Shown: positions 1 to 64,000 of the stretch, in pieces
Layout: each line of letters starts with the position of its first letter
Position numbering within the stretch: the first letter of the stretch is position 1
Assembly: GCA_017307275.1 (NCBI GenBank)
Contig: JAFKFK010000026.1
Span: 6,134 to 70,133 of the forward strand
Reading direction: 5' to 3'
Length of the DNA: 64,000 bases
Source of the DNA: Alphaproteobacteria bacterium
GTDB lineage: Bacteria > Pseudomonadota > Alphaproteobacteria > Reyranellales > Reyranellaceae
Notes under the pieces: generated by a model
Told to the model about the DNA's origin: nothing
Seen by the model: the letters and a program-made list of their open reading frames with translations, nothing else
The model's database searches: none
Program-made: the position numbers and the translations under genes

Positions 1-1646
1 ACAAGGGCGAAGGTGGCGTGCTGGCCCTGGCGACGCTGGCGACGCGTGGCCTGGACGGCAAGGCGCGACGGGTCCGGCATGCCGTCATCCTCTTCGCCGT
101 AGTCGGCCTCGCGCTCTTCTATGGCGACGCCATCATCACGCCGGCCATGACCGTGATGAGCGCTGTCGAGGGCCTGTCGGCGATCACGCCGGCCTTCACG
201 CCGCTGGTCGTGCCGCTGTCGCTGGTGATTCTGGTCGCGCTGTTCATGCTGCAGTCCCGCGGCACGGCCGATGTCGGGCGCCTGTTCGGGCCCGTGATGC
301 TTCTGTGGTTCGTGGTGTTGGGCGTTCTGGGCGCCTGGCAGGTGGTGAAGAATCCCGCCGTGCTTGTCGCCATCAATCCGATCTACGCCTTCCATCTCGT
401 GACCGACCAGGGCTTCGGCATCTTCTGGGCATTCGGTTCGATCGTTCTGGCCGTCACCGGCGCCGAGGCGCTGTACGCCGACATGGGCCACTTCGGCCGC
501 AAGCCCATCCGCATCGCCTGGCTGGGGCTCGCCATGCCGGGGCTGGTGCTGAACTATTTCGGCCAGGGCGCGCTGGTCATCGCCGATCCGACCGTCGTGC
601 ATCACGTCTTCTTCGAGCTCGTCCCGCAGGATTACATCATCGGCTTGGTGATCCTCTCGACCCTGGCCGCGGTGATCGCCTCGCAAGCCGTCATCACCGG
701 CGTGTTCTCGCTCACCCGCCAGGCGATCCAGCTCGGCTACCTGCCGCGCATGGAGATCCAGCACACGTCCGAAACGGCGATCGGCCAGATCTACATTCCG
801 CGGGTCAACTGGCTGCTGATGGCGGGCATCGTCGCCCTGGTCGTGGGCTTCGGCTCGTCGGGTGCCCTGTCCGGCGCTTACGGCCTTGCCGTCACCGGCG
901 CCATGCTGGTCGACGCCGCACTCGCCACTGTCGTCGCGATCCTGGTGTGGCGCTGGTCGTGGCCGCTCGCCATCCTCGTCTTCGGCTTCCTCGCCATCCC
1001 CGACGTCGCCTTCTTCATCGCCAATGCGCTCAAGATCCCCGACGGCGGCTGGCTGCCGCTGGTCGTCGCGGCGCTGATCTACTTCACCATCACCACCTGG
1101 CGGCGTGGCCGTCGACTGGTCGCGGCCGAGATGAGCGAAGGCGCTTTGCCGCTGAAGGAATTCCTCGGCCGCATGGAGCGCGCGCCCGACCGCGTGGCTG
1201 GCACCGCCGTCTTCCTGACCGCCGACGCGTCCCATACGCCGGCAGCCTTCCTGCACAATCTCAAGCACAACAAGGTGCTGCACGAGCGCATCATCATCCT
1301 GCAGGTCGACACGATGGACGTGCCGATCGTCGCCGAAGCCAACCGCGTCGAGGTCGAACGGTTGGGCAAGGGCTTCCACACGGTAATTGCCCACTACGGC
1401 TTCACCGAGCAGCCCGACATTCCCGAGGCGTTGCGCGCCTGCCGCCCGCACGGCATCGCCTACGACGAGATGGAAACCTCGTTCTTCCTGGGCCGTGAAA
1501 CGTTGGTGCCGTCGCAGCACTCCAAGCTGGGCAGGTGGCGTCGCGACTGGTTCATTTCGCTCTCGCACTCGGCCTCGGCCACCAAGACCTTCTTCCGCAT
1601 TCCGCCCAACCGCGCTATCGAACTCGGCAACCAGATCCAGATCTAG
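1..1646 (+). CDS. kup: KUP/HAK/KT potassium uptake transporter, 5'-truncated by the window edge
   Basis: Frame is open from base 3 (KGEGGVLAL). Motifs YGDAIITPAMTVMSAVEGL, GAEALYADMGHFG and HNLKHNKVLHE; C-terminus ELGNQIQI. Confidence 0.95.
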   Translation, partial: KGEGGVLALATLATRGLDGKARRVRHAVILFAVVGLALFYGDAIITPAMTVMSAVEGLSAITPAFTPLVVPLSLVILVALFMLQSRGTADVGRLFGPVMLLWFVVLGVLGAWQVVKNPAVLVAINPIYAFHLVTDQGFGIFWAFGSIVLAVTGAEALYADMGHFGRKPIRIAWLGLAMPGLVLNYFGQGALVIADPTVVHHVFFELVPQDYIIGLVILSTLAAVIASQAVITGVFSLTRQAIQLGYLPRMEIQHTSETAIGQIYIPRVNWLLMAGIVALVVGFGSSGALSGAYGLAVTGAMLVDAALATVVAILVWRWSWPLAILVFGFLAIPDVAFFIANALKIPDGGWLPLVVAALIYFTITTWRRGRRLVAAEMSEGALPLKEFLGRMERAPDRVAGTAVFLTADASHTPAAFLHNLKHNKVLHERIIILQVDTMDVPIVAEANRVEVERLGKGFHTVIAHYGFTEQPDIPEALRACRPHGIAYDEMETSFFLGRETLVPSQHSKLGRWRRDWFISLSHSASATKTFFRIPPNRAIELGNQIQI

Positions 1647-1678
1647 GACCATAATCCGGGATCAACGGGGGAGCCGAC

Positions 1679-2377
1679 ATGCCGCGTTCACCGCTCGTCC
1701 TGCTGCCGGGACTGCTCAACACACGGCGCGTCTACGAGCATCAGGTCGAGGCGCTGCAGGACATTGCCGACATCGTCGTTCCCGAGCTGTGGCACGACGA
1801 TACGATCGGCGCCATGGCGGAGACCGCGCTTGCGGCAGCACCGCCTACATTCGCACTGTGCGGCTTCTCGATGGGTGGCTACGTCGCCTTTGAAATCTTT
1901 CGCCGTGCACCGACGCGGGTCGAGCGGATCGCCCTCATCGACACGCAGGCTGCCCCGGACTCGCCCGAGTCTCGAACGCGTCGTCAGGCCTTCATCGAGC
2001 AGACGCGGCTCGGTCGTTTCCACGGCGTGCATCCAACCCTGCTGCCGCAGATCATCCATCCCACACGACTCAAGGACGCCGCAGTCACCCAGCCGATCCT
2101 CGACATGGCTAAGGAAATTGGCGGCGACGGTTTCGTACGTCAGCAGCAGGCCATCCTGGGCCGCGCCGACAGCCGGCCGCTGCTGGTCGAGATCGAGGTG
2201 CCGGCGGTGGTGATAGTCGGCCGTCAGGATATGGCAACGCCCTTGCCGCGCTCCCAGCAGATGGCGACGGACATCGCCAACGCCCAGCTTGTGATTCTCG
2301 AAGAATGCGGGCACGTCTCGCCCCTGGAACGGCCGGCCGAAGTATCGGCGGCCCTGAGGAGATGGTTGACGCAATGA
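1679..2377 (+). CDS. Alpha/beta fold hydrolase
   Basis: Nucleophile elbow GFSMGG and C-terminal GHVSPLE. Confidence 0.9.
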   Translation: MPRSPLVLLPGLLNTRRVYEHQVEALQDIADIVVPELWHDDTIGAMAETALAAAPPTFALCGFSMGGYVAFEIFRRAPTRVERIALIDTQAAPDSPESRTRRQAFIEQTRLGRFHGVHPTLLPQIIHPTRLKDAAVTQPILDMAKEIGGDGFVRQQQAILGRADSRPLLVEIEVPAVVIVGRQDMATPLPRSQQMATDIANAQLVILEECGHVSPLERPAEVSAALRRWLTQ

Positions 2378-2775
2378 ACACGATCTACGCCCGCGAGGAC
2401 TATCTCGGCGCCGACGAATACATCGACGTCGTCAACAAGTCGGGCCTCAATCGGCCGGTCGGCGATCGCGGCCGCATCGAGCGCATGCTGGCGCACGCCA
2501 ACCTGATCCTCACCGCGCGTCAGGACGGCAAGCTCGTGGGTTTCGCCCGCTCCCTCACCGACTTCTGCTTCTGCTGCTATCTCTCCGACCTCGCCGTCGA
2601 CAAGGCCTGCCAGGGCCAGGGGATCGGCCGCCGACTGATCGAAGAGACGCGCACGGCGGCGGGTGGCGCCAACACGACGACGTTGCTGCTCTCCGCGCCA
2701 GGGGCGATGACCTACTACGAAGGCATCAAGATGCCGAAGGCCGACAACTGCTTCCTCTATCGCCGCGAGCGGTGA
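2374..2775 (+). CDS. GNAT family N-acetyltransferase
   Basis: ATG at 2374 overlaps the upstream TGA (ATGA). Motif YLSDLAVDKACQGQGIGRRLI. Confidence 0.9.
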   Translation: MNTIYAREDYLGADEYIDVVNKSGLNRPVGDRGRIERMLAHANLILTARQDGKLVGFARSLTDFCFCCYLSDLAVDKACQGQGIGRRLIEETRTAAGGANTTTLLLSAPGAMTYYEGIKMPKADNCFLYRRER

Positions 2776-2886
2776 CCGAAAAAGCATGACTGGAGGGCGC
2801 CGGCCATGCTCTGGCGCTCGGCCTGTTTTCCGTGCAGGGTCGTTGCTGCAAGACCCAACTACAGTTGCCCAGGAGCAAGAGCTTCC

Positions 2887-3384
2887 ATGCGTACCCGTCT
2901 CGTCAGCCTCTTCTCACTCGTTGCAGCCATCGGCCTGACCGCCGGCGCTGCACAGGCCGCCGACAAGTTCGAATGCCCGGCCGTCGGCGGACAAGATGCA
3001 CCGAAGCTCTCGGCCGATCTGGCAAAGAACCTGCCGGCCGGCGGAGCGCTCGACAAACTGGACGCGCTTCAGAATGCCGTCGACCTGCTTCAGACCAACG
3101 GCGTTCGGGCGTCAGACACCGTGAACTATCTGATGGCCAGCTACTGTCCCTGGCTTGCCGGCAACAGCCAGCTCTCGGCTGCCGACAAGACGAAACAGAT
3201 GCGCCGCTTCGCCAACCGGGTAACGGGCCTCGTCTATTCGAGCCAGAGCGCCGAAGAGATCATCTTCAGCGTGCCGCTCAATCCGCGGGAGGCGGCCGAT
3301 CTGGAAGCCCGCGCCCGCGAAGCGAAGATGACGCCAGGCGATTGGATCGCCAAGTCGCTCCGGTCGACGCTGAAGACTCCGTGA
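2887..3384 (+). CDS. Exported hypothetical protein with two Cys and a C-terminal ribbon-helix-helix-like segment
   Basis: Signal peptide ending AQA-A; FECP and SYCP; GGAG-like SD upstream. Confidence 0.7.
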   Translation: MRTRLVSLFSLVAAIGLTAGAAQAADKFECPAVGGQDAPKLSADLAKNLPAGGALDKLDALQNAVDLLQTNGVRASDTVNYLMASYCPWLAGNSQLSAADKTKQMRRFANRVTGLVYSSQSAEEIIFSVPLNPREAADLEARAREAKMTPGDWIAKSLRSTLKTP

Positions 3385-3422
3385 TCTTGGCGGCGGGCAG
3401 CAGCTCGCCGGCAATCTCGGGA

Positions 3423-4373
3423 TCAGATCAGAAACACAGCCACGCCAAGTGCGGCAGCCACGACCAAGGCTGCCGTGACCTGCCAGGAGCGTAGCCGGAA
3501 GAATGCCGGCCGGCTGCGCCCGATCTCCTGCTGGATTCGTTTCCAGACCTCGCGCGAGGCGAAGGGTTGCTCGGGCAGAAATTCCGTCAGCATTGCCAGT
3601 TGCGCTTCCCAGCGGTCGGCAGCGTGGCAGAACCGGGCATCGCGTTCGCGCCGCCGTTCAAAGCCGCGCCGCGCCGTACCCTGCAGACTGCCGATGGCAT
3701 AGTCCGCCGCCACGAGCGCTCGCCTATCCGCGAGAACTTCCTTGAGAAGGCATTTGCTCATCTGCGCCAGGCCACGCCTGACCCAGCTCTTGGCCGTCCC
3801 GAGCTGGATGCCCAATCGCTCTGCGAGTTCCAGGTGCGTCAGCCCTTCGAAGTAGACCAGCGCGACGGAACGACGGTGATTTGCCGGTAGGTTGCCCAGG
3901 CACGCGTTCACGCGGCGCGCCTCGTCGCTGCGGATGGTCAGCATGAGGGGATCGGGCGCATCGGACACCATTGTCTCGACGTCGATCTCGGCACGACCGA
4001 CATCGCGACGCCCCATGCGCAGGCGTGCCGACAGCGCGCGGTTGCGCACGATCCGCACCAACCAGGCATAGGCCGGTCCCTTGGCGGGATCGTACTGATA
4101 GGCCGCACGCCAGATGCGCAGGAAGGACTCCTGCAGGACGTCTTCGGCGAGGTCGTCGCGTTGCACGATGCGCCGCGCAATAGCGAACAGGCGCGGGGTC
4201 ACGAGTTCATAGAGCCGCGCGAAGGCTCGGTCATCGCCGACCGCGGTTTCGGCCAACAGCCGCGCCAGCGGATCGAACGACGAGGGCGCCGGATTGGGAG
4301 GATCGAGCGCCAGGAGCGAAGGCGGCATCGGTGCCGGCCGCGAAGCGTCGTGAAGCCTGAGAATCTCGACCAT
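3423..4373 (-). CDS. ECF sigma-70 factor (SigK-like) fused to an RskA-like anti-sigma domain and a C-terminal TM helix
   Basis: Region 2 (AEDVLQESFLRIW, AWLVRIVRNRAL) and region 4 (LVYFEGLTHLELAERLGIQLGTAKSWVRRGL), then AADYAIGSL...W...VWKRIQ, then hydrophobic VTAALVVAAALGVAVFLI-stop. Strong SD GAGGAGGT upstream of ATG 4373. Confidence 0.85.
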   Translation of the reverse strand: MVEILRLHDASRPAPMPPSLLALDPPNPAPSSFDPLARLLAETAVGDDRAFARLYELVTPRLFAIARRIVQRDDLAEDVLQESFLRIWRAAYQYDPAKGPAYAWLVRIVRNRALSARLRMGRRDVGRAEIDVETMVSDAPDPLMLTIRSDEARRVNACLGNLPANHRRSVALVYFEGLTHLELAERLGIQLGTAKSWVRRGLAQMSKCLLKEVLADRRALVAADYAIGSLQGTARRGFERRRERDARFCHAADRWEAQLAMLTEFLPEQPFASREVWKRIQQEIGRSRPAFFRLRSWQVTAALVVAAALGVAVFLI

Positions 4374-4398
4374 ATCGAAAGACCTCCTCGGGCCAACT

Positions 4399-4423
4399 AC
4401 CCCGCCGCCGCGCCGTTGGATGC
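4399..4423 (-). promoter_or_regulatory. Candidate ECF-type promoter for the sigma gene (GCATCCAA-N12-GGGGTAG)
   Basis: Motif matches the + strand copy at 4446-4471 and lies just upstream of the SD. Confidence 0.5.
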
Positions 4424-4445
4424 AGATCCCGCCAAATAAAAACCG

Positions 4446-4471
4446 GCATCCAAGTCCGGGGGTGCCGGGGT
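4446..4471 (+). promoter_or_regulatory. Candidate ECF-type promoter for the ferritin-like/cytochrome c operon (GCATCCAA-N13-GGGGT)
   Basis: Second copy of the same bipartite motif, facing the opposite way. Confidence 0.5.
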
Positions 4472-4522
4472 TCTGCTGAGTACGAACGACATCCTGCCGT
4501 TCGCCGAACCAAGGAGCTCCCC

Positions 4523-5110
4523 ATGTCCTCGACCACCCCACAGGCAAGCACGACGACCGACGCGCGGCGCAGCTTCCTGTCCGGCTTTGGCAAATTCACG
4601 CTTTCGGCAACGGCGGTTGCCCTTCTCGCGGGCCGCGACCGGCTGGCGCTGGTCGGATCTGCCGAGGCCAAGACCGCCGGCAACGATGTGACGATCCTCA
4701 ACGCCGCGCTGGCGGCCGAGCAGGAAGCGATTGCGGCTTATCAGGTCGGCGCCACCAGCGGCCTGCTCCAGAAGCCGGTCCTCGACCTCGCTGTCCAGTT
4801 CCAGGGCCACCACAAGGAACACGCGACGGCCCTGGCAACGACCGTGAAGAAGCTCGGCGGCACGCCGGTCGCGGCGAAGGCCAAGTACACCTTCCCCGTC
4901 GAGAAGCTGAAGACCCAGGCCGACGTACTGGGCTTCGCTGCCGAACTCGAGCGTGGCGCCGTCAGCGCCTATCTCGGGGCCATTCCCATTCTCGACGATC
5001 GCGAGCTCGCGAAAGTGGCGGCCTCCATCCTGGGCGACGAGGCCATGCACTGGGCCGTGCTGCGACAGGCGCTGGGCCAGCCGCCGGTGCCCTCGGCTTT
5101 CGTGTCCTGA
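4523..5110 (+). CDS. Ferritin-like domain protein with a Tat signal
   Basis: Twin-arginine RRSFL; helical bundle with E...HHKEH...ELE...DEAMH metal-ligand pattern; SD AAGGAG. Confidence 0.85.
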   Translation: MSSTTPQASTTTDARRSFLSGFGKFTLSATAVALLAGRDRLALVGSAEAKTAGNDVTILNAALAAEQEAIAAYQVGATSGLLQKPVLDLAVQFQGHHKEHATALATTVKKLGGTPVAAKAKYTFPVEKLKTQADVLGFAAELERGAVSAYLGAIPILDDRELAKVAASILGDEAMHWAVLRQALGQPPVPSAFVS

Positions 5111-5135
5111 ACGACGCCCAGTCGCGAGCATCGAC

Positions 5136-5534
5136 ATGAAACTCCCGTTCGCTCTCTTCATCGGCCTCACGCTCGGGGCCTCCCTGTGTCAGGCAGCGGA
5201 CGGCGATGCCGGGAAAGGCGCGCAGATCTACCAGCGATGCCTGGCGTGCCATTCCCTGGAACACAATCGGAGCGGGCCGCGCCATTGCGGCCTGTTCGGC
5301 CGGCCCGCCGCCGCGGTGCCCGACTTCACCTATTCGCAGGCCCTGAAGTCGGCCGGACTCACCTGGGACGCGGCCACTCTCGACCGCTTCCTGGAAAATC
5401 CTCTCAAAGCCGTCCCCGGCACCAAGATGGCCTATGCCGGTATCAAGAACGGACAGGAACGCGCCGACCTAATCGCCTATCTCAAGCAGGCGACGCACGA
5501 CCCGGCCAAATGCCCGCAAGGATCATCCCACTAG
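5136..5534 (+). CDS. Class I cytochrome c (c2-like)
   Basis: Signal peptide, CLACH heme motif, GP.HCGLFGR, PGTKM axial Met. Confidence 0.92.
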   Translation: MKLPFALFIGLTLGASLCQAADGDAGKGAQIYQRCLACHSLEHNRSGPRHCGLFGRPAAAVPDFTYSQALKSAGLTWDAATLDRFLENPLKAVPGTKMAYAGIKNGQERADLIAYLKQATHDPAKCPQGSSH

Positions 5535-6212
5535 GATGCTGCCTTCCGTGATGATCATGTCCATCGCGATGTCGTGGGGCTGCGGGTAGATGGTCGGAAG
5601 GATCAGCTTCTCGTAGCCCACGCCAAGGATTTGCGGCCGCCGCGGCAGGGCTGCCAAAGTACGATCGTAAAAGCCGCCGCCATTGCCGAGGCGATAGCAG
5701 GCGCGGTCGAAACCAACGACAGGGGCGATGACGATATCCGGTGTCGCCTCCTGCCGTGCGACCGGAACCGGGATGCTCCAGACGCCGGGTTCGAGTTCGT
5801 CTCCCCGCCGCCAGACGCGGAACGCAAGAGGCGCCCGAGGCTCGACGACGACCGGCAGCACGCCCACAGCCCCGCGATCCCCCAGACCTTCCATCCAGGA
5901 TCGCAGGTCGGGCTCGCCCCGGAACGGCCAGTAGACGCCGATGATCCTGCCGGAGATGTCACCCAGCACGCCGTCGAGCGCCTCGACGATCTTCGCCGAA
6001 TGTCGACGCCGTTCCTCGGCAGGGATTGCCACGCGCAACGCAATCAGCCGTTCGCGCTCGGCCTTCCGCCACCGTTTGAGGTCGAGCTGTTGGCGAAGGT
6101 CGGCTTCCGGCACCACGCGGCCCGACACGGGATCGACGAGATGCATCATGCAGGGCGGCGAGCTGTAGAACTCCGGCACGTCGTCTCTGTCGTTGTCGTT
6201 CGCCGAGTTCAT
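5523..6212 (-). CDS. 5-formyltetrahydrofolate cyclo-ligase family protein with an N-terminal extension
   Basis: YWPFRGEPD, PLAFRVW, PDIVIAPVVGFDRACYRLGNGGGFYDRTLA and PQPHDIAMD; ATG overlaps the upstream stop. Confidence 0.9.
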   Translation of the reverse strand: MNSANDNDRDDVPEFYSSPPCMMHLVDPVSGRVVPEADLRQQLDLKRWRKAERERLIALRVAIPAEERRRHSAKIVEALDGVLGDISGRIIGVYWPFRGEPDLRSWMEGLGDRGAVGVLPVVVEPRAPLAFRVWRRGDELEPGVWSIPVPVARQEATPDIVIAPVVGFDRACYRLGNGGGFYDRTLAALPRRPQILGVGYEKLILPTIYPQPHDIAMDMIITEGSILVG

Positions 6213-6649
6213 GCGAGCGCACTGTTCGTCAGGTTGATGTTGGCGACATGCGAGGAGAGCATGTGGCTGAGGTCGGAGAAGAGCGCGTCGTCTCTTACCC
6301 GCGGCGTCACCTCGCGCAGTTTGCGGACGACCCACCCCTGACCGCGATTGAGGAACGCAAGGCGCTCCTTCAGATCCTCGATGGCCATCGCCTTGGCATG
6401 GAACGCCCCCATGCGCGGCGAGGCGGTACCACCGAGAACGCGGATCTGCCGCAACAGCATCGCGCACCATCGGGCCTCGTCGTCCTGAATGGCCTTCAGC
6501 AACCCGACTGTCGCGGGATCGCTCGCATCGCGCGCGCTTTCGAGCGCGACACGCGCGCCGGCGCGCTCGGCTTCGAGCAGTTCGTTCAGGAAATCAATCA
6601 GCTCGTCCCGGCTGATCGGCCCGGTTGGCGCAAGGGTCTGGTCCGTCAT
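6209..6649 (-). CDS. Ferritin-like protein, DUF6306-like
   Basis: LNELLEAERAGA...DDEARWC...AFLNRGQGWVVRKL...SH..NI pattern, recalled from DUF6306. Confidence 0.7.
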   Translation of the reverse strand: MTDQTLAPTGPISRDELIDFLNELLEAERAGARVALESARDASDPATVGLLKAIQDDEARWCAMLLRQIRVLGGTASPRMGAFHAKAMAIEDLKERLAFLNRGQGWVVRKLREVTPRVRDDALFSDLSHMLSSHVANINLTNSALA

Positions 6650-6716
6650 CGTTACTCCTAGGCCCGCATTGTAGGAGCCCTGATTCCATCTGGAAAACGA
6701 AGAAAAATGGCAAATG

Positions 6717-6735
6717 ATATCGAAATACTCGATAT
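6717..6735. promoter_or_regulatory. LysR-type recognition site (T-N11-A within a palindrome)
   Basis: ATATCGA-AATAC-TCGATAT inverted repeat in an AT-rich spacer between the LysR gene and its divergent operon. Confidence 0.75.
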
Positions 6736-6756
6736 TAAGCCGAAACGAGGTTCCCC

Positions 6757-7623
6757 TTGGACACTGAACTTGCACGCACCTTCCTGGCCGTCGTCGCCAC
6801 CGGCAGCTTCGTCAACGCCGGTGAGCGGCTGCATGTGACGCAATCCACGGTCAGCACGCGGATCCACACGCTGGAGACGGCCCTGGGATGCCGCATGTTC
6901 GTCCGCAACAAGGGCGGCACGACGCTGACCCCGGCGGGCAAGCATTTCCAGAAGCATGCCTCCACGCTCGTCCGGACGGTCGAGCAGGCGCGCCACGATG
7001 TCGGCGTCGCCCGCGGCTTTCGCGCCGCCGTCACGGTCGGGGCGCGGCTGGGCCTGTGGGAGCAATTCCTGATCAAGCAATTGCCTTCGCTGCTGGAAAG
7101 AGCCGCCGACATTTCCGTGCGCGCCGAGATCGGTCTCGAGAGCGACTTGATGGAAGGCCTCGTCGAGGGGCGGCTGGACATCGCCATCATGTACACGCCC
7201 GAAAGCCGGCCCGGCCTGAACGTGGAGTTCCTATTCGACGACAGGCTCGTCCTGGTCTCCACCAAAGCGCAGCGGCGACCGGTCCTCGACTCCAGCTACG
7301 TCTACATCGATTGGGGACCGGAGTTCTTCGCTCGCCACGGCGCGAGCTTTCCCGAGTTCTTCGGCGCTGCGCTCTCTGCCAATATCGGCTGGTTGGGCTT
7401 GCAGCATGTGCTCGAAAATGGCGGCTCGGGATACTTTCCCATCCGCCTCGTGCGCCCGCATCTGCAGAGCCGGAAACTAACGATCGTTCCCGGCGGACCG
7501 GAATTCTCGATCTCGGCCTATGTCGTCTATCCTACCGACGCCGACATAGGCGTCATCGGTCCAGCGCTCGACCTCATCCGCGACGCGGCGGCGCTGGAGA
7601 GAAAGCCCGACGACCCTGCTTGA
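6757..7623 (+). CDS. LysR family transcriptional regulator (HdfR-like N-terminus)
   Basis: TTG start; MDTELARTFL...LHVTQSTVSTRIHTLE helix-turn-helix. Confidence 0.92.
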   Translation: MDTELARTFLAVVATGSFVNAGERLHVTQSTVSTRIHTLETALGCRMFVRNKGGTTLTPAGKHFQKHASTLVRTVEQARHDVGVARGFRAAVTVGARLGLWEQFLIKQLPSLLERAADISVRAEIGLESDLMEGLVEGRLDIAIMYTPESRPGLNVEFLFDDRLVLVSTKAQRRPVLDSSYVYIDWGPEFFARHGASFPEFFGAALSANIGWLGLQHVLENGGSGYFPIRLVRPHLQSRKLTIVPGGPEFSISAYVVYPTDADIGVIGPALDLIRDAAALERKPDDPA

Positions 7624-7628
7624 GGACT

Positions 7629-8096
7629 TCAGCCGCCGCGCTGCGCCGCCAGGGCCTTCTGCAGCTCGTTGTCGAAGCCGCTCAGCGTCTGCTGGAACGG
7701 GCCTGCCATCGTATTCTGCAGTTGGATCTGGACCTGGATTTGAGATCCGGAACGCATCTCCCCGAGAAGCTGCGCTGACTTGCCGTCATTGTACTGGCAG
7801 ATCCCCTGACCGCAGATGCTGGTCGAGATGAAGGGATTGGAATCGACCTGAATGCTGGCCTGTACGCCCTGGCCATCGCCGACCACGGAGAACTTCCGAT
7901 AGGCCGCCGAATAGCGCACGACGAGGAACTGGCCGAGCAGGCTGTTACCGTCGATCGTGGCCTGCACGCCGCAATCCCGGCCACCTTCCTGGCTGCAATA
8001 CATCACCCATTTGTTGGGCGGTTGGTCCTGCCCGAAGGCGCCGCTCGCCGCGACCGTCGCCAGAAAACCCAAACCGCCGGCAATGAATCGCTTCAT
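7629..8096 (-). CDS. Exported hypothetical protein, IalB-like
   Basis: Signal peptide; W...C...C and later CxxxxC; LLGEMRSG and TLSGFD resemble invasion-associated locus B proteins. Confidence 0.55.
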   Translation of the reverse strand: MKRFIAGGLGFLATVAASGAFGQDQPPNKWVMYCSQEGGRDCGVQATIDGNSLLGQFLVVRYSAAYRKFSVVGDGQGVQASIQVDSNPFISTSICGQGICQYNDGKSAQLLGEMRSGSQIQVQIQLQNTMAGPFQQTLSGFDNELQKALAAQRGG

Positions 8097-8262
8097 AGGT
8101 CTCCCATCTCCCTCGCCTTTACGGAACAACACTTATCAGCTTGCCGTTGGTTCGCCCACTGCCTCGCGAGCCCCGGTGATCGACAACCTGCGACGCGTTG
8201 CCAAGTCACTCGCCAAGCCTCTAAGTAGCCCCGTCCATTGTTCGACGAAGGAACGTCCCCGC

Positions 8263-8832
8263 ATGTCCGATTCACTGAAGCTCGTCGCTTTCTGCGGTAG
8301 CCTGCGCAAGGCATCGTTCAACCGGTTGTCGCTGCAGGCCTTCATCGAACGCCTGCCGGCGGGAACCTCGGTGCAGACGATCGAGATCGGCGACTGGCCG
8401 CTCTACGATGCCGATGTCCAGGCCAAGGGCTTTCCCGACAAGGTGCAGGCCGCCCAGAAGGCGATGCTCGAGGCCGACGGCGTCGTGCTGGTGAGCCCGG
8501 AATACAACTACGGCATCTCGGGCGTCCTGAAGAACGCCATCGACTGGCTGTCGCGCATGACGCCGCAACCCTTCGCGACCAAGCCGACCGCCCTGTTCGG
8601 TGCCTCGATGGGCCTGCTCGGCACGGCGCGCGCGCAGTATCAGCTTCGCCAGACCCTGGTATTCCTCGACGGCCGCCCGCTCAACAAGCCGGAAGTCATG
8701 ATCGGCCAGGCGCAGAACAAGTTCGTCGACGGCAAGCTCGCCGACGAGACGACGGGCAAGATGCTGGCCGACCTCGGCGCCGCGCTGGCGCTCGCCGTCC
8801 GCCAATCTAAGGCGGCAGCGGCGGTGAAGTAG
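8263..8832 (+). CDS. NADPH-dependent FMN reductase (ChrR/SsuE-like flavoprotein)
   Basis: GSLRKASFN and SPEYNYGISGVLKNAIDWLSR. Confidence 0.93.
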   Translation: MSDSLKLVAFCGSLRKASFNRLSLQAFIERLPAGTSVQTIEIGDWPLYDADVQAKGFPDKVQAAQKAMLEADGVVLVSPEYNYGISGVLKNAIDWLSRMTPQPFATKPTALFGASMGLLGTARAQYQLRQTLVFLDGRPLNKPEVMIGQAQNKFVDGKLADETTGKMLADLGAALALAVRQSKAAAAVK

Positions 8833-8837
8833 ACGCT

Positions 8838-8994
8838 GATCCGGCAGGCTCTGCCGATCTCGTCTACAGCTCGTTGGCGCTGTACTATCTCGCCGACCTC
8901 GAACACCTGATGACCGAGGTCCATCGCGCGCTCGACCGACTGGGCGGGCGTCGATGAACGCCCGTTCTTCCTCCTGGTCTCGGCGCGTCGCTAG
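8838..8994 (+). pseudogene. Remnant of a class I SAM-dependent methyltransferase (5' part lost, internal deletion with frameshift)
   Basis: One frame reads DPAGSADLVYSSLALYYLADLEHLMTEVHRAL and shifts into DWAGVDERPFFLLVSARR-stop; both fragments resemble parts of one methyltransferase family; no start codon. Confidence 0.6.
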
Positions 8995-9054
8995 ACGAAC
9001 CCTTCGGTCCACGCCGAAGGAAAGCCCTGGCGGGGCGTGCTAGCAAAGCAGGCC

Positions 9055-10266
9055 ATGGCATCGAGAGTACCGCTCCTTGTCCTGCTGATCGCAGTCACCT
9101 GCCTCAGCCAGTTCTACCGAGTCTCCAACAGCGTGATCGCGCCCGAGCTGGTCCGCGATCTCGACCTCTCGGCGCGCCAGCTCGGCTGGGCCGGCAGCGC
9201 CTTCTTCTTTGCGCTGTTTGCCGTGCAGATCCCGGTCGGCATGTGGTTCGATCGGTTCGGCGCGCGCCGCACGGTGGCCGCGCTGTCGATTGTCGCCATG
9301 GCCGGTGCGCTCTGGATCGCGGTTTCCGCCAGCGCGCTCGACCTGATCGGGGGACGCGCTATCGTCGGCGTGGGCTGCGCCGCCTCGTTCATGTCGGTGG
9401 TGTTCCTCTGCTCGCGCTGGTTCCCGCCGGCCAAGCTTGCGACTGTGCTTTCCTGGGTGTTTGCGGCCTCCAACATCGGCACGCTGGCCGCCGCGACTCC
9501 GTTGGCCTGGGTGGCCGCGACTGTCGGCTGGCGTATGGGCTTCGCAGGTCTCGCGGTTGTCACCGTACTGGTCGCCGTCTGCTTCTACGCTTTCGTGCGC
9601 GACCGTCCGCCCGAGATGGCCGCACCACCGGCAAAGAAAGAGAACCTCGCCGAGATCATGAAGGGCCTGTTCGAAGTCTGGAGGACACCAGGGCTGGGCC
9701 CCGTGCTCGCCATGCACTTCTTTGCCTACGCCACGATGCTCACCGTTCTCGGCGTCTGGGGCGGCCCCTATCTCTACGACGTGCACAAGCTCGACGCGGT
9801 GGCGCGCGGCAACGTTCTCCTTGTCATGGGTGTGGCCCAGATCCTGGGCATCCTGGCCTACGGTCCGATGGATCGCGTGCTGCGCTCGCGCAAGAAGGTG
9901 GTCCTGGGCGGGGCTGCTCTCTCGACGGCTCTGCTGGCCGTGCTGGCGCTTCTGCCGCAGCCACCTCTCTGGCTCGCCCTCGGTCTCTTGTCGGCTTTCT
10001 GTTTCGCTTGCGCCTTCGGCACGGTGATCGTGGCGCAGGGCCGGGCGCTCTTTCCCGACCGGCTGGCCGGACGCGGCGTCACGACCGTGAACATGGCCCA
10101 GTGCCTGGGGCTGGCCGTACTACCGGCCGGCATGGGCTATGTCGTCGAAGCCTTCGGCGCCAACGACACGGCCTATCGCATCGCGTTTGCCGCACTTGGC
10201 CTCGGTCTCGTGCTGGGCGCTGCCGTCTATCTCCGCTCTCGCGACAGTGCCACGGCGCACGGCTAG
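9055..10266 (+). CDS. MFS transporter
   Basis: About 12 hydrophobic segments; motif A GMWFDRFGARR and a second-half DRVLRSRK motif. Confidence 0.92.
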   Translation: MASRVPLLVLLIAVTCLSQFYRVSNSVIAPELVRDLDLSARQLGWAGSAFFFALFAVQIPVGMWFDRFGARRTVAALSIVAMAGALWIAVSASALDLIGGRAIVGVGCAASFMSVVFLCSRWFPPAKLATVLSWVFAASNIGTLAAATPLAWVAATVGWRMGFAGLAVVTVLVAVCFYAFVRDRPPEMAAPPAKKENLAEIMKGLFEVWRTPGLGPVLAMHFFAYATMLTVLGVWGGPYLYDVHKLDAVARGNVLLVMGVAQILGILAYGPMDRVLRSRKKVVLGGAALSTALLAVLALLPQPPLWLALGLLSAFCFACAFGTVIVAQGRALFPDRLAGRGVTTVNMAQCLGLAVLPAGMGYVVEAFGANDTAYRIAFAALGLGLVLGAAVYLRSRDSATAHG

Positions 10267-10291
10267 ACTGCCGTCGTTCGTGGAGAAACGC

Positions 10292-10906
10292 ATGCTGGTC
10301 CAGAAGTTCCGCGCCATCGCGACTGCCTGCTGCGCCCTGTTGGCGTTCGCTGTCGGAAGCGCCATCGCACAGAACGCGCCACCTCGCGTCCCCGCGCCCG
10401 ACCGAGAGCCGGTCACGGGGCTGTCCTTTCCCGCCGAGATCGCCAACGCACGGCTGGCGACGTCGGTCGACTACAGCAAGACCTTGAACCGGCCGGACCT
10501 GGGTTACGCCTGGAACTATCAGACGAACCAGCAGCTCTTCGTGACGCTGTACGTATATCCGCCCACCACCGGATCAATTCCCGACGGTCCGATGGACGAC
10601 GCGGTCCTCGCCCAGTTCCAGCGTGCTTTGGCCGACATCTACGAAGGCGCGAAGCTCGGCCGCTACGATCAGCTCAAGCCGGTCGACGGGCCGGACAAAT
10701 GCACGATCGGTGGCCTCACCTTCCTCTGCACGACCCTGTCGGCCGTCCAGCCCAACACGAAGAAGCCGCTCCATACCGCGTTGATGGTGACGGGCTATCG
10801 CGACCGTTTCCTCAAGCTGCGGCTCGACTGGATCGACACGCCGACCAACAGCCGCGCAGCTGTCGATGGCTTCCTGCAGTCGCTGATCAATGGGATCAGG
10901 CGCTGA
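10292..10906 (+). CDS. Exported hypothetical protein
   Basis: GGAG SD, signal peptide ending AIA-Q, two conserved-looking Cys; no family recognised. Confidence 0.65.
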   Translation: MLVQKFRAIATACCALLAFAVGSAIAQNAPPRVPAPDREPVTGLSFPAEIANARLATSVDYSKTLNRPDLGYAWNYQTNQQLFVTLYVYPPTTGSIPDGPMDDAVLAQFQRALADIYEGAKLGRYDQLKPVDGPDKCTIGGLTFLCTTLSAVQPNTKKPLHTALMVTGYRDRFLKLRLDWIDTPTNSRAAVDGFLQSLINGIRR

Positions 10907-11290
10907 CTACTTGGTCGCCTCTTTGAGGTAGGCGACGAGATCGGCGAGCTGGCCGGCCTGCTTCACGCCATTGAACACCATCTTGGTACCCGGCACCTTG
11001 CCCTTGGGATCGCGGTTGTACTCGGTCAGGGTCGCATCGTCCCAAACGATGCCGGAATTCTTCATGGCATCCGAGAAGGCATAGCCCTCGCCCGTGCCGG
11101 CCTTACGGCCGAACACGCCGTGCAGGTTGGGACCCGCCGTCTGCGCGCCGCCCTTGTCGAGCGTGTGACAGGCACGGCACTGCTGGTTGAACACGCGCTG
11201 ACCGCGACTTGCTTCGCCTGACTGTGCCCATGCCGGCAGCGCCGCCATGCCCACAGAAACCGCAACGACCGTGCCCATCCAGCTCTTCAT
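10907..11290 (-). CDS. Class I cytochrome c (c2-like)
   Basis: Signal peptide, CRACH, GPNLHGVFGRKAG and PGTKM. Confidence 0.93.
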   Translation of the reverse strand: MKSWMGTVVAVSVGMAALPAWAQSGEASRGQRVFNQQCRACHTLDKGGAQTAGPNLHGVFGRKAGTGEGYAFSDAMKNSGIVWDDATLTEYNRDPKGKVPGTKMVFNGVKQAGQLADLVAYLKEATK

Positions 11291-11308
11291 TTTCTCTCTC
11301 CTGTGTTT

Positions 11309-11860
11309 TCAGGTAGATGCCGCCCCATGTGGGTTGCCAAGGAGCCCAGGCAAGGACTGTGCCCTTGCCTCGCGCTCGATCAGCGCCCGTTTGCGTCGGA
11401 CACCCCAGCGATAACCCGAAATGGAGCCGTCCTTCTTCACGACCCTGTGACAAGGTACGACGACCGCCAGCCTGTTGGCGGCGCAAGCTTCGCCAACTTC
11501 ACGCGCCTGGCGCGGAACGCCGAGCTTCGTGGCGATTTCGCCATAGGTCGACGTTCGGCCAGCGGGAATCTGCCGCAGCGCTTCCCAGACGCTCAGCTCG
11601 AAATCCGAGCCTTGCAGGTCGAGCGCAAAATCCGATTCGGAACCCGGATGCTCGATCACGTCGGCAAGGTGACCGAGCACGTCCCGCAGCCCCACCGCAT
11701 CCTCGATCAGCGTCGCATCCGGAAATCGTGCCGCGAGGTTCGCTCGCATCGCCTCGTTCATCTCGCCGAACTCGACCATGACCAGTCCCTTGTCGGACAC
11801 CGCGGCGACGAAGGACCCGAGCGAGCTTTCGGCCTTTGCATAACGGAGGGTCGTTGCCAT
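11309..11860 (-). CDS. ogt: Methylated-DNA--protein-cysteine S-methyltransferase
   Basis: Active-site VPCHRVV and IPAGRTSTYGEIA; no N-terminal Ada Zn/AraC domain. Confidence 0.9.
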   Translation of the reverse strand: MATTLRYAKAESSLGSFVAAVSDKGLVMVEFGEMNEAMRANLAARFPDATLIEDAVGLRDVLGHLADVIEHPGSESDFALDLQGSDFELSVWEALRQIPAGRTSTYGEIATKLGVPRQAREVGEACAANRLAVVVPCHRVVKKDGSISGYRWGVRRKRALIEREARAQSLPGLLGNPHGAAST

Positions 11861-11958
11861 GTTTCTCTCCACGCATTGTCCCTGTTGGGGATCGATAGCG
11901 GGAAGATAGAGCGAGCCGTTCGCCATTACGCTCCGGCAACGGACTGGAATTCCAAGGC

Positions 11959-12609
11959 ATGCAAGATTTGTTCGATCTTTCGGGCGAAAAAGAGACCCTT
12001 CGCGAGCCTTTAGCCGAGGGCGCCATGTTGTTGCGCGGCTTCGCAGCGGAGCGCGGTGCAGCACTACTGGCAGCTATTGAGGGTATTGCCGTCGCGGCGC
12101 CCTTCCGCCGCATGATCACGCCGGGTGGCTTCGAGATGTCGGTCGCCATGACCAACAGCGGTACCGCCGGCTGGGTCACGGATCGCAAAGGCTATCGCTA
12201 CGCGCGGCACGATCCCGACAGCGGCAAGCCGTGGCCGAGCCTGCCGGCGGAGTTTCTGGAGCTGGCAGAGGCCGCTGCAACCGAGGTAGGGTTTCCGGGC
12301 TTCGTGCCCGATGCCTGTCTGATCAATCGCTACGAGCCCGGCGCGCGGCTCTCGCTCCATCAGGATCGCGACGAAGCCGACTATGGCCATCCCATCGTAT
12401 CGGTGTCGCTCGGCCTGCCAGCCACCTTCCAGTTCGGTGGTTTAAAGCGCAGCGATCCCGTGAAGAAGGTGGCGCTGCGGCATGGCGATGTCGTGGTCTG
12501 GGGCGGCGCGTCGCGCCTCTTCCATCACGGCGTGCTCACGCTCAAGGACGGCGAGCACCCGTTGACCGGCCATCGCCGGTTCAACCTCACGATGAGGAAG
12601 GCTCTATAG
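11959..12609 (+). CDS. alkB: DNA oxidative demethylase AlkB
   Basis: TPGGFEMSVAMTN, GWVTDRKGYRY, CLINRYEPGARLSLHQDRDE (HxD), H and RFNLTMR. Confidence 0.95.
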   Translation: MQDLFDLSGEKETLREPLAEGAMLLRGFAAERGAALLAAIEGIAVAAPFRRMITPGGFEMSVAMTNSGTAGWVTDRKGYRYARHDPDSGKPWPSLPAEFLELAEAAATEVGFPGFVPDACLINRYEPGARLSLHQDRDEADYGHPIVSVSLGLPATFQFGGLKRSDPVKKVALRHGDVVVWGGASRLFHHGVLTLKDGEHPLTGHRRFNLTMRKAL

Positions 12610-12615
12610 CCCGCC

Positions 12616-13599
12616 TCACTCCGGCTTGATGTTCTGTTCCTTGATCAGCGTCACCCAGCGCTTCTCTTCCTTGTTCAGGAAGTCCTTGAATTCGGCCTGG
12701 GTCGAGGCGCGAATTTCCACGCCCTGCACCTTGAAGCGCTCGATCACCTCCGGGTCGGCTGCGATCTTGGCGATCGCCTTCTGCAGCTTGTCGACGATTG
12801 GCTGCGGCGTGCCGGCCGGGACGACCATGCCCTGCCAGAACACGGCCTCGAAATCCTTGAGGCCGGCCGCCTCGATCACTGTCGGCACTTCCGGAAAGGC
12901 AGGCGAACGCTTGGTGCTGGAGATCGCGATGGCGCGCGTGCGGCCCGTCGCCAGCACCGGCTTCGCCTCCAGTGCGGCCGAGAACATCATCTGCGCTTGC
13001 CCCGAGGCCACGTCCTGGCCCGCCTGCGCGCCGCCCTTGTAAGGCACGTGGGTGATGTTGAGTCCGGCCTGCGCCTTCAGGAGCTCGGCTGCGAGATGGT
13101 TGGTGGCGCCGATGCCCGAACTCGCGATGTTGAACTTGCCGGGGTTGGCTTTCACGACGGCGATCAGCTCGGCCATGTTCTTGGCCGGGAAGTTGGCGTT
13201 GACGTGCAGGATGAACGGCGTGAACGACATCAGCGACACGAGCTCGAAGCTCTTGTGCGGGTCGTACTGCACTTGGCCCGTGAGCGTCGGATTGATCACC
13301 AGCGACGTGCCGCCGGCATAGATCGTGTAGCCGTCGGGCGGTGCCTTGGCGACGAAGTTGGAAGCAACCGTCGTGGCCGCACCAGCGCGGTTGTCGACGA
13401 TCACCGGCTTGCCGAGCTCGGTCGAGAGCTTGTCGGCGTAGACGCGCGCCACCGCGTCGTTCACGCCGCCCGGCGGATAGGGCACCACCATGGAGATCGG
13501 CTTCTGCGGCCAATCGGTTTGAGCCATTGCCGGCGCCATGACGGCGAACGGCAACGCGAACGCGGCGAGGCCCGCCGCGATGAAAGTGGAACGCTTCAT
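12616..13599 (-). CDS. Bug/TctC tripartite tricarboxylate transporter substrate-binding protein
   Basis: WPQKPISMVVPYPPGG, IVDNRAGA, APPDGYT and HVPYKGG. Confidence 0.93.
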   Translation of the reverse strand: MKRSTFIAAGLAAFALPFAVMAPAMAQTDWPQKPISMVVPYPPGGVNDAVARVYADKLSTELGKPVIVDNRAGAATTVASNFVAKAPPDGYTIYAGGTSLVINPTLTGQVQYDPHKSFELVSLMSFTPFILHVNANFPAKNMAELIAVVKANPGKFNIASSGIGATNHLAAELLKAQAGLNITHVPYKGGAQAGQDVASGQAQMMFSAALEAKPVLATGRTRAIAISSTKRSPAFPEVPTVIEAAGLKDFEAVFWQGMVVPAGTPQPIVDKLQKAIAKIAADPEVIERFKVQGVEIRASTQAEFKDFLNKEEKRWVTLIKEQNIKPE

Positions 13600-13630
13600 C
13601 CTCTTCCTCCCAGATTTTTGTCTAGCGACG

Positions 13631-14056
13631 CTACTCCGCCACGAAGAACGGCAGCGTCACCTCTTTGTTGACCGGCTCGAAGGCAAGCTTCACGCGCTGG
13701 CCGATCTTGATGTCGGCTTCGGAGACGCCTCTGAGCGGTGCATTGACCCGCACGCCGGCGTCCATGTCGACCAGCGCCACGACGTAGGGCACCTCAGCCT
13801 TGAAGAAGAAGTTGAACGGGTGGTGGCAGATCGTCCAGGTATGGATCGCGCCGCCCGTCGGGGCTTCCTTGAACTCGCTCTCCATCGAGAAGCAGTGCGG
13901 GCAGACCGGCCGCGGATAGTGCCGGACCTTGCCGCAGGCCGAGCAGTGCTGCAGCAGGAAGCGGCCTTCGCGCAGACCATCCCAGTGCGGCTGGCTCTCG
14001 CGCGTCGGCGTCGGCATCGGACGTTCCGGTGCCGGCGGTGCTACTGCGGTGCTCAT
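13631..14056 (-). CDS. Zn-ribbon/OB-fold (DUF35-type) protein
   Basis: CSAC and CPHC Zn ribbon followed by PYVVALVDM..GVR; overlaps the thiolase stop. Confidence 0.9.
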   Translation of the reverse strand: MSTAVAPPAPERPMPTPTRESQPHWDGLREGRFLLQHCSACGKVRHYPRPVCPHCFSMESEFKEAPTGGAIHTWTICHHPFNFFFKAEVPYVVALVDMDAGVRVNAPLRGVSEADIKIGQRVKLAFEPVNKEVTLPFFVAE

Positions 14057-15213
14057 GCCGCCCTCCTCAGAATCGCGATCGAACCATCGCCCATGTCGCC
14101 ATAGCCGGTGACGAGGCCGACTTCGGCATCCTTGACCTGCGCCTTGCCCGCTTCGCGGCGAAGCTGGCGGGTCAGCTCGATCACATGGTTGAGACCCACG
14201 ACGTGACCCTGGCTCAGCAGCCCGCCATGCGTGTTGATCGGCAGCTCGCCGCCGAGTGCAATGCGGCCATCCATGATGAACGGCCCGCCCTCACCCTTCT
14301 TGCAGAAACCCAGGAGCTCGAGCTGGTTGATCACGGTGAAGGTGAAGCAGTCGTAGATCTCGGCAACGTCGATGTCCTTCGGACCGACACCCGCCATCTC
14401 GTAGGCACGCGGTGCGGACTTGGCGAGGCCGAACTCCAGCAGGTCCGGCCGCTGCGCAATCGAGGCCGGCGATTCGGGATGCCCCTCGGCCACGCCCATG
14501 ATGGTGATCAGCGGCTTCTTGAGATCGCGTGCCCGGTCGCTGCGGCTCACGACGATGGCCGCGCCGCCGTCGCTCTCTAGGCTGCAATCGAACAGCCGGA
14601 ACGGATCGGAAATCATGCGCGAGGCATGATGCTCCTCGACGGTGAGCGGTTTGTTCATCACGACATTGCCGTTGAGGATGGCGTGCTGGCGCGTGACGAC
14701 GGCGACCTCGGCGAAGTGCCGCTCGGTGGTACCGTAGAGCTCCATGTGGCGGCGCGCGCCGGGGGCGTAGAGCTGCGCGGGAGCAAAGATGCCGATCGGC
14801 GCCTCGAACTCGGCCGCCAGCGCGAATTGCGGGAACTGCTGCAGCCGGGTGCTGACCCGGGCGCCCGAATAGCCGGTGCGGCCAACGGCGATCAGCACGT
14901 TGTTGCAAACGCCCGACGCCACAGCCATCGCGGCGCTCTGGATGGCCGCCACGCAGGTGGCGCCGCCCATCGGCACGAACAGCGACAGCTTGAGGTCGGG
15001 CAGGCCGAGGTTGGCGATGAAATCCTCGGCGATGCCACCGCCGGGAAAATAGGGGACGACGCCGTCGATATCGCGCGGGCTGAGACCAGCGTCGGCAATG
15101 GCCGCGAGGCTCGCCTCGAGTTGCAGGGCCAACGCACTCTTGTGCGTGCCGCGCGTGTACGCGGTTTCGCCGATGCCGCTCACGGCCGCCTTCTCCCGAA
15201 GCGGATGCACCAT
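14053..15213 (-). CDS. Thiolase-like protein (SCP2/Ltp2-type)
   Basis: AAVSGIGET, LFDCSLESDGGAA, AEIYDCFT and NTHGGLLSQGH. Confidence 0.9.
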   Translation of the reverse strand: MVHPLREKAAVSGIGETAYTRGTHKSALALQLEASLAAIADAGLSPRDIDGVVPYFPGGGIAEDFIANLGLPDLKLSLFVPMGGATCVAAIQSAAMAVASGVCNNVLIAVGRTGYSGARVSTRLQQFPQFALAAEFEAPIGIFAPAQLYAPGARRHMELYGTTERHFAEVAVVTRQHAILNGNVVMNKPLTVEEHHASRMISDPFRLFDCSLESDGGAAIVVSRSDRARDLKKPLITIMGVAEGHPESPASIAQRPDLLEFGLAKSAPRAYEMAGVGPKDIDVAEIYDCFTFTVINQLELLGFCKKGEGGPFIMDGRIALGGELPINTHGGLLSQGHVVGLNHVIELTRQLRREAGKAQVKDAEVGLVTGYGDMGDGSIAILRRAA

Positions 15214-15272
15214 GTTTGATTTCCTCCGGCGCGCATCGTGCCCTAAGCTCCCTCCGGAGCGAAGGGGGAAGA

Positions 15273-16796
15273 ATGTCAAAGCAAGAGTTGGTTTCGCTGT
15301 CCGCTGTCGAGATGCGTCGCCGCATCGGCACCAAGGAAATTTCGCCGGTCGAATTGCTCGAGGCCTGCCTCGGTCAGATCGAGGACGTGAACCCGGCGGT
15401 CAATGCGGTGACGGCAATGTGCGTGGCACGCGCGCGCAAGGAGGCGAAGGCCGCCGAGACCGCGGTGCGCCGCGGCGAGGAGCTGCCGTTGCTCCACGGC
15501 CTGCCGACCGGCATCAAGGACCTCGAAGAGACGAAGGACCTCCTCACCACCTATGGGTCGCCGCTCTATCGCGACTACGTGCCGAACTACGACAACGTGA
15601 TGGTGAACCGCGTACGCACCAACGGTGCGATCGTCGTGGGCAAGACCAACGTGCCGGAATTCGGCGCGGGCTCGAACAGCCGCAATCCGGTGTGGGGCGC
15701 AACGGGCAACCCCTTCAACACGACCCTGAACGCCGGCGGCTCGTCGGGTGGCTCGGCGGCGGCGCTGGCGACCGACCTTCTGCCGGTCTGCACCGGCTCT
15801 GACACCGGCGGCTCGCTGCGCAATCCCGCTGCCTATTGCGGCATCGTAGGCTTCCGCCCCTCGCCGGGCATGGTCGCCGTCGAACGTCGTTCCATGGGCT
15901 GGACGCCGATCTCGGTGCTGGGCCCGATGGGCCGCACCGTGGCCGACACCTGCCTGCTTTACGCCACGCAGATCGGCCAGCACGACCAGGATCCCCTCTC
16001 GTTCCCGATTGATGGCGCGGCGTTTGCCGAACCCTGGCCGGTCGATCTTGGCAGCCTGCGCGTGGCCTGGACCGAGGATTTCAGCGGTGCGCCCGTCGAG
16101 AAGGGTATCCGCTCGACGATGCGCGAGAAGATGAAGGCGATGAAGCCTCTCTTCCGCTCGCTCGACAAGGTCGAGATCGACTACGGCGACGCCGACCGCT
16201 GCTTCGACGTGATCCGTGCCGTGAGCTTCCTCTCGCGTTATCACGACGCCTACACCAACAACCGCAAGATGCTCGGCCCCAACATCGTCGCCAACTACGA
16301 GATCGGCGCAAAGCTGAGCCTGGCCGACTTCGCCTGGGCGCATGGCGAACAGACGCGCATCTTCCGGAAGTTCCAGGACCTCTACCGCCACTACGACCTG
16401 GTGCTGGGGCCGACGGTGGGCTTCTCTCCCTTCCCCTGGAAGCAGCTCTACATCGACCAGATGGATGGCAAGAAGCTGCGCAACTACTACCACTGGATGG
16501 CGTCGGTCTATTTCGTGTCGCTGGCCACCAATCCGGCGGTGTCGCTGCCCTGTGGCCTCGATCACAAGAAGATGCCGTTCGGCCTGCAGGTGATCGGCCG
16601 CTTCCGCGGCGACGGCGAAGTGCTGGGCGCCGCCCACGCCATGGAACAGGCCTTCAAGAGCATTCCGGGCCTGGCGCGGCCGATGCCGAACCTCGCCAAG
16701 CTCCGGAAGCCGACGCCGGCATTGAAGTCGATCGTGACGCATCCGCCGAAGCTCAACGCCAAGGTCTCGCGCGGCCCCGCTCCCGGCGCCCTGTAG
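15273..16796 (+). CDS. Amidase signature family enzyme
   Basis: GIKD, GKTNVPEFG, GGSSGGS and GSDTGGSLRNPA (Ser-cisSer-Lys triad). Confidence 0.95.
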   Translation: MSKQELVSLSAVEMRRRIGTKEISPVELLEACLGQIEDVNPAVNAVTAMCVARARKEAKAAETAVRRGEELPLLHGLPTGIKDLEETKDLLTTYGSPLYRDYVPNYDNVMVNRVRTNGAIVVGKTNVPEFGAGSNSRNPVWGATGNPFNTTLNAGGSSGGSAAALATDLLPVCTGSDTGGSLRNPAAYCGIVGFRPSPGMVAVERRSMGWTPISVLGPMGRTVADTCLLYATQIGQHDQDPLSFPIDGAAFAEPWPVDLGSLRVAWTEDFSGAPVEKGIRSTMREKMKAMKPLFRSLDKVEIDYGDADRCFDVIRAVSFLSRYHDAYTNNRKMLGPNIVANYEIGAKLSLADFAWAHGEQTRIFRKFQDLYRHYDLVLGPTVGFSPFPWKQLYIDQMDGKKLRNYYHWMASVYFVSLATNPAVSLPCGLDHKKMPFGLQVIGRFRGDGEVLGAAHAMEQAFKSIPGLARPMPNLAKLRKPTPALKSIVTHPPKLNAKVSRGPAPGAL

Positions 16797-16807
16797 CGTC
16801 CGATAAC

Positions 16808-16839
16808 GCACGGTGCTGGCAGGGTTGCCGGTGCCGTGC
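16808..16839 (+). terminator. Hairpin after the amidase gene
   Basis: 14-bp stem GCACGGTGCTGGCA/TGCCGGTGCCGTGC (with G-U pairs) and a weak T tract. Confidence 0.5.
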
Positions 16840-16949
16840 GCTTTACAGAACTTCATCTTTTTGCCTGGGTGATGCCACTGCGGGCCGCTTACCTCGTTGT
16901 GTGGGACGTTCCGGCGTCAGGCCGGGTCCGAATCCCAACGGAGGTAAGG

Positions 16950-17243
16950 ATGAGCAGGATCATGATCGTGGTCACGGCCGTCGCGCTCGGTGCACTAACT
17001 GCCGCGTGCAACCAGACCGCGGGTTACGGCTATCCGAACTACAGCTCGAACAACTACAGCTCCAACAGCGGCTACTGGCGCAACGGCACTTACTACAGCA
17101 ACGCAAACGCCTATCAGCCCGGTTACTACAACCAGGCGCCGCGCCGTGGCCCGAACGGCGACTATGATCGCGACGGTGTCCCGAACCGCTACGATCGCGA
17201 CGCCAATGGCGACGGCGTGCCGGACCGGTACCAGCGCAGGTAA
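16950..17243 (+). CDS. Small Tyr/Asn/Ser-rich lipoprotein with C-terminal Dx[DN]xDG repeats
   Basis: SD GGAGG; lipobox LTAA-C; tail DYDRDGVPNRYDRDANGDGVPDRYQRR. Confidence 0.75.
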   Translation: MSRIMIVVTAVALGALTAACNQTAGYGYPNYSSNNYSSNSGYWRNGTYYSNANAYQPGYYNQAPRRGPNGDYDRDGVPNRYDRDANGDGVPDRYQRR

Positions 17244-17257
17244 AGCTCTCACCAACG

Positions 17258-17290
17258 AAGCCGGCTCCCCGAACAGGAGCCGGCTTTTTT
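17258..17290 (+). terminator. Rho-independent terminator
   Basis: Stem AAGCCGGCTCC/GGAGCCGGCTT followed by TTTTTT. Confidence 0.85.
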
Positions 17291-17408
17291 GCGCCTGCGT
17301 GCCTTCAACAAATCTCAGTTGCGCCGCTGCCACGCCATCGTCGATGCGTTTCATTCATCATGGGAAACGTCCCGCGCGAGAAAGGGCTTTCCCCGGTGGA
17401 GGGATTGG

Positions 17409-17747
17409 ATGCGCAATGCGAAGTGGCTCGCTGCCGCAGGCCTGTTGGTCGTGACGGCGGGATGCGTCGAACAGTCAGGTTCCTATCCGACGACCTACGG
17501 CTACAGCCCGGGCTACGGCTCGTCCGGATACAGATATCCAAACTACAACTACGCCAACAGCTACTACAGCCAACCTACCTACTACCGCAGCCAGCCGACC
17601 TACTATCGGCCAGCGACCTACTACGCGCCGGCGCCGCAGTATCACCGCCATCGGCGCGATCGCGACGGCGACGGCATTCCAGACCGTTATGACCGCGACA
17701 AGAACGGCGACGGTGTTCCCGACAAGTACCAGCGGGGCTGGCGTTAG
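17409..17747 (+). CDS. Small Tyr-rich lipoprotein with C-terminal Dx[DN]xDG repeats, paralogue of 16950-17243
   Basis: SD GGAGGG; lipobox VTAG-C; (S/R)QPTYY-like repeats; tail DRDGDGIPDRYDRDKNGDGVPDKYQRGWR. Confidence 0.75.
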   Translation: MRNAKWLAAAGLLVVTAGCVEQSGSYPTTYGYSPGYGSSGYRYPNYNYANSYYSQPTYYRSQPTYYRPATYYAPAPQYHRHRRDRDGDGIPDRYDRDKNGDGVPDKYQRGWR

Positions 17748-18886
17748 GGCCGGGGCTTCTTCTTCCTGATTTCACCGTCGTGCTGGCCGAGCGTGGGCGC
17801 AGCGCGGCGGACGCTTCCCGGTGTCGCCGAAAGCTTGAGCGGCACGCCCAGCGTCTTCTGTCGACCAGCCTTGGCATGGTCGACCTCGGCCACCATGCCG
17901 CGGGCCAGGATCTGCGGATCGGCAAAGACCTCTTCGTGATGCAGCACCGGGCCGGCGGGAATGCCCTCGGCTTCGAGGATCGTCATCCAGTCGGCCGTAC
18001 TGCGCTTGCGCACCTCTTCCTGCAGAAGGCCAACGATCAGCTCGTTGTTGCGCACGCGGTCGGCATTGGCCTTGAAGCGCGGATCGTCGGCGAGCTCCGG
18101 CTTGCCGATCAGCGCGCAAAGCCTGCGGAAGAAATTCTGCTGCGCGCCGCCGATGGTCAGCCAGCCGTCGCTGGTCTGGAACACCTGATAGGGCGAGGAG
18201 CCACGATGGGCCTGGCCGAGTTTCTCCGGCCGCTTGCCGTTGGCGAAGTAGTTGGCGGCCTCGTAGACGCCCAGCGACACGGTCGACTCGAGCAAGGAAG
18301 TCTCGACCCACTGGCCTTCGCCGGTCTTGTGGCGCGCCTGGAGGGCCGACAGCACGCCGATGGTGAGATAGAGGCCCGCGCCGACGTCGGAGATGGCGAG
18401 CGGGATGCGATACGGCGGACCGTCCTTGGGTCCGGTCACCGACATCAGGCCGGACATGGCCTGGATCATCAGGTCGAAGCCACCGCGGCCGGCATAGGGC
18501 CCTGTCTGGCCGAAGCCCGAGATCGAGCCGAGCACCAGCCGCGGATTGCGCGCGTGCAGCGCCTCCCACCCCAGTCCGAGCCGCTTCATCACGCCGGGCC
18601 GGAAATTCTCCAGCACGACATCGGCACCATCGACCAGTTCCCAGAAGGTGGCGAGATCGTCCTTGTCCTTGAGGTCGAGCTTGAGGCCGCGCTTGTTGCG
18701 GTTCCACAGCATGAAGGGCGCCGATTCGCCTTCGACGAAGGGTGGCGCGCCGCGCATGGCGTCACCCTGCGGGCTTTCGATCTTGATGACGTCGGCCCCG
18801 AGATCGGCGAGCTGCATGCCGCAGAAGGGGCCGGAGAGATGGGTGGTGAGGTCGAGAACGACCAACCCGTCGAGTGCGCCTGCCAT
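17744..18886 (-). CDS. CaiB/BaiF family III CoA-transferase
   Basis: LSGPFCGMQLADLGADVIKIE, NRNKR, ENFRPG and GFGQTGPY. Confidence 0.95.
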   Translation of the reverse strand: MAGALDGLVVLDLTTHLSGPFCGMQLADLGADVIKIESPQGDAMRGAPPFVEGESAPFMLWNRNKRGLKLDLKDKDDLATFWELVDGADVVLENFRPGVMKRLGLGWEALHARNPRLVLGSISGFGQTGPYAGRGGFDLMIQAMSGLMSVTGPKDGPPYRIPLAISDVGAGLYLTIGVLSALQARHKTGEGQWVETSLLESTVSLGVYEAANYFANGKRPEKLGQAHRGSSPYQVFQTSDGWLTIGGAQQNFFRRLCALIGKPELADDPRFKANADRVRNNELIVGLLQEEVRKRSTADWMTILEAEGIPAGPVLHHEEVFADPQILARGMVAEVDHAKAGRQKTLGVPLKLSATPGSVRRAAPTLGQHDGEIRKKKPRP

Positions 18887-18890
18887 GGTT

Positions 18891-19277
18891 CTACTGCAGG
18901 ACCTTGCGAAGATCGGTCATGGTCTGTGTCCACTTGTTGGTGCCAAACTCGTTCGACACGATCTTGCCGTCCTGCACGATCAGGAAGCGCGGCGTGCCGG
19001 TCTTGCGCGAGAGCTGGTCGAGGATCGGCTTGAGATCGCCAGGCCAGTTGCGCTCCTGGTAGGCCTCCTTGAGCTTCGGCGGATCGACCTCGATCCAGGT
19101 CACTTTCCTGAACTCCGGCGAAGCAAGCCAGGTGGCCTTGTGCTGGTTCTTCCAGTTCGAACAGGGCTGGCAATCCCAGCCGCCGACATAGATGACTTTG
19201 ACCTCGGAAGCCGCCCACGCCGTGCCGAGCGCCGTCGATGCAAGCGAGCCGGCAACGAGAAAGGCGCGACGATTCAT
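18891..19277 (-). CDS. Thioredoxin-like protein with a Tat-like signal
   Basis: RRAFL signal; WDCQPC (CxxC) after a beta strand; TPRFL cis-Pro region. Confidence 0.65.
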   Translation of the reverse strand: MNRRAFLVAGSLASTALGTAWAASEVKVIYVGGWDCQPCSNWKNQHKATWLASPEFRKVTWIEVDPPKLKEAYQERNWPGDLKPILDQLSRKTGTPRFLIVQDGKIVSNEFGTNKWTQTMTDLRKVLQ

Positions 19278-19317
19278 GATCACTCCGGCGGCGACAGACA
19301 GGCTAATCTAGGGCTGC

Positions 19318-20202
19318 ATGGCTCAGGCTAACAAACCCTCTCTCGTCACCCTGGGTGACTTCTTCCATTTCGCGGTCCGCCGCTTCCGCCAGGCAAGGCT
19401 CAGCTATGGCCACGGCACGACCAATGCCGTGGACGAGGCAGCCTTCCTGATGCTGGAGGCCCTGCGTCTCCCGATCCACCGCATCGACCCCTGGCTCGAC
19501 CTCAAGCCAACGCCGGCCGAACGGGCGCGGCTCCTTACCTTGATCGATGCCCGCATCGGCCTGCGCATGCCGGCACCCTACCTGCTGGGGGCCGCCTATA
19601 TGCAGGGCGTGCGCTTTCACATCGACCAGCGCGCGCTGATCCCGCGTTCCTTCATCGGCGACATGCTGGCGGGCGGCGTCCTGCCTGTCGCCAAGCCGCG
19701 CCGCATCCTCGATCTCTGCACCGGCTCGGGATGTCTCGCGATCCTGGCTGCGCTCGCCTTCCCGCGCGCCACGGTCGATGCCGTCGACCTTTCGCCCGGC
19801 GCGCTGGCGCTGGCACGGCGCAACGTAGCGGCGCATCGCTTGAGCGATCGCATCTCCGTTCACCGCGGCGACCTCTTCAAGCCGCTCGCGGGACGACGCT
19901 ACGATCTCATCATCAGCAACCCACCCTATGTCGATGCCGGCGGCATGGCGAAGCTGCCGCCCGAGTTTCGGCACGAACCGCGCCTCGCCCTGGCCGCCGG
20001 CAAGGACGGGCTCGACCTGGTGCATCGCATTCTGGCCGAGGCGCCGCAGCACCTGACGAAGAACGGCGGCCTGGTCTGCGAGATCGGCCGCGGCCGCGAA
20101 CCGCTGGAAGCCGCCTATCCCCGCCTGCCCTTCCTCTGGCTCGACACCGAGTTGAGCGAGGGCGAAGTGTTCTGGATCACGCGTTCCGATCTTGCCGGCT
20201 GA
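19318..20202 (+). CDS. prmB: 50S ribosomal protein L3 N5-glutamine methyltransferase
   Basis: YGHGTTNAVDEA, PAPYL, IPRSFIG, LDLCTGSG and SNPPY. Confidence 0.93.
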   Translation: MAQANKPSLVTLGDFFHFAVRRFRQARLSYGHGTTNAVDEAAFLMLEALRLPIHRIDPWLDLKPTPAERARLLTLIDARIGLRMPAPYLLGAAYMQGVRFHIDQRALIPRSFIGDMLAGGVLPVAKPRRILDLCTGSGCLAILAALAFPRATVDAVDLSPGALALARRNVAAHRLSDRISVHRGDLFKPLAGRRYDLIISNPPYVDAGGMAKLPPEFRHEPRLALAAGKDGLDLVHRILAEAPQHLTKNGGLVCEIGRGREPLEAAYPRLPFLWLDTELSEGEVFWITRSDLAG

Positions 20203-20215
20203 CCTTATCGTCTGA

Positions 20216-21289
20216 CTAGGCCGTATCGCCGAGGCAGATGCCCAGCGCCCGAGCGGTGCGGATCAGCGTGCCGTCGGGATCGACGGTGCGCGACCTGCCG
20301 ACCACCTTTTCGAGCGGCACGTCGATCACCTGACGATTCCACCACGCAACCATGCGGTCCGCCTTGCCTTCTGCCAGCAGGTCGACGGCACGCACGCCCA
20401 GCGCCGAGGCCAGCAGGCGATCCTCCGCCGTCGGCATGGCGCCGCGCTGGACATGCCCCAGCACCGTCGCCCGCGCCTCCGCCCCTGTGGCCTTGACCAG
20501 CCGCTTGGCCAGCCAGTCGCCCACTCCATGGTCGGGGGCATCGGCGGCAGGATCGGCCGCTTCGTCCGATTGGCCCGCGGCCTCCGCAACAACGACCAGC
20601 GCCGACGTCCGCCCCGCCGCGCGCAGGCGGGCGATGCGGCTCACCACCCGCTCGAGATGCCAGCGCACTTCCGGGATCAGAACGACGTCCGCGCCGCCCG
20701 CAATCGCCGCCGCAATGGCGATATGGCCAGCGTCGCGCCCCATCACCTCCAGAACCATCGTGCGCTCGTGGCTGGTGCCGGTGGGCTGCAGGCGATCCAG
20801 CGCCTCCGTGGCAATGGCAACTGCGGTCGAGTAGCCGACAGCGCGCTCGGTGTGGCCGACATCGTTGTCGATAGTCTTGGGAACCCCGACGAAAGGAATG
20901 CCCGACGGCGCCAGGAGACGGCGCAGGATCGCCAGGCTGCCGTCGCCACCGACGCCGATCAGACCTTCGAGGCCGAGCAGCTTCAGCCCCTCGACCATCT
21001 CGCCCGAGCGATCCTTCTTGCTGCCGTCCGGCATCGGGAAGGCGAAGGGATCGCCGCGATTGGTGCTGCCCAGAAAGGTACCCCCCTGACGGGCGAGCGC
21101 CGCATCGAGCCGCTCCGGATCGAGCGTCACGGCCTCGACAGGGCGTTCGAGCAGGCCGAGCGTCCCATAGCGCAAACCGACCGTCGTCCAGCCATAGCCG
21201 TGGTGAGCACGCAAGGCGACGGCCCGGATCGTGGCGTTGAGGCCGGCGCAATCGCCGCCGCTCGTGAGAATGCCGATACGTCTGGTCAT
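20216..21289 (-). CDS. pfkA: 6-phosphofructokinase (PfkA family)
   Basis: TSGGDCAGLN, GGTFLGS, GGDGS, PKTIDND, EVMGR and LGHVQRG. Confidence 0.92.
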   Translation of the reverse strand: MTRRIGILTSGGDCAGLNATIRAVALRAHHGYGWTTVGLRYGTLGLLERPVEAVTLDPERLDAALARQGGTFLGSTNRGDPFAFPMPDGSKKDRSGEMVEGLKLLGLEGLIGVGGDGSLAILRRLLAPSGIPFVGVPKTIDNDVGHTERAVGYSTAVAIATEALDRLQPTGTSHERTMVLEVMGRDAGHIAIAAAIAGGADVVLIPEVRWHLERVVSRIARLRAAGRTSALVVVAEAAGQSDEAADPAADAPDHGVGDWLAKRLVKATGAEARATVLGHVQRGAMPTAEDRLLASALGVRAVDLLAEGKADRMVAWWNRQVIDVPLEKVVGRSRTVDPDGTLIRTARALGICLGDTA

Positions 21290-21377
21290 CAGGATACTCC
21301 TGCGCGCTACGAGCTATGGAACGGCGGAAAGCTTGAACGGTTCAATCAATCTTGAACTCCACCGTCGCGGTATCAAG

Positions 21378-21899
21378 ATGGCGATCATGAAGGAGCACTA
21401 TCGGACTTTCGCAGGCTACAACGCCTGGGCCAACCGCCGCCTGTACGCCGCCGCGGCGCAACTGTCCGATGCCGACTATCGTGCCGATCGGGGTGCCTTC
21501 TTCAAGTCCATGCAGGGCACGCTCAACCACCTGCTGACCACCGATCGCATCTGGATGAAACGCTTCACCGGCGAAGGCGATGCACCCGACCGGCTGGACA
21601 CCATCCTGCATGAGAATTTCGACTCGCTGCGTGCCGCGCGCGAGGCCGAGGATCGCCGTATCGTCGACTGGATCCAGAGCCTCGACGACGCGCGTCTCGC
21701 AGGCGTTATCCGCTACCGCCGCGTCTCCACGCCCGAGGAGTTCGTGCAGGAGCTGATGCCGGCGCTCAATCACTGGTTCAACCACCAGACCCATCATCGT
21801 GGTCAGGCCCACGTGATCCTTACTAGCCTCGGCAAAGCCGCCCCGGAGCTGGACATGCTCTTCTATCAACGCCAGGTAGCCGCCGGCACGGCTACTTGA
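21378..21899 (+). CDS. DinB/YfiT family protein
   Basis: YNAWANRRLY, TLNHLL..DRIW and HWFNHQTHHRGQ. Confidence 0.92.
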   Translation: MAIMKEHYRTFAGYNAWANRRLYAAAAQLSDADYRADRGAFFKSMQGTLNHLLTTDRIWMKRFTGEGDAPDRLDTILHENFDSLRAAREAEDRRIVDWIQSLDDARLAGVIRYRRVSTPEEFVQELMPALNHWFNHQTHHRGQAHVILTSLGKAAPELDMLFYQRQVAAGTAT

Positions 21900-23481
21900 G
21901 TTCGCAAACCGAGCGGCCGCTACCGGATCCCGGCCAACGCGAATCGCAGACCGCCAGCACTTCGCCCCGGGTACCGTAGAGCGCACTGGTCCAGGTGCCG
22001 TCGTCCACTGGGTTCATCACCATGGTTGCAAAGTCGCGCAACCCCACGACAAAGGCATCGCTGCGGTCGAGGTCGGGCACGCGGACCGGTCGCTTGGGAT
22101 GTTCGGGCGAAGGCACTGGCTGGACGTGCGACAGTTCCATGCCGCCCGTGCCGACGGCGAGATGCGGCGGCTGGCGACTGTCGAAGCCGATCGCCTGGAA
22201 GCGGTGCATGTGGCCCGCGATGACCACTTTGACATGCGGCGGCACACCATGCGGGAAGACGCGGTGCACGGCTTCGCGTTGGGTTTCGTTGACGAAGCCA
22301 TAGGGCGTCGGGCTGATCGGGCCACCCTTGTCGCGCTTCACGACACCCCAGATCGGCCGATGCGTGACCAGCCACGTCGGCGTGCGATCCTCGGCCAGCA
22401 GGCGCGCGACCTCGCGATACTGCCCAAGATAGAGGTCGAGATTGAAGAGGACGGCATCGGCGGCATTCGCGGAATCGACTGCGATGAAGTTGAGCTTCCC
22501 GAGCTTGAGGCGAAACGGCGGGTTGGTGATCGTCGGGAAGACCTGACCGGCGAAAGGAAGCGCCGGCGGCTTGGGCCAGGCGCCGAGTTGCCAACCGGGC
22601 GGCGTTTGCGGCGGGCACTCCTGTTGCTTCGCGCCCGGTCCCAGCAACGTCGAGTTGGCATCGAGGAGAAAGAACCAGCCGGGACCGGCGCGGCTGCATA
22701 GTTCGTGATTGCCGCGGCTCAGCAGCCACGGCGCGACGGGCAGCAAGCGGGCCGCAGGCAGGAAGAAGTCATCGCGCCAGTACGCCCATTTGTCGGGGAT
22801 CGGACTGCCTTCCATGTTCTGGCTCCAGTATGCGGCGCCAATCGGCAGGTCCGGCTCATCCTCGTCGTCGAGGTCGCCAGTGTCGTAGAAGGTCACGGTC
22901 ATATCGCGGCCGTAGCCCGAGACACGGGCCGGCACGACCATGCTCCCGGGGGTTCCGCGATAGTTGTAATCGCCGACATGGATGATCAGGTCGGGCCGGT
23001 TCCCGACCTCTTCGTCCGACAACGTGCCGAATGGCCAGACATTCGCGAAGCCGTCGCCCGTGCAGGGTTGCGGTTTGCGCTTGGTGTCGCCGCGGCACCC
23101 GCTGTCGCCCACGAGCACGACCCGACGCGGCGTGCCGAGTGAAACGGTCGGCAGATCGATGCGCCGATCCCCAAGGAACACACTCGCCGCCTCGCCGATG
23201 GGGTAGCGCGCCTCGCAAACCAGCACATCGTCGAACTGACCGCCTGCGGGACGTTGGCGCGGCATCATGGTGATGGAGGTGCCGCCGTGGGAAGAGCGCA
23301 AGGCCGGGCACGCCGTCGCCCGCTCGGCGACGCTGCGGACCATCGGAACAGGCTTGCCGTCCGTGCCTTCCCCGAACAGCACGAAGGCGAAGAATGGAGG
23401 CGCAGTCCGCTGCGCCTGAACGGCGCCATTCCCGACGAGCAAAGAGAGAACGCACGCAAGGACGAAGCAGACAAAGCGCAT
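21892..23481 (-). CDS. Secreted calcineurin-like metallophosphoesterase
   Basis: Signal peptide; motifs GDSG, HVGDYNY, GNHE, THRP and GHMH. Confidence 0.85.
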   Translation of the reverse strand: MRFVCFVLACVLSLLVGNGAVQAQRTAPPFFAFVLFGEGTDGKPVPMVRSVAERATACPALRSSHGGTSITMMPRQRPAGGQFDDVLVCEARYPIGEAASVFLGDRRIDLPTVSLGTPRRVVLVGDSGCRGDTKRKPQPCTGDGFANVWPFGTLSDEEVGNRPDLIIHVGDYNYRGTPGSMVVPARVSGYGRDMTVTFYDTGDLDDEDEPDLPIGAAYWSQNMEGSPIPDKWAYWRDDFFLPAARLLPVAPWLLSRGNHELCSRAGPGWFFLLDANSTLLGPGAKQQECPPQTPPGWQLGAWPKPPALPFAGQVFPTITNPPFRLKLGKLNFIAVDSANAADAVLFNLDLYLGQYREVARLLAEDRTPTWLVTHRPIWGVVKRDKGGPISPTPYGFVNETQREAVHRVFPHGVPPHVKVVIAGHMHRFQAIGFDSRQPPHLAVGTGGMELSHVQPVPSPEHPKRPVRVPDLDRSDAFVVGLRDFATMVMNPVDDGTWTSALYGTRGEVLAVCDSRWPGSGSGRSVCELK

Positions 23482-23557
23482 AGCGAAAGACTCCGAGACA
23501 TTGCCGCGATGGCAAAGCTCACGCAGGATGTCAGAAAAGAACGATGAGGAAAGCGCG

Positions 23558-24463
23558 ATGAGTCAGGCGTCAGAAGACAAGCGAGACGATGCGCGGAAAA
23601 ACGAGACCGTTTCCTACATGGAACGCACGCGACACTACTATCGCGCGCTGGGATACGAGCAGGACTATGTCTGGGCGCGCCTCGACGATGTGCCATTCGC
23701 CCGGCTCGACAAGCCTCTCGCCGCCGTTCGCCTAGGACTCGTCACAACGGCAAGCCCGCCCGGTCTCAGCAATCGCGACACGCGCGGCGTGCGTCGCGTC
23801 TGGTCGGGCGACATCGACCCACCGCCTGCCACGCTGTTCACCAGCAACCTCGCCTGGGACAAGGAATCGACGCACACGGAGGATCGCGAAAGCTATCTGC
23901 CGATCGAGACCGCATCGGCGCTGGCACGCGAAGGCCGCTTTGCAACCCTCGCATCACGCTTCCACGGCGTGCCGACCGAATACAGCCAGCGCAAGACCTT
24001 GTCCGAGGATGCCCCCGAGGTCCTGGCACGGCTGCGGGCGGACGGCGCTGACGCCGCGCTTCTCTGCGCGCTTTGACCCGTCTGCCACCAAACCGTGAGT
24101 TTGGTCGCCCGACACCTCGAAGCCAACGGACTGCCGACCGTGATCGTGGGCTCGGCCCGCGATATCGTTGAATACTGTGGCGTGCCACGTTTCCTCTTCA
24201 CCGACTTCCCGCTCGGCAATCCATGCGGCCTTCCCTGGGACCGCACCATGCAACGCGCGATCGTCGATCAGGCGCTCGGCCTCCTGGAAACCTCGGACCG
24301 TCCGCGCACGACGGTGCAGGCGCCCTTCACCTGGAAGGCAGACGATCCCGGTTGGCGCAGCCGCTATGGCCGTGTCGATCCAGCGGAGCGCGAACGTCTC
24401 CTGGCCGCCGGCCGCGAACGCCGCGAACACCAGGCCGCGGCCAGCACTTTGAAGAAAGGCTGA
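23558..24463 (+). CDS. PrdB/GrdB-like reductase selenoprotein B family protein, predicted Sec at codon 173 (TGA 24074-24076)
   Basis: ORFs 23501-24076 and 24095-24463 are in the same frame. Read-through gives ALLCAL-U-PVCHQTVSLVARHLEANGLPTV...PRFLFTDFPLGNP, a UxxC motif typical of PrdB/GrdB-like proteins. SD GAGGA precedes ATG 23558. Confidence 0.8.
24077..24110 (+). promoter_or_regulatory. Candidate bacterial SECIS element
   Basis: Perfect 7-bp stem ACCAAAC/GTTTGGT (24087-24093, 24099-24105). The loop CGTGA starts 17 nt after the UGA and has G at its second position. Confidence 0.7.
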
Positions 24464-24469
24464 CGGCGA

Positions 24470-24685
24470 TCAGGAATTCCAGAGCTGCGGTGAGCCGCGC
24501 ACGACGACGCGGCGGCCCATCGCGGTGATCGCGGGTCCATTGTCTGTCACGATGGCGAGTTCGGATGCGACGAGAGTCCGGACCGCATTGTTATCAAGCA
24601 GGCGATGATCGCGGTTCCAGCCGCCGATTGCTTTCAAGGTTTCCCATTCACTGGGACTGAGTCGGAGATCGTTTTCCGTATCCAT
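24470..24685 (-). CDS. Small hypothetical protein (71 aa)
   Basis: SD GGAGG upstream; fills an otherwise empty gap; ends in RGSPQLWNS. Confidence 0.6.
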   Translation of the reverse strand: MDTENDLRLSPSEWETLKAIGGWNRDHRLLDNNAVRTLVASELAIVTDNGPAITAMGRRVVVRGSPQLWNS

Positions 24686-24821
24686 GCTGCCTCCGATGCA
24701 CTGGGGGCAGATCGTTTACTCGCCAAACGTGACAGATCGGCGACCGGCCTGGATTTGTCACAGCCACAAATCGGAAACACGCACGGCCCGAGGCTGTCCC
24801 AGGACAACAGCGGCAACGCTG

Positions 24822-25259
24822 TCAGAACATGCCGTTGCTGTTGGCCGATTTCTCCGGGATCGGCTGGATCACGTCCCAGTGCTCGACGAGCTTGCCGTTC
24901 TCGAGCCGGAAGATATCGACGATGGCCACGCCGCGATCACCCGGCTCGCGATGACTCTCGACATGCAAGATCACAAAGTCACCGTCGGCGAAGGCCCGCT
25001 TGATCTCGCTGCGGGCGTTTGGTGTCTTCTCCTTGCGCATGGCGATGAAGGCTTTGAATCCTTCGATGCCATCCGGTGCCGTCGGATTGTGCTGGATGTA
25101 TTTCGGCCCGAAATGCTTGGCCGCCGCCTCGAAGTCTTTTTGATTGAGGCCCTTCTCGTAGAAATCGAGAACGACCTTCTTGTTGGTCTCGGGATCGGCC
25201 GCCTGCGCTGCAGTGATGGAGGCAAGCGACAACATGACGGCAAGTGCGAGATGCTTCAT
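24822..25259 (-). CDS. Exported SnoaL/NTF2-like protein
   Basis: Signal peptide; YIQHNPTAPDG, GDFVILH and DIFRLENGKLVEHWDV. Confidence 0.9.
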   Translation of the reverse strand: MKHLALAVMLSLASITAAQAADPETNKKVVLDFYEKGLNQKDFEAAAKHFGPKYIQHNPTAPDGIEGFKAFIAMRKEKTPNARSEIKRAFADGDFVILHVESHREPGDRGVAIVDIFRLENGKLVEHWDVIQPIPEKSANSNGMF

Positions 25260-25304
25260 GGGATCCTCTCCCCCTCTTCTTTCGAGCCCCGGCGATCCAG
25301 CGAA

Positions 25305-25862
25305 CTACAGGCTGCGCGAGAACTCCTCGGCTGTCGGCAGTCGCCCGTCGGGTGTCAATTGATTGACGAACTCCGGCAGATGCTGACTGAGGCCGGCGAG
25401 CAGATCGTCACGCGACAATCCCGATTGCGCGCTGAGTACACCGAGCCGGTCGGGCCCGATCGCCTTCGCGAGATCCTCCACACCGATCGCCTCATTGGCG
25501 CCGGTGCCGACCCAGGACTTCGCCACACCACCCTGGCCCGCCTGCTCGAACTGCCTCATCAGGTCGCCCAGGCCGCCGCTCAGCGCACCGCCGGCCGAGC
25601 CGCCGGCCAGAAGGCCGCCGAGCCCGCCTTTCAGCAAGCCACCGAGATCGCCGCCCAGCAATTCCCCCAACAAGCCGCCGCCAGCCGAGGTGCCGCCTCC
25701 GGTTGGCTGTTGCGGCTGCTGACCGCCCAGCATCCGGCTGGCAAGCAACCCGAGCAGGGCGATCATGATGGGTGAGAGAGTGCTTCCGCTTCCACCGCGA
25801 CCTACGGGCGCTTCGCTGCCGGGTCCGGTTTGAATGCCGTTCAGAATGTCTAGCAAGCTCAT
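25305..25862 (-). CDS. YidB (DUF937) family protein
   Basis: GGLGDLMRQFEQAG, SWVGTGANE and LPEFVNQLTPDG.LP; start re-picked at MSLLDIL with GGAG SD. Confidence 0.88.
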   Translation of the reverse strand: MSLLDILNGIQTGPGSEAPVGRGGSGSTLSPIMIALLGLLASRMLGGQQPQQPTGGGTSAGGGLLGELLGGDLGGLLKGGLGGLLAGGSAGGALSGGLGDLMRQFEQAGQGGVAKSWVGTGANEAIGVEDLAKAIGPDRLGVLSAQSGLSRDDLLAGLSQHLPEFVNQLTPDGRLPTAEEFSRSL

Positions 25863-26008
25863 GCTGCTCCTCCAGTCTGTTGGCGTCGGTACGATCCCAC
25901 CGCCGGGTGAGGAGGGCAAGACATGGACAGGCAGCGTCGGGGCATGCCCGGCGGCCAGAGCCTGCACGGCGCGAGAAAAGACTGATCTGGTGAGTGCTTG
26001 CCGGGGAA

Positions 26009-26084
<76 letters not shown>

Positions 26085-26119
26085 TCCGAAAACCGGAGGC
26101 ATTGCCCCGAAGCGGCGCG

Positions 26120-26148
26120 GCTATACCAAGGCCTTTTCCCCTTGTCGA
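26120..26148 (-). promoter_or_regulatory. Sigma70 promoter of the tRNA gene
   Basis: TCGACA-N17-TATAGC. Confidence 0.65.
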
Positions 26149-26179
26149 GTCGTCCCGAAGACCAATCGGGGAAACCTGC

Positions 26180-27313
26180 CTACCGTGTGCGCGGCAATTG
26201 CGCATCGCGGTAGACATTGACCCCGATCAGCAGCCCGCAGGCGAACATGACCGACAGCAGGGCCGTGCCGCCGTTGCTGACGAGCGGCAGCGGCACACCG
26301 ACGACCGGCAGCATGCCCATGACCATGGCCGTGTTGATGAAAACGTAGAGGAACATCAGGGAGGTGACGCCCAGCGCCAGCAAGCGGCCGAAATGGTGCT
26401 GGCTGCGGAAGGCGATCGAGAAGCCCCAAACCAGAACCAGCGCGAACAGGGCGAGCAGCACGCAGGCGCCGACCAGGCCCCATTCCTCGACGAAGGTCGT
26501 GAAGATGAAGTCCGTCTGCTTTTCCGGCAGGAAGTTCAGCGACGACTGGGTGCCCTTCAGGAATCCCTTGCCAAACAGGCCGCCCGAGCCGATGGCGATC
26601 TTGGACTGGGTGATGTGATAGCCGGCGCCCAGTGGATCGCGGTCGGGATCGAGGAAGGTGAGCACGCGCTTGCGTTGGTACTCGTGCATCAACGACCAGG
26701 CGATCGGCAGGCAGGCGACTGCCGAGACACCTGCGGCGAGAAACATCCAGATCCGTACACCCGCCACGAACAGCAAGGCGCCGCCGCCCATCAGCACCAT
26801 CATCGCCGTGCCGAGGTCGGGCTGCACCATCACCAGCGCCACCACCACGAGGATCATGGCCAGCGGCGGCAGCGTGTAGAGGAACTGCGAGGCCTGTTCC
26901 TTGCGCAGCCCGTGATAGTAACGGGCCACCACCATGATCACCGCCACCTTGGCGATCTCCGAAGGCTGGATTTGCAGCGGCCCGATCACCAGCCAGCGCT
27001 GCGCGCCCATGCCGATCTTGCCGATGACGTCGACGGCAACCAGCAGCAGGACCGAGACGATGTAGATCGGCCACGCCATCGCCAGCCAGACCTTGGGATG
27101 GATCAGCGCCACCACCAGCATCAGGCCGAAGGCTGCGCCGTAGCGCACGGCGTGACGTGCTGCCCATGGCTCGAAGCGACCGCCGGCCGCGGAATAGAGC
27201 GCCAGGACGCCGACTCCGGCGATTGCGGTCAGGACAAGGACCAGTCCCCAGTTGATGCGCCAGATCTTCTCGGCAAAGCCGATTGGCGCCGGGGCGTCGA
27301 GGGCGAGGCTCAC
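26180..27313 (-). CDS. rodA: Rod shape-determining SEDS protein RodA
   Basis: GAQRWL, IQPSEIAK, QPDLGTA, FLPEKQTDFIF and PLVSNGG. Confidence 0.96.
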   Translation of the reverse strand: MSLALDAPAPIGFAEKIWRINWGLVLVLTAIAGVGVLALYSAAGGRFEPWAARHAVRYGAAFGLMLVVALIHPKVWLAMAWPIYIVSVLLLVAVDVIGKIGMGAQRWLVIGPLQIQPSEIAKVAVIMVVARYYHGLRKEQASQFLYTLPPLAMILVVVALVMVQPDLGTAMMVLMGGGALLFVAGVRIWMFLAAGVSAVACLPIAWSLMHEYQRKRVLTFLDPDRDPLGAGYHITQSKIAIGSGGLFGKGFLKGTQSSLNFLPEKQTDFIFTTFVEEWGLVGACVLLALFALVLVWGFSIAFRSQHHFGRLLALGVTSLMFLYVFINTAMVMGMLPVVGVPLPLVSNGGTALLSVMFACGLLIGVNVYRDAQLPRTR

Positions 27314-29217
27314 CGCGAGGCCATCTTCTTGAAGCCGTCGGTGCGGCGCGACGGATCGCGCTTGATGGTCTCGGCCAACACGTCGCGGCCGATAGGTCCA
27401 GCGGTCGCGCCGCCGGCCATGCCGTGCTCGATGATGACGGCGCAGGCATAGCGCGGCTTTTCGGCCGGCCCGAAACAGACGAACAGCGCGTGATGGCGCA
27501 GATGCCAGGGCAACTGCGCCTGGGTGATACCGAGCTCACGCTCGCGCTCGGTGATGCGCTTCACTTGTGCTGTGCCCGTCTTGCCGGCGAAGGTGAAGTC
27601 GAGCAGCTTGCCGCTCGCATCGCGCCGCAAGGCGCCGGCGGTGCCGATGCTGCTGTTCACGACGTCGACCATGCCCTGGCGGATGATCTGCAGGTGCTGC
27701 GGATTGAGGCGCAGCGACGGTGCCGTCGGCTTGTCGCGCGGCGCCGGCGGCGCCAACTCCTCACGCGGCGTCGTCTTGGCCAGCAGCAGGTTGGGCTGGA
27801 CATCGTAGCCGCCATTGGCGATGCGCGCCGTCATGATGGCGAGTTGCAACGGCGTCGCGGTCATGAAGCCCTGGCCGATGCCGAGATTGAAGGAATCGCC
27901 CGGCTGCCAGGGCTTGCCGATCTTCTCCTGCTTCCAGGCGCGCGTCGGCTGGTTAGCCGACGACTCGCCCGGCAGGCCGAGCTCGCTCACCTTGCCGAAG
28001 CCCAGCCGATTGGCCATGTCGGCCATGCGATCGACGCCAGTGCGTCGCGAGGCCTCGTAGAAGAAGCAGTCGCACGAGCAGGCGATCGCCTCGGTGACGT
28101 TGGTCGAGCCGTGACCGCCCTTCAGCCAGCAATGGAACTTGATGCCACCGAGTTCGAGGTAGCCAGGACAGGGCAGCCGCGTCCAGGGATCGATCACTTT
28201 GGCTTCGAGTGCAGCCAGCGCCGTCACCATCTTGTAGGTCGAGCCTGGCGGATAGACGCCGGCGATTGCCTTGTTGTGCAGCGGCCGCTCGGGATTCTCG
28301 AGAAGATCGCGCCATTCGCTCTGGGTGATGCCGCGGGCGAAGGTCGACGGATCGAAGCCCGGGCTCGACACCATCGCCAGAACGTCGCCCGTGATCACGT
28401 CCATGACCACGACCGAACCGGACTGATGCTCCTTGACCTTCTCGGCAACGAAGCGCTGCAGGTCGAGATCGATGGTGAGCAGAGCGTTGTCGCCGGGCTG
28501 GCCTTCGGTGCGGTCGAGTTCGCGAACGACGCGGCCAACGGCATTGACCTCAACCTGGACGGCTCCGGCGCGGCCACGCAGATCGTCTTCGAGCGAGCGC
28601 TCCATGCCTTTCTTGCCGAAGCGCATGGTGGGCAGGCTCAGCACCGGATCGTCGCGACCGGCGAGATCTTCGTCGGCGACGCGACCGGTGTAGCCCACGA
28701 TGTGGCTCATCAGCTCGCCTTCGGGGTAGTCGCGAGACTGGCCGAGATCGATGAAGACGCCCGGCAGATCGGGCGCGTTGAACTCCAGCCGCGCCACCTC
28801 TTCCCAGCCGAGATTCTCGCGCACGACGGCGGGTTGGGAATTGCGGCTGCGGCGTAGTTCGCGCAGCAGGCGGCTCTTGTCGGCGTCGCCCAGGCTCAGG
28901 ATCTGATCGAGCCGCTCGATCAGGACGTCGGCGCCGCGTCCGCGGTCGGACGTCACCATGGCGCGGAAATTGTTGCGGTTCACGGCCAGTGGCTGACCAC
29001 TGCGGTCGAAGATCAACCCGCGCGACGGCGGCAGCAGCCGCAGATTGATGCGGTTTTCGTCCGCCAGCGATGCGAAGCGCTCCGTCTCGACGACCTGGAG
29101 CTGATAGAGCCGGCCAGCCAGCGCCGTCAGCAGCACGGCCTGAGCGCCGCCCAACAGTAGGGCCCGGCGCGTAAAGAGGCCGCTGCGCTCGCCGTCGCCT
29201 TTGCGAAACTGCTTCAT
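27310..29217 (-). CDS. mrdA: Penicillin-binding protein 2
   Basis: SxxK (GSTYK), SCD and KTG (GKTGTAQV) motifs; position in the mre operon. Confidence 0.96.
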   Translation of the reverse strand: MKQFRKGDGERSGLFTRRALLLGGAQAVLLTALAGRLYQLQVVETERFASLADENRINLRLLPPSRGLIFDRSGQPLAVNRNNFRAMVTSDRGRGADVLIERLDQILSLGDADKSRLLRELRRSRNSQPAVVRENLGWEEVARLEFNAPDLPGVFIDLGQSRDYPEGELMSHIVGYTGRVADEDLAGRDDPVLSLPTMRFGKKGMERSLEDDLRGRAGAVQVEVNAVGRVVRELDRTEGQPGDNALLTIDLDLQRFVAEKVKEHQSGSVVVMDVITGDVLAMVSSPGFDPSTFARGITQSEWRDLLENPERPLHNKAIAGVYPPGSTYKMVTALAALEAKVIDPWTRLPCPGYLELGGIKFHCWLKGGHGSTNVTEAIACSCDCFFYEASRRTGVDRMADMANRLGFGKVSELGLPGESSANQPTRAWKQEKIGKPWQPGDSFNLGIGQGFMTATPLQLAIMTARIANGGYDVQPNLLLAKTTPREELAPPAPRDKPTAPSLRLNPQHLQIIRQGMVDVVNSSIGTAGALRRDASGKLLDFTFAGKTGTAQVKRITERERELGITQAQLPWHLRHHALFVCFGPAEKPRYACAVIIEHGMAGGATAGPIGRDVLAETIKRDPSRRTDGFKKMASR

Positions 29218-29786
29218 GACGTGGTCTCGCCCGGCTGCGCCGTGCCACGGGACAGTTCCGGCACGTTCAGCGGATCACGCGCACGTACTCGGGCAAGCAA
29301 TGGCGCCAGCAGGGGATAGGTCACGGCCACGACCAGATACTGCATGATCGCCGGCACGGGATCGATGGCCGTCCAGGTCCACAGGGCGGTAAAGGCCCAG
29401 ACCAGCGCGACGAAGCCGAACATGAGAATGCAGAAGCCAAACCACTGGAAGAGAAACGGCACGCCGACCAGGTAGCGGCGGTTTGCCACGACGGCGGCGC
29501 GGATCAGCACGAACCCCATTGCACTGACGCCGACCGGCGCTCCCGGGCCGCCCAGCAGCAGATCGAGCAGCACGCCCATGGCCAGCAGTAGCGGTCCGGG
29601 CAGACGCTCGGGTGTTGCCAGGCTGAACTGGAAGACGACCAGGGCCGGCAGGAGTGGCAGAGTGTCGGAGAGATAGGGCGCGCGCAGTGGTGCCAGGGTC
29701 AACAGCACGAAGAAAAGCAGCACCGAGCCCGGCAAGGCAGCCCTGCCCCAGCGATCGAGAACGGCAAGTACTCCATCGGCGCGCAT
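29214..29786 (-). CDS. mreD: Rod shape-determining protein MreD
   Basis: Hydrophobic protein between mreC and mrdA; motif GVLLDLLLG..VG.SA. Confidence 0.85.
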   Translation of the reverse strand: MRADGVLAVLDRWGRAALPGSVLLFFVLLTLAPLRAPYLSDTLPLLPALVVFQFSLATPERLPGPLLLAMGVLLDLLLGGPGAPVGVSAMGFVLIRAAVVANRRYLVGVPFLFQWFGFCILMFGFVALVWAFTALWTWTAIDPVPAIMQYLVVAVTYPLLAPLLARVRARDPLNVPELSRGTAQPGETTS

Positions 29787-29787
29787 G

Positions 29788-30699
29788 TCAGCGAACCTTC
29801 TGGCCGGGCGCCGGTGTCCCGGCTGGCGCGGTCTGAGGCGCAGTCCCTCCCGAAGTGCTCCCCACCAAGCCGGTGACGCCGTAGTCGACGACGCGCACGA
29901 ACTCCAGGCGGGAGAAATCGGTGAAAGGCCGCACGCGCACGCTGCCTTCGTTCGTCTCGACCACTTCGCCGACTGGAATGCCGACCGGGAAACTGCCGCC
30001 ATGTCCCGAGGTCACGATTCGATCACCACGCTGCACGCCTGCCACGCTTTGCAGGAGGGTGAGCCGCAAGCGGGTCGAATTGTCTCCCGCCAGGATGGCC
30101 CGCTCGCGCGTACGCTCGATCAGGACAGGCAGGCGCGAGTTCACGTCGGTGACGAACAGAACACGGGCGCTGTTCTCGCCGACCTCGGCGATGCGGCCGG
30201 CAAGGCCCTCGCCGGTCACGACGGCCTGGCCTGGCGCCACACCCACCCTGCGGCCGACGTTGAGGAGCGCCCCGCGCATGTAGGCGTTGACGCTGTCGCC
30301 CACGATGCGGGCCGTGATGAACGAAGCCTCAGGGCCTTCCCGGAAATTGGCGAGCCCGCGCAGCCCCTCGTTCTCGTTCTCCAGCCGTCGAGCGGCGGTC
30401 TGCCAGGCCAGCAACCGGGCATTCTCTTCGCGCAGCCGGGCATTCTCCTCGCGCAACGACGCGAACTCCCTCAGGTCGGCAATGGCGCGGTTGGCGTAGG
30501 CAACGGGCCGGGCAATGGCTTCAAGCACGGGGCTGGCGACATCGAGAGCAACCACACGGGCATGTTCGACGAGGACCGTATCGGCCTTGCCGATCAGCAT
30601 GATGACGAAGGCAGCGACCACGAGCAGACCAAGGGCAAAGCGCTGCACGACTGTGCGCACTTGGCCCGCGACCACCTCGAAGTCGTCCCGGATCGCCAT
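29788..30699 (-). CDS. mreC: Rod shape-determining protein MreC
   Basis: TM helix, coiled coil (LREENARL x2), GLAGRI, TDVNSRLPV and TSGHGGSFP. Confidence 0.95.
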   Translation of the reverse strand: MAIRDDFEVVAGQVRTVVQRFALGLLVVAAFVIMLIGKADTVLVEHARVVALDVASPVLEAIARPVAYANRAIADLREFASLREENARLREENARLLAWQTAARRLENENEGLRGLANFREGPEASFITARIVGDSVNAYMRGALLNVGRRVGVAPGQAVVTGEGLAGRIAEVGENSARVLFVTDVNSRLPVLIERTRERAILAGDNSTRLRLTLLQSVAGVQRGDRIVTSGHGGSFPVGIPVGEVVETNEGSVRVRPFTDFSRLEFVRVVDYGVTGLVGSTSGGTAPQTAPAGTPAPGQKVR

Positions 30700-30778
30700 G
30701 TTCGGCTATTCTACTCCAACTCGCTCGACTTCTCCTCCCCCGCTTAGTCGGGGAGCGCGCGAAGGGGAGGCGTTTCTC

Positions 30779-33161
<2,383 letters not shown>

Positions 33162-33162
<1 letters not shown>

Positions 33163-34262
33163 CAGTCGAAGACAACCACGCCGCGGGCAACTTCGCCGGC
33201 CATCATCTTCTTGAAGCCGTCGTTGATCTCCGAGAGCTTGTAGGTACGGCTGATCAGGCCATCGATGTTCAGCCGCTTGTTCATGTAGTGGTCGACCAGC
33301 ACCGGGAAATCGAGATCGGGTCGCACCGAGCCGTAGAAGGTGCCGCTCACCTTCTTCTCGCTGAACACCATCATGAAGGGCGAATACTGCGCCTTCATCG
33401 ACGGCGCGGAAATGCCGACGGCAACCGCGTGCCCGCCCGGCGCCAGCGCGTCGAAGCTCAGCGCCTGCGTCTTGTCGATCGACACCGCATCGAAGGAATA
33501 GTCGACGCCCAACCCGCCGGTGATCTCCTTCACCTTCTTCACCGGATCGTTGTCGGTCGCGGTGTTGACGGTGTGCGTGGCGCCGAAGGTCTTCGCCATC
33601 TCGAGCTTGTTGTCGAGGATGTCAGCCGCGATGATCTTCGACGCGCCCGAGAGCATGGCGCCCTGGATGGCGTTGAGACCGACGCCGCCGCAGCCGATCA
33701 CCAGCACGGTCGAGCCTGCTTCGATCTTGGCGTGACGCGTCACCGCGCCGACGCCGGTCGCCACGCAGCAACCGACCAGGGCTGCCTGCGCCCAGGGCAT
33801 GTCCTTGCGGATCGGGATCACCATCTCCTCCGGCACGACGACCTCTTCGGCAAAGGTGCCGATACGCGCCATCTGGTTGATGCCCTGGCCCTTGTGCTTC
33901 AGCCGCAGGGTGCCGTCGTAGAGCGAGCCCGGGGGCACCGAGGCACGGCCGACGCACAGCACGGTGCGGCCCTGCGTGCAGTAACGGCAACGCCCGCAAT
34001 GCGGACGGAAGGAGAAGATCACATGGTCGCCCGGCTTCACCGTCGTGACGCCGGCGCCGCATTCGAGAATCTCACCGGCCGCTTCATGGCCCGGCACGAT
34101 TGGCATGGGCGACGGCCAGTCGCCGTTCATCACGTGCCAGTCGCTCTGGCAGACGCCCGACGCCCGCATCTTCACGCGCACTTCCTGCGCCTTCGGCGGA
34201 TCGAGCTCGCACTCCACGACCTGCAACGGCTCGTTGGGCTTGAACAGAACGGCGGCCTTCAT
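33162..34262 (-). CDS. Zn-dependent alcohol dehydrogenase (MDR)
   Basis: CQSDWH, GHE, CGRCRYC...C structural Zn site and GCGGVG. Confidence 0.95.
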
Positions 34263-34305
34263 GTTTTTCCTCCTGAATTGTTGGCGGGACTATATCATCG
34301 CCCGC

Positions 34306-35064
34306 ATGACCAACACCCTCCTCATCACCGGAGGCGCCTCAGGCATCGGCGCCGAGACCGCCCGTCGAGCCGCAACGCGCGGCTACAGGATCGCCATCAA
34401 CTATCGCTCGCGCGACGCCCAGGCCAAAGCCGTCGTGGCCGACATCGCGGCCAAGGGCGGCCAGGCCATCGCATTGCCTGGCGATATGGCCAACGAAGCC
34501 GATATCGTGCGCCTGTTTGCAGAGACCGAGCAGGCGCTGGGGCCGATCACGCACCTGGTCAACAGCGCCGGCATCGATCCCAGCCGGGCGCGCGTCGAGG
34601 ATTATGACGCCGACACGCTCCATCGCCTGTTCACGATCAATGTCACCGGCTTGATGCTGTGCTGCCGCGAGGCCACGCGGCGCATGTCGACCAAGAACGG
34701 CGGTAAAGGCGGCTCGATCGTCAACGTCTCGTCGATGGCCGGCACACTTGGCGGGCGCAAAGGCGCCTCGGCCTACGCCGCCACCAAGGGCGCGGTCGAT
34801 GCCTTCACCAAGGGCTTTGCCCGCGAAGTGGCGGCAGAGGGCATCAGGGTCAATTCGATTCGCCCCGGCGCGGTCATGACCGAAATGACCGAGGGCCGGC
34901 TGAACGACGACGCCGTCCGCACTGCCGTCGCCGCGTCGATTCCCATTCAGCGCATCGGCGAGGCGCACGAAATCGCCGAAGCGATCCTGTGGCTCCTGTC
35001 GAATGAAGCCTCCTTCATCACCGGCGCCATGCTCGACGCATCCGGGGGCGGCTATGTCATCTGA
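34306..35064 (+). CDS. Short-chain dehydrogenase/reductase, copy 1
   Basis: TGGASGIG, NSAG, YAATK and basic NYRSR (NADP-type). Confidence 0.95.
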   Translation: MTNTLLITGGASGIGAETARRAATRGYRIAINYRSRDAQAKAVVADIAAKGGQAIALPGDMANEADIVRLFAETEQALGPITHLVNSAGIDPSRARVEDYDADTLHRLFTINVTGLMLCCREATRRMSTKNGGKGGSIVNVSSMAGTLGGRKGASAYAATKGAVDAFTKGFAREVAAEGIRVNSIRPGAVMTEMTEGRLNDDAVRTAVAASIPIQRIGEAHEIAEAILWLLSNEASFITGAMLDASGGGYVI

Positions 35065-35821
35065 AGCCAAGACACTTCTCATCACCGGCGGCGCCTCGGG
35101 CATCGGCGCCGAAACGGCGCGCCGAGCGGCAGCACATGGCTACAAGATCGCCATCAACTACCGCTCGCGCGATGCGCAGGCCAAGGCGGTCGTGGCCGAC
35201 ATCACCGCCAAGGGCGGCCGGGCCATCGCCCTGCCGGGCGACATGGCGAAAGAGGCCGATATCGTGCGGCTGTTCGAGGAGACCGAACGGGCGCTGGGCC
35301 CCATCACGCATCTGGTGAACAGCGCCGGCATCAACGGCCGGCGCGGCCGGGTCGACGAATACGACGCGTCCATTCTCGCCAACCTGTTCGCCGTGAATGT
35401 CGTTGGGCTGATGCTCTGCTGCCGCGAAGCCGCTCGCCGCATGTCGACCAAGAACGGCGGCAAGGGCGGCGCCATCGTCAACGTCTCGTCCATGGCCGGC
35501 ACCCTGGGCGGACGCCCCGGCTCGTCGGCCTATGCCGCCAGCAAGGGCGCCGTCGATGCCTTCACCAAGGGCTTCGCCCGCGAAGTCGCGGCAGAGGGCA
35601 TCCGCGTGAATTCGCTGCGGCCCGGCATGGTGCTGACCGAGATGACCGAAGGCCGGCTGAACGACGACGCCTTTCGCGCCAGCATCGAAGCCTCGATCCC
35701 GATGGGACGAATCGGCCAGAGCCGCGAAATGGCCGACACTATCCTGTGGCTGCTCTCGGACCAGTCGTCCTTCATCACCGGCGCGATGCTCGATGCCTCG
35801 GGCGGCGGATACAAGATTTGA
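35054..35821 (+). CDS. Short-chain dehydrogenase/reductase, copy 2
   Basis: TGGASGIG and YAASK; close paralogue of copy 1 with overlapping start and stop. Confidence 0.95.
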   Translation: MSSEAKTLLITGGASGIGAETARRAAAHGYKIAINYRSRDAQAKAVVADITAKGGRAIALPGDMAKEADIVRLFEETERALGPITHLVNSAGINGRRGRVDEYDASILANLFAVNVVGLMLCCREAARRMSTKNGGKGGAIVNVSSMAGTLGGRPGSSAYAASKGAVDAFTKGFAREVAAEGIRVNSLRPGMVLTEMTEGRLNDDAFRASIEASIPMGRIGQSREMADTILWLLSDQSSFITGAMLDASGGGYKI

Positions 35822-35827
35822 AAACAA

Positions 35828-35851
35828 AAACGGGCCCCGAAGGGCCCGTTT
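35828..35851. terminator. Probable bidirectional terminator between the SDR genes and ilvC
   Basis: Stem AAACGGGCCC/GGGCCCGTTT with an A-rich left flank. Confidence 0.8.
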
Positions 35852-35869
35852 CGTTAGCGTCCGGAAGGA

Positions 35870-36934
<1,065 letters not shown>

Positions 36935-36985
36935 TTACTAGACAACCCAGCCCGCAAACACCAGTCTGGAATCCTGCCTCTTCGC

Positions 36986-37531
36986 ATGTCCGCCCTGCAT
37001 TCCCTCCTGCCCGTGCTCGCTATGTCCTTTTTCCTCGGCGGCTGCTGGTACAGTTCCTCCGTTTCCGGCAGCAAGGACGGCACGTCGCAGATGCGGCGGA
37101 TCGACCAGGCAAATGCCAGCACCACGCCGCAGCAGGCCCAGGCGCTCATCAGCGGCAAGACCTGGCGCGCGACCGGCAGCCTCTACGGCCCGGCCGTCCA
37201 CTATTCCACACCTGACGGACGGGATTTCGCCTGGTTCTTTGAAGGACGCCAGGTCACCGCTGGCGAATGGAAGGTCGAAACCGGCCCCTCCGGCCCGAGC
37301 GGTGCCCCGGTGACGAAGGTCTGCCTGCGCTACCCCGGCGAAACGACCCATCCGATCAGCAAGGCAGCAGGCGCCGACTGGTACTGCCAGCCCGCCGGTG
37401 CGGTCTTCGAACGGGTGGGCGAACGCGTCAACGGCGATCCACTCGGTCTCGCCAGCCGGAGCGAGCTGCCGTTCGTCTCCCGCCACAAGAACCTGACCAT
37501 CAGCCAGTTGCAGGCGCTGCTGCCGCGCTAG
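36986..37531 (+). CDS. Uncharacterised lipoprotein, copy 1
   Basis: Lipobox LGG-C; GKTW, HYSTPDGRDFAW, GEWK, VCLRYPG, WYCQPAG and GDPL. Confidence 0.7.
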   Translation: MSALHSLLPVLAMSFFLGGCWYSSSVSGSKDGTSQMRRIDQANASTTPQQAQALISGKTWRATGSLYGPAVHYSTPDGRDFAWFFEGRQVTAGEWKVETGPSGPSGAPVTKVCLRYPGETTHPISKAAGADWYCQPAGAVFERVGERVNGDPLGLASRSELPFVSRHKNLTISQLQALLPR

Positions 37532-37553
37532 ACTTCAAAGGATCTCAACGCTC

Positions 37554-38099
37554 ATGTCGACCTTCCGCTTTTCGTCGTTCCTCGCCGTGGCCGTCCTAGC
37601 CTTGGGCGCCTGCTCCAATCCCGATCCGGAGGCGCCGACGGGCCCGGCCGTGGCCATGCCGGGCATCGACTATGCCGTCGCCAATTCCACGCCCGGCGGC
37701 GCCGAGCGGGCGATGAGCCACAAGACCTGGATGTGGACGCGTGGCGGCGGGCCGGCGCAAATCCATTACTCGACGGCCGACGGGCGCGACTTTGCCTGGC
37801 TGGTCGGCCAGCGGCGGATATTCCAGGGCGAGTGGAAGACGCAGACGACGACCGAGAACGGCGGCCAGCCGCTGATCCAGGTCTGCCTGCGCTACCCTGG
37901 CGTCAACTTCGGCGGGCTCAGCAGCAACTGGACCTGCCGGCCGGCCGGCACGTTCTTCGTCGAGATGCAGCAGCGTGAAAGCGGCGATCCGCTCCGCATT
38001 GCGGGCCGCACGCAGGCACTGTTTGTGCTCACTCAGACTCCGACCAACCTCGCCGAGGTCGAAGGCCGGGTCGCGGCCATTCAGGGCATTCGCAACTAG
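37554..38099 (+). CDS. Uncharacterised lipoprotein, copy 2
   Basis: Lipobox LGA-C; HKTW, HYSTADGRDFAW, GEWK, VCLRYPG, WTCRPAG and GDPL. Confidence 0.75.
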   Translation: MSTFRFSSFLAVAVLALGACSNPDPEAPTGPAVAMPGIDYAVANSTPGGAERAMSHKTWMWTRGGGPAQIHYSTADGRDFAWLVGQRRIFQGEWKTQTTTENGGQPLIQVCLRYPGVNFGGLSSNWTCRPAGTFFVEMQQRESGDPLRIAGRTQALFVLTQTPTNLAEVEGRVAAIQGIRN

Positions 38100-38716
38100 C
38101 GATCGAGGGCGAGCTTCAAGCCGAGCGCCCCGAGCGCGCCCCCCATGATTCGGTCGAGCCAAACCTTGGTGCGACGGTAAAAAGCGCGCGCGGTGCTGCC
38201 GGAAAAGAGCAGCGCCAGCAGGGCGAACCAAGTGAATTCGTTGATCGCCACGATCGCCAGAACCGTGGCGTCCATCCACGCCGGCGGTTGGACAGGCAGT
38301 AGCGAGATGAAGATGCTGCCCATGAAGACCATGACCTTGGGATTGCTGAGCTGCAGCAGCAGCGCCTTGACGAAGCCCTGCCAGGCACCGGCCTGAGCGG
38401 CCGCGGGATCGGCTTCGGGCAGCGGCGCACCGGCATGGCGCAGCAGCATGAAGCCGAGATAGATCAGGTAGATCGCGCCGGCGATGCGGAAGGCGACGTA
38501 GAGCCACTCGAAACGGGCAAACAGGATCTGCAGCCCATAGAGCGCCGCCGCGGCCCAGACCACTGCCCCCAGCATCATGGCGAAGGCCGCCAGCAGGCCG
38601 GCCCGCCGGCCGGACACGGCCGACGTCTGGATCACGAGAACAGTCGACGGCCCCGGGCTCGCGACGGCCAACAAATGGACCAGCGCGAGGCCTGCGAGGA
38701 CGGCGACGTACTCCAC
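38096..38716 (-). CDS. LysE/RhtB family amino-acid exporter
   Basis: SPGPS, GAIYLIYLG and SNPK. Confidence 0.92.
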   Translation of the reverse strand: MEYVAVLAGLALVHLLAVASPGPSTVLVIQTSAVSGRRAGLLAAFAMMLGAVVWAAAALYGLQILFARFEWLYVAFRIAGAIYLIYLGFMLLRHAGAPLPEADPAAAQAGAWQGFVKALLLQLSNPKVMVFMGSIFISLLPVQPPAWMDATVLAIVAINEFTWFALLALLFSGSTARAFYRRTKVWLDRIMGGALGALGLKLALDR

Positions 38717-39222
38717 TAGAGCTGCTCGGCTCCGCGCGACATGGCGACGATGCCGGTACGGCCGACATCGACCAGACCGAGCGTCTCCATGAGACCGACG
38801 AAGGTCTGCACCTTGTCGGAGTTGCCGGTGACCTCGAAGACGAAGGAGTCGGTCTTGGCGTCGATCACCTTGGCGCGGAAGACGTCGGCGAGCCGCAGCG
38901 CCTCGACACGCTTGTCGCCGGTGCCCTTGACCTTCACCAACGCCAGCTCGCGCTCAATGTGCGGGCCCTCGACGGTGAGGTCGCGCACGCGATGAACCGG
39001 CACGAGACGGTCGAGCTGCGCCTTGATCTGCTCGATCACCATCGGCGTGCCGCTGGTGACGATGGTGATGCGCGAGAGGTTCTGCTTGGCGTCGGTCTGC
39101 GCCACGGTCAGGCTCTCGATGTTGTAGCCGCGGCCGGAGAACAGGCCGACCACGCGCGCCAGGATGCCGGGTTCGTTGTCGACCAGGACGGAGATGGTGT
39201 GGCTGGAGGCAAGTTCCTGCAT
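38716..39222 (-). CDS. ilvH: Acetolactate synthase small subunit
   Basis: LVDNEPGILARVVGLFSGRGYNIESL (ACT domain). Confidence 0.96.
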   Translation of the reverse strand: MQELASSHTISVLVDNEPGILARVVGLFSGRGYNIESLTVAQTDAKQNLSRITIVTSGTPMVIEQIKAQLDRLVPVHRVRDLTVEGPHIERELALVKVKGTGDKRVEALRLADVFRAKVIDAKTDSFVFEVTGNSDKVQTFVGLMETLGLVDVGRTGIVAMSRGAEQL

Positions 39223-39224
39223 GA

Positions 39225-40994
<1,770 letters not shown>

Positions 40995-41021
40995 GACAGC
41001 AGTCTCCTTCTGACAAATGTG

Positions 41022-41080
41022 CCGCAAAACGGGGGTTTTGCGGCGGGCCGGAAGATAGAGGCCGGGCCGGAGGGGGTCAA
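41022..41080 (-). promoter_or_regulatory. Sigma70 promoter of ilvIH with a 5'-proximal hairpin
   Basis: TTGACC(41080-41075)-N17-TATCTT(41057-41052); hairpin CCGCAAAAC/GTTTTGCGG at 41022-41043; no leader peptide seen. Confidence 0.7.
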
Positions 41081-41105
41081 CCCGAAATGCACGAAACGTA
41101 AAGTT

Positions 41106-42041
41106 TCAGACCCCAGAATTGTCCAAAAATTTCTCGGCAGCGACCAAACTGTGGTCGGCCTCGGGAGTTAGCACCAGATCTGGTGCCATCTGATGCCGGA
41201 ACCACGTCATCTGGCGCTTGGCATATTGGCGGGTGTGATCGATGGCAATGCGGCGCGCATCCGCCAGCGACAACTCGCCCCGGAAGTGGCGAAACAGCTC
41301 GGGTGCGCCGTGGGCCTTGAGGCCCGGCCATTGTGGGTCGGGATGGCCATCGAACACCGCACGCGCTTCGGGCAAGACGCCGTCGGCCAGCATTACGTCG
41401 AACCGGCGTTCGATCCGTTCGCGCAGCCAGCCGCGCTCCGGCGCCAGCAACAGGCTCGTGAACCGCCATAGCGGAGGGACGGCCTCGCCTTGCTGCCAAG
41501 TGCTGAGAGGCCGGCCAGTTGCCAGCCATACTTCCCAGGCCCGCACATGGCGTTGGCGATCGCCCGGCTTGAGGCGGGCCACAATGACCGGGTCCTTCTC
41601 CGCCAGCCGGGCACGGAAGGCATCAGCCCCCATCGTCTGCCATTCCTCGTTGGCTTGCTGGCGCAGTTCGGCGGGCGCGTCGGGAATAGGCGCAATGCCC
41701 TGCATCAGGGTCCGAAGGTAGAGGCCCGATCCGCCACACAGGATGGGCAAACGGCCCTCGGCATGGGCGCGCTCGATCTCTGCCTCGGCCAAAGTGCGCC
41801 AACGCGCGGCGGAGAGAGTCTCGCTGAGCGGCAGGAGGCCGTACAGGACATGCGGCACCCTCGCCCGCTCTTCGGCGCTGGGCTGCGCGGTCAGGATGGG
41901 AAAGGCGTCATAGGTCTGCATGGCGTCGGCATTGATCACGACACCGCTGCGCCGTTCGGCGAGCCCGAGCGCCAGCGCCGACTTGCCGCTGGCCGTCGGG
42001 CCGGTGACGACGATGACGCGATCCTGTGCCTTTGAACTCAT
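41106..42041 (-). CDS. miaA: tRNA dimethylallyltransferase
   Basis: GPTASGKS, INADAMQ.Y, GGSGLY and TRQYAKRQMTW. Confidence 0.96.
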   Translation of the reverse strand: MSSKAQDRVIVVTGPTASGKSALALGLAERRSGVVINADAMQTYDAFPILTAQPSAEERARVPHVLYGLLPLSETLSAARWRTLAEAEIERAHAEGRLPILCGGSGLYLRTLMQGIAPIPDAPAELRQQANEEWQTMGADAFRARLAEKDPVIVARLKPGDRQRHVRAWEVWLATGRPLSTWQQGEAVPPLWRFTSLLLAPERGWLRERIERRFDVMLADGVLPEARAVFDGHPDPQWPGLKAHGAPELFRHFRGELSLADARRIAIDHTRQYAKRQMTWFRHQMAPDLVLTPEADHSLVAAEKFLDNSGV

Positions 42042-42057
42042 GAGACCGGCGCACAGA

Positions 42058-42086
42058 TTGCAAATCCACGATCCCGCCGCTAGAGC
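42058..42086 (+). promoter_or_regulatory. Sigma70 promoter of serB, probably leaderless
   Basis: TTGCAA-N17-TAGAGC, 6 nt before the GTG start. Confidence 0.6.
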
Positions 42087-42092
42087 CGGAGC

Positions 42093-42974
42093 GTGAAAAA
42101 CGTCCTCGTCCTGATCTCCGATCCTGCCCGGCCGGCCCTCACCGCCGCCGTTCTCGAAGCCGCGACAGAAACGCTGCGCACCGCCGGCGCCAGTGTCGGC
42201 GCGCCCGACTGGCTGGCCCCCGGCATCGCCTGCGATCTGCCATTCGATGGACCGGCAGGTCCGATGAACTTGGCCAATGTCGACGCCGTGGCGCTTCCTG
42301 CCGCCGGCCGGCGCAAGAAGCTCCTCGTGGCCGACATGGAATCGACCATGATCCACAACGAGATGCTGGACGAGCTGGCCGACTTCCTGGGCCTGCGCGA
42401 GAAAATCGCCGGTATCACGGCCCGCGCCATGAATGGCGAGATCGATTTCGCCGCGGCCCTGAACGAGCGCGTGGCGCTGCTGAAAGGGCTTTCCGTCACA
42501 AAGCTCGACGAGGCCGCGACCCGCATTCGCTACATGCCGGGCGGTGCCACGCTGGTCGCCACCATGAAGAAACACGGCGCCTACTGCGCGCTGGTCTCGG
42601 GCGGCTTCACCTATTTCACGGCGATGGTGCGCCAGTCACTGGGCTTCGACCTCGACGCAGCCAATATTCTGAAACACGACGGCAAGACGCTGCTGGGCAC
42701 GGTCGAACCACCGATCCTCGGCAAGGAGGCGAAGCTCGCCGCCCTTCAACGCCTCGCTGGCGAACGTCGCTTCACGGCGGCCGATGCCGTGACCGTGGGC
42801 GACGGCGCCAACGATCTGCCGATGCTGCAGGCCGCGGGCCTCGGCGTCGCCTTCCACGCCAAGCCGACCGTCGCGGCGCAAGTGCACGCCCGCATCGACC
42901 ATGGCGATCTCACTGCCCTGCTCTACTTGCAAGGCTATCGCCACACCGACTTCGAAGAGAGGAAAGACCCATGA
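42093..42974 (+). CDS. serB: Phosphoserine phosphatase
   Basis: HAD motifs DMEST, VSGGF, K and GDGAND; divergent from miaA. Confidence 0.93.
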   Translation: MKNVLVLISDPARPALTAAVLEAATETLRTAGASVGAPDWLAPGIACDLPFDGPAGPMNLANVDAVALPAAGRRKKLLVADMESTMIHNEMLDELADFLGLREKIAGITARAMNGEIDFAAALNERVALLKGLSVTKLDEAATRIRYMPGGATLVATMKKHGAYCALVSGGFTYFTAMVRQSLGFDLDAANILKHDGKTLLGTVEPPILGKEAKLAALQRLAGERRFTAADAVTVGDGANDLPMLQAAGLGVAFHAKPTVAAQVHARIDHGDLTALLYLQGYRHTDFEERKDP

Positions 42975-43972
42975 CCCAGATCCAACGCATCGTGCTCGCC
43001 AAGCGCCCGGTAGGCGACGTCACTGCGGATTGCTTCCGCGACGAAACGGCAACACTGGCGGCACCTGCCGACGGCCAGATCCTGATCCGCTCGCGCTTCC
43101 TCTCGCTCGACCCCTACATGCGGCCGCGCATGACTGAGCTGCGCTCCTACACGCCCCCCTTCGACCTCGACAAGCCGTTGACCGGCGGCTCGGTCGGCGA
43201 GGTGGTGGAGTCCAAGAACCCGCGCTACGCCAAGGGCGACATCGTGATGGGCATGCTGGACTGGGCGACGCACACGCTCCACGACGGCAAGGGCTTGCGC
43301 AAGATCGACGCGACGGGCGTCCCGCTCTCGGCTCACCTCGGCGTGCTGGGCATGCCGAGCTTCACGGCCTGGTACGGCATGAAGCACATCTGCAAGCCCA
43401 AGGCCGGCGAGACGGTGTTCGTCTCGGCAGCCACCGGCGCGGTGGGCCAGGTGGCCGGCCAGCTCGCCAAGCTTGCCGGCGCCAAGGTCGTGGGCTGCGC
43501 CGGAGACGAGCAGAAGTGCCAGTGGGCGGTGCGCGAGGCAGGCTACGACGCCTGCTTCAACCACAAGGCGGAGCGCGACTACGGCGCCGTGCTGGATAAG
43601 CTCTGCCCGCAGGGCATCGACGCCGATTTCGAGAATGTCGGCGGCAAGATCTTCCACGCCGTGTTCGAGCGGCTGAACAATTTCGGCCGCGTCGCCTTCT
43701 GTGGCGCGATCTCGGAATATCAGGACAAGGAGCCGATGGCCGGCCCGCCCAAGATGTTCACCATCGTGCAGCGCCGGCTCAACCTGCAGGGCTTCATCGT
43801 CTCCGACCACGCAGCCCTCATGGGCGACTTCGTGAACGAGGTCGGCGGGCTGGTGAAGACGGGCAAGCTCAAGAGCCGGGAGACCGTGGTCGACGGCCTG
43901 GCCGGCGCCCCGCAGGCGTTCATGGGCCTGCTCAAGGGCGAGAACTTCGGCAAGCTCGTGGTGAAGGTCTAG
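42971..43972 (+). CDS. NADP-dependent oxidoreductase (PTGR/CurA-like MDR)
   Basis: SLDPYMR, LGMPSFTAW, SAATGAVG and GENFGK. Confidence 0.93.
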   Translation: MTQIQRIVLAKRPVGDVTADCFRDETATLAAPADGQILIRSRFLSLDPYMRPRMTELRSYTPPFDLDKPLTGGSVGEVVESKNPRYAKGDIVMGMLDWATHTLHDGKGLRKIDATGVPLSAHLGVLGMPSFTAWYGMKHICKPKAGETVFVSAATGAVGQVAGQLAKLAGAKVVGCAGDEQKCQWAVREAGYDACFNHKAERDYGAVLDKLCPQGIDADFENVGGKIFHAVFERLNNFGRVAFCGAISEYQDKEPMAGPPKMFTIVQRRLNLQGFIVSDHAALMGDFVNEVGGLVKTGKLKSRETVVDGLAGAPQAFMGLLKGENFGKLVVKV

Positions 43973-43993
43973 CGTCTGGGGGACGCTCCATGG

Positions 43994-44027
43994 AAAAGGG
44001 CCCAGCTCTTACGAGCAGGGCCCTTTT
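43994..44027. terminator. Bidirectional terminator
   Basis: Stem AAAAGGGCCC/GGGCCCTTTT between convergent genes. Confidence 0.8.
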
Positions 44028-44048
44028 TCTTTCTTGGTGGCTGCGACG

Positions 44049-45545
44049 CTACTTCGTCAGACGAAGTGCCGCGAAGCGCGGATCGCCCTGGCGTTCGACG
44101 AACAGCAGCACCGAACGCTTCTTCTGCTGCTGCAACTTGGCCACCAGATCGGTGACTTCCTGCGGCGTCGTCACCGGCTTCTGGTCGACCTCGAGGATGA
44201 CGTCGCCGGCCTGAAGCTGCTTCTCGGCAGCCGGGCTGTTGGCCGCGACCTTGGTGATGACCACGCCCTTGATCTGGTCGCTGAGACCATAGCGTTCGCG
44301 CAGCTGGTCGGTCACCTTCTGCAGGGTCAGGCCGAGCTGCTCGATGGTCGAGGTGATCTGCTGGTCAGGCTCGGGCGGCTTCTTCTGGCTGCCCTGGGCG
44401 GAAGCGTTCTGCTTGTCCGCCTCCTCCTGCTCGCCAACACGGAGCTTCAGCGGCACTTCCTTGCCACCGCGCCAGACCACGACGTCGACGGTACTGCCGA
44501 CGCGGGCATTGGCGACCACGCGCGGGAAGCGGCGCAGGTCGAGCACGTCCTGACCTGAGAAGGAGATGATGATGTCGTTGCGCTTCAGGCCGGCCTTGGC
44601 AGCCGGGCTGTCGGCCGTGACATTGGCCACCAGCACGCCGCGGGCGCGGTCGAGGCCGAAGGAATCGGCGATATCGTCGGTGACGCTCTGGTAGCTGACG
44701 CCGATCCAGCCGCGCTTGACCTTGCCGAACTCGCGCAACTGGTCGGCGACCTGCTTCACGAGATTGGACGGGATCGAGAAAGCGAGGCCGGCATTGGTGC
44801 CCGACGGCGAGTAAATGGCGGTGTTGACGCCGATCACCTCGCCATTCTGGTTGAACAGCGGACCGCCCGAGTTGCCCTTGTTGATGGCGGCATCGGTCTG
44901 CAGGTAGTCGTCCAGCGAGTCGTTCAGCGAGCGGCCGCGCGCCGAGATGATGCCGGCGGTCACCGAGTGGCCGAGGCCGAACGGGTTGCCGATGGCGATC
45001 ACCCAGTCGCCCACGCGCTCCTTGTCGGAATCGCCCCACTTAACCGCCGGCAGCGGCTTCTTGTTCGGCGGCTCGACCTTGAGCAGGGCGACGTCGATGC
45101 GGCTGTCGGAGCCGATCAGCTTGGCCTTGAGCTGAGTGTCGTCCTTGAAGATGACCGTGATGTCTTCCGCGCCCTGGATGACGTGGTTGTTGGTGACGAT
45201 GTAGCCCTCACCGTCGATCACGAAACCGGAGCCCAGCGACGTGCCGCGGCGCTTCTGTTCCTCGCCGCCGCCCCGGCGGTCGAAGAACTCCTTGAACAGC
45301 TCCTCGAACGGCGAACCCGGCGGCAGCTGCGGCATGTCGCGCAGGCGCGGGCCTTGCTGAGGCACATTCTGCGTCGTCGTGATGTTGACGACGGTCGGCA
45401 TCAACTTGTCGACCAGATCGGCAAAGCTCTCATTAGCCTGATTAGGTTGTCGGGCCAGAGCTGGCTCGACCACCATCAGGCCAAAAGCTGCAACAGCCGC
45501 AACAGCGGCACCTCGAAAAAAGCGATGAGAATCAGCCAGAATCAC
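44049..45545 (-). CDS. DegP/DegQ (Do family) serine protease with two PDZ domains
   Basis: GSGFVI, TNNHV, SDSRIDVA and QTDAAINKGNSGGPL; signal peptide. Confidence 0.95.
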   Translation of the reverse strand: MILADSHRFFRGAAVAAVAAFGLMVVEPALARQPNQANESFADLVDKLMPTVVNITTTQNVPQQGPRLRDMPQLPPGSPFEELFKEFFDRRGGGEEQKRRGTSLGSGFVIDGEGYIVTNNHVIQGAEDITVIFKDDTQLKAKLIGSDSRIDVALLKVEPPNKKPLPAVKWGDSDKERVGDWVIAIGNPFGLGHSVTAGIISARGRSLNDSLDDYLQTDAAINKGNSGGPLFNQNGEVIGVNTAIYSPSGTNAGLAFSIPSNLVKQVADQLREFGKVKRGWIGVSYQSVTDDIADSFGLDRARGVLVANVTADSPAAKAGLKRNDIIISFSGQDVLDLRRFPRVVANARVGSTVDVVVWRGGKEVPLKLRVGEQEEADKQNASAQGSQKKPPEPDQQITSTIEQLGLTLQKVTDQLRERYGLSDQIKGVVITKVAANSPAAEKQLQAGDVILEVDQKPVTTPQEVTDLVAKLQQQKKRSVLLFVERQGDPRFAALRLTK

Positions 45546-45691
45546 GTCCGACCTCCAACGGCGCTCTAGGCCAAACGGTCGGTAACGGCCGGCGCCGCGC
45601 GTTAGAGTGACTGTCTACATGTGGGCAGATTGTGGCGCAAATAAAGAGGCCGTTATGTTGCCGATTATTTCAGGCTTTTTGGGCTTTGGAC

Positions 45692-45733
45692 AAAAAAGAA
45701 CCGGCGGCGTGGCATGACTGCCACAGCCGCCGG
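45692..45733 (-). terminator. Terminator after hflC
   Basis: Stem CCGGCGGC-GTGGCA/TGCCAC-GCCGCCGG with a T tract on the minus strand. Confidence 0.75.
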
Positions 45734-45755
45734 CTCGGTACGGTTTCAGGCGATG

Positions 45756-46646
45756 CTACTTCTTGCTGTTCAGGCCCGGTCCAGACGGGTCGTTGAAGTA
45801 GCGGAAGAAGTCGCTGTCAGGGCTCAGGAGCATGGTTGAGCCACCCGACCCGAACGCCTGCTTGTAGGCCTCCATGCGCCTGTAGAAGGCATAGAAGTCC
45901 TTGTCCTTGCTGAAGGCCTGGGCATAGATCCGGGTCGCCTCGGCATCGGCTTCACCCTTCAGGATCTGGCCCTTGAGACCCGCATCCGCCTTGATGACGG
46001 CAACCTCGCGGTCGGCCGTCGCCTTGATGCGGGCGTTCTCCTCGTCGCCCTCGGCTCGGAGCTGGCCGGCTTCGCGTTCGCGGTCCGTCTTCATGCGGTT
46101 ATAGACCGACTGAGAGTTGGCCTGCGGCAGGTCAGCGCGCTTGATGCGCACGTCCACCGTCTGGACACCCAGCTCCTTGGTCTTGCTGTTCACGCGCTTC
46201 GTGATCTCGTCCATCAGATTGGCACGTTGGTCGGTCAGCACTGCGTGCAGGGGCACTGAGGAAAGCACGCCGCGGATCTCCGAGTTGATCAGCGAGTCGA
46301 GCAGGCCACGCAGCGCCGCCTCACCGCCCGGAACCGTCTGGGCGTAGAGCTTGGCTGCCACGATCTTGTAGCGGGCGTAGGCGTCGACCACGAGACGCTT
46401 CTGGTCGCCGGCGATGACCTCGAACTCCTCGGCTTCGTAGTCGAGCAGCCGGCGGTCGATCCGCTGGATGTCCTGTATCAGCGGGAGCTTGGCATAGAGG
46501 CCAGGCTCGGTCTTGGGCTCGCCGACGATGGCGCCGAACTGGCGAACCAGGACCTGCTTGGTCGGGTCGACGGTGTAGAAGGTCTGGGTCACCAGGAACC
46601 CTAGAACTGCGAGCGCGATCAGCGCGATGATCGAACGGTTGCTCAT
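45756..46646 (-). CDS. hflC: FtsH modulator HflC
   Basis: SPFH domain; DQKRLVVDAYARY, DVRIKRADLP and FYAFYR. Confidence 0.95.
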   Translation of the reverse strand: MSNRSIIALIALAVLGFLVTQTFYTVDPTKQVLVRQFGAIVGEPKTEPGLYAKLPLIQDIQRIDRRLLDYEAEEFEVIAGDQKRLVVDAYARYKIVAAKLYAQTVPGGEAALRGLLDSLINSEIRGVLSSVPLHAVLTDQRANLMDEITKRVNSKTKELGVQTVDVRIKRADLPQANSQSVYNRMKTDREREAGQLRAEGDEENARIKATADREVAVIKADAGLKGQILKGEADAEATRIYAQAFSKDKDFYAFYRRMEAYKQAFGSGGSTMLLSPDSDFFRYFNDPSGPGLNSKK

Positions 46647-47857
46647 CGCGTCGCTCCCGGCAGCGGCTGAGGCTGTCTGGGTTGTTGCGGCGTACCGGCC
46701 GTCGGCTGGCCCGACCTAAGTTCCGGCAGTGGCAGGTAAGGCAGCACGCCGCCTGTGCCGGAGGTGTTCTTGTCGACCAGGACCTTGTTCACGTTGCGCA
46801 GCACCTCTTCCATCGTGTCGAGGTAGAGACGCTCGGTCGTGATGTCCTTGGCCTTGGCCCACTGCTCGTAAACCTGATCGAAGCGCTGGGCATCACCGCT
46901 GGCACGCGCCACGATCTCGGCCTTGTAGGCTTCGGAGCGCTGCACGATCGATTCCGCCTCGCCCTTGGCGCGCGGAAGCTGCTGGTTGCGATAGGTGTTG
47001 CCTTCGTTGATCAGCCTTTCCTTGTCGGCGCGCGCCGCCTGGACGTCGCGGAAGGCCGCGATCACTTCCTGCGGCGGGTCGACGCGCAGAAGCTGGATCT
47101 GCGAGATGCGAACGCCGAGCCCGTACTCGTCGAGGATGTTCTGCAACAAATCCTTGGTGTCCTGCTCGATGCGGCTACGACCCTCGGTCTGCGCATACTG
47201 CAAGTTCGACTTGCCGATCACTTCGCGCATCGCGGCTTCGGCGCCGGAGCGCACGTTCTCTTCGGGATTGCGCACGTCGAAGGCGTACTTGAACACGTCC
47301 TTGATCTGCCACAGCACGGCGAACTCGATGTCGACGATGTTCTCGTCGCCGGTCAGCATCAGGTTTTCCGTCGAGGTCGGACGCGCACCGCGATTGTACG
47401 GCGTGGTGGCCTGATTGCCGCGCGAACCGAGCACGGTGCGGCGCTGATCCTGCACGTTGACCACGACAACGTTACCGATCGGGCCCGGCAGGTTGTAGTG
47501 CAGGCCAGGCTCGACGGGCTTGCCGTAAGGCTTGCCGAACACGAGCTGGATCGCCTGCTGGTTGGGCTGCACGCGGAAAAAGCCCGTGACAAGCCAAACG
47601 ACGAGAGCACCCAACACGACGAGGGCGATTCCCTTGTAGGAACCGAAGCCGCCGGGGATGAGATTCTTGAGGCGTTCCTGGCCCTTGCGAATGACATCTT
47701 CCATGTCGGGAGGACGCCGCGAGCCGAACGGGCCACCGCCACCGCCGCCACGATTGCCGCCGCCGCCACCGCCGCCGCCCCAAGGGCCGCCGCCGCCGCT
47801 GCCACCACTGCCACCGCCGCCGCCCCAGGGGCCGCCGCCGTTATTATTCCACGCCAT
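46643..47857 (-). CDS. hflK: FtsH modulator HflK
   Basis: Gly-rich MAWN...GPWG N-terminus; MLTGDENIVD and VIAAFRDV..A. Confidence 0.95.
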   Translation of the reverse strand: MAWNNNGGGPWGGGGGSGGSGGGGPWGGGGGGGGNRGGGGGGPFGSRRPPDMEDVIRKGQERLKNLIPGGFGSYKGIALVVLGALVVWLVTGFFRVQPNQQAIQLVFGKPYGKPVEPGLHYNLPGPIGNVVVVNVQDQRRTVLGSRGNQATTPYNRGARPTSTENLMLTGDENIVDIEFAVLWQIKDVFKYAFDVRNPEENVRSGAEAAMREVIGKSNLQYAQTEGRSRIEQDTKDLLQNILDEYGLGVRISQIQLLRVDPPQEVIAAFRDVQAARADKERLINEGNTYRNQQLPRAKGEAESIVQRSEAYKAEIVARASGDAQRFDQVYEQWAKAKDITTERLYLDTMEEVLRNVNKVLVDKNTSGTGGVLPYLPLPELRSGQPTAGTPQQPRQPQPLPGATR

Positions 47858-47998
47858 TTTCACCTCAGGGCCGCTCTCACTGCCTCACCTCGGCGCATTG
47901 TCGCTTTTGATTTCACGCCGCGCTGCATATATGTGACGGCAGGCACTCCTTCAATCAAGCGGCGACACGAAATTGCCGGCCAGCAGAAGCATTGGATC

Positions 47999-49141
47999 AT
48001 GGCGGAAATAAGCGAATCAGCCGTCCGCAAGGTTCTCGATACCGTCATCGATTCGGCGACAGGACGCAGCGTCGCCGCGCTCGGTATGGTGGGCGGCATT
48101 GTCACACGCGGCGGTCATGTCGCAATCACCCTCGACGTCGACCCGTCACGCGGTACCGCGCTGGAACCTTTGCGTCAGGCATGCGAACAGGCGGTGCGCG
48201 CCATGCCGGGGGTGCTGTCGGCAACCGCCGTCATGACGTCCGAACGGCCTGCGCCGCCGCCCCCTCAGGCACCGGGCGGTGGGCATGGGCACAGCCATGC
48301 CCCCAGCGGCAAGGCCACGGGCGGTGGCGGCCGCATCGAGGTGCCGGGCGTAAAGCACATCATCGCCGTTGCCTCGGGCAAGGGCGGCGTCGGCAAGTCG
48401 ACGACAGCGGTCAACCTGGCCCTGGGCCTCGCCGCCAACGGCATTTCGACCGGCCTGCTCGACGCCGACATCTACGGCCCCTCGATGCCGCGCATGCTCG
48501 ACGTCAAGGAGAAGCCCGAGTCGGTTGACGGCAAGCAGCTGAAGCCGATCGAACGCTACGGGATCAAGACGATGTCGATCGGTTATATTGTAGCCGAAGA
48601 CACGCCGATGATCTGGCGTGGCCCGATGGTGTCGAGCGCACTCGAGCAGATGTTGCGCGACGTTCAGTGGGGCGATCTCGACGTCCTGGTGGTCGACATG
48701 CCACCGGGCACTGGCGACGCCCAGCTCACCCTGGCGCAGCGCGTGGCGCTCGCCGGCGCCGTCATCGTCTCGACGCCGCAGGACATTGCCCTAGTCGATG
48801 CGCGCAAGGGCCTCAACATGTTCCGCAAGGTCGCGGTGCCCGTGCTCGGCATCGTCGAGAACATGAGCTATTTTCTCTGCCCCAAGTGCGGCGAGCGCTC
48901 CGAGATCTTCGGACATGGCGGCGCCCACGAGGAAGCCGACAAGCTCGGCGTGCCCTTCCTGGGCGAGATCCCGCTACATCTCGATATCCGGATGACCTCC
49001 GACAGCGGGCACCCCATCGTCGTGTCTAAGCCCGAGAGTGCGCACGCGCAGGTCTACAAGAACATCGCAGGCCGGGTCTGGAAGCAGCTCTCCGCCAACC
49101 AGCGCGGCCCCCGCGCCGCGCCCCGGATCGTGGTGCAGTAG
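47999..49141 (+). CDS. mrp: Mrp/ApbC Fe-S cluster carrier ATPase
   Basis: SGKGGVGKST, DADIYGPS, WRGPM, DMPPGTGD and CPKC. Confidence 0.95.
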   Translation: MAEISESAVRKVLDTVIDSATGRSVAALGMVGGIVTRGGHVAITLDVDPSRGTALEPLRQACEQAVRAMPGVLSATAVMTSERPAPPPPQAPGGGHGHSHAPSGKATGGGGRIEVPGVKHIIAVASGKGGVGKSTTAVNLALGLAANGISTGLLDADIYGPSMPRMLDVKEKPESVDGKQLKPIERYGIKTMSIGYIVAEDTPMIWRGPMVSSALEQMLRDVQWGDLDVLVVDMPPGTGDAQLTLAQRVALAGAVIVSTPQDIALVDARKGLNMFRKVAVPVLGIVENMSYFLCPKCGERSEIFGHGGAHEEADKLGVPFLGEIPLHLDIRMTSDSGHPIVVSKPESAHAQVYKNIAGRVWKQLSANQRGPRAAPRIVVQ

Positions 49142-49696
49142 CTATTTCTTGCGTTTGCGGCCGGGACGCCAGCCGGGCTGCCACTTTCCGATCATGCCAT
49201 GGACGCCGATCATGGCGCCGGCAACGAGTTCGAGGGCCAGGAAGCGGCGTTCCTCGACCCAGCCGGGAAGCTGGATGTTGAGCGCCAGGTCACGGCGAAA
49301 ACCGAACTGATTGTAGTATTCGGGGTCGCCGACCAGGATGATGCGGCTGTGGCCCAGCATGCGCGACTGCGCCATCGAGTGCCACATCAACGCCTTGCCG
49401 TAACCCAGCCCGCGCAGTTCGGGCGCAATGGCGAGCGGGCCCAGCAGCACCGCCGGCCAGCGCTCGTTGATCAGGATCGGCCAGTTGCGGATCGACGCCA
49501 CCATGCGGCCCTTCTGGTCGATGGCCACGAAGCAGAGTTCCTTGATCGGCTTCACGTCCTCGCGCAGGCGATAGACCGTCTTGTGCTGGCGGTCCGGCCC
49601 GAAGGCCGCCTCGTTCATGCCCTCGATCGCTTCGCCGTCGCGCGCCCGCTCGCGCAACAGCCGCAGCCGGCCGGGATCGCGGATCGGCGTTTCCAT
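49142..49696 (-). CDS. GNAT family N-acetyltransferase (YhbS-like)
   Basis: LLGPLAIAPELRGLGYG and LVGDPEYYNQFGF. Confidence 0.9.
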   Translation of the reverse strand: METPIRDPGRLRLLRERARDGEAIEGMNEAAFGPDRQHKTVYRLREDVKPIKELCFVAIDQKGRMVASIRNWPILINERWPAVLLGPLAIAPELRGLGYGKALMWHSMAQSRMLGHSRIILVGDPEYYNQFGFRRDLALNIQLPGWVEERRFLALELVAGAMIGVHGMIGKWQPGWRPGRKRKK

Positions 49697-49709
49697 CGTC
49701 CGCCTGCCG

Positions 49710-50645
49710 TCAGGACCGGCCGAGTGCAGCCATCAGCTCGCGCCATTCGCGCGCGCTCATGCCGCTCGACTTCTGGTCGACCGCCTCGCCCGCCAGCAGG
49801 CGCTTGACGATCGCGAGGCCGGTCTTCGACAGATGCGTGCCACCCATCCGGTATTCGACGAACGCGTCGTGGCTGATCGGACACCAGCGCTTCAGCGTGT
49901 CGAGCATCACCTCGGCGTAGACGCGGATTTCATACTGCGCATGAGCATCGGCGCGCAGCGACAGGAAATGCATGAGATTGTGCAGGTTCGTCTTCCAGTA
50001 CCACTGGGTATAGAAGCCGAGCGACAGGTTCATGCGCGCCAGTTCGCGCGCCAGGCCGGACCGTTCTGGATCGAGCGGCTCGCCGGCCTCGCCTTCGTTC
50101 AGCATCTCCATGTAGTGCTCGTAGACGAGCTCGGCGTCCTTGCGCAGCAGGTTGAAGACGCGCTCGGCCTCCTTGCCGGCCAACACGGAGTCACGCCCCT
50201 GGCGGTTCTGCTGGCTTTGCGCCGCAAGATGCTCCGGCTTCGGGATGTAGAACTCGTTGTCGAGGATCGAATAGCGCGCCGAGTACTCGTTCACATTGGC
50301 GGTGCGATGGCGAATCCACTGCCGCGCCACGAAGATCGGCAGCTTCACGTGATACTTGATCTCGCACATCTCGAACGGCGTCGTGTGACGATGCCGCATG
50401 AGATAGTTGATCAGCCCGCGATCCTCGCTGACCTTCTTGGTGCCGCGGCCATAGCTCACGCGTGCTGCCTGCACGACAGCCGCATCGTCTCCCATGTAGT
50501 CGACGACGCGGACGAAACCGTGATCGAGCACGGGCAGCGCCTGGTAGAGAATTTCCTCCAGCGCCGGGGCGATCGGGCGCAGGGTCGGCTGCGCGGCGGC
50601 ACGGGCCTGGTCGATCTCGGCCTGTTGGTCGGTGGAGAGGGGCAT
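49710..50645 (-). CDS. thyX: Flavin-dependent thymidylate synthase
   Basis: AARVSY, HTTPFE and ThyX motif [14 protein letters not shown]; [12 protein letters not shown]. Confidence 0.96.
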
Positions 50646-50729
50646 TGTTCGTTGTCCTACGTTGGCGGCGGACTCTATGGGCGGCCGGTCGACGCCACCA
50701 TGGGGAAAATCGGGAGTCCGTGCGCTGCC

Positions 50730-50758
50730 TTCAAAAACGCTTCGGAAGCGCCTATATA
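50730..50758 (+). promoter_or_regulatory. Sigma70 promoter of ssrA
   Basis: TTCAAA-N17-TATATA (CCTATAT, the alphaproteobacterial pattern). Confidence 0.6.
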
Positions 50759-50764
50759 GGGTTT

Positions 50765-51060
50765 GTCGGGAAACCGACTATGGCGATAAACGCCGCGTGG
50801 CATAAGCGTTTCGGACCCGGGGGCAGTACCCGGCGCCTCCACCATTTCCCTCCACCCATGGGAGTATCCCGGACGGTGGAGTCGATGGGGGCGAACCAGG
50901 ATCGACGAGCGTGGTAAAGGCGCGGTTTTTGCCCGGTATGGTTCCGCCGTGACGGGCCATTCACAAGTGCTAACGATAACACCGTTACACTCGCTGCTGC
51001 CGCCTAAACAGCGGACGTAAGCGCGGTCCGGGGGGCACCGGGCAACAGAAGCCCCCCACT
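50765..51060 (+). ncRNA. ssrA: Circularly permuted two-piece tmRNA; tag (A)ANDNTVTLAAAA
   Basis: Acceptor piece ends ...GGCAGTACCCGGCGCCTCCACCA at 50844. Intervening hairpin 50845-50886. The tRNA-like 5' end GGGGGCG at 50887 pairs with CGCCTCC, giving G3-U70. Tag ORF 50969-51007. The outer ends are approximate. Confidence 0.93.
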
Positions 51061-51147
51061 TTCCTTCTCCTCATTTGCCCGCTATTGGCATCGTTGACTC
51101 TCCCGCGACGCGGGCCGATGCTTTTTTCTGAAATTTTCCGACAGGCC

Positions 51148-51699
51148 ATGAACGATCGCTTTCACTACGACGCTCTCGTCGACGATGCGCTGCGCAGCGT
51201 CGTGCGCAGTGTGCTGACGCAAGTGGCGGAAAAGGGTCTGCCCGGCTCGCATCATTTCTACATCAGCTTCCGCAGCACCGATCCCGGTGTCGAGCTGCCG
51301 GAGTATTTGCGCGCCAAGTACCCCGAAGAGATGACGATCGTGCTCCAGCACCAGTACTGGGACCTGATCATCGGCGACACCACCTTCGAGGTGACGGTGA
51401 GCTTCAACAAGCAGCAGGAGCGCATAAAGGTGCCGTTCACGGCGCTGTCGGCGTTCGTCGACCCCTCGGTGCGCTTCGGCCTGCAGTTCGACCGCCGCGA
51501 CAAGGCGGCAGGCGACAAGCCCGAGGGCGTGGCCGCAATGCCAACGTCGCTGCCAACGCCCGAGAAGCGTCCGGCGACCGCCGCCCCGGCCGACCAGGAG
51601 GCACAGCCGGAAACCGGCGCCGCCGCCACCGAGGCCGATGCCAAGCCCGAGGATGCGGCTTCCAAGGTCGTCAAGCTCGACAGCTTCCGAAAGAAGTAG
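51148..51699 (+). CDS. sspB: ClpXP adaptor SspB (alphaproteobacterial type)
   Basis: GLPGSHHFYISF, YPEEMTIVLQHQYW and FVDPSVRFGLQF; C-terminal VVKLDSFRKK ClpX-binding tail. Confidence 0.92.
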   Translation: MNDRFHYDALVDDALRSVVRSVLTQVAEKGLPGSHHFYISFRSTDPGVELPEYLRAKYPEEMTIVLQHQYWDLIIGDTTFEVTVSFNKQQERIKVPFTALSAFVDPSVRFGLQFDRRDKAAGDKPEGVAAMPTSLPTPEKRPATAAPADQEAQPETGAAATEADAKPEDAASKVVKLDSFRKK

Positions 51700-51763
51700 G
51701 TAGACGCCGCGGCCCGGCTGCGGCAGGGAATGCGCGCCCCGACAGGGTCGCCAGGAGAGAGCC

Positions 51764-53380
51764 ATGCCCGAATTTCAGTTCCAGGAGATGTTCCCGAGCC
51801 ACGCGGATACGACCTCCTACCGAAAGCTCACCTCCGACTTCGTCAGCACCACGAAATTCAACGGCCGCGATGTCCTGACGGTCGATCCCGAGGCTCTGAC
51901 CACGCTCACGGCGGCAGCCTTCCACGACATCTCCCACCTGCTGCGGCCGGGGCATCTTCAGCAGCTCCGCAATATTCTCGATGATGCCGAAGCCTCCCCT
52001 AACGACAAGTACGTCGCGCTGGAGCTTCTGAAGAACGCCAACATTTCGGCCGGCGGCGTGCTGCCGATGTGCCAGGACACCGGCACCGCCATCGTAATGG
52101 GCAAGAAGGGCCAGGCGGTGTGGACCGGCGGCGGCGACGAGGAGGCAATCTCCAGGGGCGTCTACAAGACCTACACCGAGACCAACCTGCGCTACAGCCA
52201 GGTTTCGCCGATCTCGATGTTCAAGGAAGTGCAGACCGGCACCAACCTGCCGGCGCAGATCGACATCTATGCGACCGACGGCGATGCCTACAAGTTCCTG
52301 TTCATCGCCAAGGGCGGCGGCTCGGCCAACAAGAGCTACCTGCACCAGCAGACGCCGGCCGTGTTGAACGAAGCCTCGCTGCTCAAGTTCCTCGACACGC
52401 AGATCCGCACGCTGGGCACCGCCGCCTGCCCGCCCTACCACCTTGCCATCGTGGTTGGTGGCACCTCGGCCGAGATGAACCTCAAGACGGTGAAGCTCGC
52501 GTCGACGCGCTACCTCGACGACCTGCCGAGCGAGGGCAACAACAAGGGCGTCGCCATCCGCGACCGCGAGATGGAGCAGAAGGTTCTGGAACTTACGCGC
52601 CAGATGGGCATCGGCGCGCAATTCGGCGGCAAGTATTTCTGCCACGACGTGCGCGTGATCCGCATCGCCCGCCACGGCGCCTCGGTGCCGATCGGCATCG
52701 GCGTGTCCTGCTCGGCCGACCGCCAGGCGCTGGGCAAGATCACCAAGGATGGCGTCTTCCTAGAGCAGCTCGAAACCAATCCGGCGCACTTCCTTCCTGA
52801 AGTCGAGCCGCAGCAGCTCTCCGGCAATGTCGTGTCGGTCAATCTGGACAAGGGCATGGCGCACACGCTCTCGGTGCTGACGAAGCATCCGGTGAAGACG
52901 CGCGTCAACCTGACCGGCACGTTGATCGTGGCCCGCGACTCGGCGCACGCGAAGCTCAAGGAACGCCTCGACCGCGGCGAAGGCCTGCCCGACTATTTCA
53001 AGCAGTTCCCGGTCTACTATGCGGGCCCTGCCAAGACGCCCGAAGGCATGGCGTCGGGCTCGTTCGGTCCGACCACCGCCGGCCGCATGGATTCCTACGT
53101 CGACCTGATGCAGGCCAATGGCGGCTCGATGGTGATGCTGGCCAAAGGCAATCGCAGCAAGCAGGTCGTCGACGCCTGCAAGAAGCACAAGGGCTTCTAC
53201 CTCGGCTCGATCGGCGGTCCGGCCGCGATCCTTGCCAAGAACTGCATCAAGAAGGTCGAGGTGCTGGAGTATCCCGAACTCGGCATGGAAGCGATCTGGC
53301 GCATCCAGGTTGAGAACTTCCCCGCCTTCATCGTCACCGACGACAAGGGCAACGACTTCTTCAGCGAACTGAAGATTTAG
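51764..53380 (+). CDS. Class I (Fe-S) fumarate hydratase
   Basis: [30 protein letters not shown] and GSIGGPAA. Confidence 0.95.
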
Positions 53381-53396
53381 GCGTTATGCTTGGCGC

Positions 53397-54077
53397 ATGA
53401 ACCTCGCCAAGCAGCACCTGGATATCGGTCTCTTCTCCAACAATCGCGACGGTCAGCTCGCCTTCTGGCAGCAGACCGTCGGCCTGCCCTACGATCACAT
53501 GGGCAAGCTGGGCGGCGGCATGCAGCAGCACCGCCACCACATGAACGGCTCGATCCTGAAGATGAACCATGCCCGCGGCGCACTGCCCGACGTGCCGCCG
53601 TCCGGCATCGTCGGCCTGGAGATCGCGCGCGACGGCCTGACTGCACCCCAGAAGCTCGCCGATCCCGACGGCAACAAGGTCACCCTGGTGCCCAAGGGCT
53701 TCGAGGGCGTGCAAGGCATCGCGATCCTGCTCAGGGTCAACGACCCCGCCCAGCACGACCGCTTCTGGACGGAGGCCATGCAATTCGAGCGCGTGGGCGA
53801 TGGCCGCTATCGCTGCGGCGACTCGCTGATCGTGGTTGCGGAACGCGGCAAGGTCGAACCGAGCGTCGGCCAGTGGCGCGGGCCGGGCTATCGCTATCTG
53901 ACGGTCCAGGTCTGGGATTGCCTCGCCGAATACGACGGCATCCTGGCGCGCGGCGGCGCCTCGGGCGGCGAGCCCCGCGTGCTGGGCGACACAGTACGGT
54001 ATGCCTTCGTCTGCGATCCCGATGGCAATCACATCGAGATCAGCCAGCGGGCCTCCCTGACAGGCGGAACGCTCTAG
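53397..54077 (+). CDS. Two-domain VOC/glyoxalase family protein
   Basis: HLDIGLF...DPDGNKV and YLTVQV...DPDGNHIEISQ. Confidence 0.8.
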   Translation: MNLAKQHLDIGLFSNNRDGQLAFWQQTVGLPYDHMGKLGGGMQQHRHHMNGSILKMNHARGALPDVPPSGIVGLEIARDGLTAPQKLADPDGNKVTLVPKGFEGVQGIAILLRVNDPAQHDRFWTEAMQFERVGDGRYRCGDSLIVVAERGKVEPSVGQWRGPGYRYLTVQVWDCLAEYDGILARGGASGGEPRVLGDTVRYAFVCDPDGNHIEISQRASLTGGTL

Positions 54078-54097
54078 GCGTTCCGCAGCGGGACGAC

Positions 54098-54481
54098 TTA
54101 CCGCTTCTTATTCTTGCGGGCTTTGCGTGCGGCGTAGCGGGCGTCGCGGGCCGCCTTCTGCTCGGCTTCGGTAAGCACGGGCTTCGCGGCGCGCCGGGCT
54201 TCCCGTTCCAGTCGCGCAGCCTCTTCGGCCGCCGCAGCAGCCGCTTCGGCAGCAAGTCGAGCCGCCTCGCGCTCAGCGGCGATCCGGTCTTCTTCGGCCT
54301 TCTTCGCGGCGCGGCGCTCGGCCTCGCGAGCCTCGCGCGCCGCGGCGATCGCGGCACGTTCGGCCTGTTTCTTGGCGAGTTCCGGATCGTTGGCTTTCGC
54401 CCGCGCCTTCTCGAGCAAGGCCTGCTTGGCTGCGGCCGCTGTTGCCAGACGGTCGCCGAAATCAACGTTCCTGCCGCTCAT
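54098..54481 (-). CDS. DUF6481-like helical protein
   Basis: FGDRLATAAAAKQALLEK...AEQKAARDARYAARKARK. Confidence 0.8.
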   Translation of the reverse strand: MSGRNVDFGDRLATAAAAKQALLEKARAKANDPELAKKQAERAAIAAAREAREAERRAAKKAEEDRIAAEREAARLAAEAAAAAAEEAARLEREARRAAKPVLTEAEQKAARDARYAARKARKNKKR

Positions 54482-54507
54482 CTTCCGCTCTTGTTCCTCT
54501 AGTTGTC

Positions 54508-56337
54508 TTACTCGGCTGCCGCGGCAGCCTGCTTCTTGGCGCGCTTGCGATCCTCGGCGTTGAGGAAGCGCTTGCGCAGCCGGATCGATTTCGGGGTGAT
54601 CTCGACGAGTTCGTCCTCTTCAATATAGGCGATTGCCTGCTCGAGCGACATCTTGCGCGGCGGCGTGAGGCGAACCGCCTCGTCCTTGCCCGCAGCGCGG
54701 ATGTTGGTGAGCTGCTTGCCCTTCAGGACGTTTACTTCGAGATCGTTGCCGCGGCTGTGCTCGCCGATCACCATGCCCATGTAAACGGGCACGCCCGGCT
54801 CGATGAACATCGGGCCGCGATCTTCGAGGTTCCACATCGCGTACATCACCGCGTTGCCCGCGGCATTGGCGATCAGCGCACCGTTGCGGCGGCCGGCGAT
54901 CGGGCCGCGGTAGGGGCCGTACTCGTGGAACAGGCGGTTCATCACGCCGGTGCCGCGCGTGTCGGTCAGGAACTCGCCGTGATAGCCGATCAGGCCGCGC
55001 GACGGGGCGTAGAACACGAGGCGGGTCTTGCCGGCGCCCGAGGGGCGCATGTCCTGCAGCTCGCCCTTGCGCAGCGAGATCTGCTCGACGACGACGCCGG
55101 TATAGGCGTCGTCGACGTCGATCACGACTTCCTCGATCGGTTCCTGGCGTTGGCCCGTGACCGGGTCGGTCTGAAACAGCACGCGCGGACGGCCGACGGC
55201 GAGCTCGAAGCCTTCACGGCGCATCGTCTCGATCAGCACGCCGAGCTGCAATTCGCCGCGACCGGCGACTTCGTAGGAGTCGGCGTTCTCGGTGTCGCTG
55301 ACGCGGATCGCGACATTGCCTTCGGCTTCGCGCATCAAACGGGCGCGAATCATGCGGGTCGTGACCTTGTCGCCTTCGGTACCGGCCAGCGGCGAGTCGT
55401 TGACCGAGAAGGTCATCGCCAGTGTCGGCGGATCGATCGGCTGAGAGGTGATCGGCTCGGCGATCGTCAGATCGCCGATCGTGTCGGCCACGGTGGCGAC
55501 CTTCATGCCGGCAACGGCGATGATGTCGCCGGCCTCGGCCGACTCGAGCGCCACGCGCTCGAGGCCGCGGAACGCCAGGATGCGCGTGATACGGGTCTGC
55601 TCGAGTTCCTTACCGTCGCGGCCTAGCGCCTTGACCATCGTGTTGGGCTTGATCGAGCCCGACAGGACGCGGCCCGTCAGGATGCGGCCGAGGAAGTTGT
55701 CGGCCTCGAGTGTCGTCACCAGCATGCGGAACGCAGGATCGGGATCGACCTTCGGCGCCGGCACGTGATTCACCAGGAGCTCGAACAGCGGCGTCATGTC
55801 CGTATGCTCGGCCTCCAGCGAGGTCGCGGCCCAGCCCTGGCGGGCCGAGGCGAAGAGCGTCGGGAAGTCGAGCTGCTCGTCACTGGCTTCGAGCGCCGAG
55901 AACAGGTCGAACACCTCGTCATGCACCTCGTGGGCGCGGGCGTCGGAGCGGTCGACCTTGTTGATGAGGACGATCGGCTTCAGGCCGAGGCGCAGCGCCT
56001 TGCCCAGCACGAACTTAGTCTGCGGCAGCGGCCCTTCGGCCGCGTCGACCAGCAGGACCACGCCGTCGACCATCGACAGGATGCGCTCGACTTCACCGCC
56101 GAAGTCGGCGTGGCCGGGCGTGTCGACGATGTTGATGCGCGTCCCACGCCACTCGACCGAGGTCGCCTTGGCGAGGATCGTGATCCCGCGCTCGCGCTCG
56201 AGATCGTTGGAGTCCATGACACGCTCGGCGACCTGCTGGTTTTCGCGGAAGGTGCCGCTTTGCTTCAGCAGGCAGTCGACCAGTGTGGTCTTGCCATGGT
56301 CGACGTGCGCGATGATCGCGACGTTACGGATTTCCAT
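54508..56337 (-). CDS. typA: Translational GTPase TypA/BipA
   Basis: AHVDHGKTTLVD, RERGITILAK, DTPGHADFGGEVER and GRGELQL. Confidence 0.97.
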   Translation of the reverse strand: MEIRNVAIIAHVDHGKTTLVDCLLKQSGTFRENQQVAERVMDSNDLERERGITILAKATSVEWRGTRINIVDTPGHADFGGEVERILSMVDGVVLLVDAAEGPLPQTKFVLGKALRLGLKPIVLINKVDRSDARAHEVHDEVFDLFSALEASDEQLDFPTLFASARQGWAATSLEAEHTDMTPLFELLVNHVPAPKVDPDPAFRMLVTTLEADNFLGRILTGRVLSGSIKPNTMVKALGRDGKELEQTRITRILAFRGLERVALESAEAGDIIAVAGMKVATVADTIGDLTIAEPITSQPIDPPTLAMTFSVNDSPLAGTEGDKVTTRMIRARLMREAEGNVAIRVSDTENADSYEVAGRGELQLGVLIETMRREGFELAVGRPRVLFQTDPVTGQRQEPIEEVVIDVDDAYTGVVVEQISLRKGELQDMRPSGAGKTRLVFYAPSRGLIGYHGEFLTDTRGTGVMNRLFHEYGPYRGPIAGRRNGALIANAAGNAVMYAMWNLEDRGPMFIEPGVPVYMGMVIGEHSRGNDLEVNVLKGKQLTNIRAAGKDEAVRLTPPRKMSLEQAIAYIEEDELVEITPKSIRLRKRFLNAEDRKRAKKQAAAAAE

Positions 56338-56369
56338 AAATGTTTGTCCGGAGGGGTTGATTGGCGGCG

Positions 56370-56398
56370 CTTATACGCACGCTCTGTGACGGCGGCAA
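56370..56398 (-). promoter_or_regulatory. Sigma70 promoter of typA
   Basis: TTGCCG-N17-TATAAG. Confidence 0.65.
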
Positions 56399-56439
56399 GG
56401 CGGGTTGAGGGGGCGACTTGCCGCTGTCACAGTCCGGAC

Positions 56440-56658
56440 ATGCACAAACGCTCGGTCACCATTGACGGCCACCGGACCAGCATTTCGCTGGAAGATGCCT
56501 TCTGGGCCGAACTTTCCGCGATCGCCCGCACCCGCGGCCTCTCTCTCAACGCCCTGGTGGCCGAAATCGACCACGCCCGCGGAACGCCCGAGGCCGGCAA
56601 CCTGTCGAGCGCCCTCCGCCTCTACGTGCTCGAAGAGCTGAAGAAGCAGCGCGGCTAA
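56440..56658 (+). CDS. Ribbon-helix-helix domain protein (RHH_4)
   Basis: KRSVTIDGHRTSISLEDAFW...NLSSALRLYVL. Confidence 0.9.
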   Translation: MHKRSVTIDGHRTSISLEDAFWAELSAIARTRGLSLNALVAEIDHARGTPEAGNLSSALRLYVLEELKKQRG

Positions 56659-56660
56659 TA

Positions 56661-57491
56661 TCAGTCGAGCTTGAAGCCCTTGGCGCGCACGAATGCGCCG
56701 AAATCGGCGCGCTCCTGCACCGAATATTGCCGTGCCTTGTCCTCCGACCAGCCATAGCCTGGGTCGTCGCCGAACTTGTCGACGAAGCGCTGGCTCTTGT
56801 AGGGCTGGGTCTCGTTACGCCTTTGGTCGTAGGCCGCGACCTTTTCGCGAAGGCCGGTTTCGTCGTAGCGGTCGCGGTGAATCGACACGTCGAGGCCGAG
56901 GCGTGGGCTCATCACCCCCTCGAAGGACGGCCAGCCAATCCCCAGCCCGGCAACGGGAAAGACATGTTGCGGCAGGCCGAGCACCTCGGAGACCTTCGCC
57001 GCGTGGTTTCGGATCTGGCTGATCGGGCAGGTGCCGAGGCCGACCCGGTCGGCGGCCGCAATGAAGGTCGCCAGCACGATGCCGGCATCAACCGCCGCAT
57101 TGAAGAACGGGTCGAGATAGTCGTTCACGAAGGGCCGGCCCCGCCATTCGAACATCAGCCGATGGCGGCGGTTGTTGCCGCAGAACACCAGGAGGGCCGG
57201 ACCGGCGGCGGCCCAGGGATTTTCCGGGATCAGCGCCTGGAGCTTCTCGCGCTGCGCCTTGTCGGTGACGACCACGATGTCGGCCTGTTGCAGGTCGCTC
57301 TTGGACGGCGCCGACAGGGCCACCGCGCAAAGTGTCTCCAGCAGTGCCGGATCGATCGGCTTGTCGGAGTAGCGCCGCACGACGCGGCGGTTGGCCATCT
57401 CTGCCAGCACATCGACACCCTTGGGGGCTTCGTCGAGCGCGGGCGCAGTACCGAACCGTGCCTTGAGCACGGTCTTGAGACGTTCGAGCAC
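56661..57491 (-). CDS. NfsA/Frp-like nitroreductase (flavin oxidoreductase)
   Basis: RRVVRRYSD, SAPSKSDLQ, VDAGI and LGTCPISQIRN. Confidence 0.88.
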   Translation of the reverse strand: MLERLKTVLKARFGTAPALDEAPKGVDVLAEMANRRVVRRYSDKPIDPALLETLCAVALSAPSKSDLQQADIVVVTDKAQREKLQALIPENPWAAAGPALLVFCGNNRRHRLMFEWRGRPFVNDYLDPFFNAAVDAGIVLATFIAAADRVGLGTCPISQIRNHAAKVSEVLGLPQHVFPVAGLGIGWPSFEGVMSPRLGLDVSIHRDRYDETGLREKVAAYDQRRNETQPYKSQRFVDKFGDDPGYGWSEDKARQYSVQERADFGAFVRAKGFKLD

Positions 57492-57500
57492 TTTAACTCC

Positions 57501-60500
57501 TCAGCGGCCGAAAATGTTGGGAAGCGGAATGTTCGGGATCAACGAGCGCGACGGCTGACCCGCCGGTTGCTGCTGCCCGCCCTGCGGGGTGTTCGATGCC
57601 CCCGGCAAGGTGCTGGCCATGCCCGGCGGATCCTTGGCGGTGCCGCGCACCACGTTGAGCGACGGCGACGAGGTCGAACCGCGCGCCGTGGTGATCAGGT
57701 AAGGCGCCGACGGATCCTCGGCGATGATGAAGTTGATCGTGGTGTCGGTCGTCGAATTGCCGAGGTTCGTCCGAGTCGAGATTCGCGCTGTTGCACGATT
57801 GCCCTGCACCGTCAGGCCCTTGTCGGTCACGACGCCACCGGCAATGGAGAGCTGGCCGGCAATCGGGCTGTCGTGGTTCACGAAACGGTTCAACACCAGG
57901 GAGATGGCATTGAGAAGATTGCCGACACCGACGCCGCCTCGCTGGCCCACCGTGCCCAGCAGATTGCCTAGTGTCTGATCGATGACGCCGCTCGCCGCCC
58001 CCGTGGCCGCAGTGCCCAATATCTGCAGAGTCTTGTCGGCGCCGACGAAGATATGGCCGCTGAGCTGCGTGCCGCCCGCCATCGAAGCTCTGATCTGATC
58101 TGCGGTGGTGCCACCGCCGCGGATCGAAATGCCATTCGCATTGAGCTTGCCGTCGATCGTCACTTTAACAGCGCCACCGAACTGGTTGCTGCCCGACGTA
58201 CTGCGCAGCATCTCGCCGATGATCAGGTTGTTGGCGTCACCCTTGAAATCCAGGGCGATCGCAGGCTGGCTGGCGTTGACGGTGCCCGCCAACGCCAACG
58301 ATCCGCCATAGAGCCCGCCCTTGAAGTGCTGAACGGTCAGCACGCCATCCTTCAACGTTGCGGCGAGGTCGGCATTGCCGATCCGCAGCGACCCGCTGGT
58401 CAGCGTGCCGGCCGCCAGCTTGAGCGAGCCATCGATGGAACGCAGCGGCGCAGTGTCGATCGGCTTGGCAGCCGCCGCCTGCTGGCCGCGCGCCGGAGCA
58501 CGTGCAGCCGTCCCACCACCGCTGCCACCGAGCTTGTCGAGATCGAGCACACTGGCCCGCAGGTCGGCGTTGATGAGGGGCTTGCCGGTCAGCCTGGCAT
58601 CGATTGCCCCCTCGATCGCCTGACCGTTCAGCACGATGGTGCCCTTGTAGGCAGCCGACTGCGGCGGTCCTTTGGCCGCTCCCGGCAGCGCCAGGGTACC
58701 GCTCGCCTTCACGTTCTGGCCCGCGGCATTGACCGTGAGTTCGCGCAGGGTGAGCTGCTCTATCGTGCCGGCGATGCCGCCGCTCGCACTGACCGCGCCG
58801 AGGTCCGATGGACCAGAGGCTCCGACGACCTTGAGCACGCGGCCCATGTCGGGCGCTTCGAAGTTGAAAGCGATATCGGGCCGTGGCTGCGGTGCCGAAT
58901 AGTTCGCCACCGTGCCGCGCACGGCGAACCGGCCGCCACCGACGTTACTGACCTTGACGTCGTTCAGCCGCAGGGTGCTTCCCTGCAACGCCACGTCGAC
59001 ATCGACTCCCTGGATCGCCTCCTTGTTGTAGATGAGCTTGGCCACCTTGGCCTTCAGCCCGATCGAGGGGCCGGCGGCAGGTTTCTGCCCCGATGGCGCA
59101 GACGGCGACGCAGCCTGCGCGGATGCCGCGGGCTTCTGTGCAGCCGCGGGCACCAGGAAGGAGTCGAGATCGAGCGTGTCGATGTTGAGGCTGGTCACGA
59201 TCGACAGCGGCACGCCGAACGTCACCACGACGCCACCGTTGCCCTTGAGATCGTCGAGTTCGAAGACCGCGTCGCTCACCTGCACGTTGCCGCCCGAGGA
59301 TGCCATGCGCCCCTTGAGGCTGAGCTTCTGCAGCTTGGCGGCGGGCACCGAAGCCGTGTCGACCTCGAGCCAGTTCAATGTCTCGCGCAACTTTGGCCCG
59401 ACCAGGCTGAACTCACCGGTGACGCTCGGCTTCGCCGCATCGCCCGTCATGGTCGACTTGGCCTGCAGGACCATGTCGCCCGGCAGCGTGGCGGAGAGCT
59501 TCGGGACGGCGACGGCGCCGCCGCGCGCATCGAGCTCGACCACGGCGTTACGGATGGCCTTCTTGTTGTAGACGATCTCGCCGATATCGAGGGCGAGCTT
59601 GGCCGTGACGTCGCCCAACATGCTGCCGCCGGACGAGGCGGGTGCAGCGGCCGGCCGGTTGCCAGCCGGCGGCGGTGCGGCGGGCGGCGTGGCGGCCGGT
59701 GCTGCCGGACGCGCGACGGCGGCCATCCACTTGTCGAGGTCGAGCTTGGGGATGGCGATCTTGCCGTCCACGGCGAGCGCGGGCTTCAGAGTTACCGCGA
59801 ACGAACCCGAACCGCTGTCCTGGCCCAGGGTCATCTTGAAGTCTTTGGCGGCAAACGCAGTCTGGGAAGCCTCGACGGCCCCGTCGAAAACGAACTTGCC
59901 CGCAAGCAGCGGCGGCAATGCCGGCTCGGGCTGCCCGGTAAGCTTGACCAGCGTGCCGACGAAGCCCGTAAGGGAATCGGTCGCCACGGAGGCTACTCCC
60001 GCAATTCGCGCCGCCGGACCGAGCTCGCTCAGCGTTCCCCGGAAAGTAAGCTTGCCGCCCCCGGCCTGCAGGGTGACGTCGGCATTGTGGCCTTTGCTGC
60101 TCTTGCTCCCGACGGCAAGATCGAGCTTCAAGGGAGAGCCGTTGATGTCGGCTCCGCCGGCCAGCGTATAGGGGCCATCGATGGAGCCGACCGAGGCGGA
60201 GAAATTCGCTTTGTCGGCGACCACGGAAATGCCCGCCTTGGAATCGCTGAAGATCAGCGTGCCGTTGTCGATGGTGAGCCGGCCGAGCGACAGCGGCTTG
60301 GGCGAGACCGGCTTGGGTGCCACGGGCTTGGCTTCGGCGACCGACGGCGCGAACTCCCAGTTCGGCTTACCTTCGGCGTTGATTTCGAGCACGATCTTGG
60401 GCTCGATCAGCGTCACTTCGCTCACTTCGATCCCGCCGGTCAGCAGCTTGAGCAACGACGGCTTCACGGTGACCGACTTCATCTCGACCATGCTGGCGTT

Positions 60501-60746
60501 CTTGGAGCCCGGCACGTTGGAGAACTTCACACCTGTGACCGAGACGGTCGGCGTCGGCAGGATCGACAACGAGATCGGACCGTCGATCGCGAGATCGCGG
60601 CCGGTCATAGCCTTCACCTCCGACACGATCATCGGCTTGTATGAATTCACGTCGATGAAAAGAGGCGCCGCTACTACCGCTACGACGACCAGGCCGACTA
60701 CACTGCCGCCACCAATCAGGAGTTTCTTGCGCAGGCTCGAAGGCAT
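57501..60746 (-). CDS. Large AsmA family protein
   Basis: N-terminal TM anchor, TGRDLAIDGPISLSILP, GKPNW and repeated beta-rich segments with Pro/Ala linkers. Confidence 0.88.
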   Translation of the reverse strand: MPSSLRKKLLIGGGSVVGLVVVAVVAAPLFIDVNSYKPMIVSEVKAMTGRDLAIDGPISLSILPTPTVSVTGVKFSNVPGSKNASMVEMKSVTVKPSLLKLLTGGIEVSEVTLIEPKIVLEINAEGKPNWEFAPSVAEAKPVAPKPVSPKPLSLGRLTIDNGTLIFSDSKAGISVVADKANFSASVGSIDGPYTLAGGADINGSPLKLDLAVGSKSSKGHNADVTLQAGGGKLTFRGTLSELGPAARIAGVASVATDSLTGFVGTLVKLTGQPEPALPPLLAGKFVFDGAVEASQTAFAAKDFKMTLGQDSGSGSFAVTLKPALAVDGKIAIPKLDLDKWMAAVARPAAPAATPPAAPPPAGNRPAAAPASSGGSMLGDVTAKLALDIGEIVYNKKAIRNAVVELDARGGAVAVPKLSATLPGDMVLQAKSTMTGDAAKPSVTGEFSLVGPKLRETLNWLEVDTASVPAAKLQKLSLKGRMASSGGNVQVSDAVFELDDLKGNGGVVVTFGVPLSIVTSLNIDTLDLDSFLVPAAAQKPAASAQAASPSAPSGQKPAAGPSIGLKAKVAKLIYNKEAIQGVDVDVALQGSTLRLNDVKVSNVGGGRFAVRGTVANYSAPQPRPDIAFNFEAPDMGRVLKVVGASGPSDLGAVSASGGIAGTIEQLTLRELTVNAAGQNVKASGTLALPGAAKGPPQSAAYKGTIVLNGQAIEGAIDARLTGKPLINADLRASVLDLDKLGGSGGGTAARAPARGQQAAAAKPIDTAPLRSIDGSLKLAAGTLTSGSLRIGNADLAATLKDGVLTVQHFKGGLYGGSLALAGTVNASQPAIALDFKGDANNLIIGEMLRSTSGSNQFGGAVKVTIDGKLNANGISIRGGGTTADQIRASMAGGTQLSGHIFVGADKTLQILGTAATGAASGVIDQTLGNLLGTVGQRGGVGVGNLLNAISLVLNRFVNHDSPIAGQLSIAGGVVTDKGLTVQGNRATARISTRTNLGNSTTDTTINFIIAEDPSAPYLITTARGSTSSPSLNVVRGTAKDPPGMASTLPGASNTPQGGQQQPAGQPSRSLIPNIPLPNIFGR

Positions 60747-60827
60747 GGGATTCTCCTGCAATCCGACTCGAGGCGAACACTAGCGCATCGCCCATACACA
60801 CGGCATAGAGAAATTGGAGCTTCTCAT

Positions 60828-61019
60828 ATGACCGAGATCGTTAACCTGCAACGCGCGCGCAAGGAGCGGGCACGACGGGAACGCGAGGCGCAAGCCGACG
60901 CCAATCGTCGCCGCTTCGGCCGGACCAAGGCAGAAAAGGCGTCCGACCGGGACGCCGAAAGCCGAACGACGCGCACGCTCGACGGCAAACGCCTGGAAGA
61001 TCCCGAAAAGAAAGACTGA
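60828..61019 (+). CDS. DUF4169 family protein
   Basis: MTEIVNLQRARK...ANRRRFGRTKAEK...LDGKRL. Confidence 0.9.
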   Translation: MTEIVNLQRARKERARREREAQADANRRRFGRTKAEKASDRDAESRTTRTLDGKRLEDPEKKD

Positions 61020-61021
61020 GA

Positions 61022-61528
61022 TCAGCGCGGTGTCTTGTTGAGCGCGAGGCGTTCGAAGAAGGAGCGCGTGTTCTGGTCGGCGCCCGGCCCGGCAACGGCG
61101 CGCACGTTGGTAAGCTCGATCCGCCGGCCGGTATCCGTGTCGATCAGCACCGGATCCAACGGACGGCCATCGCCACGATCGACGAGATCCATCGGCCTGC
61201 CGTCGCGTGCCGCCGCGCCATAGCGGTCGCCCCACTGCTTGAGGCCGACGATCACCGTGAACAGCGCGGCGCCCTTGTCGGTCAGCCGATATTCATGGCG
61301 CAACGGGCGCTGGCGATAGGCCGTCTTGCGGAACACGCCCGCCTCGACAAGCTTCTTCAGCCGCGCCGTCAGCACGTTGCGGGCAATGCCGAGATTCTCC
61401 TGAAAATCGTCGAAACGCCGCACGCCATAGAAAGCGTCGCGCACGATCAGCAGTGTCCAAGGCTCGCCCACGACATCGAGCGCCGAAGCGATCGAACAGT
61501 TCATCTGCTCGTAGGAGGTGCGCCGCAT
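61022..61528 (-). CDS. HxlR family winged-helix regulator
   Basis: CSIASALDVVGEPWTLLIVRD, GIARNVLTARL and EYRLTDKG. Confidence 0.93.
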   Translation of the reverse strand: MRRTSYEQMNCSIASALDVVGEPWTLLIVRDAFYGVRRFDDFQENLGIARNVLTARLKKLVEAGVFRKTAYRQRPLRHEYRLTDKGAALFTVIVGLKQWGDRYGAAARDGRPMDLVDRGDGRPLDPVLIDTDTGRRIELTNVRAVAGPGADQNTRSFFERLALNKTPR

Positions 61529-61534
61529 CGGCAA

Positions 61535-61562
61535 AGTATAAGGCGGCAGGCGCGGCGCGCAA
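61535..61562 (-). promoter_or_regulatory. Sigma70 promoter of the HxlR gene, probably leaderless
   Basis: TTGCGC-N16-TATACT, 6 nt before ATG; no SD. Confidence 0.65.
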
Positions 61563-61589
61563 TCTGCCCTGCCGCGCAGACCTGAAGGG

Positions 61590-62753
61590 CTAGCTGCGCC
61601 TGCCCAGTCGCAGCACGAGATAGCCGACCACGGCCGACAACAGCGAGCCCGCCAGCACACCCAGCCGCACCTGGGCTTCGTAGCGCGGATCCTGGAAGGC
61701 GAGCGTGCCGATGAACAGACTCATGGTGAAGCCGATGCCCCCCAGGATGGCGACGCCATAGAGCGTGCGCCACGAGCCGCCCGCCGGCATTGCCGCCATG
61801 CCGGACCAGATCAGCAACCCGGCGCCTAGGACAATGCCAACCTGCTTGCCGACGAACAGGCCGGCCAGGATGCCGAGCGGCACCGGCTCGAACAGGCTGC
61901 CGAGGGACAGATCGGCCAGGGAAAGCCCTGCATTGGCAAACGCAAAGACCGGCATGATCAGCCATGCCGACCAGGGCTTCAGGGCGTGCTCGAGATGGAT
62001 CGCCGGCCGCTTGTCGTCGGCCATGCCCGACACGCGCAGCGGAATGAACATCGCCAATGCAACACCGGCCAGGGTGGCGTGCACGCCCGACTGCAGCACC
62101 GAAACCCAGAGGGCGGCTCCCACGACGGCGTAGGGCCCGATACGGCGTACGCCGGAAGCGTTGAGAATGGCGAGGACGGCGATGCAGAGGGCTGCTATCG
62201 CCAGCGCCTCGGTCGAGAGTTGGCTGGTGTAGAAGACGGCAATGACGACAATCGCGCCGAGATCGTCGACGATGGCAAGTGTCGTGAGGAAGACCTTCAG
62301 CGCCAGCGGCACGCGGCTGCCGAGGGCGGCCAGCACCCCCAGGGAAAAGGCGATGTCGGTCGCCGCCGGGATTGCCCAACCATGCAGCGCCACCGGATCA
62401 CCCCAGTTGATCGCGGCATAGACAAGGGCGGGAACGGCCATGCCTCCTATCGCACCGGCGATCGGCAAGGCGACCTGCGAGGGTCGCGACAGTTCGCCCT
62501 CGACCACCTCGCGCTTGATCTCCAGGCCGACCAGCAAGAAGAACACGGCCATCAGGCCGTCGTTGATCCAGAGCAGCAGCGGCTTGCTGAGGCCGATCTG
62601 TCCATAGGACAGGGTGAGCTTCTCGCCGAGCAGCGTCTTGATGGCACCGTCGAGCGGTGAATTGGCCAGCACCAGCGCCAGCACCGCGGCGCCCAGAAGC
62701 GGCACGGCCGACGCCGCTTCGCTGTCCATGAAGGATTTGAGCCTGCCCGCCAT
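61590..62753 (-). CDS. nhaA: Na+/H+ antiporter NhaA
   Basis: WINDGLMAVFF, GLEIKRE, ATDIAF, AIVDDLG and GIGFTMSLFI. Confidence 0.96.
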   Translation of the reverse strand: MAGRLKSFMDSEAASAVPLLGAAVLALVLANSPLDGAIKTLLGEKLTLSYGQIGLSKPLLLWINDGLMAVFFLLVGLEIKREVVEGELSRPSQVALPIAGAIGGMAVPALVYAAINWGDPVALHGWAIPAATDIAFSLGVLAALGSRVPLALKVFLTTLAIVDDLGAIVVIAVFYTSQLSTEALAIAALCIAVLAILNASGVRRIGPYAVVGAALWVSVLQSGVHATLAGVALAMFIPLRVSGMADDKRPAIHLEHALKPWSAWLIMPVFAFANAGLSLADLSLGSLFEPVPLGILAGLFVGKQVGIVLGAGLLIWSGMAAMPAGGSWRTLYGVAILGGIGFTMSLFIGTLAFQDPRYEAQVRLGVLAGSLLSAVVGYLVLRLGRRS

Positions 62754-62773
62754 CGGTGCGTCTCCCACAAAGC

Positions 62774-62801
62774 AAAACGCCCGGGTCTTTCGACCCGGGC
62801 G
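62774..62801 (-). terminator. Terminator-like hairpin between the BI-1/YccA gene and nhaA
   Basis: Minus-strand stem CGCCCGGGTC-GAAA-GACCCGGGCG followed by TTTT. Confidence 0.75.
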
Positions 62802-62829
62802 CTTCTTAGACTGTCTCTCTAGGCCAGGG

Positions 62830-63573
62830 CTAGTCGCGGTTCTGGCCCATAAAGCTCATGAGGAACTGGAACAGGTTCACGAAGTCCAGGTACAGGCTCA
62901 GCGCACCGAAGATGGCGACCTTCTCCTGCACGTCCGTGCCCCAGGCCTCGGCATACTGCTCCTTGATCTTCTGGGTGTCGTAGGCGATCAGGCCCGAGAA
63001 GATCAGCACGCCAGCGGCCGAGATGATGAAGCTCATCGTGCCCGACGGCCAGATCATGTTGACGATGCCGGCCAGGATCAGGCCGATCACGCCCATGAAC
63101 AGGAACTTGCCGAACGCCGTGAGATCACGCTTCGTCGTGTAGCCATAGAGGCTCAGCGCGCCGAAGGCGGCGGCCGTCACGAAGAAGGTGCGCGCGACCG
63201 AAGCGCCCGTGTAGCGGAACAGCAGCAGCGACAGGCTGACGCCCATCAGTGCCGTGACCGCCCAGTAGACGGCTTGTACCGCACCCGTGCTCATCTGCGC
63301 CGCGCGGAACGACGTCAGCAGCAGCAGGCCGAGCGGCGCGAAGATCGCGACCCAGCCCAGGATGTTCAGACCAACGACGCGGCCTGCCTGCACCTGGAAG
63401 AACAAGCTCGCCAAAGCCGGCGAGCTGAACAGCGCGAAAGCAACGATGCCCGAGAGGGCAAGGCCGGACGCCATGTAGTTGTACACGCGCACCATATGGG
63501 CGCGTAGACCGACGTCGAACGACGCCTGGTCGGCAACTGTGCCGGCACGGTTGAAGGTGTCGAAGTTTGCCAT
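62830..63573 (-). CDS. Bax inhibitor-1/YccA family membrane protein
   Basis: DVGLRAHMVRVYNYM, YGYTTKRDL, AYDTQKIK and GALSLYLDFVNLF. Confidence 0.93.
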   Translation of the reverse strand: MANFDTFNRAGTVADQASFDVGLRAHMVRVYNYMASGLALSGIVAFALFSSPALASLFFQVQAGRVVGLNILGWVAIFAPLGLLLLTSFRAAQMSTGAVQAVYWAVTALMGVSLSLLLFRYTGASVARTFFVTAAAFGALSLYGYTTKRDLTAFGKFLFMGVIGLILAGIVNMIWPSGTMSFIISAAGVLIFSGLIAYDTQKIKEQYAEAWGTDVQEKVAIFGALSLYLDFVNLFQFLMSFMGQNRD

Positions 63574-63708
63574 ATGAGTTCAGCCTCCAAGGGGGCCTCG
63601 TTTTGCCGAGCCCCTTCGCCGGGTAATTTGGGGTTACAGCTCGACTGAATCAATAGGGATTCGAGCGTGCGAGATTGCGATTTCGCGCACCACGGAGAAC
63701 TATTTGCG

Positions 63709-64000
63709 TCACTCGTTACGCAACAAGGCCAGCGGCCGCTGCCGCAAGGCAGCCAAAGTCCCCGCCAGCCCGAACGCCAGGGTGAGCGCCATCGCGCCCA
63801 ACGCGACAGCGATGGCAACGGTCGGCAGGAACGTCCAATCCAGGTTCATCAGCCGACGAACCACCAGATAGGCACCCAGGGTGCCGACGCCCAGGGCGGC
63901 AACGGCGGTCGCGAGGCCCAAGGCCGCGAACTCCCAGGCGAAGATGCCGGCAATGCGTCCCCGTGTGGCGCCCAGCACCTTCATGACCACTGCCTCGTGA
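63709..64000 (-). CDS. ABC transporter permease (FtsX-like), C-terminal fragment truncated by the window edge
   Basis: Frame is open to the edge; EAVVMKVLGATR...EFAALG and three TM helices. Confidence 0.8.
   Translation of the reverse strand, partial: HEAVVMKVLGATRGRIAGIFAWEFAALGLATAVAALGVGTLGAYLVVRRLMNLDWTFLPTVAIAVALGAMALTLAFGLAGTLAALRQRPLALLRNE

Follow-up and report, generated by a model that had tools for sequence, protein, structure and literature searches.

The gene at positions 3423-4373 on the reverse strand of the window (the whole stretch of Reyranellaceae DNA that was analysed, 64,000 nucleotides long) is a single unbroken frame of 316 codons plus stop, the stop codon occupying 3423-3425, and encodes an ECF sigma factor that continues into an anti-sigma domain (ASD) and a terminal transmembrane (TM) helix. 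Divergently oriented from it, and beginning on the other side of an intergenic region, are a gene for a Tat-signal ferritin-like protein and one for a periplasmic cytochrome c. The features of the locus, with the evidence for each, are the following.

3423-4373, reverse strand: whole gene for the 316-aa fused ECF sigma/anti-sigma domain/tail-anchor protein (ORF and translation, full-length homologues)
4384-4390, reverse strand: ribosome-binding site GAGGAGG of the fused gene (sequence; a GGAG-type block is kept in the upstream alignment)
4278-4373, reverse strand: N-terminal leader, residues 1-32 (alignments; pLDDT <50; dN/dS 0.12-0.93)
3747-4277, reverse strand: SigK-like ECF sigma core, residues 33-209 (Pfam, NCBIfam, PDB match)
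4017-4214, reverse strand: sigma2 (Pfam Sigma70_r2, residues 54-119, E 1.3e-16)
3759-3914, reverse strand: sigma4 (Pfam Sigma70_r4_2, residues 154-205, E 1.3e-10)
3900-3902, reverse strand: codon of Cys158, equivalent to Cys133 of M. tuberculosis SigK (aligned counterpart in 4nqw_A: the Cys in 'RRVTECLKAL')
3750-3752, reverse strand: codon of Cys208, equivalent to SigK Cys183 (aligned counterpart in 4nqw_A: the Cys in 'LRNCLD')
3513-3746, reverse strand: linker and RskA-type ASD, residues 210-287 (hhalign, profile search, AlphaFold, dN/dS)
3627-3629, reverse strand: codon of Cys249 in the ASD motif RDAR[YF]C (invariant in 86/86 fused proteins)
3426-3506, reverse strand: C-terminal transmembrane tail anchor, residues 290-316 (helix 290-315 with pLDDT ~95; hydrophobicity scan; aligns with the RskA TM)
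4399-4423, reverse strand: predicted ECF promoter through which the fused gene would regulate itself, GCATCC-N15-GGGT(A) (motif conservation)
4446-4471, forward strand: predicted ECF promoter for the ferritin-like/cytochrome c operon, which runs divergently, GCATCC-N16-GGGT(T) (motif conservation)
4523-5110, forward strand: first likely target gene, Tat-signal ferritin-like protein (Ferritin_2/DUF4439), 195 aa (PF13668, E 4.8e-34; PF14530, E 4.2e-14; RRSFL twin-arginine motif)
5136-5534, forward strand: second likely target gene, encoding a 132-aa periplasmic cytochrome c of class I with CLACH (Pfam PF00034)

A preliminary description of this DNA had proposed one frame that carries sigma regions 2 and 4 and then an extension, and both the translation and Pfam agree; the peptides it cited, LADRRALVAADYAIGSLQGTARRGFERR..RWEAQLAML..VWKRIQQEI, were found at residues 213-283 and are followed by WQVTAALVVAAALGVAVFLI and the stop codon. 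ATG 4373 is the true start of the fused gene, since the ribosome-binding site GAGGAGG precedes it and the N-terminus MVEIL/MGEIL begins at this position in all relatives. A longer frame from TTG 4547 (374 aa) was rejected because the conserved promoter and the ribosome-binding site would fall inside it and the homologues, which are about 303-321 aa when full-length, begin with the same pentapeptides. In alignments the leader consists of a conserved heptapeptide, M-[VG]-E-I-[LF]-x-L, and a variable Pro/Ala-rich stretch. At the 3' end the convergent gene lies close by, as had been described, the gap between the two stop codons being 38 nt and not the 39 claimed; as the convergent ORF ends at 3384, a periplasmic part contributed by a downstream ORF is impossible. 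The 165-aa secreted protein encoded by this convergent ORF (2887-3384) was considered as a partner and rejected, as it is found in the closest relatives only.

Sigma70_r2 and Sigma70_r4_2 are both present, as the earlier reading of the frame had anticipated, and the Pfam scan of the fused protein gave no region 3 match; having sigma2 and sigma4 and neither region 3 nor region 1, the protein is an ECF (group 4) sigma-70 factor. It exceeds the TIGR02937 cutoff of 42.9 bits with a score of 85.6, and the best NCBIfam alignments span residues 33-213. The nearest PDB sequence relative of the sigma core is SigK (4nqw_A, E 2.4e-31), and the NCBIfam SigK subfamily PRK09646 is among the best-matching models, although its score of 134.6 bits falls below the threshold of 226. 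The main text of the ECF reclassification (Casas-Pastor 2021) does not mention an RskA-fused subgroup. Position 158 is a cysteine in all 86 aligned sequences and position 208 in 84 of the 86, so that the protein possesses, in C158/C208, the C133/C183-equivalent pair of SigK-type factors. In SigK, Cys133 and Cys183 are disulfide partners, and the pair modulates the SigK-RskA interaction (PMC7509140, PMC7826278).

By sequence comparison, the extension is homologous to the N-terminal ASD and TM half of RskA-type anti-sigma factors. The ASD, of about 75 aa, has four predicted helices (217-227, 232-244, 246-265 and 274-287; helix pLDDT 80-95), and together with the TM helix it aligned to the RskA of locus L036, a protein that bears RskA_C, with an hhalign probability of 97.7%, an E-value of 1.5e-12 and 41% identity. 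A profile search with the extension retrieved 1438 proteins, mostly at the N-terminus of proteins of ~220-250 aa, and RskA_C was present in 7 of 7 sampled matches. The identity of the extension was established solely via such RskA-family intermediates; at E<=10 or E<=1, Pfam matched no anti-sigma family to the extension alone or to any of the 32 members of alignment A1, and no PDB sequence matched the profile of the extension at E<=10. RskA_C (PF10099) was absent by Pfam from each of 32 family members, and the zinc anti-sigma (ZAS) motif HxxxCxxC from all 86 extensions, in which C249 is the single retained cysteine. This residue, one of the invariant ASD positions (G228, R242, D245, C249, W255 and W277), is shared by the minimal anti-sigmas of the split form and by the nearest relatives among full-length RskA proteins, and because the latter carry it, it is not specific to sensor-less forms.

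As in RskA-type proteins, a single TM helix follows the ASD, and the juxtamembrane (F/L)W(Q/R) motif is common to the fused family and RskA. The chain of the Reyranella protein ends inside the helix; among 155 family members, 139 (~90%) have a terminal TM helix (Kyte-Doolittle 19-aa window >=1.6), after which there is a median of one residue (range 0-8). At least five distinct TM-less tail types or lineages retain the ASD, the module and the promoters. The homology of ASD and TM, the lack of RskA_C and the near-absence of residues beyond the helix bear out the order proposed in the preliminary description, in which the sigma factor is followed by its own anti-sigma domain and a TM anchor, with no periplasmic sensor.

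The same fusion occurs in over 150 protein clusters and in the genomes of 29 species from Reyranella, Sneathiellaceae, Rhodobiaceae and Tepidicaulis; at least 120 homologue clusters have the same architecture at 57-98% identity, and more distant fused representatives were recovered as well (P0124, P0137, P0138, P0153 and P0241). The dN/dS of the ASD (0.03-0.24) is comparable to that of the sigma core (0.07-0.24), and constraint on the protein is weakest in the TM sequence (0.13-0.72). In the sigma tree the fused sigmas group together, and their unfused neighbours pair with a full RskA. The fusion is almost certainly real and conserved: the comparison of homologues and of dN/dS that had been proposed as a check gave conserved, full-length fused relatives and purifying selection in the extension, which, together with conserved synteny, refutes the alternative of a recent fusion or decay. 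An assembly artefact, a recent frameshift fusion or a decaying pseudogene of a sigK-rskA pair could be imagined because close two-gene relatives have an overlapping stop/start, where one indel could join the frames, but the probability of this is close to nil, given that the fused frame recurs in independent assemblies across all those genomes and clusters, that dN/dS is far below 1 over the junction and the ASD, that synteny and promoters are conserved, and that the fused sigmas cluster in the tree.

In two loci, L085 and L087, the module is split, the sigma gene (called products of 196 and 185 aa, respectively) overlapping a gene for a 112- or 107-aa ASD+TM protein, and the ferritin-like and cytochrome c genes come after the pair. 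A sensor-less split version thus exists, and therefore the sensor was lost across the whole module, not in Reyranella alone. The preliminary description would have given up the fusion if relatives had two genes with a stop/start overlap and a complete RskA C-terminal domain and if the fusion were confined to this assembly; two-gene relatives with the overlap do exist, but their anti-sigma also lacks the C-terminal domain, and the fusion is not unique to one assembly. Judging from these relatives, a sigK/rskA-like pair would first have lost RskA_C, leaving a sigma factor and a tail-anchored anti-sigma of 107-112 aa, with the genes for the Tat ferritin-like protein and cytochrome c downstream, and read-through of the overlapping stop/start would then have fused the two genes.

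The ferritin-like and cytochrome c genes adjoin the fused sigma in 28 of 29 genome loci and none of about 50 unfused SigK-like loci, and they are adjacent also in L090 and L091. The cytochrome c gene is co-conserved with the ferritin-like gene, every module variant that was examined has CxxCH in its second gene, and both products have N-terminal membrane-inserted signal sequences; a literature search on DUF4439/Ferritin_2 found nothing on a bacterial Tat-exported form. The GCATCC/GGGT motif lies 33-62 nt 5' of the sigma start codon in 26 of 30 related loci, the background frequency being 0.012 per kb, and is found on the opposite strand, facing the ferritin operon, in 21 related loci; for the strict motif about one chance occurrence is expected in the 64-kb window. 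The intergenic region between the fused sigma and the ferritin-like gene contains no sigma-70-type promoter. With the promoters assigned purely by conservation, the ferritin-like/cytochrome c operon is quite likely the regulon of the fused sigma; once freed, as conserved promoters and synteny suggest, the sigma would read GCATCC-N14-18-GGGT promoters before its own gene and before the operon.

An AlphaFold model from an 86-sequence alignment (pLDDT 83.8, pTM 0.78) was used instead of an earlier model from 32 close homologues (pLDDT 67, pTM 0.38), for which Foldseek was uninformative. The structure comparison consisted of model scores and Foldseek superpositions. The model superposes on RskA-bound SigK (4nqw_A) with a TM score of 0.73 and an rmsd of 4.6 A, compared with rmsd values of 22-27 A for RNAP-bound ECF sigmas; sigma2 and sigma4 are thus predicted to adopt the compact pose of RskA-bound SigK, unlike the RNAP-bound pose. 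This predicted pose, along with the finding that RskA residues 1-86 alone inhibit SigK (PMC7509140), argues for the auto-inhibition in cis that had been proposed from the reading frame, and the ASD probably does inhibit the sigma in this manner. In the resting state it would be wedged in cis between sigma2 and sigma4, like RskA in the SigK-RskA crystal complex, and would block binding to RNA polymerase, with the TM helix keeping the protein at the membrane.

RskA is able to activate SigK too (PMC7509140), and consequently the extension may not be purely inhibitory. It could even be, in the main, a positive pro-sigma element, the fused ASD being needed for full sigma activity, the fusion ensuring 1:1 stoichiometry, and the protein working with the ASD still attached or once its conformation has shifted slightly, as with activating RskA or the FecR N-terminal domain. 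RskA is indeed a dual activator-inhibitor, with SigK alone 'low-on' and activation requiring both SigK cysteines, which are conserved here (PMC7509140), and the C-terminal extensions of ECF41/42 act both positively and negatively (PMC8999054). Nevertheless we consider this reading improbable: the cytoplasmic RskA fragment of M. tuberculosis and Yersinia, and truncations without most of the extracytoplasmic part, are inhibitory, activation by RskA required the membrane-extracellular portion (PMC7509140), which is absent here, and the predicted sigma2/sigma4 pose fits the inhibited complex and is far from the RNAP-bound poses. On balance we lean towards an overall explanation in which a SigK-type sigma and an RskA-type ASD/TM would form a single-chain switch, cis-inhibited, thiol-triggered and driving the adjacent operon. 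A linker of ~13 residues connects sigma and ASD, and because the RskA extracytoplasmic domain is absent, the fused protein would be a tail-anchored inner-membrane protein with essentially nothing in the periplasm. Since there is no periplasmic sensor and the TM-less variants keep the ASD, the signal would most likely be read on the cytoplasmic side, and the covalent sigma-ASD link means that release requires the protein to change conformation or the very short linker to be cut. In the least certain step of the scheme, Cys158 and Cys208, which correspond to the SigK disulfide pair, and Cys249 of the ASD might loosen the contact between ASD and sigma4; such a thiol or redox trigger is offered tentatively, the chances being somewhat against it. 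The three cysteines and the several TM-less variants lead us to prefer sensing by thiols in the cytoplasm to a model in which intramembrane cleavage is obligatory. A more doubtful proposition makes the sigma its own sensor, in that the SigK-type cysteine pair, with the Cys249 of the fused latch, would read the cytoplasmic or membrane-proximal redox state and switch on the periplasmic ferritin-like/cytochrome c pair without proteolysis; if true, the sensor-less ECF module would be a one-component, reversible sigma switch, and nature would have supplied an experiment on the proposal of signal sensing by SigK without the RskA outer domain.

The preliminary description had suggested activation by cleavage, for example by a site-2 protease, or by sensing within the membrane, and the TM-less lineages weaken this proposal. 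The proteolytic route, which also strikes us as rather unlikely, would have a site-2 protease (RseP/Rip1/MmpA type) cut the tail anchor without a site-1 step, as no periplasmic domain shields the TM, whereupon cytoplasmic proteases would strip the ASD and free the sigma, with control exerted through protease access or activity or through the membrane itself. There are precedents: in M. tuberculosis RskA is a substrate of Rip1, a site-2 protease (cited in PMC7509140), and Prc and RseP activate the fused sigma/anti-sigma IutY (PMC8999054, PMC5411451). Retention of the TM helix in most members and its juxtamembrane motif in common with RskA would also fit. RseP substrate gating is, on the other hand, the basis for expecting constitutive site-2 cleavage where no periplasmic domain is present, and the few periplasmic residues here would leave nothing to gate that step. 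A processive cytoplasmic protease starting from the new C-terminus would, moreover, reach the covalently attached sigma; no protease gene is conserved within the module; and the TM-less tail variants have an intact ASD, the neighbouring operon and the promoters, from which we argue that regulated intramembrane proteolysis is not obligatory. The tail anchor might instead monitor one of the exported products, the Tat ferritin-like protein or the cytochrome, which would stand in for the lost RskA_C sensor, for example through a TM helix that touches signal peptides or the export/maturation machinery. The sensor-less anti-sigma, fused or split, strictly co-occurs with the two genes, and the membrane-inserted signal sequences of both products would suit such feedback, but the idea is purely inferential and very improbable, as the co-occurrence would be expected just as much if the two genes were the regulon, the TM is under the weakest constraint in the protein and TM-less variants occur.

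Membrane-type anti-sigma factors are thought to need an outside domain for reception of the signal and for gating of stepwise proteolysis. Here a whole conserved family has dropped that domain, and most of its members weld the remaining latch to the sigma. How a covalently attached anti-sigma domain gets released becomes testable in one protein and two promoters, and in the same small system so does the role of the SigK cysteine pair as a sensor by itself, which Veyrier et al. suggested after finding lineages without the RskA sensing part (PMC7509140). The fused family also represents a compact, self-contained sigma switch for synthetic circuits, and the uncharacterised periplasmic ferritin-like/cytochrome c pair gains a candidate regulator.

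Among known systems, SigK-RskA of M. tuberculosis and Yersinia (ECF18/ECF19; PDB 4NQW; PMC7509140) is the most similar: its sigma is the closest solved one, both SigK cysteines are conserved, the Reyranella extension is homologous to the RskA ASD and TM, the predicted sigma2/sigma4 pose is that of the RskA-bound state, and an autoregulated promoter, putative in Reyranella, adjoins the target genes. The two differ in that SigK-RskA consists of two polypeptides and the Reyranella protein of one, in which RskA_C is absent; the Reyranella sigma remains below the NCBIfam SigK cutoff; and the neighbouring targets are mpt83/mpt70 in the former and the Tat ferritin-like/cytochrome c pair in the latter. 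Furthermore, the cysteine pair goes with a full-length RskA in Veyrier et al. (PMC7509140), whereas in Reyranella it goes with a sensor-less one. The naturally truncated RskA of Nocardia (81 aa; PMC7509140) has likewise lost the sensing part and is reduced to a cytoplasmic ASD that still inhibits SigK, but it is a separate soluble protein whose SigK is without the two cysteines; the fused family keeps the TM (in most members) and the cysteines, and its ASD is fused or, in L085 and L087, split but tail-anchored. A literature search found no tail-anchored anti-sigma factors of ECF systems. ECF41, ECF42 and ECF238 (PMC8999054, PMC7826278) resemble the Reyranella protein as ECF sigmas without a separate anti-sigma gene that are controlled in cis by a core-contacting C-terminal extension; those sigmas, however, are soluble, and their extensions, which are SnoaL-like, TPR or Cys-rich tails, have no relationship to anti-sigma domains. 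ECF220, described by 'C-terminal extension, TM proteins at +1/-1' (PMC7826278), was considered as the home of the fused family and rejected, its representative being from Sorangium (PMC8999054).

The Reyranella protein unites sigma, anti-sigma domain and TM in one polypeptide, as sigma/anti-sigma hybrids do, and this one-polypeptide concept is already known from IutY and ECF48/52/53 (PMC8999054); it is not a new principle. In ECF48, ECF52 and ECF53 of Actinobacteria, e.g. SCO4117 (PMC5826349, PMC8999054), which are predicted one-component switches, the C-terminal extension is likewise read as a fused anti-sigma with TM helices, but the ASD is of the zinc-finger (ZAS) type, whose HxxxCxxC motif is absent from all 86 sequences of the Reyranella family, the extensions reach ~400 residues with Pro-rich and carbohydrate-binding extracytoplasmic parts, and both the phylum and the sigma branch are different. 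IutY of Pseudomonas putida (ECF243; PMC5411451, PMC8999054) is also a membrane-anchored polypeptide with an N-terminal ECF sigma and a C-terminal anti-sigma/TM. It is of the FecI/FecR type, with a large periplasmic domain that takes the signal from a TonB-dependent receptor and with activation by Prc and RseP, whereas the Reyranella protein is of the SigK/RskA type, has no FecR or other extracytoplasmic Pfam domain, and has SigK, not FecI, as its nearest sigma; as it lacks a periplasmic part, the site-1 logic of IutY cannot apply. What is new here is a variant of the known sigma/anti-sigma fusions, namely a fusion of the SigK/RskA type without a periplasmic domain.

The fused gene (3423–4373, minus strand) consists of one open reading frame, 316 codons long before the stop, in which Pfam recognizes Sigma70_r2 at residues 54–119 and Sigma70_r4_2 at residues 154–205. 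The best NCBIfam alignments, covering residues 33–213, are to SigK-like models, every one of them under its curated cutoff (134.6 bits against a cutoff of 226 for SigK PRK09646). Past sigma region 4, the frame runs unbroken through the peptides quoted in the preliminary description and WQVTAALVVAAALGVAVFLI to the stop codon, which bears out the uninterrupted frame with sigma regions 2 and 4 and a hydrophobic end reported there. The convergent ORF ends at 3384, and there is therefore no downstream source for a periplasmic domain; the earlier statement that the opposite-strand gene leaves no room for one stands, although the interval given as 39 bp is 38 nt by our count. The convergent gene itself (2887–3384, plus strand) encodes a 165-residue secreted protein that belongs to no Pfam family and whose occurrence is limited to the three closest relatives (loci L005–L007).

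The start of the fused gene is the ATG at 4373. A longer frame from TTG 4547 was rejected because it would enclose a conserved promoter, because the homologues all begin with MVEIL or MGEIL, and because a ribosome-binding site precedes the ATG. The elements upstream of the gene are as follows.

10 nt upstream of ATG 4373, minus strand: ribosome-binding site GAGGAGG, read from the sequence
4399–4423, minus strand: putative promoter of the fused sigma gene, a conserved bipartite motif
4446–4471, plus strand: putative promoter of the ferritin-like/cytochrome c operon, a conserved bipartite motif

ECF sigma factors seldom have N-terminal extensions. Here, residues 1–32 (4278–4373, minus strand) open with a heptapeptide, M-[VG]-E-I-[LF]-x-L, that is kept across the Reyranella-type family and is followed by a variable Pro/Ala-rich stretch of about 25 residues with pLDDT below 50; this leader may serve as a degron or as a regulatory peptide.

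The C-terminal extension, comprising the anti-sigma domain (ASD) and the transmembrane (TM) helix, matched neither Pfam families nor PDB sequences. A profile built from it retrieved 1438 proteins at E ≤ 1e-3 from 1.84 billion representatives, most of them 220–250 residues long and matched over residues ~5–107, and all seven of the matches sampled carry RskA_C (PF10099). In hhalign, the RskA of locus L036, in which RskA_C is recognized with an E-value of 2.2e-22, aligns to the extension across 95 columns that take in both the ASD and the TM helix, at 97.7% probability, an E-value of 1.5e-12 and 41% identity. The extension and its closest full-length RskA relatives also share an RDA-x-YC motif, cysteine included, and the zinc motif HxxxCxxC occurs in none of 86 sequences. 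The RskA_C-bearing profile matches and the alignment to the L036 protein together indicate that, by homology, the extension is an RskA-type anti-sigma factor reduced to its N-terminal half (ASD plus TM) and lacking the extracytoplasmic RskA_C. The description of a sigma factor joined to its own anti-sigma domain and a TM anchor is thus upheld, as is the absence of a periplasmic sensor: a C-terminal hydrophobic 19-mer (Kyte-Doolittle ≥1.6) is present in 139 of 155 family members, with a median of one and a maximum of eight residues after it.

A recent fusion, gene decay or an indel artefact had been offered as the alternative, and the conservation of the fused frame together with low dN/dS refutes it. 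A search of a 5.8-billion-protein collection listed at least 120 homologue clusters at 57–98% identity, nearly all with lengths of 303–321 residues and with Reyranella or Enhydrobacter as the named sources. Far from being confined to this assembly, the fused gene is carried by 29 of the genomes surveyed, each species being represented by a single genome, including Reyranella massiliensis 521 (96%), many Reyranella MAGs, one Sneathiellaceae, one Rhodobiaceae and Tepidicaulis; more distant fused members (P0124, P0137, P0138, P0153, P0241) occur in a library of 50%-identity representatives. In the 86-sequence alignment, the extension is as well conserved as the sigma core, with G228, R242, D245, C249, W255 and W277 invariant. 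Pairwise dN/dS (Nei-Gojobori, 12 genome pairs) is 0.07–0.24 for the sigma core, 0.03–0.24 for the ASD and 0.13–0.72 for the TM tail. Public annotation describes the family members only as 'sigma-70 family RNA polymerase sigma factor'.

Where relatives of the sigma core (33–46% identity) are unfused, a partner gene follows, usually with an overlap of 4 to 46 nt. The partner is a full RskA (ASD-TM-RskA_C) in Brucella/Ochrobactrum, Hyphomicrobiaceae, Alcanivorax and others; sphingomonads, Asticcacaulis and Roseobacter have a soluble ASD-cupin protein of ChrR type. The ASD-cupin proteins, of ~172–186 residues, are found at loci L033–L038, L043–L049, L054, L059–L060, L064–L067, L070–L073 and L078–L082. 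Two-gene relatives with an overlap and a full RskA, which had been named as a warning sign, therefore do exist; the uniqueness of the fusion with which they had been coupled does not hold. A split minimal form is present at loci L085 and L087. There the sigma factor has a gene of its own, with called products of 196 and 185 residues, and a second gene, sharing 4 or 14 nt with the first, encodes just the ASD and TM helix (112 or 107 residues); the Tat ferritin-like and cytochrome c genes come next. One SigK-like sigma lineage uses four anti-sigma formats. Maximum-likelihood phylogeny of the sigma core groups 34 fused, two split-minimal and two RskA-paired (L036, L068) sequences in one clade (SH-aLRT 80), and one or two changes are needed to account for the fused state. 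The simplest course of events would be that a sigK/rskA-like pair lost RskA_C and then underwent read-through fusion, with later inversion of the ferritin operon to the divergent arrangement in the Reyranella/Sneathiellaceae lineage. At L085, an AhpC/TSA-redoxin gene (5515–6021, minus strand) immediately follows the cytochrome c gene, which hints, if weakly, at a connection of the module with peroxide or redox stress.

The immediate neighbours of the fused gene at 28 of 29 genome loci are a gene for a class I cytochrome c and a Ferritin_2/DUF4439 gene whose product bears a twin-arginine signal, a pair seen at none of ~50 unfused SigK-like loci. Reyranella and Sneathiellaceae have the pair in divergent orientation to the sigma gene; in Rhodobiaceae, Tepidicaulis, L091 and the split forms, it lies downstream in the same orientation. 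Alignment of upstream regions brings out a conserved bipartite motif ahead of the sigma gene, TGCATCC-N15-16-GGGTA, and a conserved mirror counterpart, GCATCC-N16-GGGTT, that faces the ferritin operon; the sites at 4399–4423 and 4446–4471 are the only strict matches in the 64-kb window. A strict motif lies 33–62 nt 5' of the sigma start in 26 of 30 loci, with one on the opposite strand in 21, compared with 0.012 matches per kb across the 643 kb of unrelated loci used as background, and no sigma-70-type promoter was found in the intergenic region between the sigma and ferritin-like genes. We infer from these sequences that the fused sigma factor would regulate its own gene and control the ferritin-like/cytochrome c operon. 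Two fused-sigma loci, L028 and L089, lack the adjacent pair, with the sigma promoter still present in L028; these may be paralogues or secondary losses, with the pair elsewhere in those genomes. Beyond the cytochrome c gene lie genes for a 5-formyltetrahydrofolate cyclo-ligase and a DUF6306 protein (5523–6775, minus strand); they are adjacent in L003 and L004 too, but not in the Enhydrobacter locus L001, and are probably outside the module.

Among solved structures, the sole relative of the Tat ferritin-like protein (4523–5110, plus strand) is the tardigrade protein RvY_06210 (E-value 6e-7), and the paper 'Metabolite phosphatase from anhydrobiotic tardigrades' (PMC11616004) reportedly mentions its Pfam family, PF13668; it is therefore possible that the bacterial protein neither stores iron nor acts as a ferroxidase.

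AlphaFold was uninformative with 32 close homologues (pLDDT 67, pTM 0.38). With 86 sequences, including distant fused members, it gave a model (pLDDT 83.8, pTM 0.78) with four ASD helices (217–227, 232–244, 246–265 and 274–287; pLDDT ~80–95) and a terminal helix at 290–315. In Foldseek, both sigma domains superpose on SigK of the SigK-RskA crystal complex (4nqw_A; TM 0.73, rmsd 4.6 Å), whereas the rmsd to RNAP-bound ECF sigma factors (9m9e_F, 6jbq_F, 6dv9_F and others) is 22–27 Å, which points to a compact, anti-sigma-bound arrangement in the model and lends indirect support to inhibition in cis by the fused ASD. RskA residues 1–86 alone suffice to inhibit SigK in mycobacteria; Yersinia enterocolitica RskA 1–85, tested in E. 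coli and Y. enterocolitica, is inhibitory too, as are longer RskA truncations without most of the outer part (PMC7509140).

As to the trigger, we tentatively favour, by a small measure, a cytoplasmic thiol or conformational change that would release the sigma factor. C158 and C208 align with C133 and C183 of SigK, the disulfide pair on which SigK activation depends and which modulates binding between SigK and RskA (PMC7509140, PMC7826278). Cysteine is found at C158 in 86 of 86 sequences, at C208 in 84 of 86 and at C249, in the ASD, in all 86, and the three are present in the split-minimal pairs as well. Veyrier et al. suggested, from lineages that have lost the RskA sensing part, that SigK may itself sense a signal (PMC7509140). 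Liberation by site-2 proteolysis, which we regard as only slightly less likely, has precedents in M. tuberculosis RskA, a substrate of the site-2 protease Rip1 (PMC7509140), and in the fused IutY, activated by Prc and RseP (PMC8999054), and would agree with retention of the TM helix in ~90% of fused-family members. However, the fused protein has no periplasmic part to gate such a protease, its sigma factor is covalently joined to the piece to be degraded, and the ASD, promoters and neighbouring operon persist in TM-less tail variants of at least five distinct kinds, each found in two or more diverged clusters; these points speak against obligatory proteolysis and, with the conserved cysteines, place the site-2 route slightly behind thiol or conformational release.

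Loss of the TM helix affects about 8% of the family (loci L008, L010, L027; proteins P0005/6, P0009–P0013, P0015, P0095, P0119), through at least five different tail replacements and with the three cysteines and both promoters retained alongside the ASD and operon. By their sequences, these variants would be soluble single-chain sigma/anti-sigma proteins.

Taken together, the original observation is confirmed and its interpretation supported. The principle of a fused sigma/anti-sigma factor is already known, experimentally for IutY of ECF243 and by prediction for ECF48/52/53 and some ECF36/ECF270 members (PMC8999054, PMC5826349), and ECF sigma factors regulated by C-terminal extensions make up 19 groups in the current classification (PMC7826278). 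We found no paper on a SigK/RskA-type fused family in the literature; an ECF Hub subgroup could already be catalogued. The SigK/RskA-type sensor-less form is a new variant, which differs from the known fusions in its SigK/RskA lineage, in being tail-anchored with no extracytoplasmic part at all, in having a matching split minimal system, and in its tight link to the Tat ferritin-like/cytochrome c pair.

Follow-up and report, generated by a model that had tools for sequence, protein, structure and literature searches.

An internal UGA codon very probably encodes selenocysteine in an orphan PrdB-like gene of Reyranella

Two adjacent open reading frames (ORFs) on the plus strand, at positions 23501..24076 and 24095..24463 of the window (the whole 64,000-nucleotide stretch of DNA that was analysed), raise the question of whether they are separate genes or a single gene whose internal TGA is read as selenocysteine (Sec). 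The original prediction took the latter view and described a hidden selenoprotein related to PrdB and GrdB, the Sec subunits of clostridial reductases. On the evidence presented here, we put the probability that the two ORFs form one selenoprotein gene of Reyranella, with an internal UGA encoding Sec, at about 92%.

A single reading frame with a conserved in-frame UGA

Translation of the region confirmed that the two ORFs share a common frame whose sole break is the TGA at 24074-24076. Read from the ATG at 23558, the frame comprises 301 codons (23558..24463, plus strand, with the stop codon TGA at 24461-63), in agreement with the read-through product of about 301 aa that had been anticipated, and places Sec at codon 173. 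This ATG is the likely start codon, as a Shine-Dalgarno-like sequence, GAGGAAAG, is found at 23546..23553 on the plus strand with its GAGGA core ending 7 nt before the ATG, and residues 1-20 are 88-92% conserved in the closest Reyranella orthologues, with matches from query residue 1. The ORF listed separately at 24095..24463 on the plus strand corresponds to codons 180-301 of the same gene and appears to be spurious; its GTG start at 24095 falls, as had been pointed out, within the loop of a hairpin (24094-24098). The gene is flanked upstream by a divergent calcineurin-like phosphoesterase gene (PF00149) and downstream by a convergent 71-aa ORF, the two neighbours originally described, both of them on the minus strand, an arrangement common to the closest relatives only. 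A 97-aa plus-strand ORF at 23254-23547 was discounted because it merely shadows the phosphoesterase gene on the opposite strand. The host, predicted to be an alphaproteobacterium, was assigned to Reyranella by a one-genome-per-species scan, and the orthologue of R. massiliensis 521 is 89% identical to the window protein.

The TGA codon is widely shared among homologues. When 60 related genomes were searched in six frames, about 30 of the same genus proved to have an orthologue, 63-92% identical to the window gene, that is interrupted by a single TGA; most genomes also contained a second paralogue, of about 50% identity, with a TGA. The TGA column is common to all 30 same-genus orthologue loci that were fetched, the codon at this position in close relatives thus being TGA and not Cys. 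The one-genome-per-species scan yielded 80 named loci from four orders, with TGA in 60, TGC in 13 and TGT in 7, and 17 of 20 paralogue loci have TGA at the Sec column, the rest having Cys (TGC/TGT). In each of the 107 TGA-bearing homologous loci examined, which span Reyranella, Burkholderiales/Betaproteobacteria, and Hyphomicrobiaceae and Acetobacteraceae MAGs, the TGA occupies the identical column, and protein conservation is equal on either side of it. About 3,000 relatives of the window protein are found in the protein database. The best full-length ones, mostly from Bradyrhizobium and annotated as 'glycine reductase' or 'D-proline reductase PrdB', have a length of about 291 aa and 64-72% identity, and they have Cys at the position of the UGA (L-C-P-L-C-P-V-C-H-Q-T). 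In the read-through translation, D-A-A-L-L-C-A-L-U173-P-V-C176-H-Q-T-V-S-L-V-A-R, the putative Sec residue U173 (24074..24076, plus strand; motif L-U-P-V-C-H-Q) corresponds in the alignment to the leading Cys of the C-P-V-C motif of these homologues, and the Sec-spanning tryptic peptide of the predicted full-length protein would be LLCAL-U-PVCHQTVSLVAR.

The TGA could alternatively be a nonsense mutation (a TGC or TGT codon turned into TGA in a pseudogene) or an assembly or sequencing error, the hairpin being a coincidence of the coding sequence. This explanation draws on the Cys present at the Sec column of many homologues, mainly from Bradyrhizobium, and on the modest z-score of the hairpin as a single sequence (-1.2), but it is at odds with the recurrence of the identical TGA column in 107 loci from independent assemblies and with the equal protein conservation before and after the TGA. 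Moreover, public RNA-seq contigs from three runs matched the TGA at 24074-76 without differences, as did a bioreactor-metagenome DNA contig from another study, and one RNA-seq contig extending over 23552-24687 covers the whole frame without differences, indicating transcription across the UGA. Since the TGA is reproduced in independent RNA and DNA contigs, a sequencing error, which had been envisaged at position 24076, and a private nonsense mutation are excluded. Considered along with the hairpin and rare codons that accompany the TGA forms and with the apparently ancestral state of Sec, both described below, these observations leave the nonsense-or-error explanation with a negligible probability.

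The hairpin downstream of the UGA and the selenocysteine machinery

The putative SECIS element spans 24084..24108 on the plus strand and was delineated by folding, pair counts and the comparison of Sec and Cys forms. Its 7-bp upper stem pairs ACCAAAC (24087-24093) with GTTTGGT (24099-24105) around the apical loop CGUGA (24094-24098), and the lower part consists of a C-C mismatch followed by two pairs (24084-85 with 24107-08). Counted from the A of the TGA, the loop begins after 17 nt, as first proposed, and the stem after 10 nt. Taken alone, the window hairpin (MFE -12.9 kcal/mol, z = -1.2, with 23 of 200 shuffles folding equally well) is not beyond chance; it owes its significance to the comparative data and not to the single-sequence fold.

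The hairpin is conserved throughout the Sec forms. At least six of the seven stem pairs, together with an identical loop CGTGA, are present in 107 of 107 TGA loci, 102 of which retain all seven pairs, compared with only 2 of 23 Cys-codon loci that keep the hairpin. The difference is pronounced (Fisher p ~3e-22), although the loci are not phylogenetically independent: with about three independent Sec-to-Cys events, the contrast of 107 versus 23 overstates independence and does not amount to 130 observations. The loops of the Cys forms vary (CGUAA, CAUCA, GCUCA and others). Covariation was computed from 63 distinct sequences of the Sec form, in which pair 30-40 occurs as G-C (39 sequences), A-U (23) or G-U (one), the change corresponding to CAA/UUG versus CAG/CUG, both synonymous, and pair 27-43 is C-G in 57, U-A in five and U-G in one. 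Thus, two stem pairs show compensatory double changes, with a covariation score that none of 500 shuffles reached. Furthermore, the two pairs below the C-C mismatch are paired in all 63 sequences, the lower one as C-G or U-G, and 93% of the cells are paired in the true register as against 25-37% in slid registers. The conserved hairpin is, on these comparative grounds, a predicted SECIS element, as the original prediction had proposed.

This element also appears to shape the encoded protein. After the UxxC region, the Sec forms always have the peptide (T/S)-V-S-L, and 105 of the 107 Sec-form loci spell the Ser as AGU, which accounts for about 6.5% of the Ser codons in the long open frames of this genome; the Cys forms use AGC for Ser and have a variable peptide (TISL, TMSL, TSTL, TLSM). 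These patterns indicate that the predicted SECIS RNA constrains both the codon choice and the T-V-S-L peptide. Apart from the two Cys loci mentioned above, the hairpin and the rare codons are thus kept in TGA forms only, a pattern that disfavours the nonsense-or-error explanation. A Bradyrhizobium MAG locus with a TGT codon still has a perfect hairpin, as expected soon after a Sec-to-Cys change.

The genome encodes the machinery that Sec insertion would use. As recommended in the original prediction, selA, selB, selD and the tRNA-Sec gene were searched for, and all four were found above their cut-offs: selA (556 bits), selB (457 bits) and tRNA-Sec (75 bits) are clustered on contig C29, and selD (287 bits) lies on contig C30. 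A few kb from selA there is a second selenoprotein gene, encoding an FdnG-type formate dehydrogenase with a Tat signal and the Sec context Q-A-R-I-U-H-G-P-T-V-A-S-L; in its SECIS, a GU-containing loop begins 19 nt after the UGA, compared with 17 nt in the PrdB-like gene. Across the genus, selA was detected in 40 of 41 genomes, including 25 of 25 high-quality ones. Outside the genus, it was present in 12 of 14 Sec-form genomes but in only 2 of 14 Cys-form genomes (Fisher p = 4e-4), and it was found in none of seven Bradyrhizobium isolates. The two Sec-form MAGs in which selA was not found are both small and may be incomplete.

The presence of this machinery bears on a further possibility, namely that most ribosomes stop at the UGA and release a 172-aa product, or that a near-cognate Trp or Cys tRNA reads the codon, with the hairpin acting in pausing or attenuation. 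This gains some plausibility from the generally low efficiency and selenium dependence of Sec insertion, and from an Rfam search of positions 23900-24300 at a permissive E-value, which matched no family. Nevertheless, selA co-occurs with the TGA forms, the Cys forms have the first Cys of their CxxC at the homologous residue, and the loop is invariant and GU-containing, with a spacing like that of the genome's own formate dehydrogenase SECIS. Moreover, strong conservation continues past the UGA, as in the invariant C176-H-Q-T, GNPCG and other residues, and such constraint requires in-frame translation of this part of the gene. We therefore consider termination or near-cognate read-through very unlikely. 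Given the sel genes, the conserved TGA, the covarying hairpin and the RNA and DNA contigs, the proposal of a Sec enzyme produced by UGA recoding stands, and we infer that Sec is inserted at U173. The SelA, SelB, tRNA-Sec and SelD of this genome would decode the UGA at 24074-76, recruited by the coding-region SECIS (7-bp stem and loop CGUGA, 10 nt after the UGA).

Distribution and history of the Sec and Cys forms

A maximum-likelihood tree was built from 111 sequences after removal of the Sec column. Three Sec/Cys changes suffice on this tree, compared with a mean of about 29 for shuffled states (0 of 500 shuffles were as low), and Sec occurs on either side of the root, which separates the two paralogue groups. 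Sec thus looks ancestral, with three Sec-to-Cys replacements, a history that is also difficult to reconcile with a TGA arising by nonsense mutation. The derived Cys groups are a Bradyrhizobium-type clade (29 rows, support 99), Dankookia, and a small Reyranella paralogue clade that includes the second copy in the genome under study. This copy (C2:66142-66927) reads V-P-N-C-P-V-C-H-Q-T-S-T-L, is 46% identical and has no hairpin; this genome therefore holds one Sec and one Cys paralogue.

The family accordingly offers a well-controlled case in three respects: a SECIS that appears to dictate codon choice and the peptide T-V-S-L, a probably ancestral Sec with three Sec-to-Cys replacements that track the loss of selA, and Sec and Cys copies together in one genome. 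There are also consequences for annotation. Among the best 150 cluster representatives from a library of 1.8 billion proteins, 27 stop at query residues 170-172 and another 24 start only at 175-181; that is, 51 of these 150 are halves cut at the Sec codon, since standard callers split or truncate the gene. A simple rule (TGA followed by CCN-GTN-TGY-CAY-CAR-ACC-GTG-AGT-YTG) could repair hundreds of such records. The description 'hidden selenoprotein' is apt insofar as gene callers miss the gene, but not for the kind of protein: catalogues have listed PrdB-type UxxC selenoproteins from aerobic habitats since 2005, and the reports on aerobic waters from 2005 and 2008 place the window gene within a known kind of selenoprotein.

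Relationship to PrdB, GrdB and environmental selenoproteins

The joined protein gave no Pfam match at E <= 0.01, including to GRDB (PF07355). Its best NCBIfam match was PrdB (TIGR04483; E 3e-21), with residues 87-261 aligned to positions 62-236 of the 238-position profile, at a score of 75.9 bits, far short of the cut-off of 300. GrdF, GrdB and GrdH matched at about 1e-6 over the C-terminal 140 residues, also below their cut-offs (26.3 bits against 65.45 for the GrdB subfamily, TIGR01918). The label 'PrdB/GrdB-like' is therefore right as to homology with PrdB, but the protein falls below the curated thresholds of both the PrdB and the GrdB families.

A sequence search of the PDB returned no match at E <= 1. 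An AF2 model computed from the 111-sequence alignment (a 15-sequence alignment gave a pLDDT of 57) reached a pLDDT of 91.4 and a pTM of 0.88 and shows an alpha/beta fold for which the comparison with solved structures revealed none resembling it. U173 is located in the model at the N-terminus of helix 174-189, at the junction with strand 166-170, and such strand-to-helix junctions are the usual site of redox-active CxxC/UxxC centres. Residues invariant in both paralogue groups comprise U/C173-P-V-C176-H-Q-T, D109, S143, R185, E188, D202, R211 and F-x-D-x-P-L-G. C176 (24083..24085, plus strand), which is invariant in the 111-sequence alignment, would be the resolving Cys of the UxxC redox pair by analogy with the PrdB/GrdB families (PMC1088965). 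The additional Cys three residues before Sec, which the original prediction had singled out, did not prove noteworthy: it is present in 31 of 77 Sec forms, the others having S, V, T, A, Y, F or L. A CxxUxxC centre was rejected on this basis, and the Cys at -3 is probably not catalytic.

The best family matches (PrdB, GrdF, GrdB and GrdH) and the names given to homologues in databases would also fit a true reductase B subunit (for D-proline, glycine, sarcosine or betaine), with partner genes that might lie elsewhere or in the 8% lacking from this 92%-complete assembly. Nevertheless, the scores of 75.9 bits against 300 for PrdB and 26 against 65 for the GrdB subfamily argue against it, and neither PF09338 (GrdE/PrdA) nor PF04723 (GrdA) had a match in the assembly, the control genomes also being without matches. 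Likewise, the search for a conserved neighbour across 80 loci found none beyond a subclade (22 of the 80 loci have a TctC-type binding protein and 17 an FAD-binding oxidoreductase); synteny showed no prd operon at the window locus or among the 80 loci, and it offers no pointer to what the window gene itself does. The host bacteria are aerobic Proteobacteria from soil and water that are not known to carry out Stickland metabolism. We consequently regard a genuine reductase subunit as highly improbable.

The original remark that no prdA, grdE or grdA partner accompanies the gene, made for the window, extends to the whole genome within the completeness given above, and the accompanying idea of a stand-alone, non-Stickland function is strengthened by the missing PrdA/GrdE and GrdA matches and by the variable neighbourhood. 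We infer that the protein has no partner protein. The sub-cut-off scores, the lack of PrdA, GrdE and GrdA matches and the absence of a conserved neighbour lead to the view that the window protein is neither a proline nor a glycine reductase and is best described as a predicted orphan PrdB-like UxxC redox selenoenzyme. This stand-alone protein, a distant homologue of PrdB and GrdB, the Sec subunits of clostridial reductases, may follow a catalytic cycle like theirs (reviewed in PMC13188914), in which the U173 selenolate would attack a substrate carbon, a selenenyl-sulfide with C176 would form next, and a cellular dithiol would then re-reduce it and regenerate the enzyme, the cycle running without a PrdA/GrdE pyruvoyl partner.

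In the paralogue group, a family-III CoA-transferase gene lies directly downstream on the same strand in 15 of 20 loci, and fusions of an AMP-binding domain to a PrdB-like domain occur as two cluster representatives. Such neighbours and fusions suggest CoA-activated or adenylated carboxylate substrates. A tentative possibility, which we hold to be less probable than its negation, is that the PrdB-like clade (about 290-300 aa, L-U-PVCHQT) constitutes a separate group of PrdA-independent, ancestrally Sec-dependent selenoenzymes that reduce CoA-activated or adenylated carboxylates and are not proline or glycine reductases. If so, the abundant 'PrdB' of oxic waters and soils would be an uncharacterised enzyme, of which the window gene is a partner-less member. 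The question is thereby sharpened to the role of a PrdA-less PrdB homologue in aerobic Proteobacteria, to be approached through the CoA-transferase and AMP-ligase links of its relatives. A literature search on PrdB-like proteins, on PrdB in proteobacteria and on Reyranella with selenocysteine retrieved no functional study.

Compared with known systems, the predicted SECIS resembles bacterial elements of the E. coli fdhF/fdnG type in being a coding-region hairpin straight after the UGA with G-U in its apical loop. Its spacing of 10 nt between UGA and upper stem is near that of the minimal fdhF element, whose upper stem reportedly lies 11 nt from the UGA (in the work of Liu and colleagues, 1998). 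It differs from the E. coli fdhF/fdnG elements in its sequence, in its stem without a bulged U and in its 5-nt loop CGUGA. The protein itself shares with GrdB, GrdF and GrdH (TIGR01918, PF07355) a weak homology and a Sec that opens the UxxC motif. GrdB proteins, however, are about 430 aa long with UxxCxxC (PMC13188914) and work with GrdA, GrdE and GrdC/D, whereas GrdA and GrdE had no match in this genome.

The likeness to PrdB (TIGR04483), known from Acetoanaerobium sticklandii and Clostridioides difficile (Kabisch et al. 1999, as cited in PMC1088965), is closer, comprising Sec in UxxC, homology over residues 87-261 and a size of about 26-33 kDa. Unlike PrdB, the window protein is extended by about 85 residues at the N-terminus and by a helix at the C-terminus, and its gene lies in an aerobic host without a PrdA pyruvoyl partner or a prd operon. 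PrdB-type proteins have been reported from aerobic waters and from non-Stickland Proteobacteria. In the Sargasso Sea study of 2005 (Zhang, Fomenko & Gladyshev, PMC1088965), 'proline reductase PrdB' with UxxC was the third most abundant selenoprotein family, with 42 Sec genes in these oxic waters. The GOS analysis (Zhang & Gladyshev 2008, PMC2398784) counted 235 Sec and 110 Cys forms, and a genome survey of 2006 (PMC1794560) attributed 'proline reductase' selenoproteins to Deltaproteobacteria without Stickland metabolism. In reviews of 2022 and 2026, all PrdB-type members are still grouped under D-proline reductase, TIGR04483. The environmental 'PrdB' was assigned to pfam07355 in the 2005 and 2008 papers, whereas the window protein has no pfam07355 match. 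In its other features, namely homology, a UxxC motif opened by Sec, a SECIS with a G in a small apical loop, the existence of both Sec and Cys forms and occurrence in aerobic hosts, the window gene agrees with this environmental UxxC family (PMC1088965, PMC2398784), and the published counts and motifs on which the comparison was made suggest that the two belong to the same subfamily.

Selenium-related genes elsewhere in the genome

The genome that carries the window gene (G000) encodes a second selenoprotein, an FdnG-type formate dehydrogenase alpha subunit with a Tat signal (contig C29:35000-39500, minus strand), whose gene contains an in-frame TGA. Its Sec codon lies near C29:37467 in the context ...QARI-U-HGPTVASL, and the gene, which has a SECIS hairpin of its own, is separated from selA, selB and tRNA-Sec by a few kb. 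The selD gene (C30:295781-296704, plus strand; locus L011:274-2505) forms part of a fusion encoding 743 aa. SelD makes up the C-terminal half of the product; its active site is of the Cys type (R-C-G-G-C-G-A-K-V), and this half contains no in-frame stop. The N-terminal half, judged by eye from its sequence, looks like a pyridine-nucleotide-disulfide oxidoreductase.

PrdB-like relatives in Sec and Cys forms

A second group of PrdB-like paralogues, comprising a gene of G000 (locus L151, C2:66142-66927, minus strand) and the homologous loci L132-L150, exhibits identities of ~46-50%. The G000 member is a Cys form; in most other Reyranella the paralogue is of the Sec form and shares the hairpin of the window gene. 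At 15 of the 20 loci the next gene downstream, on the same strand, encodes a family-III CoA-transferase (PF02515, ~397 aa), and a divergent gene for a family-5 solute-binding protein lies upstream at 13.

PrdB-like genes also occur as tandem pairs, identified at L142 (G017:C5), L143 (G005:C9) and L144 (G019:C62), as well as in G022:C199. Each gene of a pair contains a single in-frame TGA, one product being ~47% and the other ~30% identical to the window protein; a TctC-type binding-protein gene is found near the pairs of L142 and L144. In three fusion proteins the PrdB-like domain is C-terminal: P0124 (514 aa) and P0125 (805 aa) combine it with an N-terminal AMP-binding domain of the acyl-CoA synthetase type, P0167 (480 aa) with an N-terminal Ser/Thr protein kinase domain.

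A Cys form (TGT) from a Bradyrhizobium sp. MAG (DATGGY010000090.1; L066:4001-4828) retains the perfect 7-bp hairpin and the CGUGA loop, and selA was not found in that genome. This arrangement looks like a recent Sec-to-Cys replacement that left the SECIS as a 'fossil'.

Transcripts and other features of the window

Matching window positions 23300-24700 to sequencing runs X1-X3, X5 and X17 revealed transcripts of the selenoprotein gene, perfectly matched, in small RNA-seq libraries filed under a different organism ('organism A'); this Reyranella is therefore a contaminant or an associate of organism A cultures. Convergent with this gene, the 71-aa ORF at 24470-24685 (minus strand) is 72-99% conserved among the five closest relatives and has neither a Pfam match nor any Cys, a combination that predicts a probably genuine small protein. 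Further downstream, ARAGORN predicted a permuted two-piece tmRNA (50752-51098, plus strand) with the tag peptide ANDNTVTLAAAA, which is of the alphaproteobacterial type.
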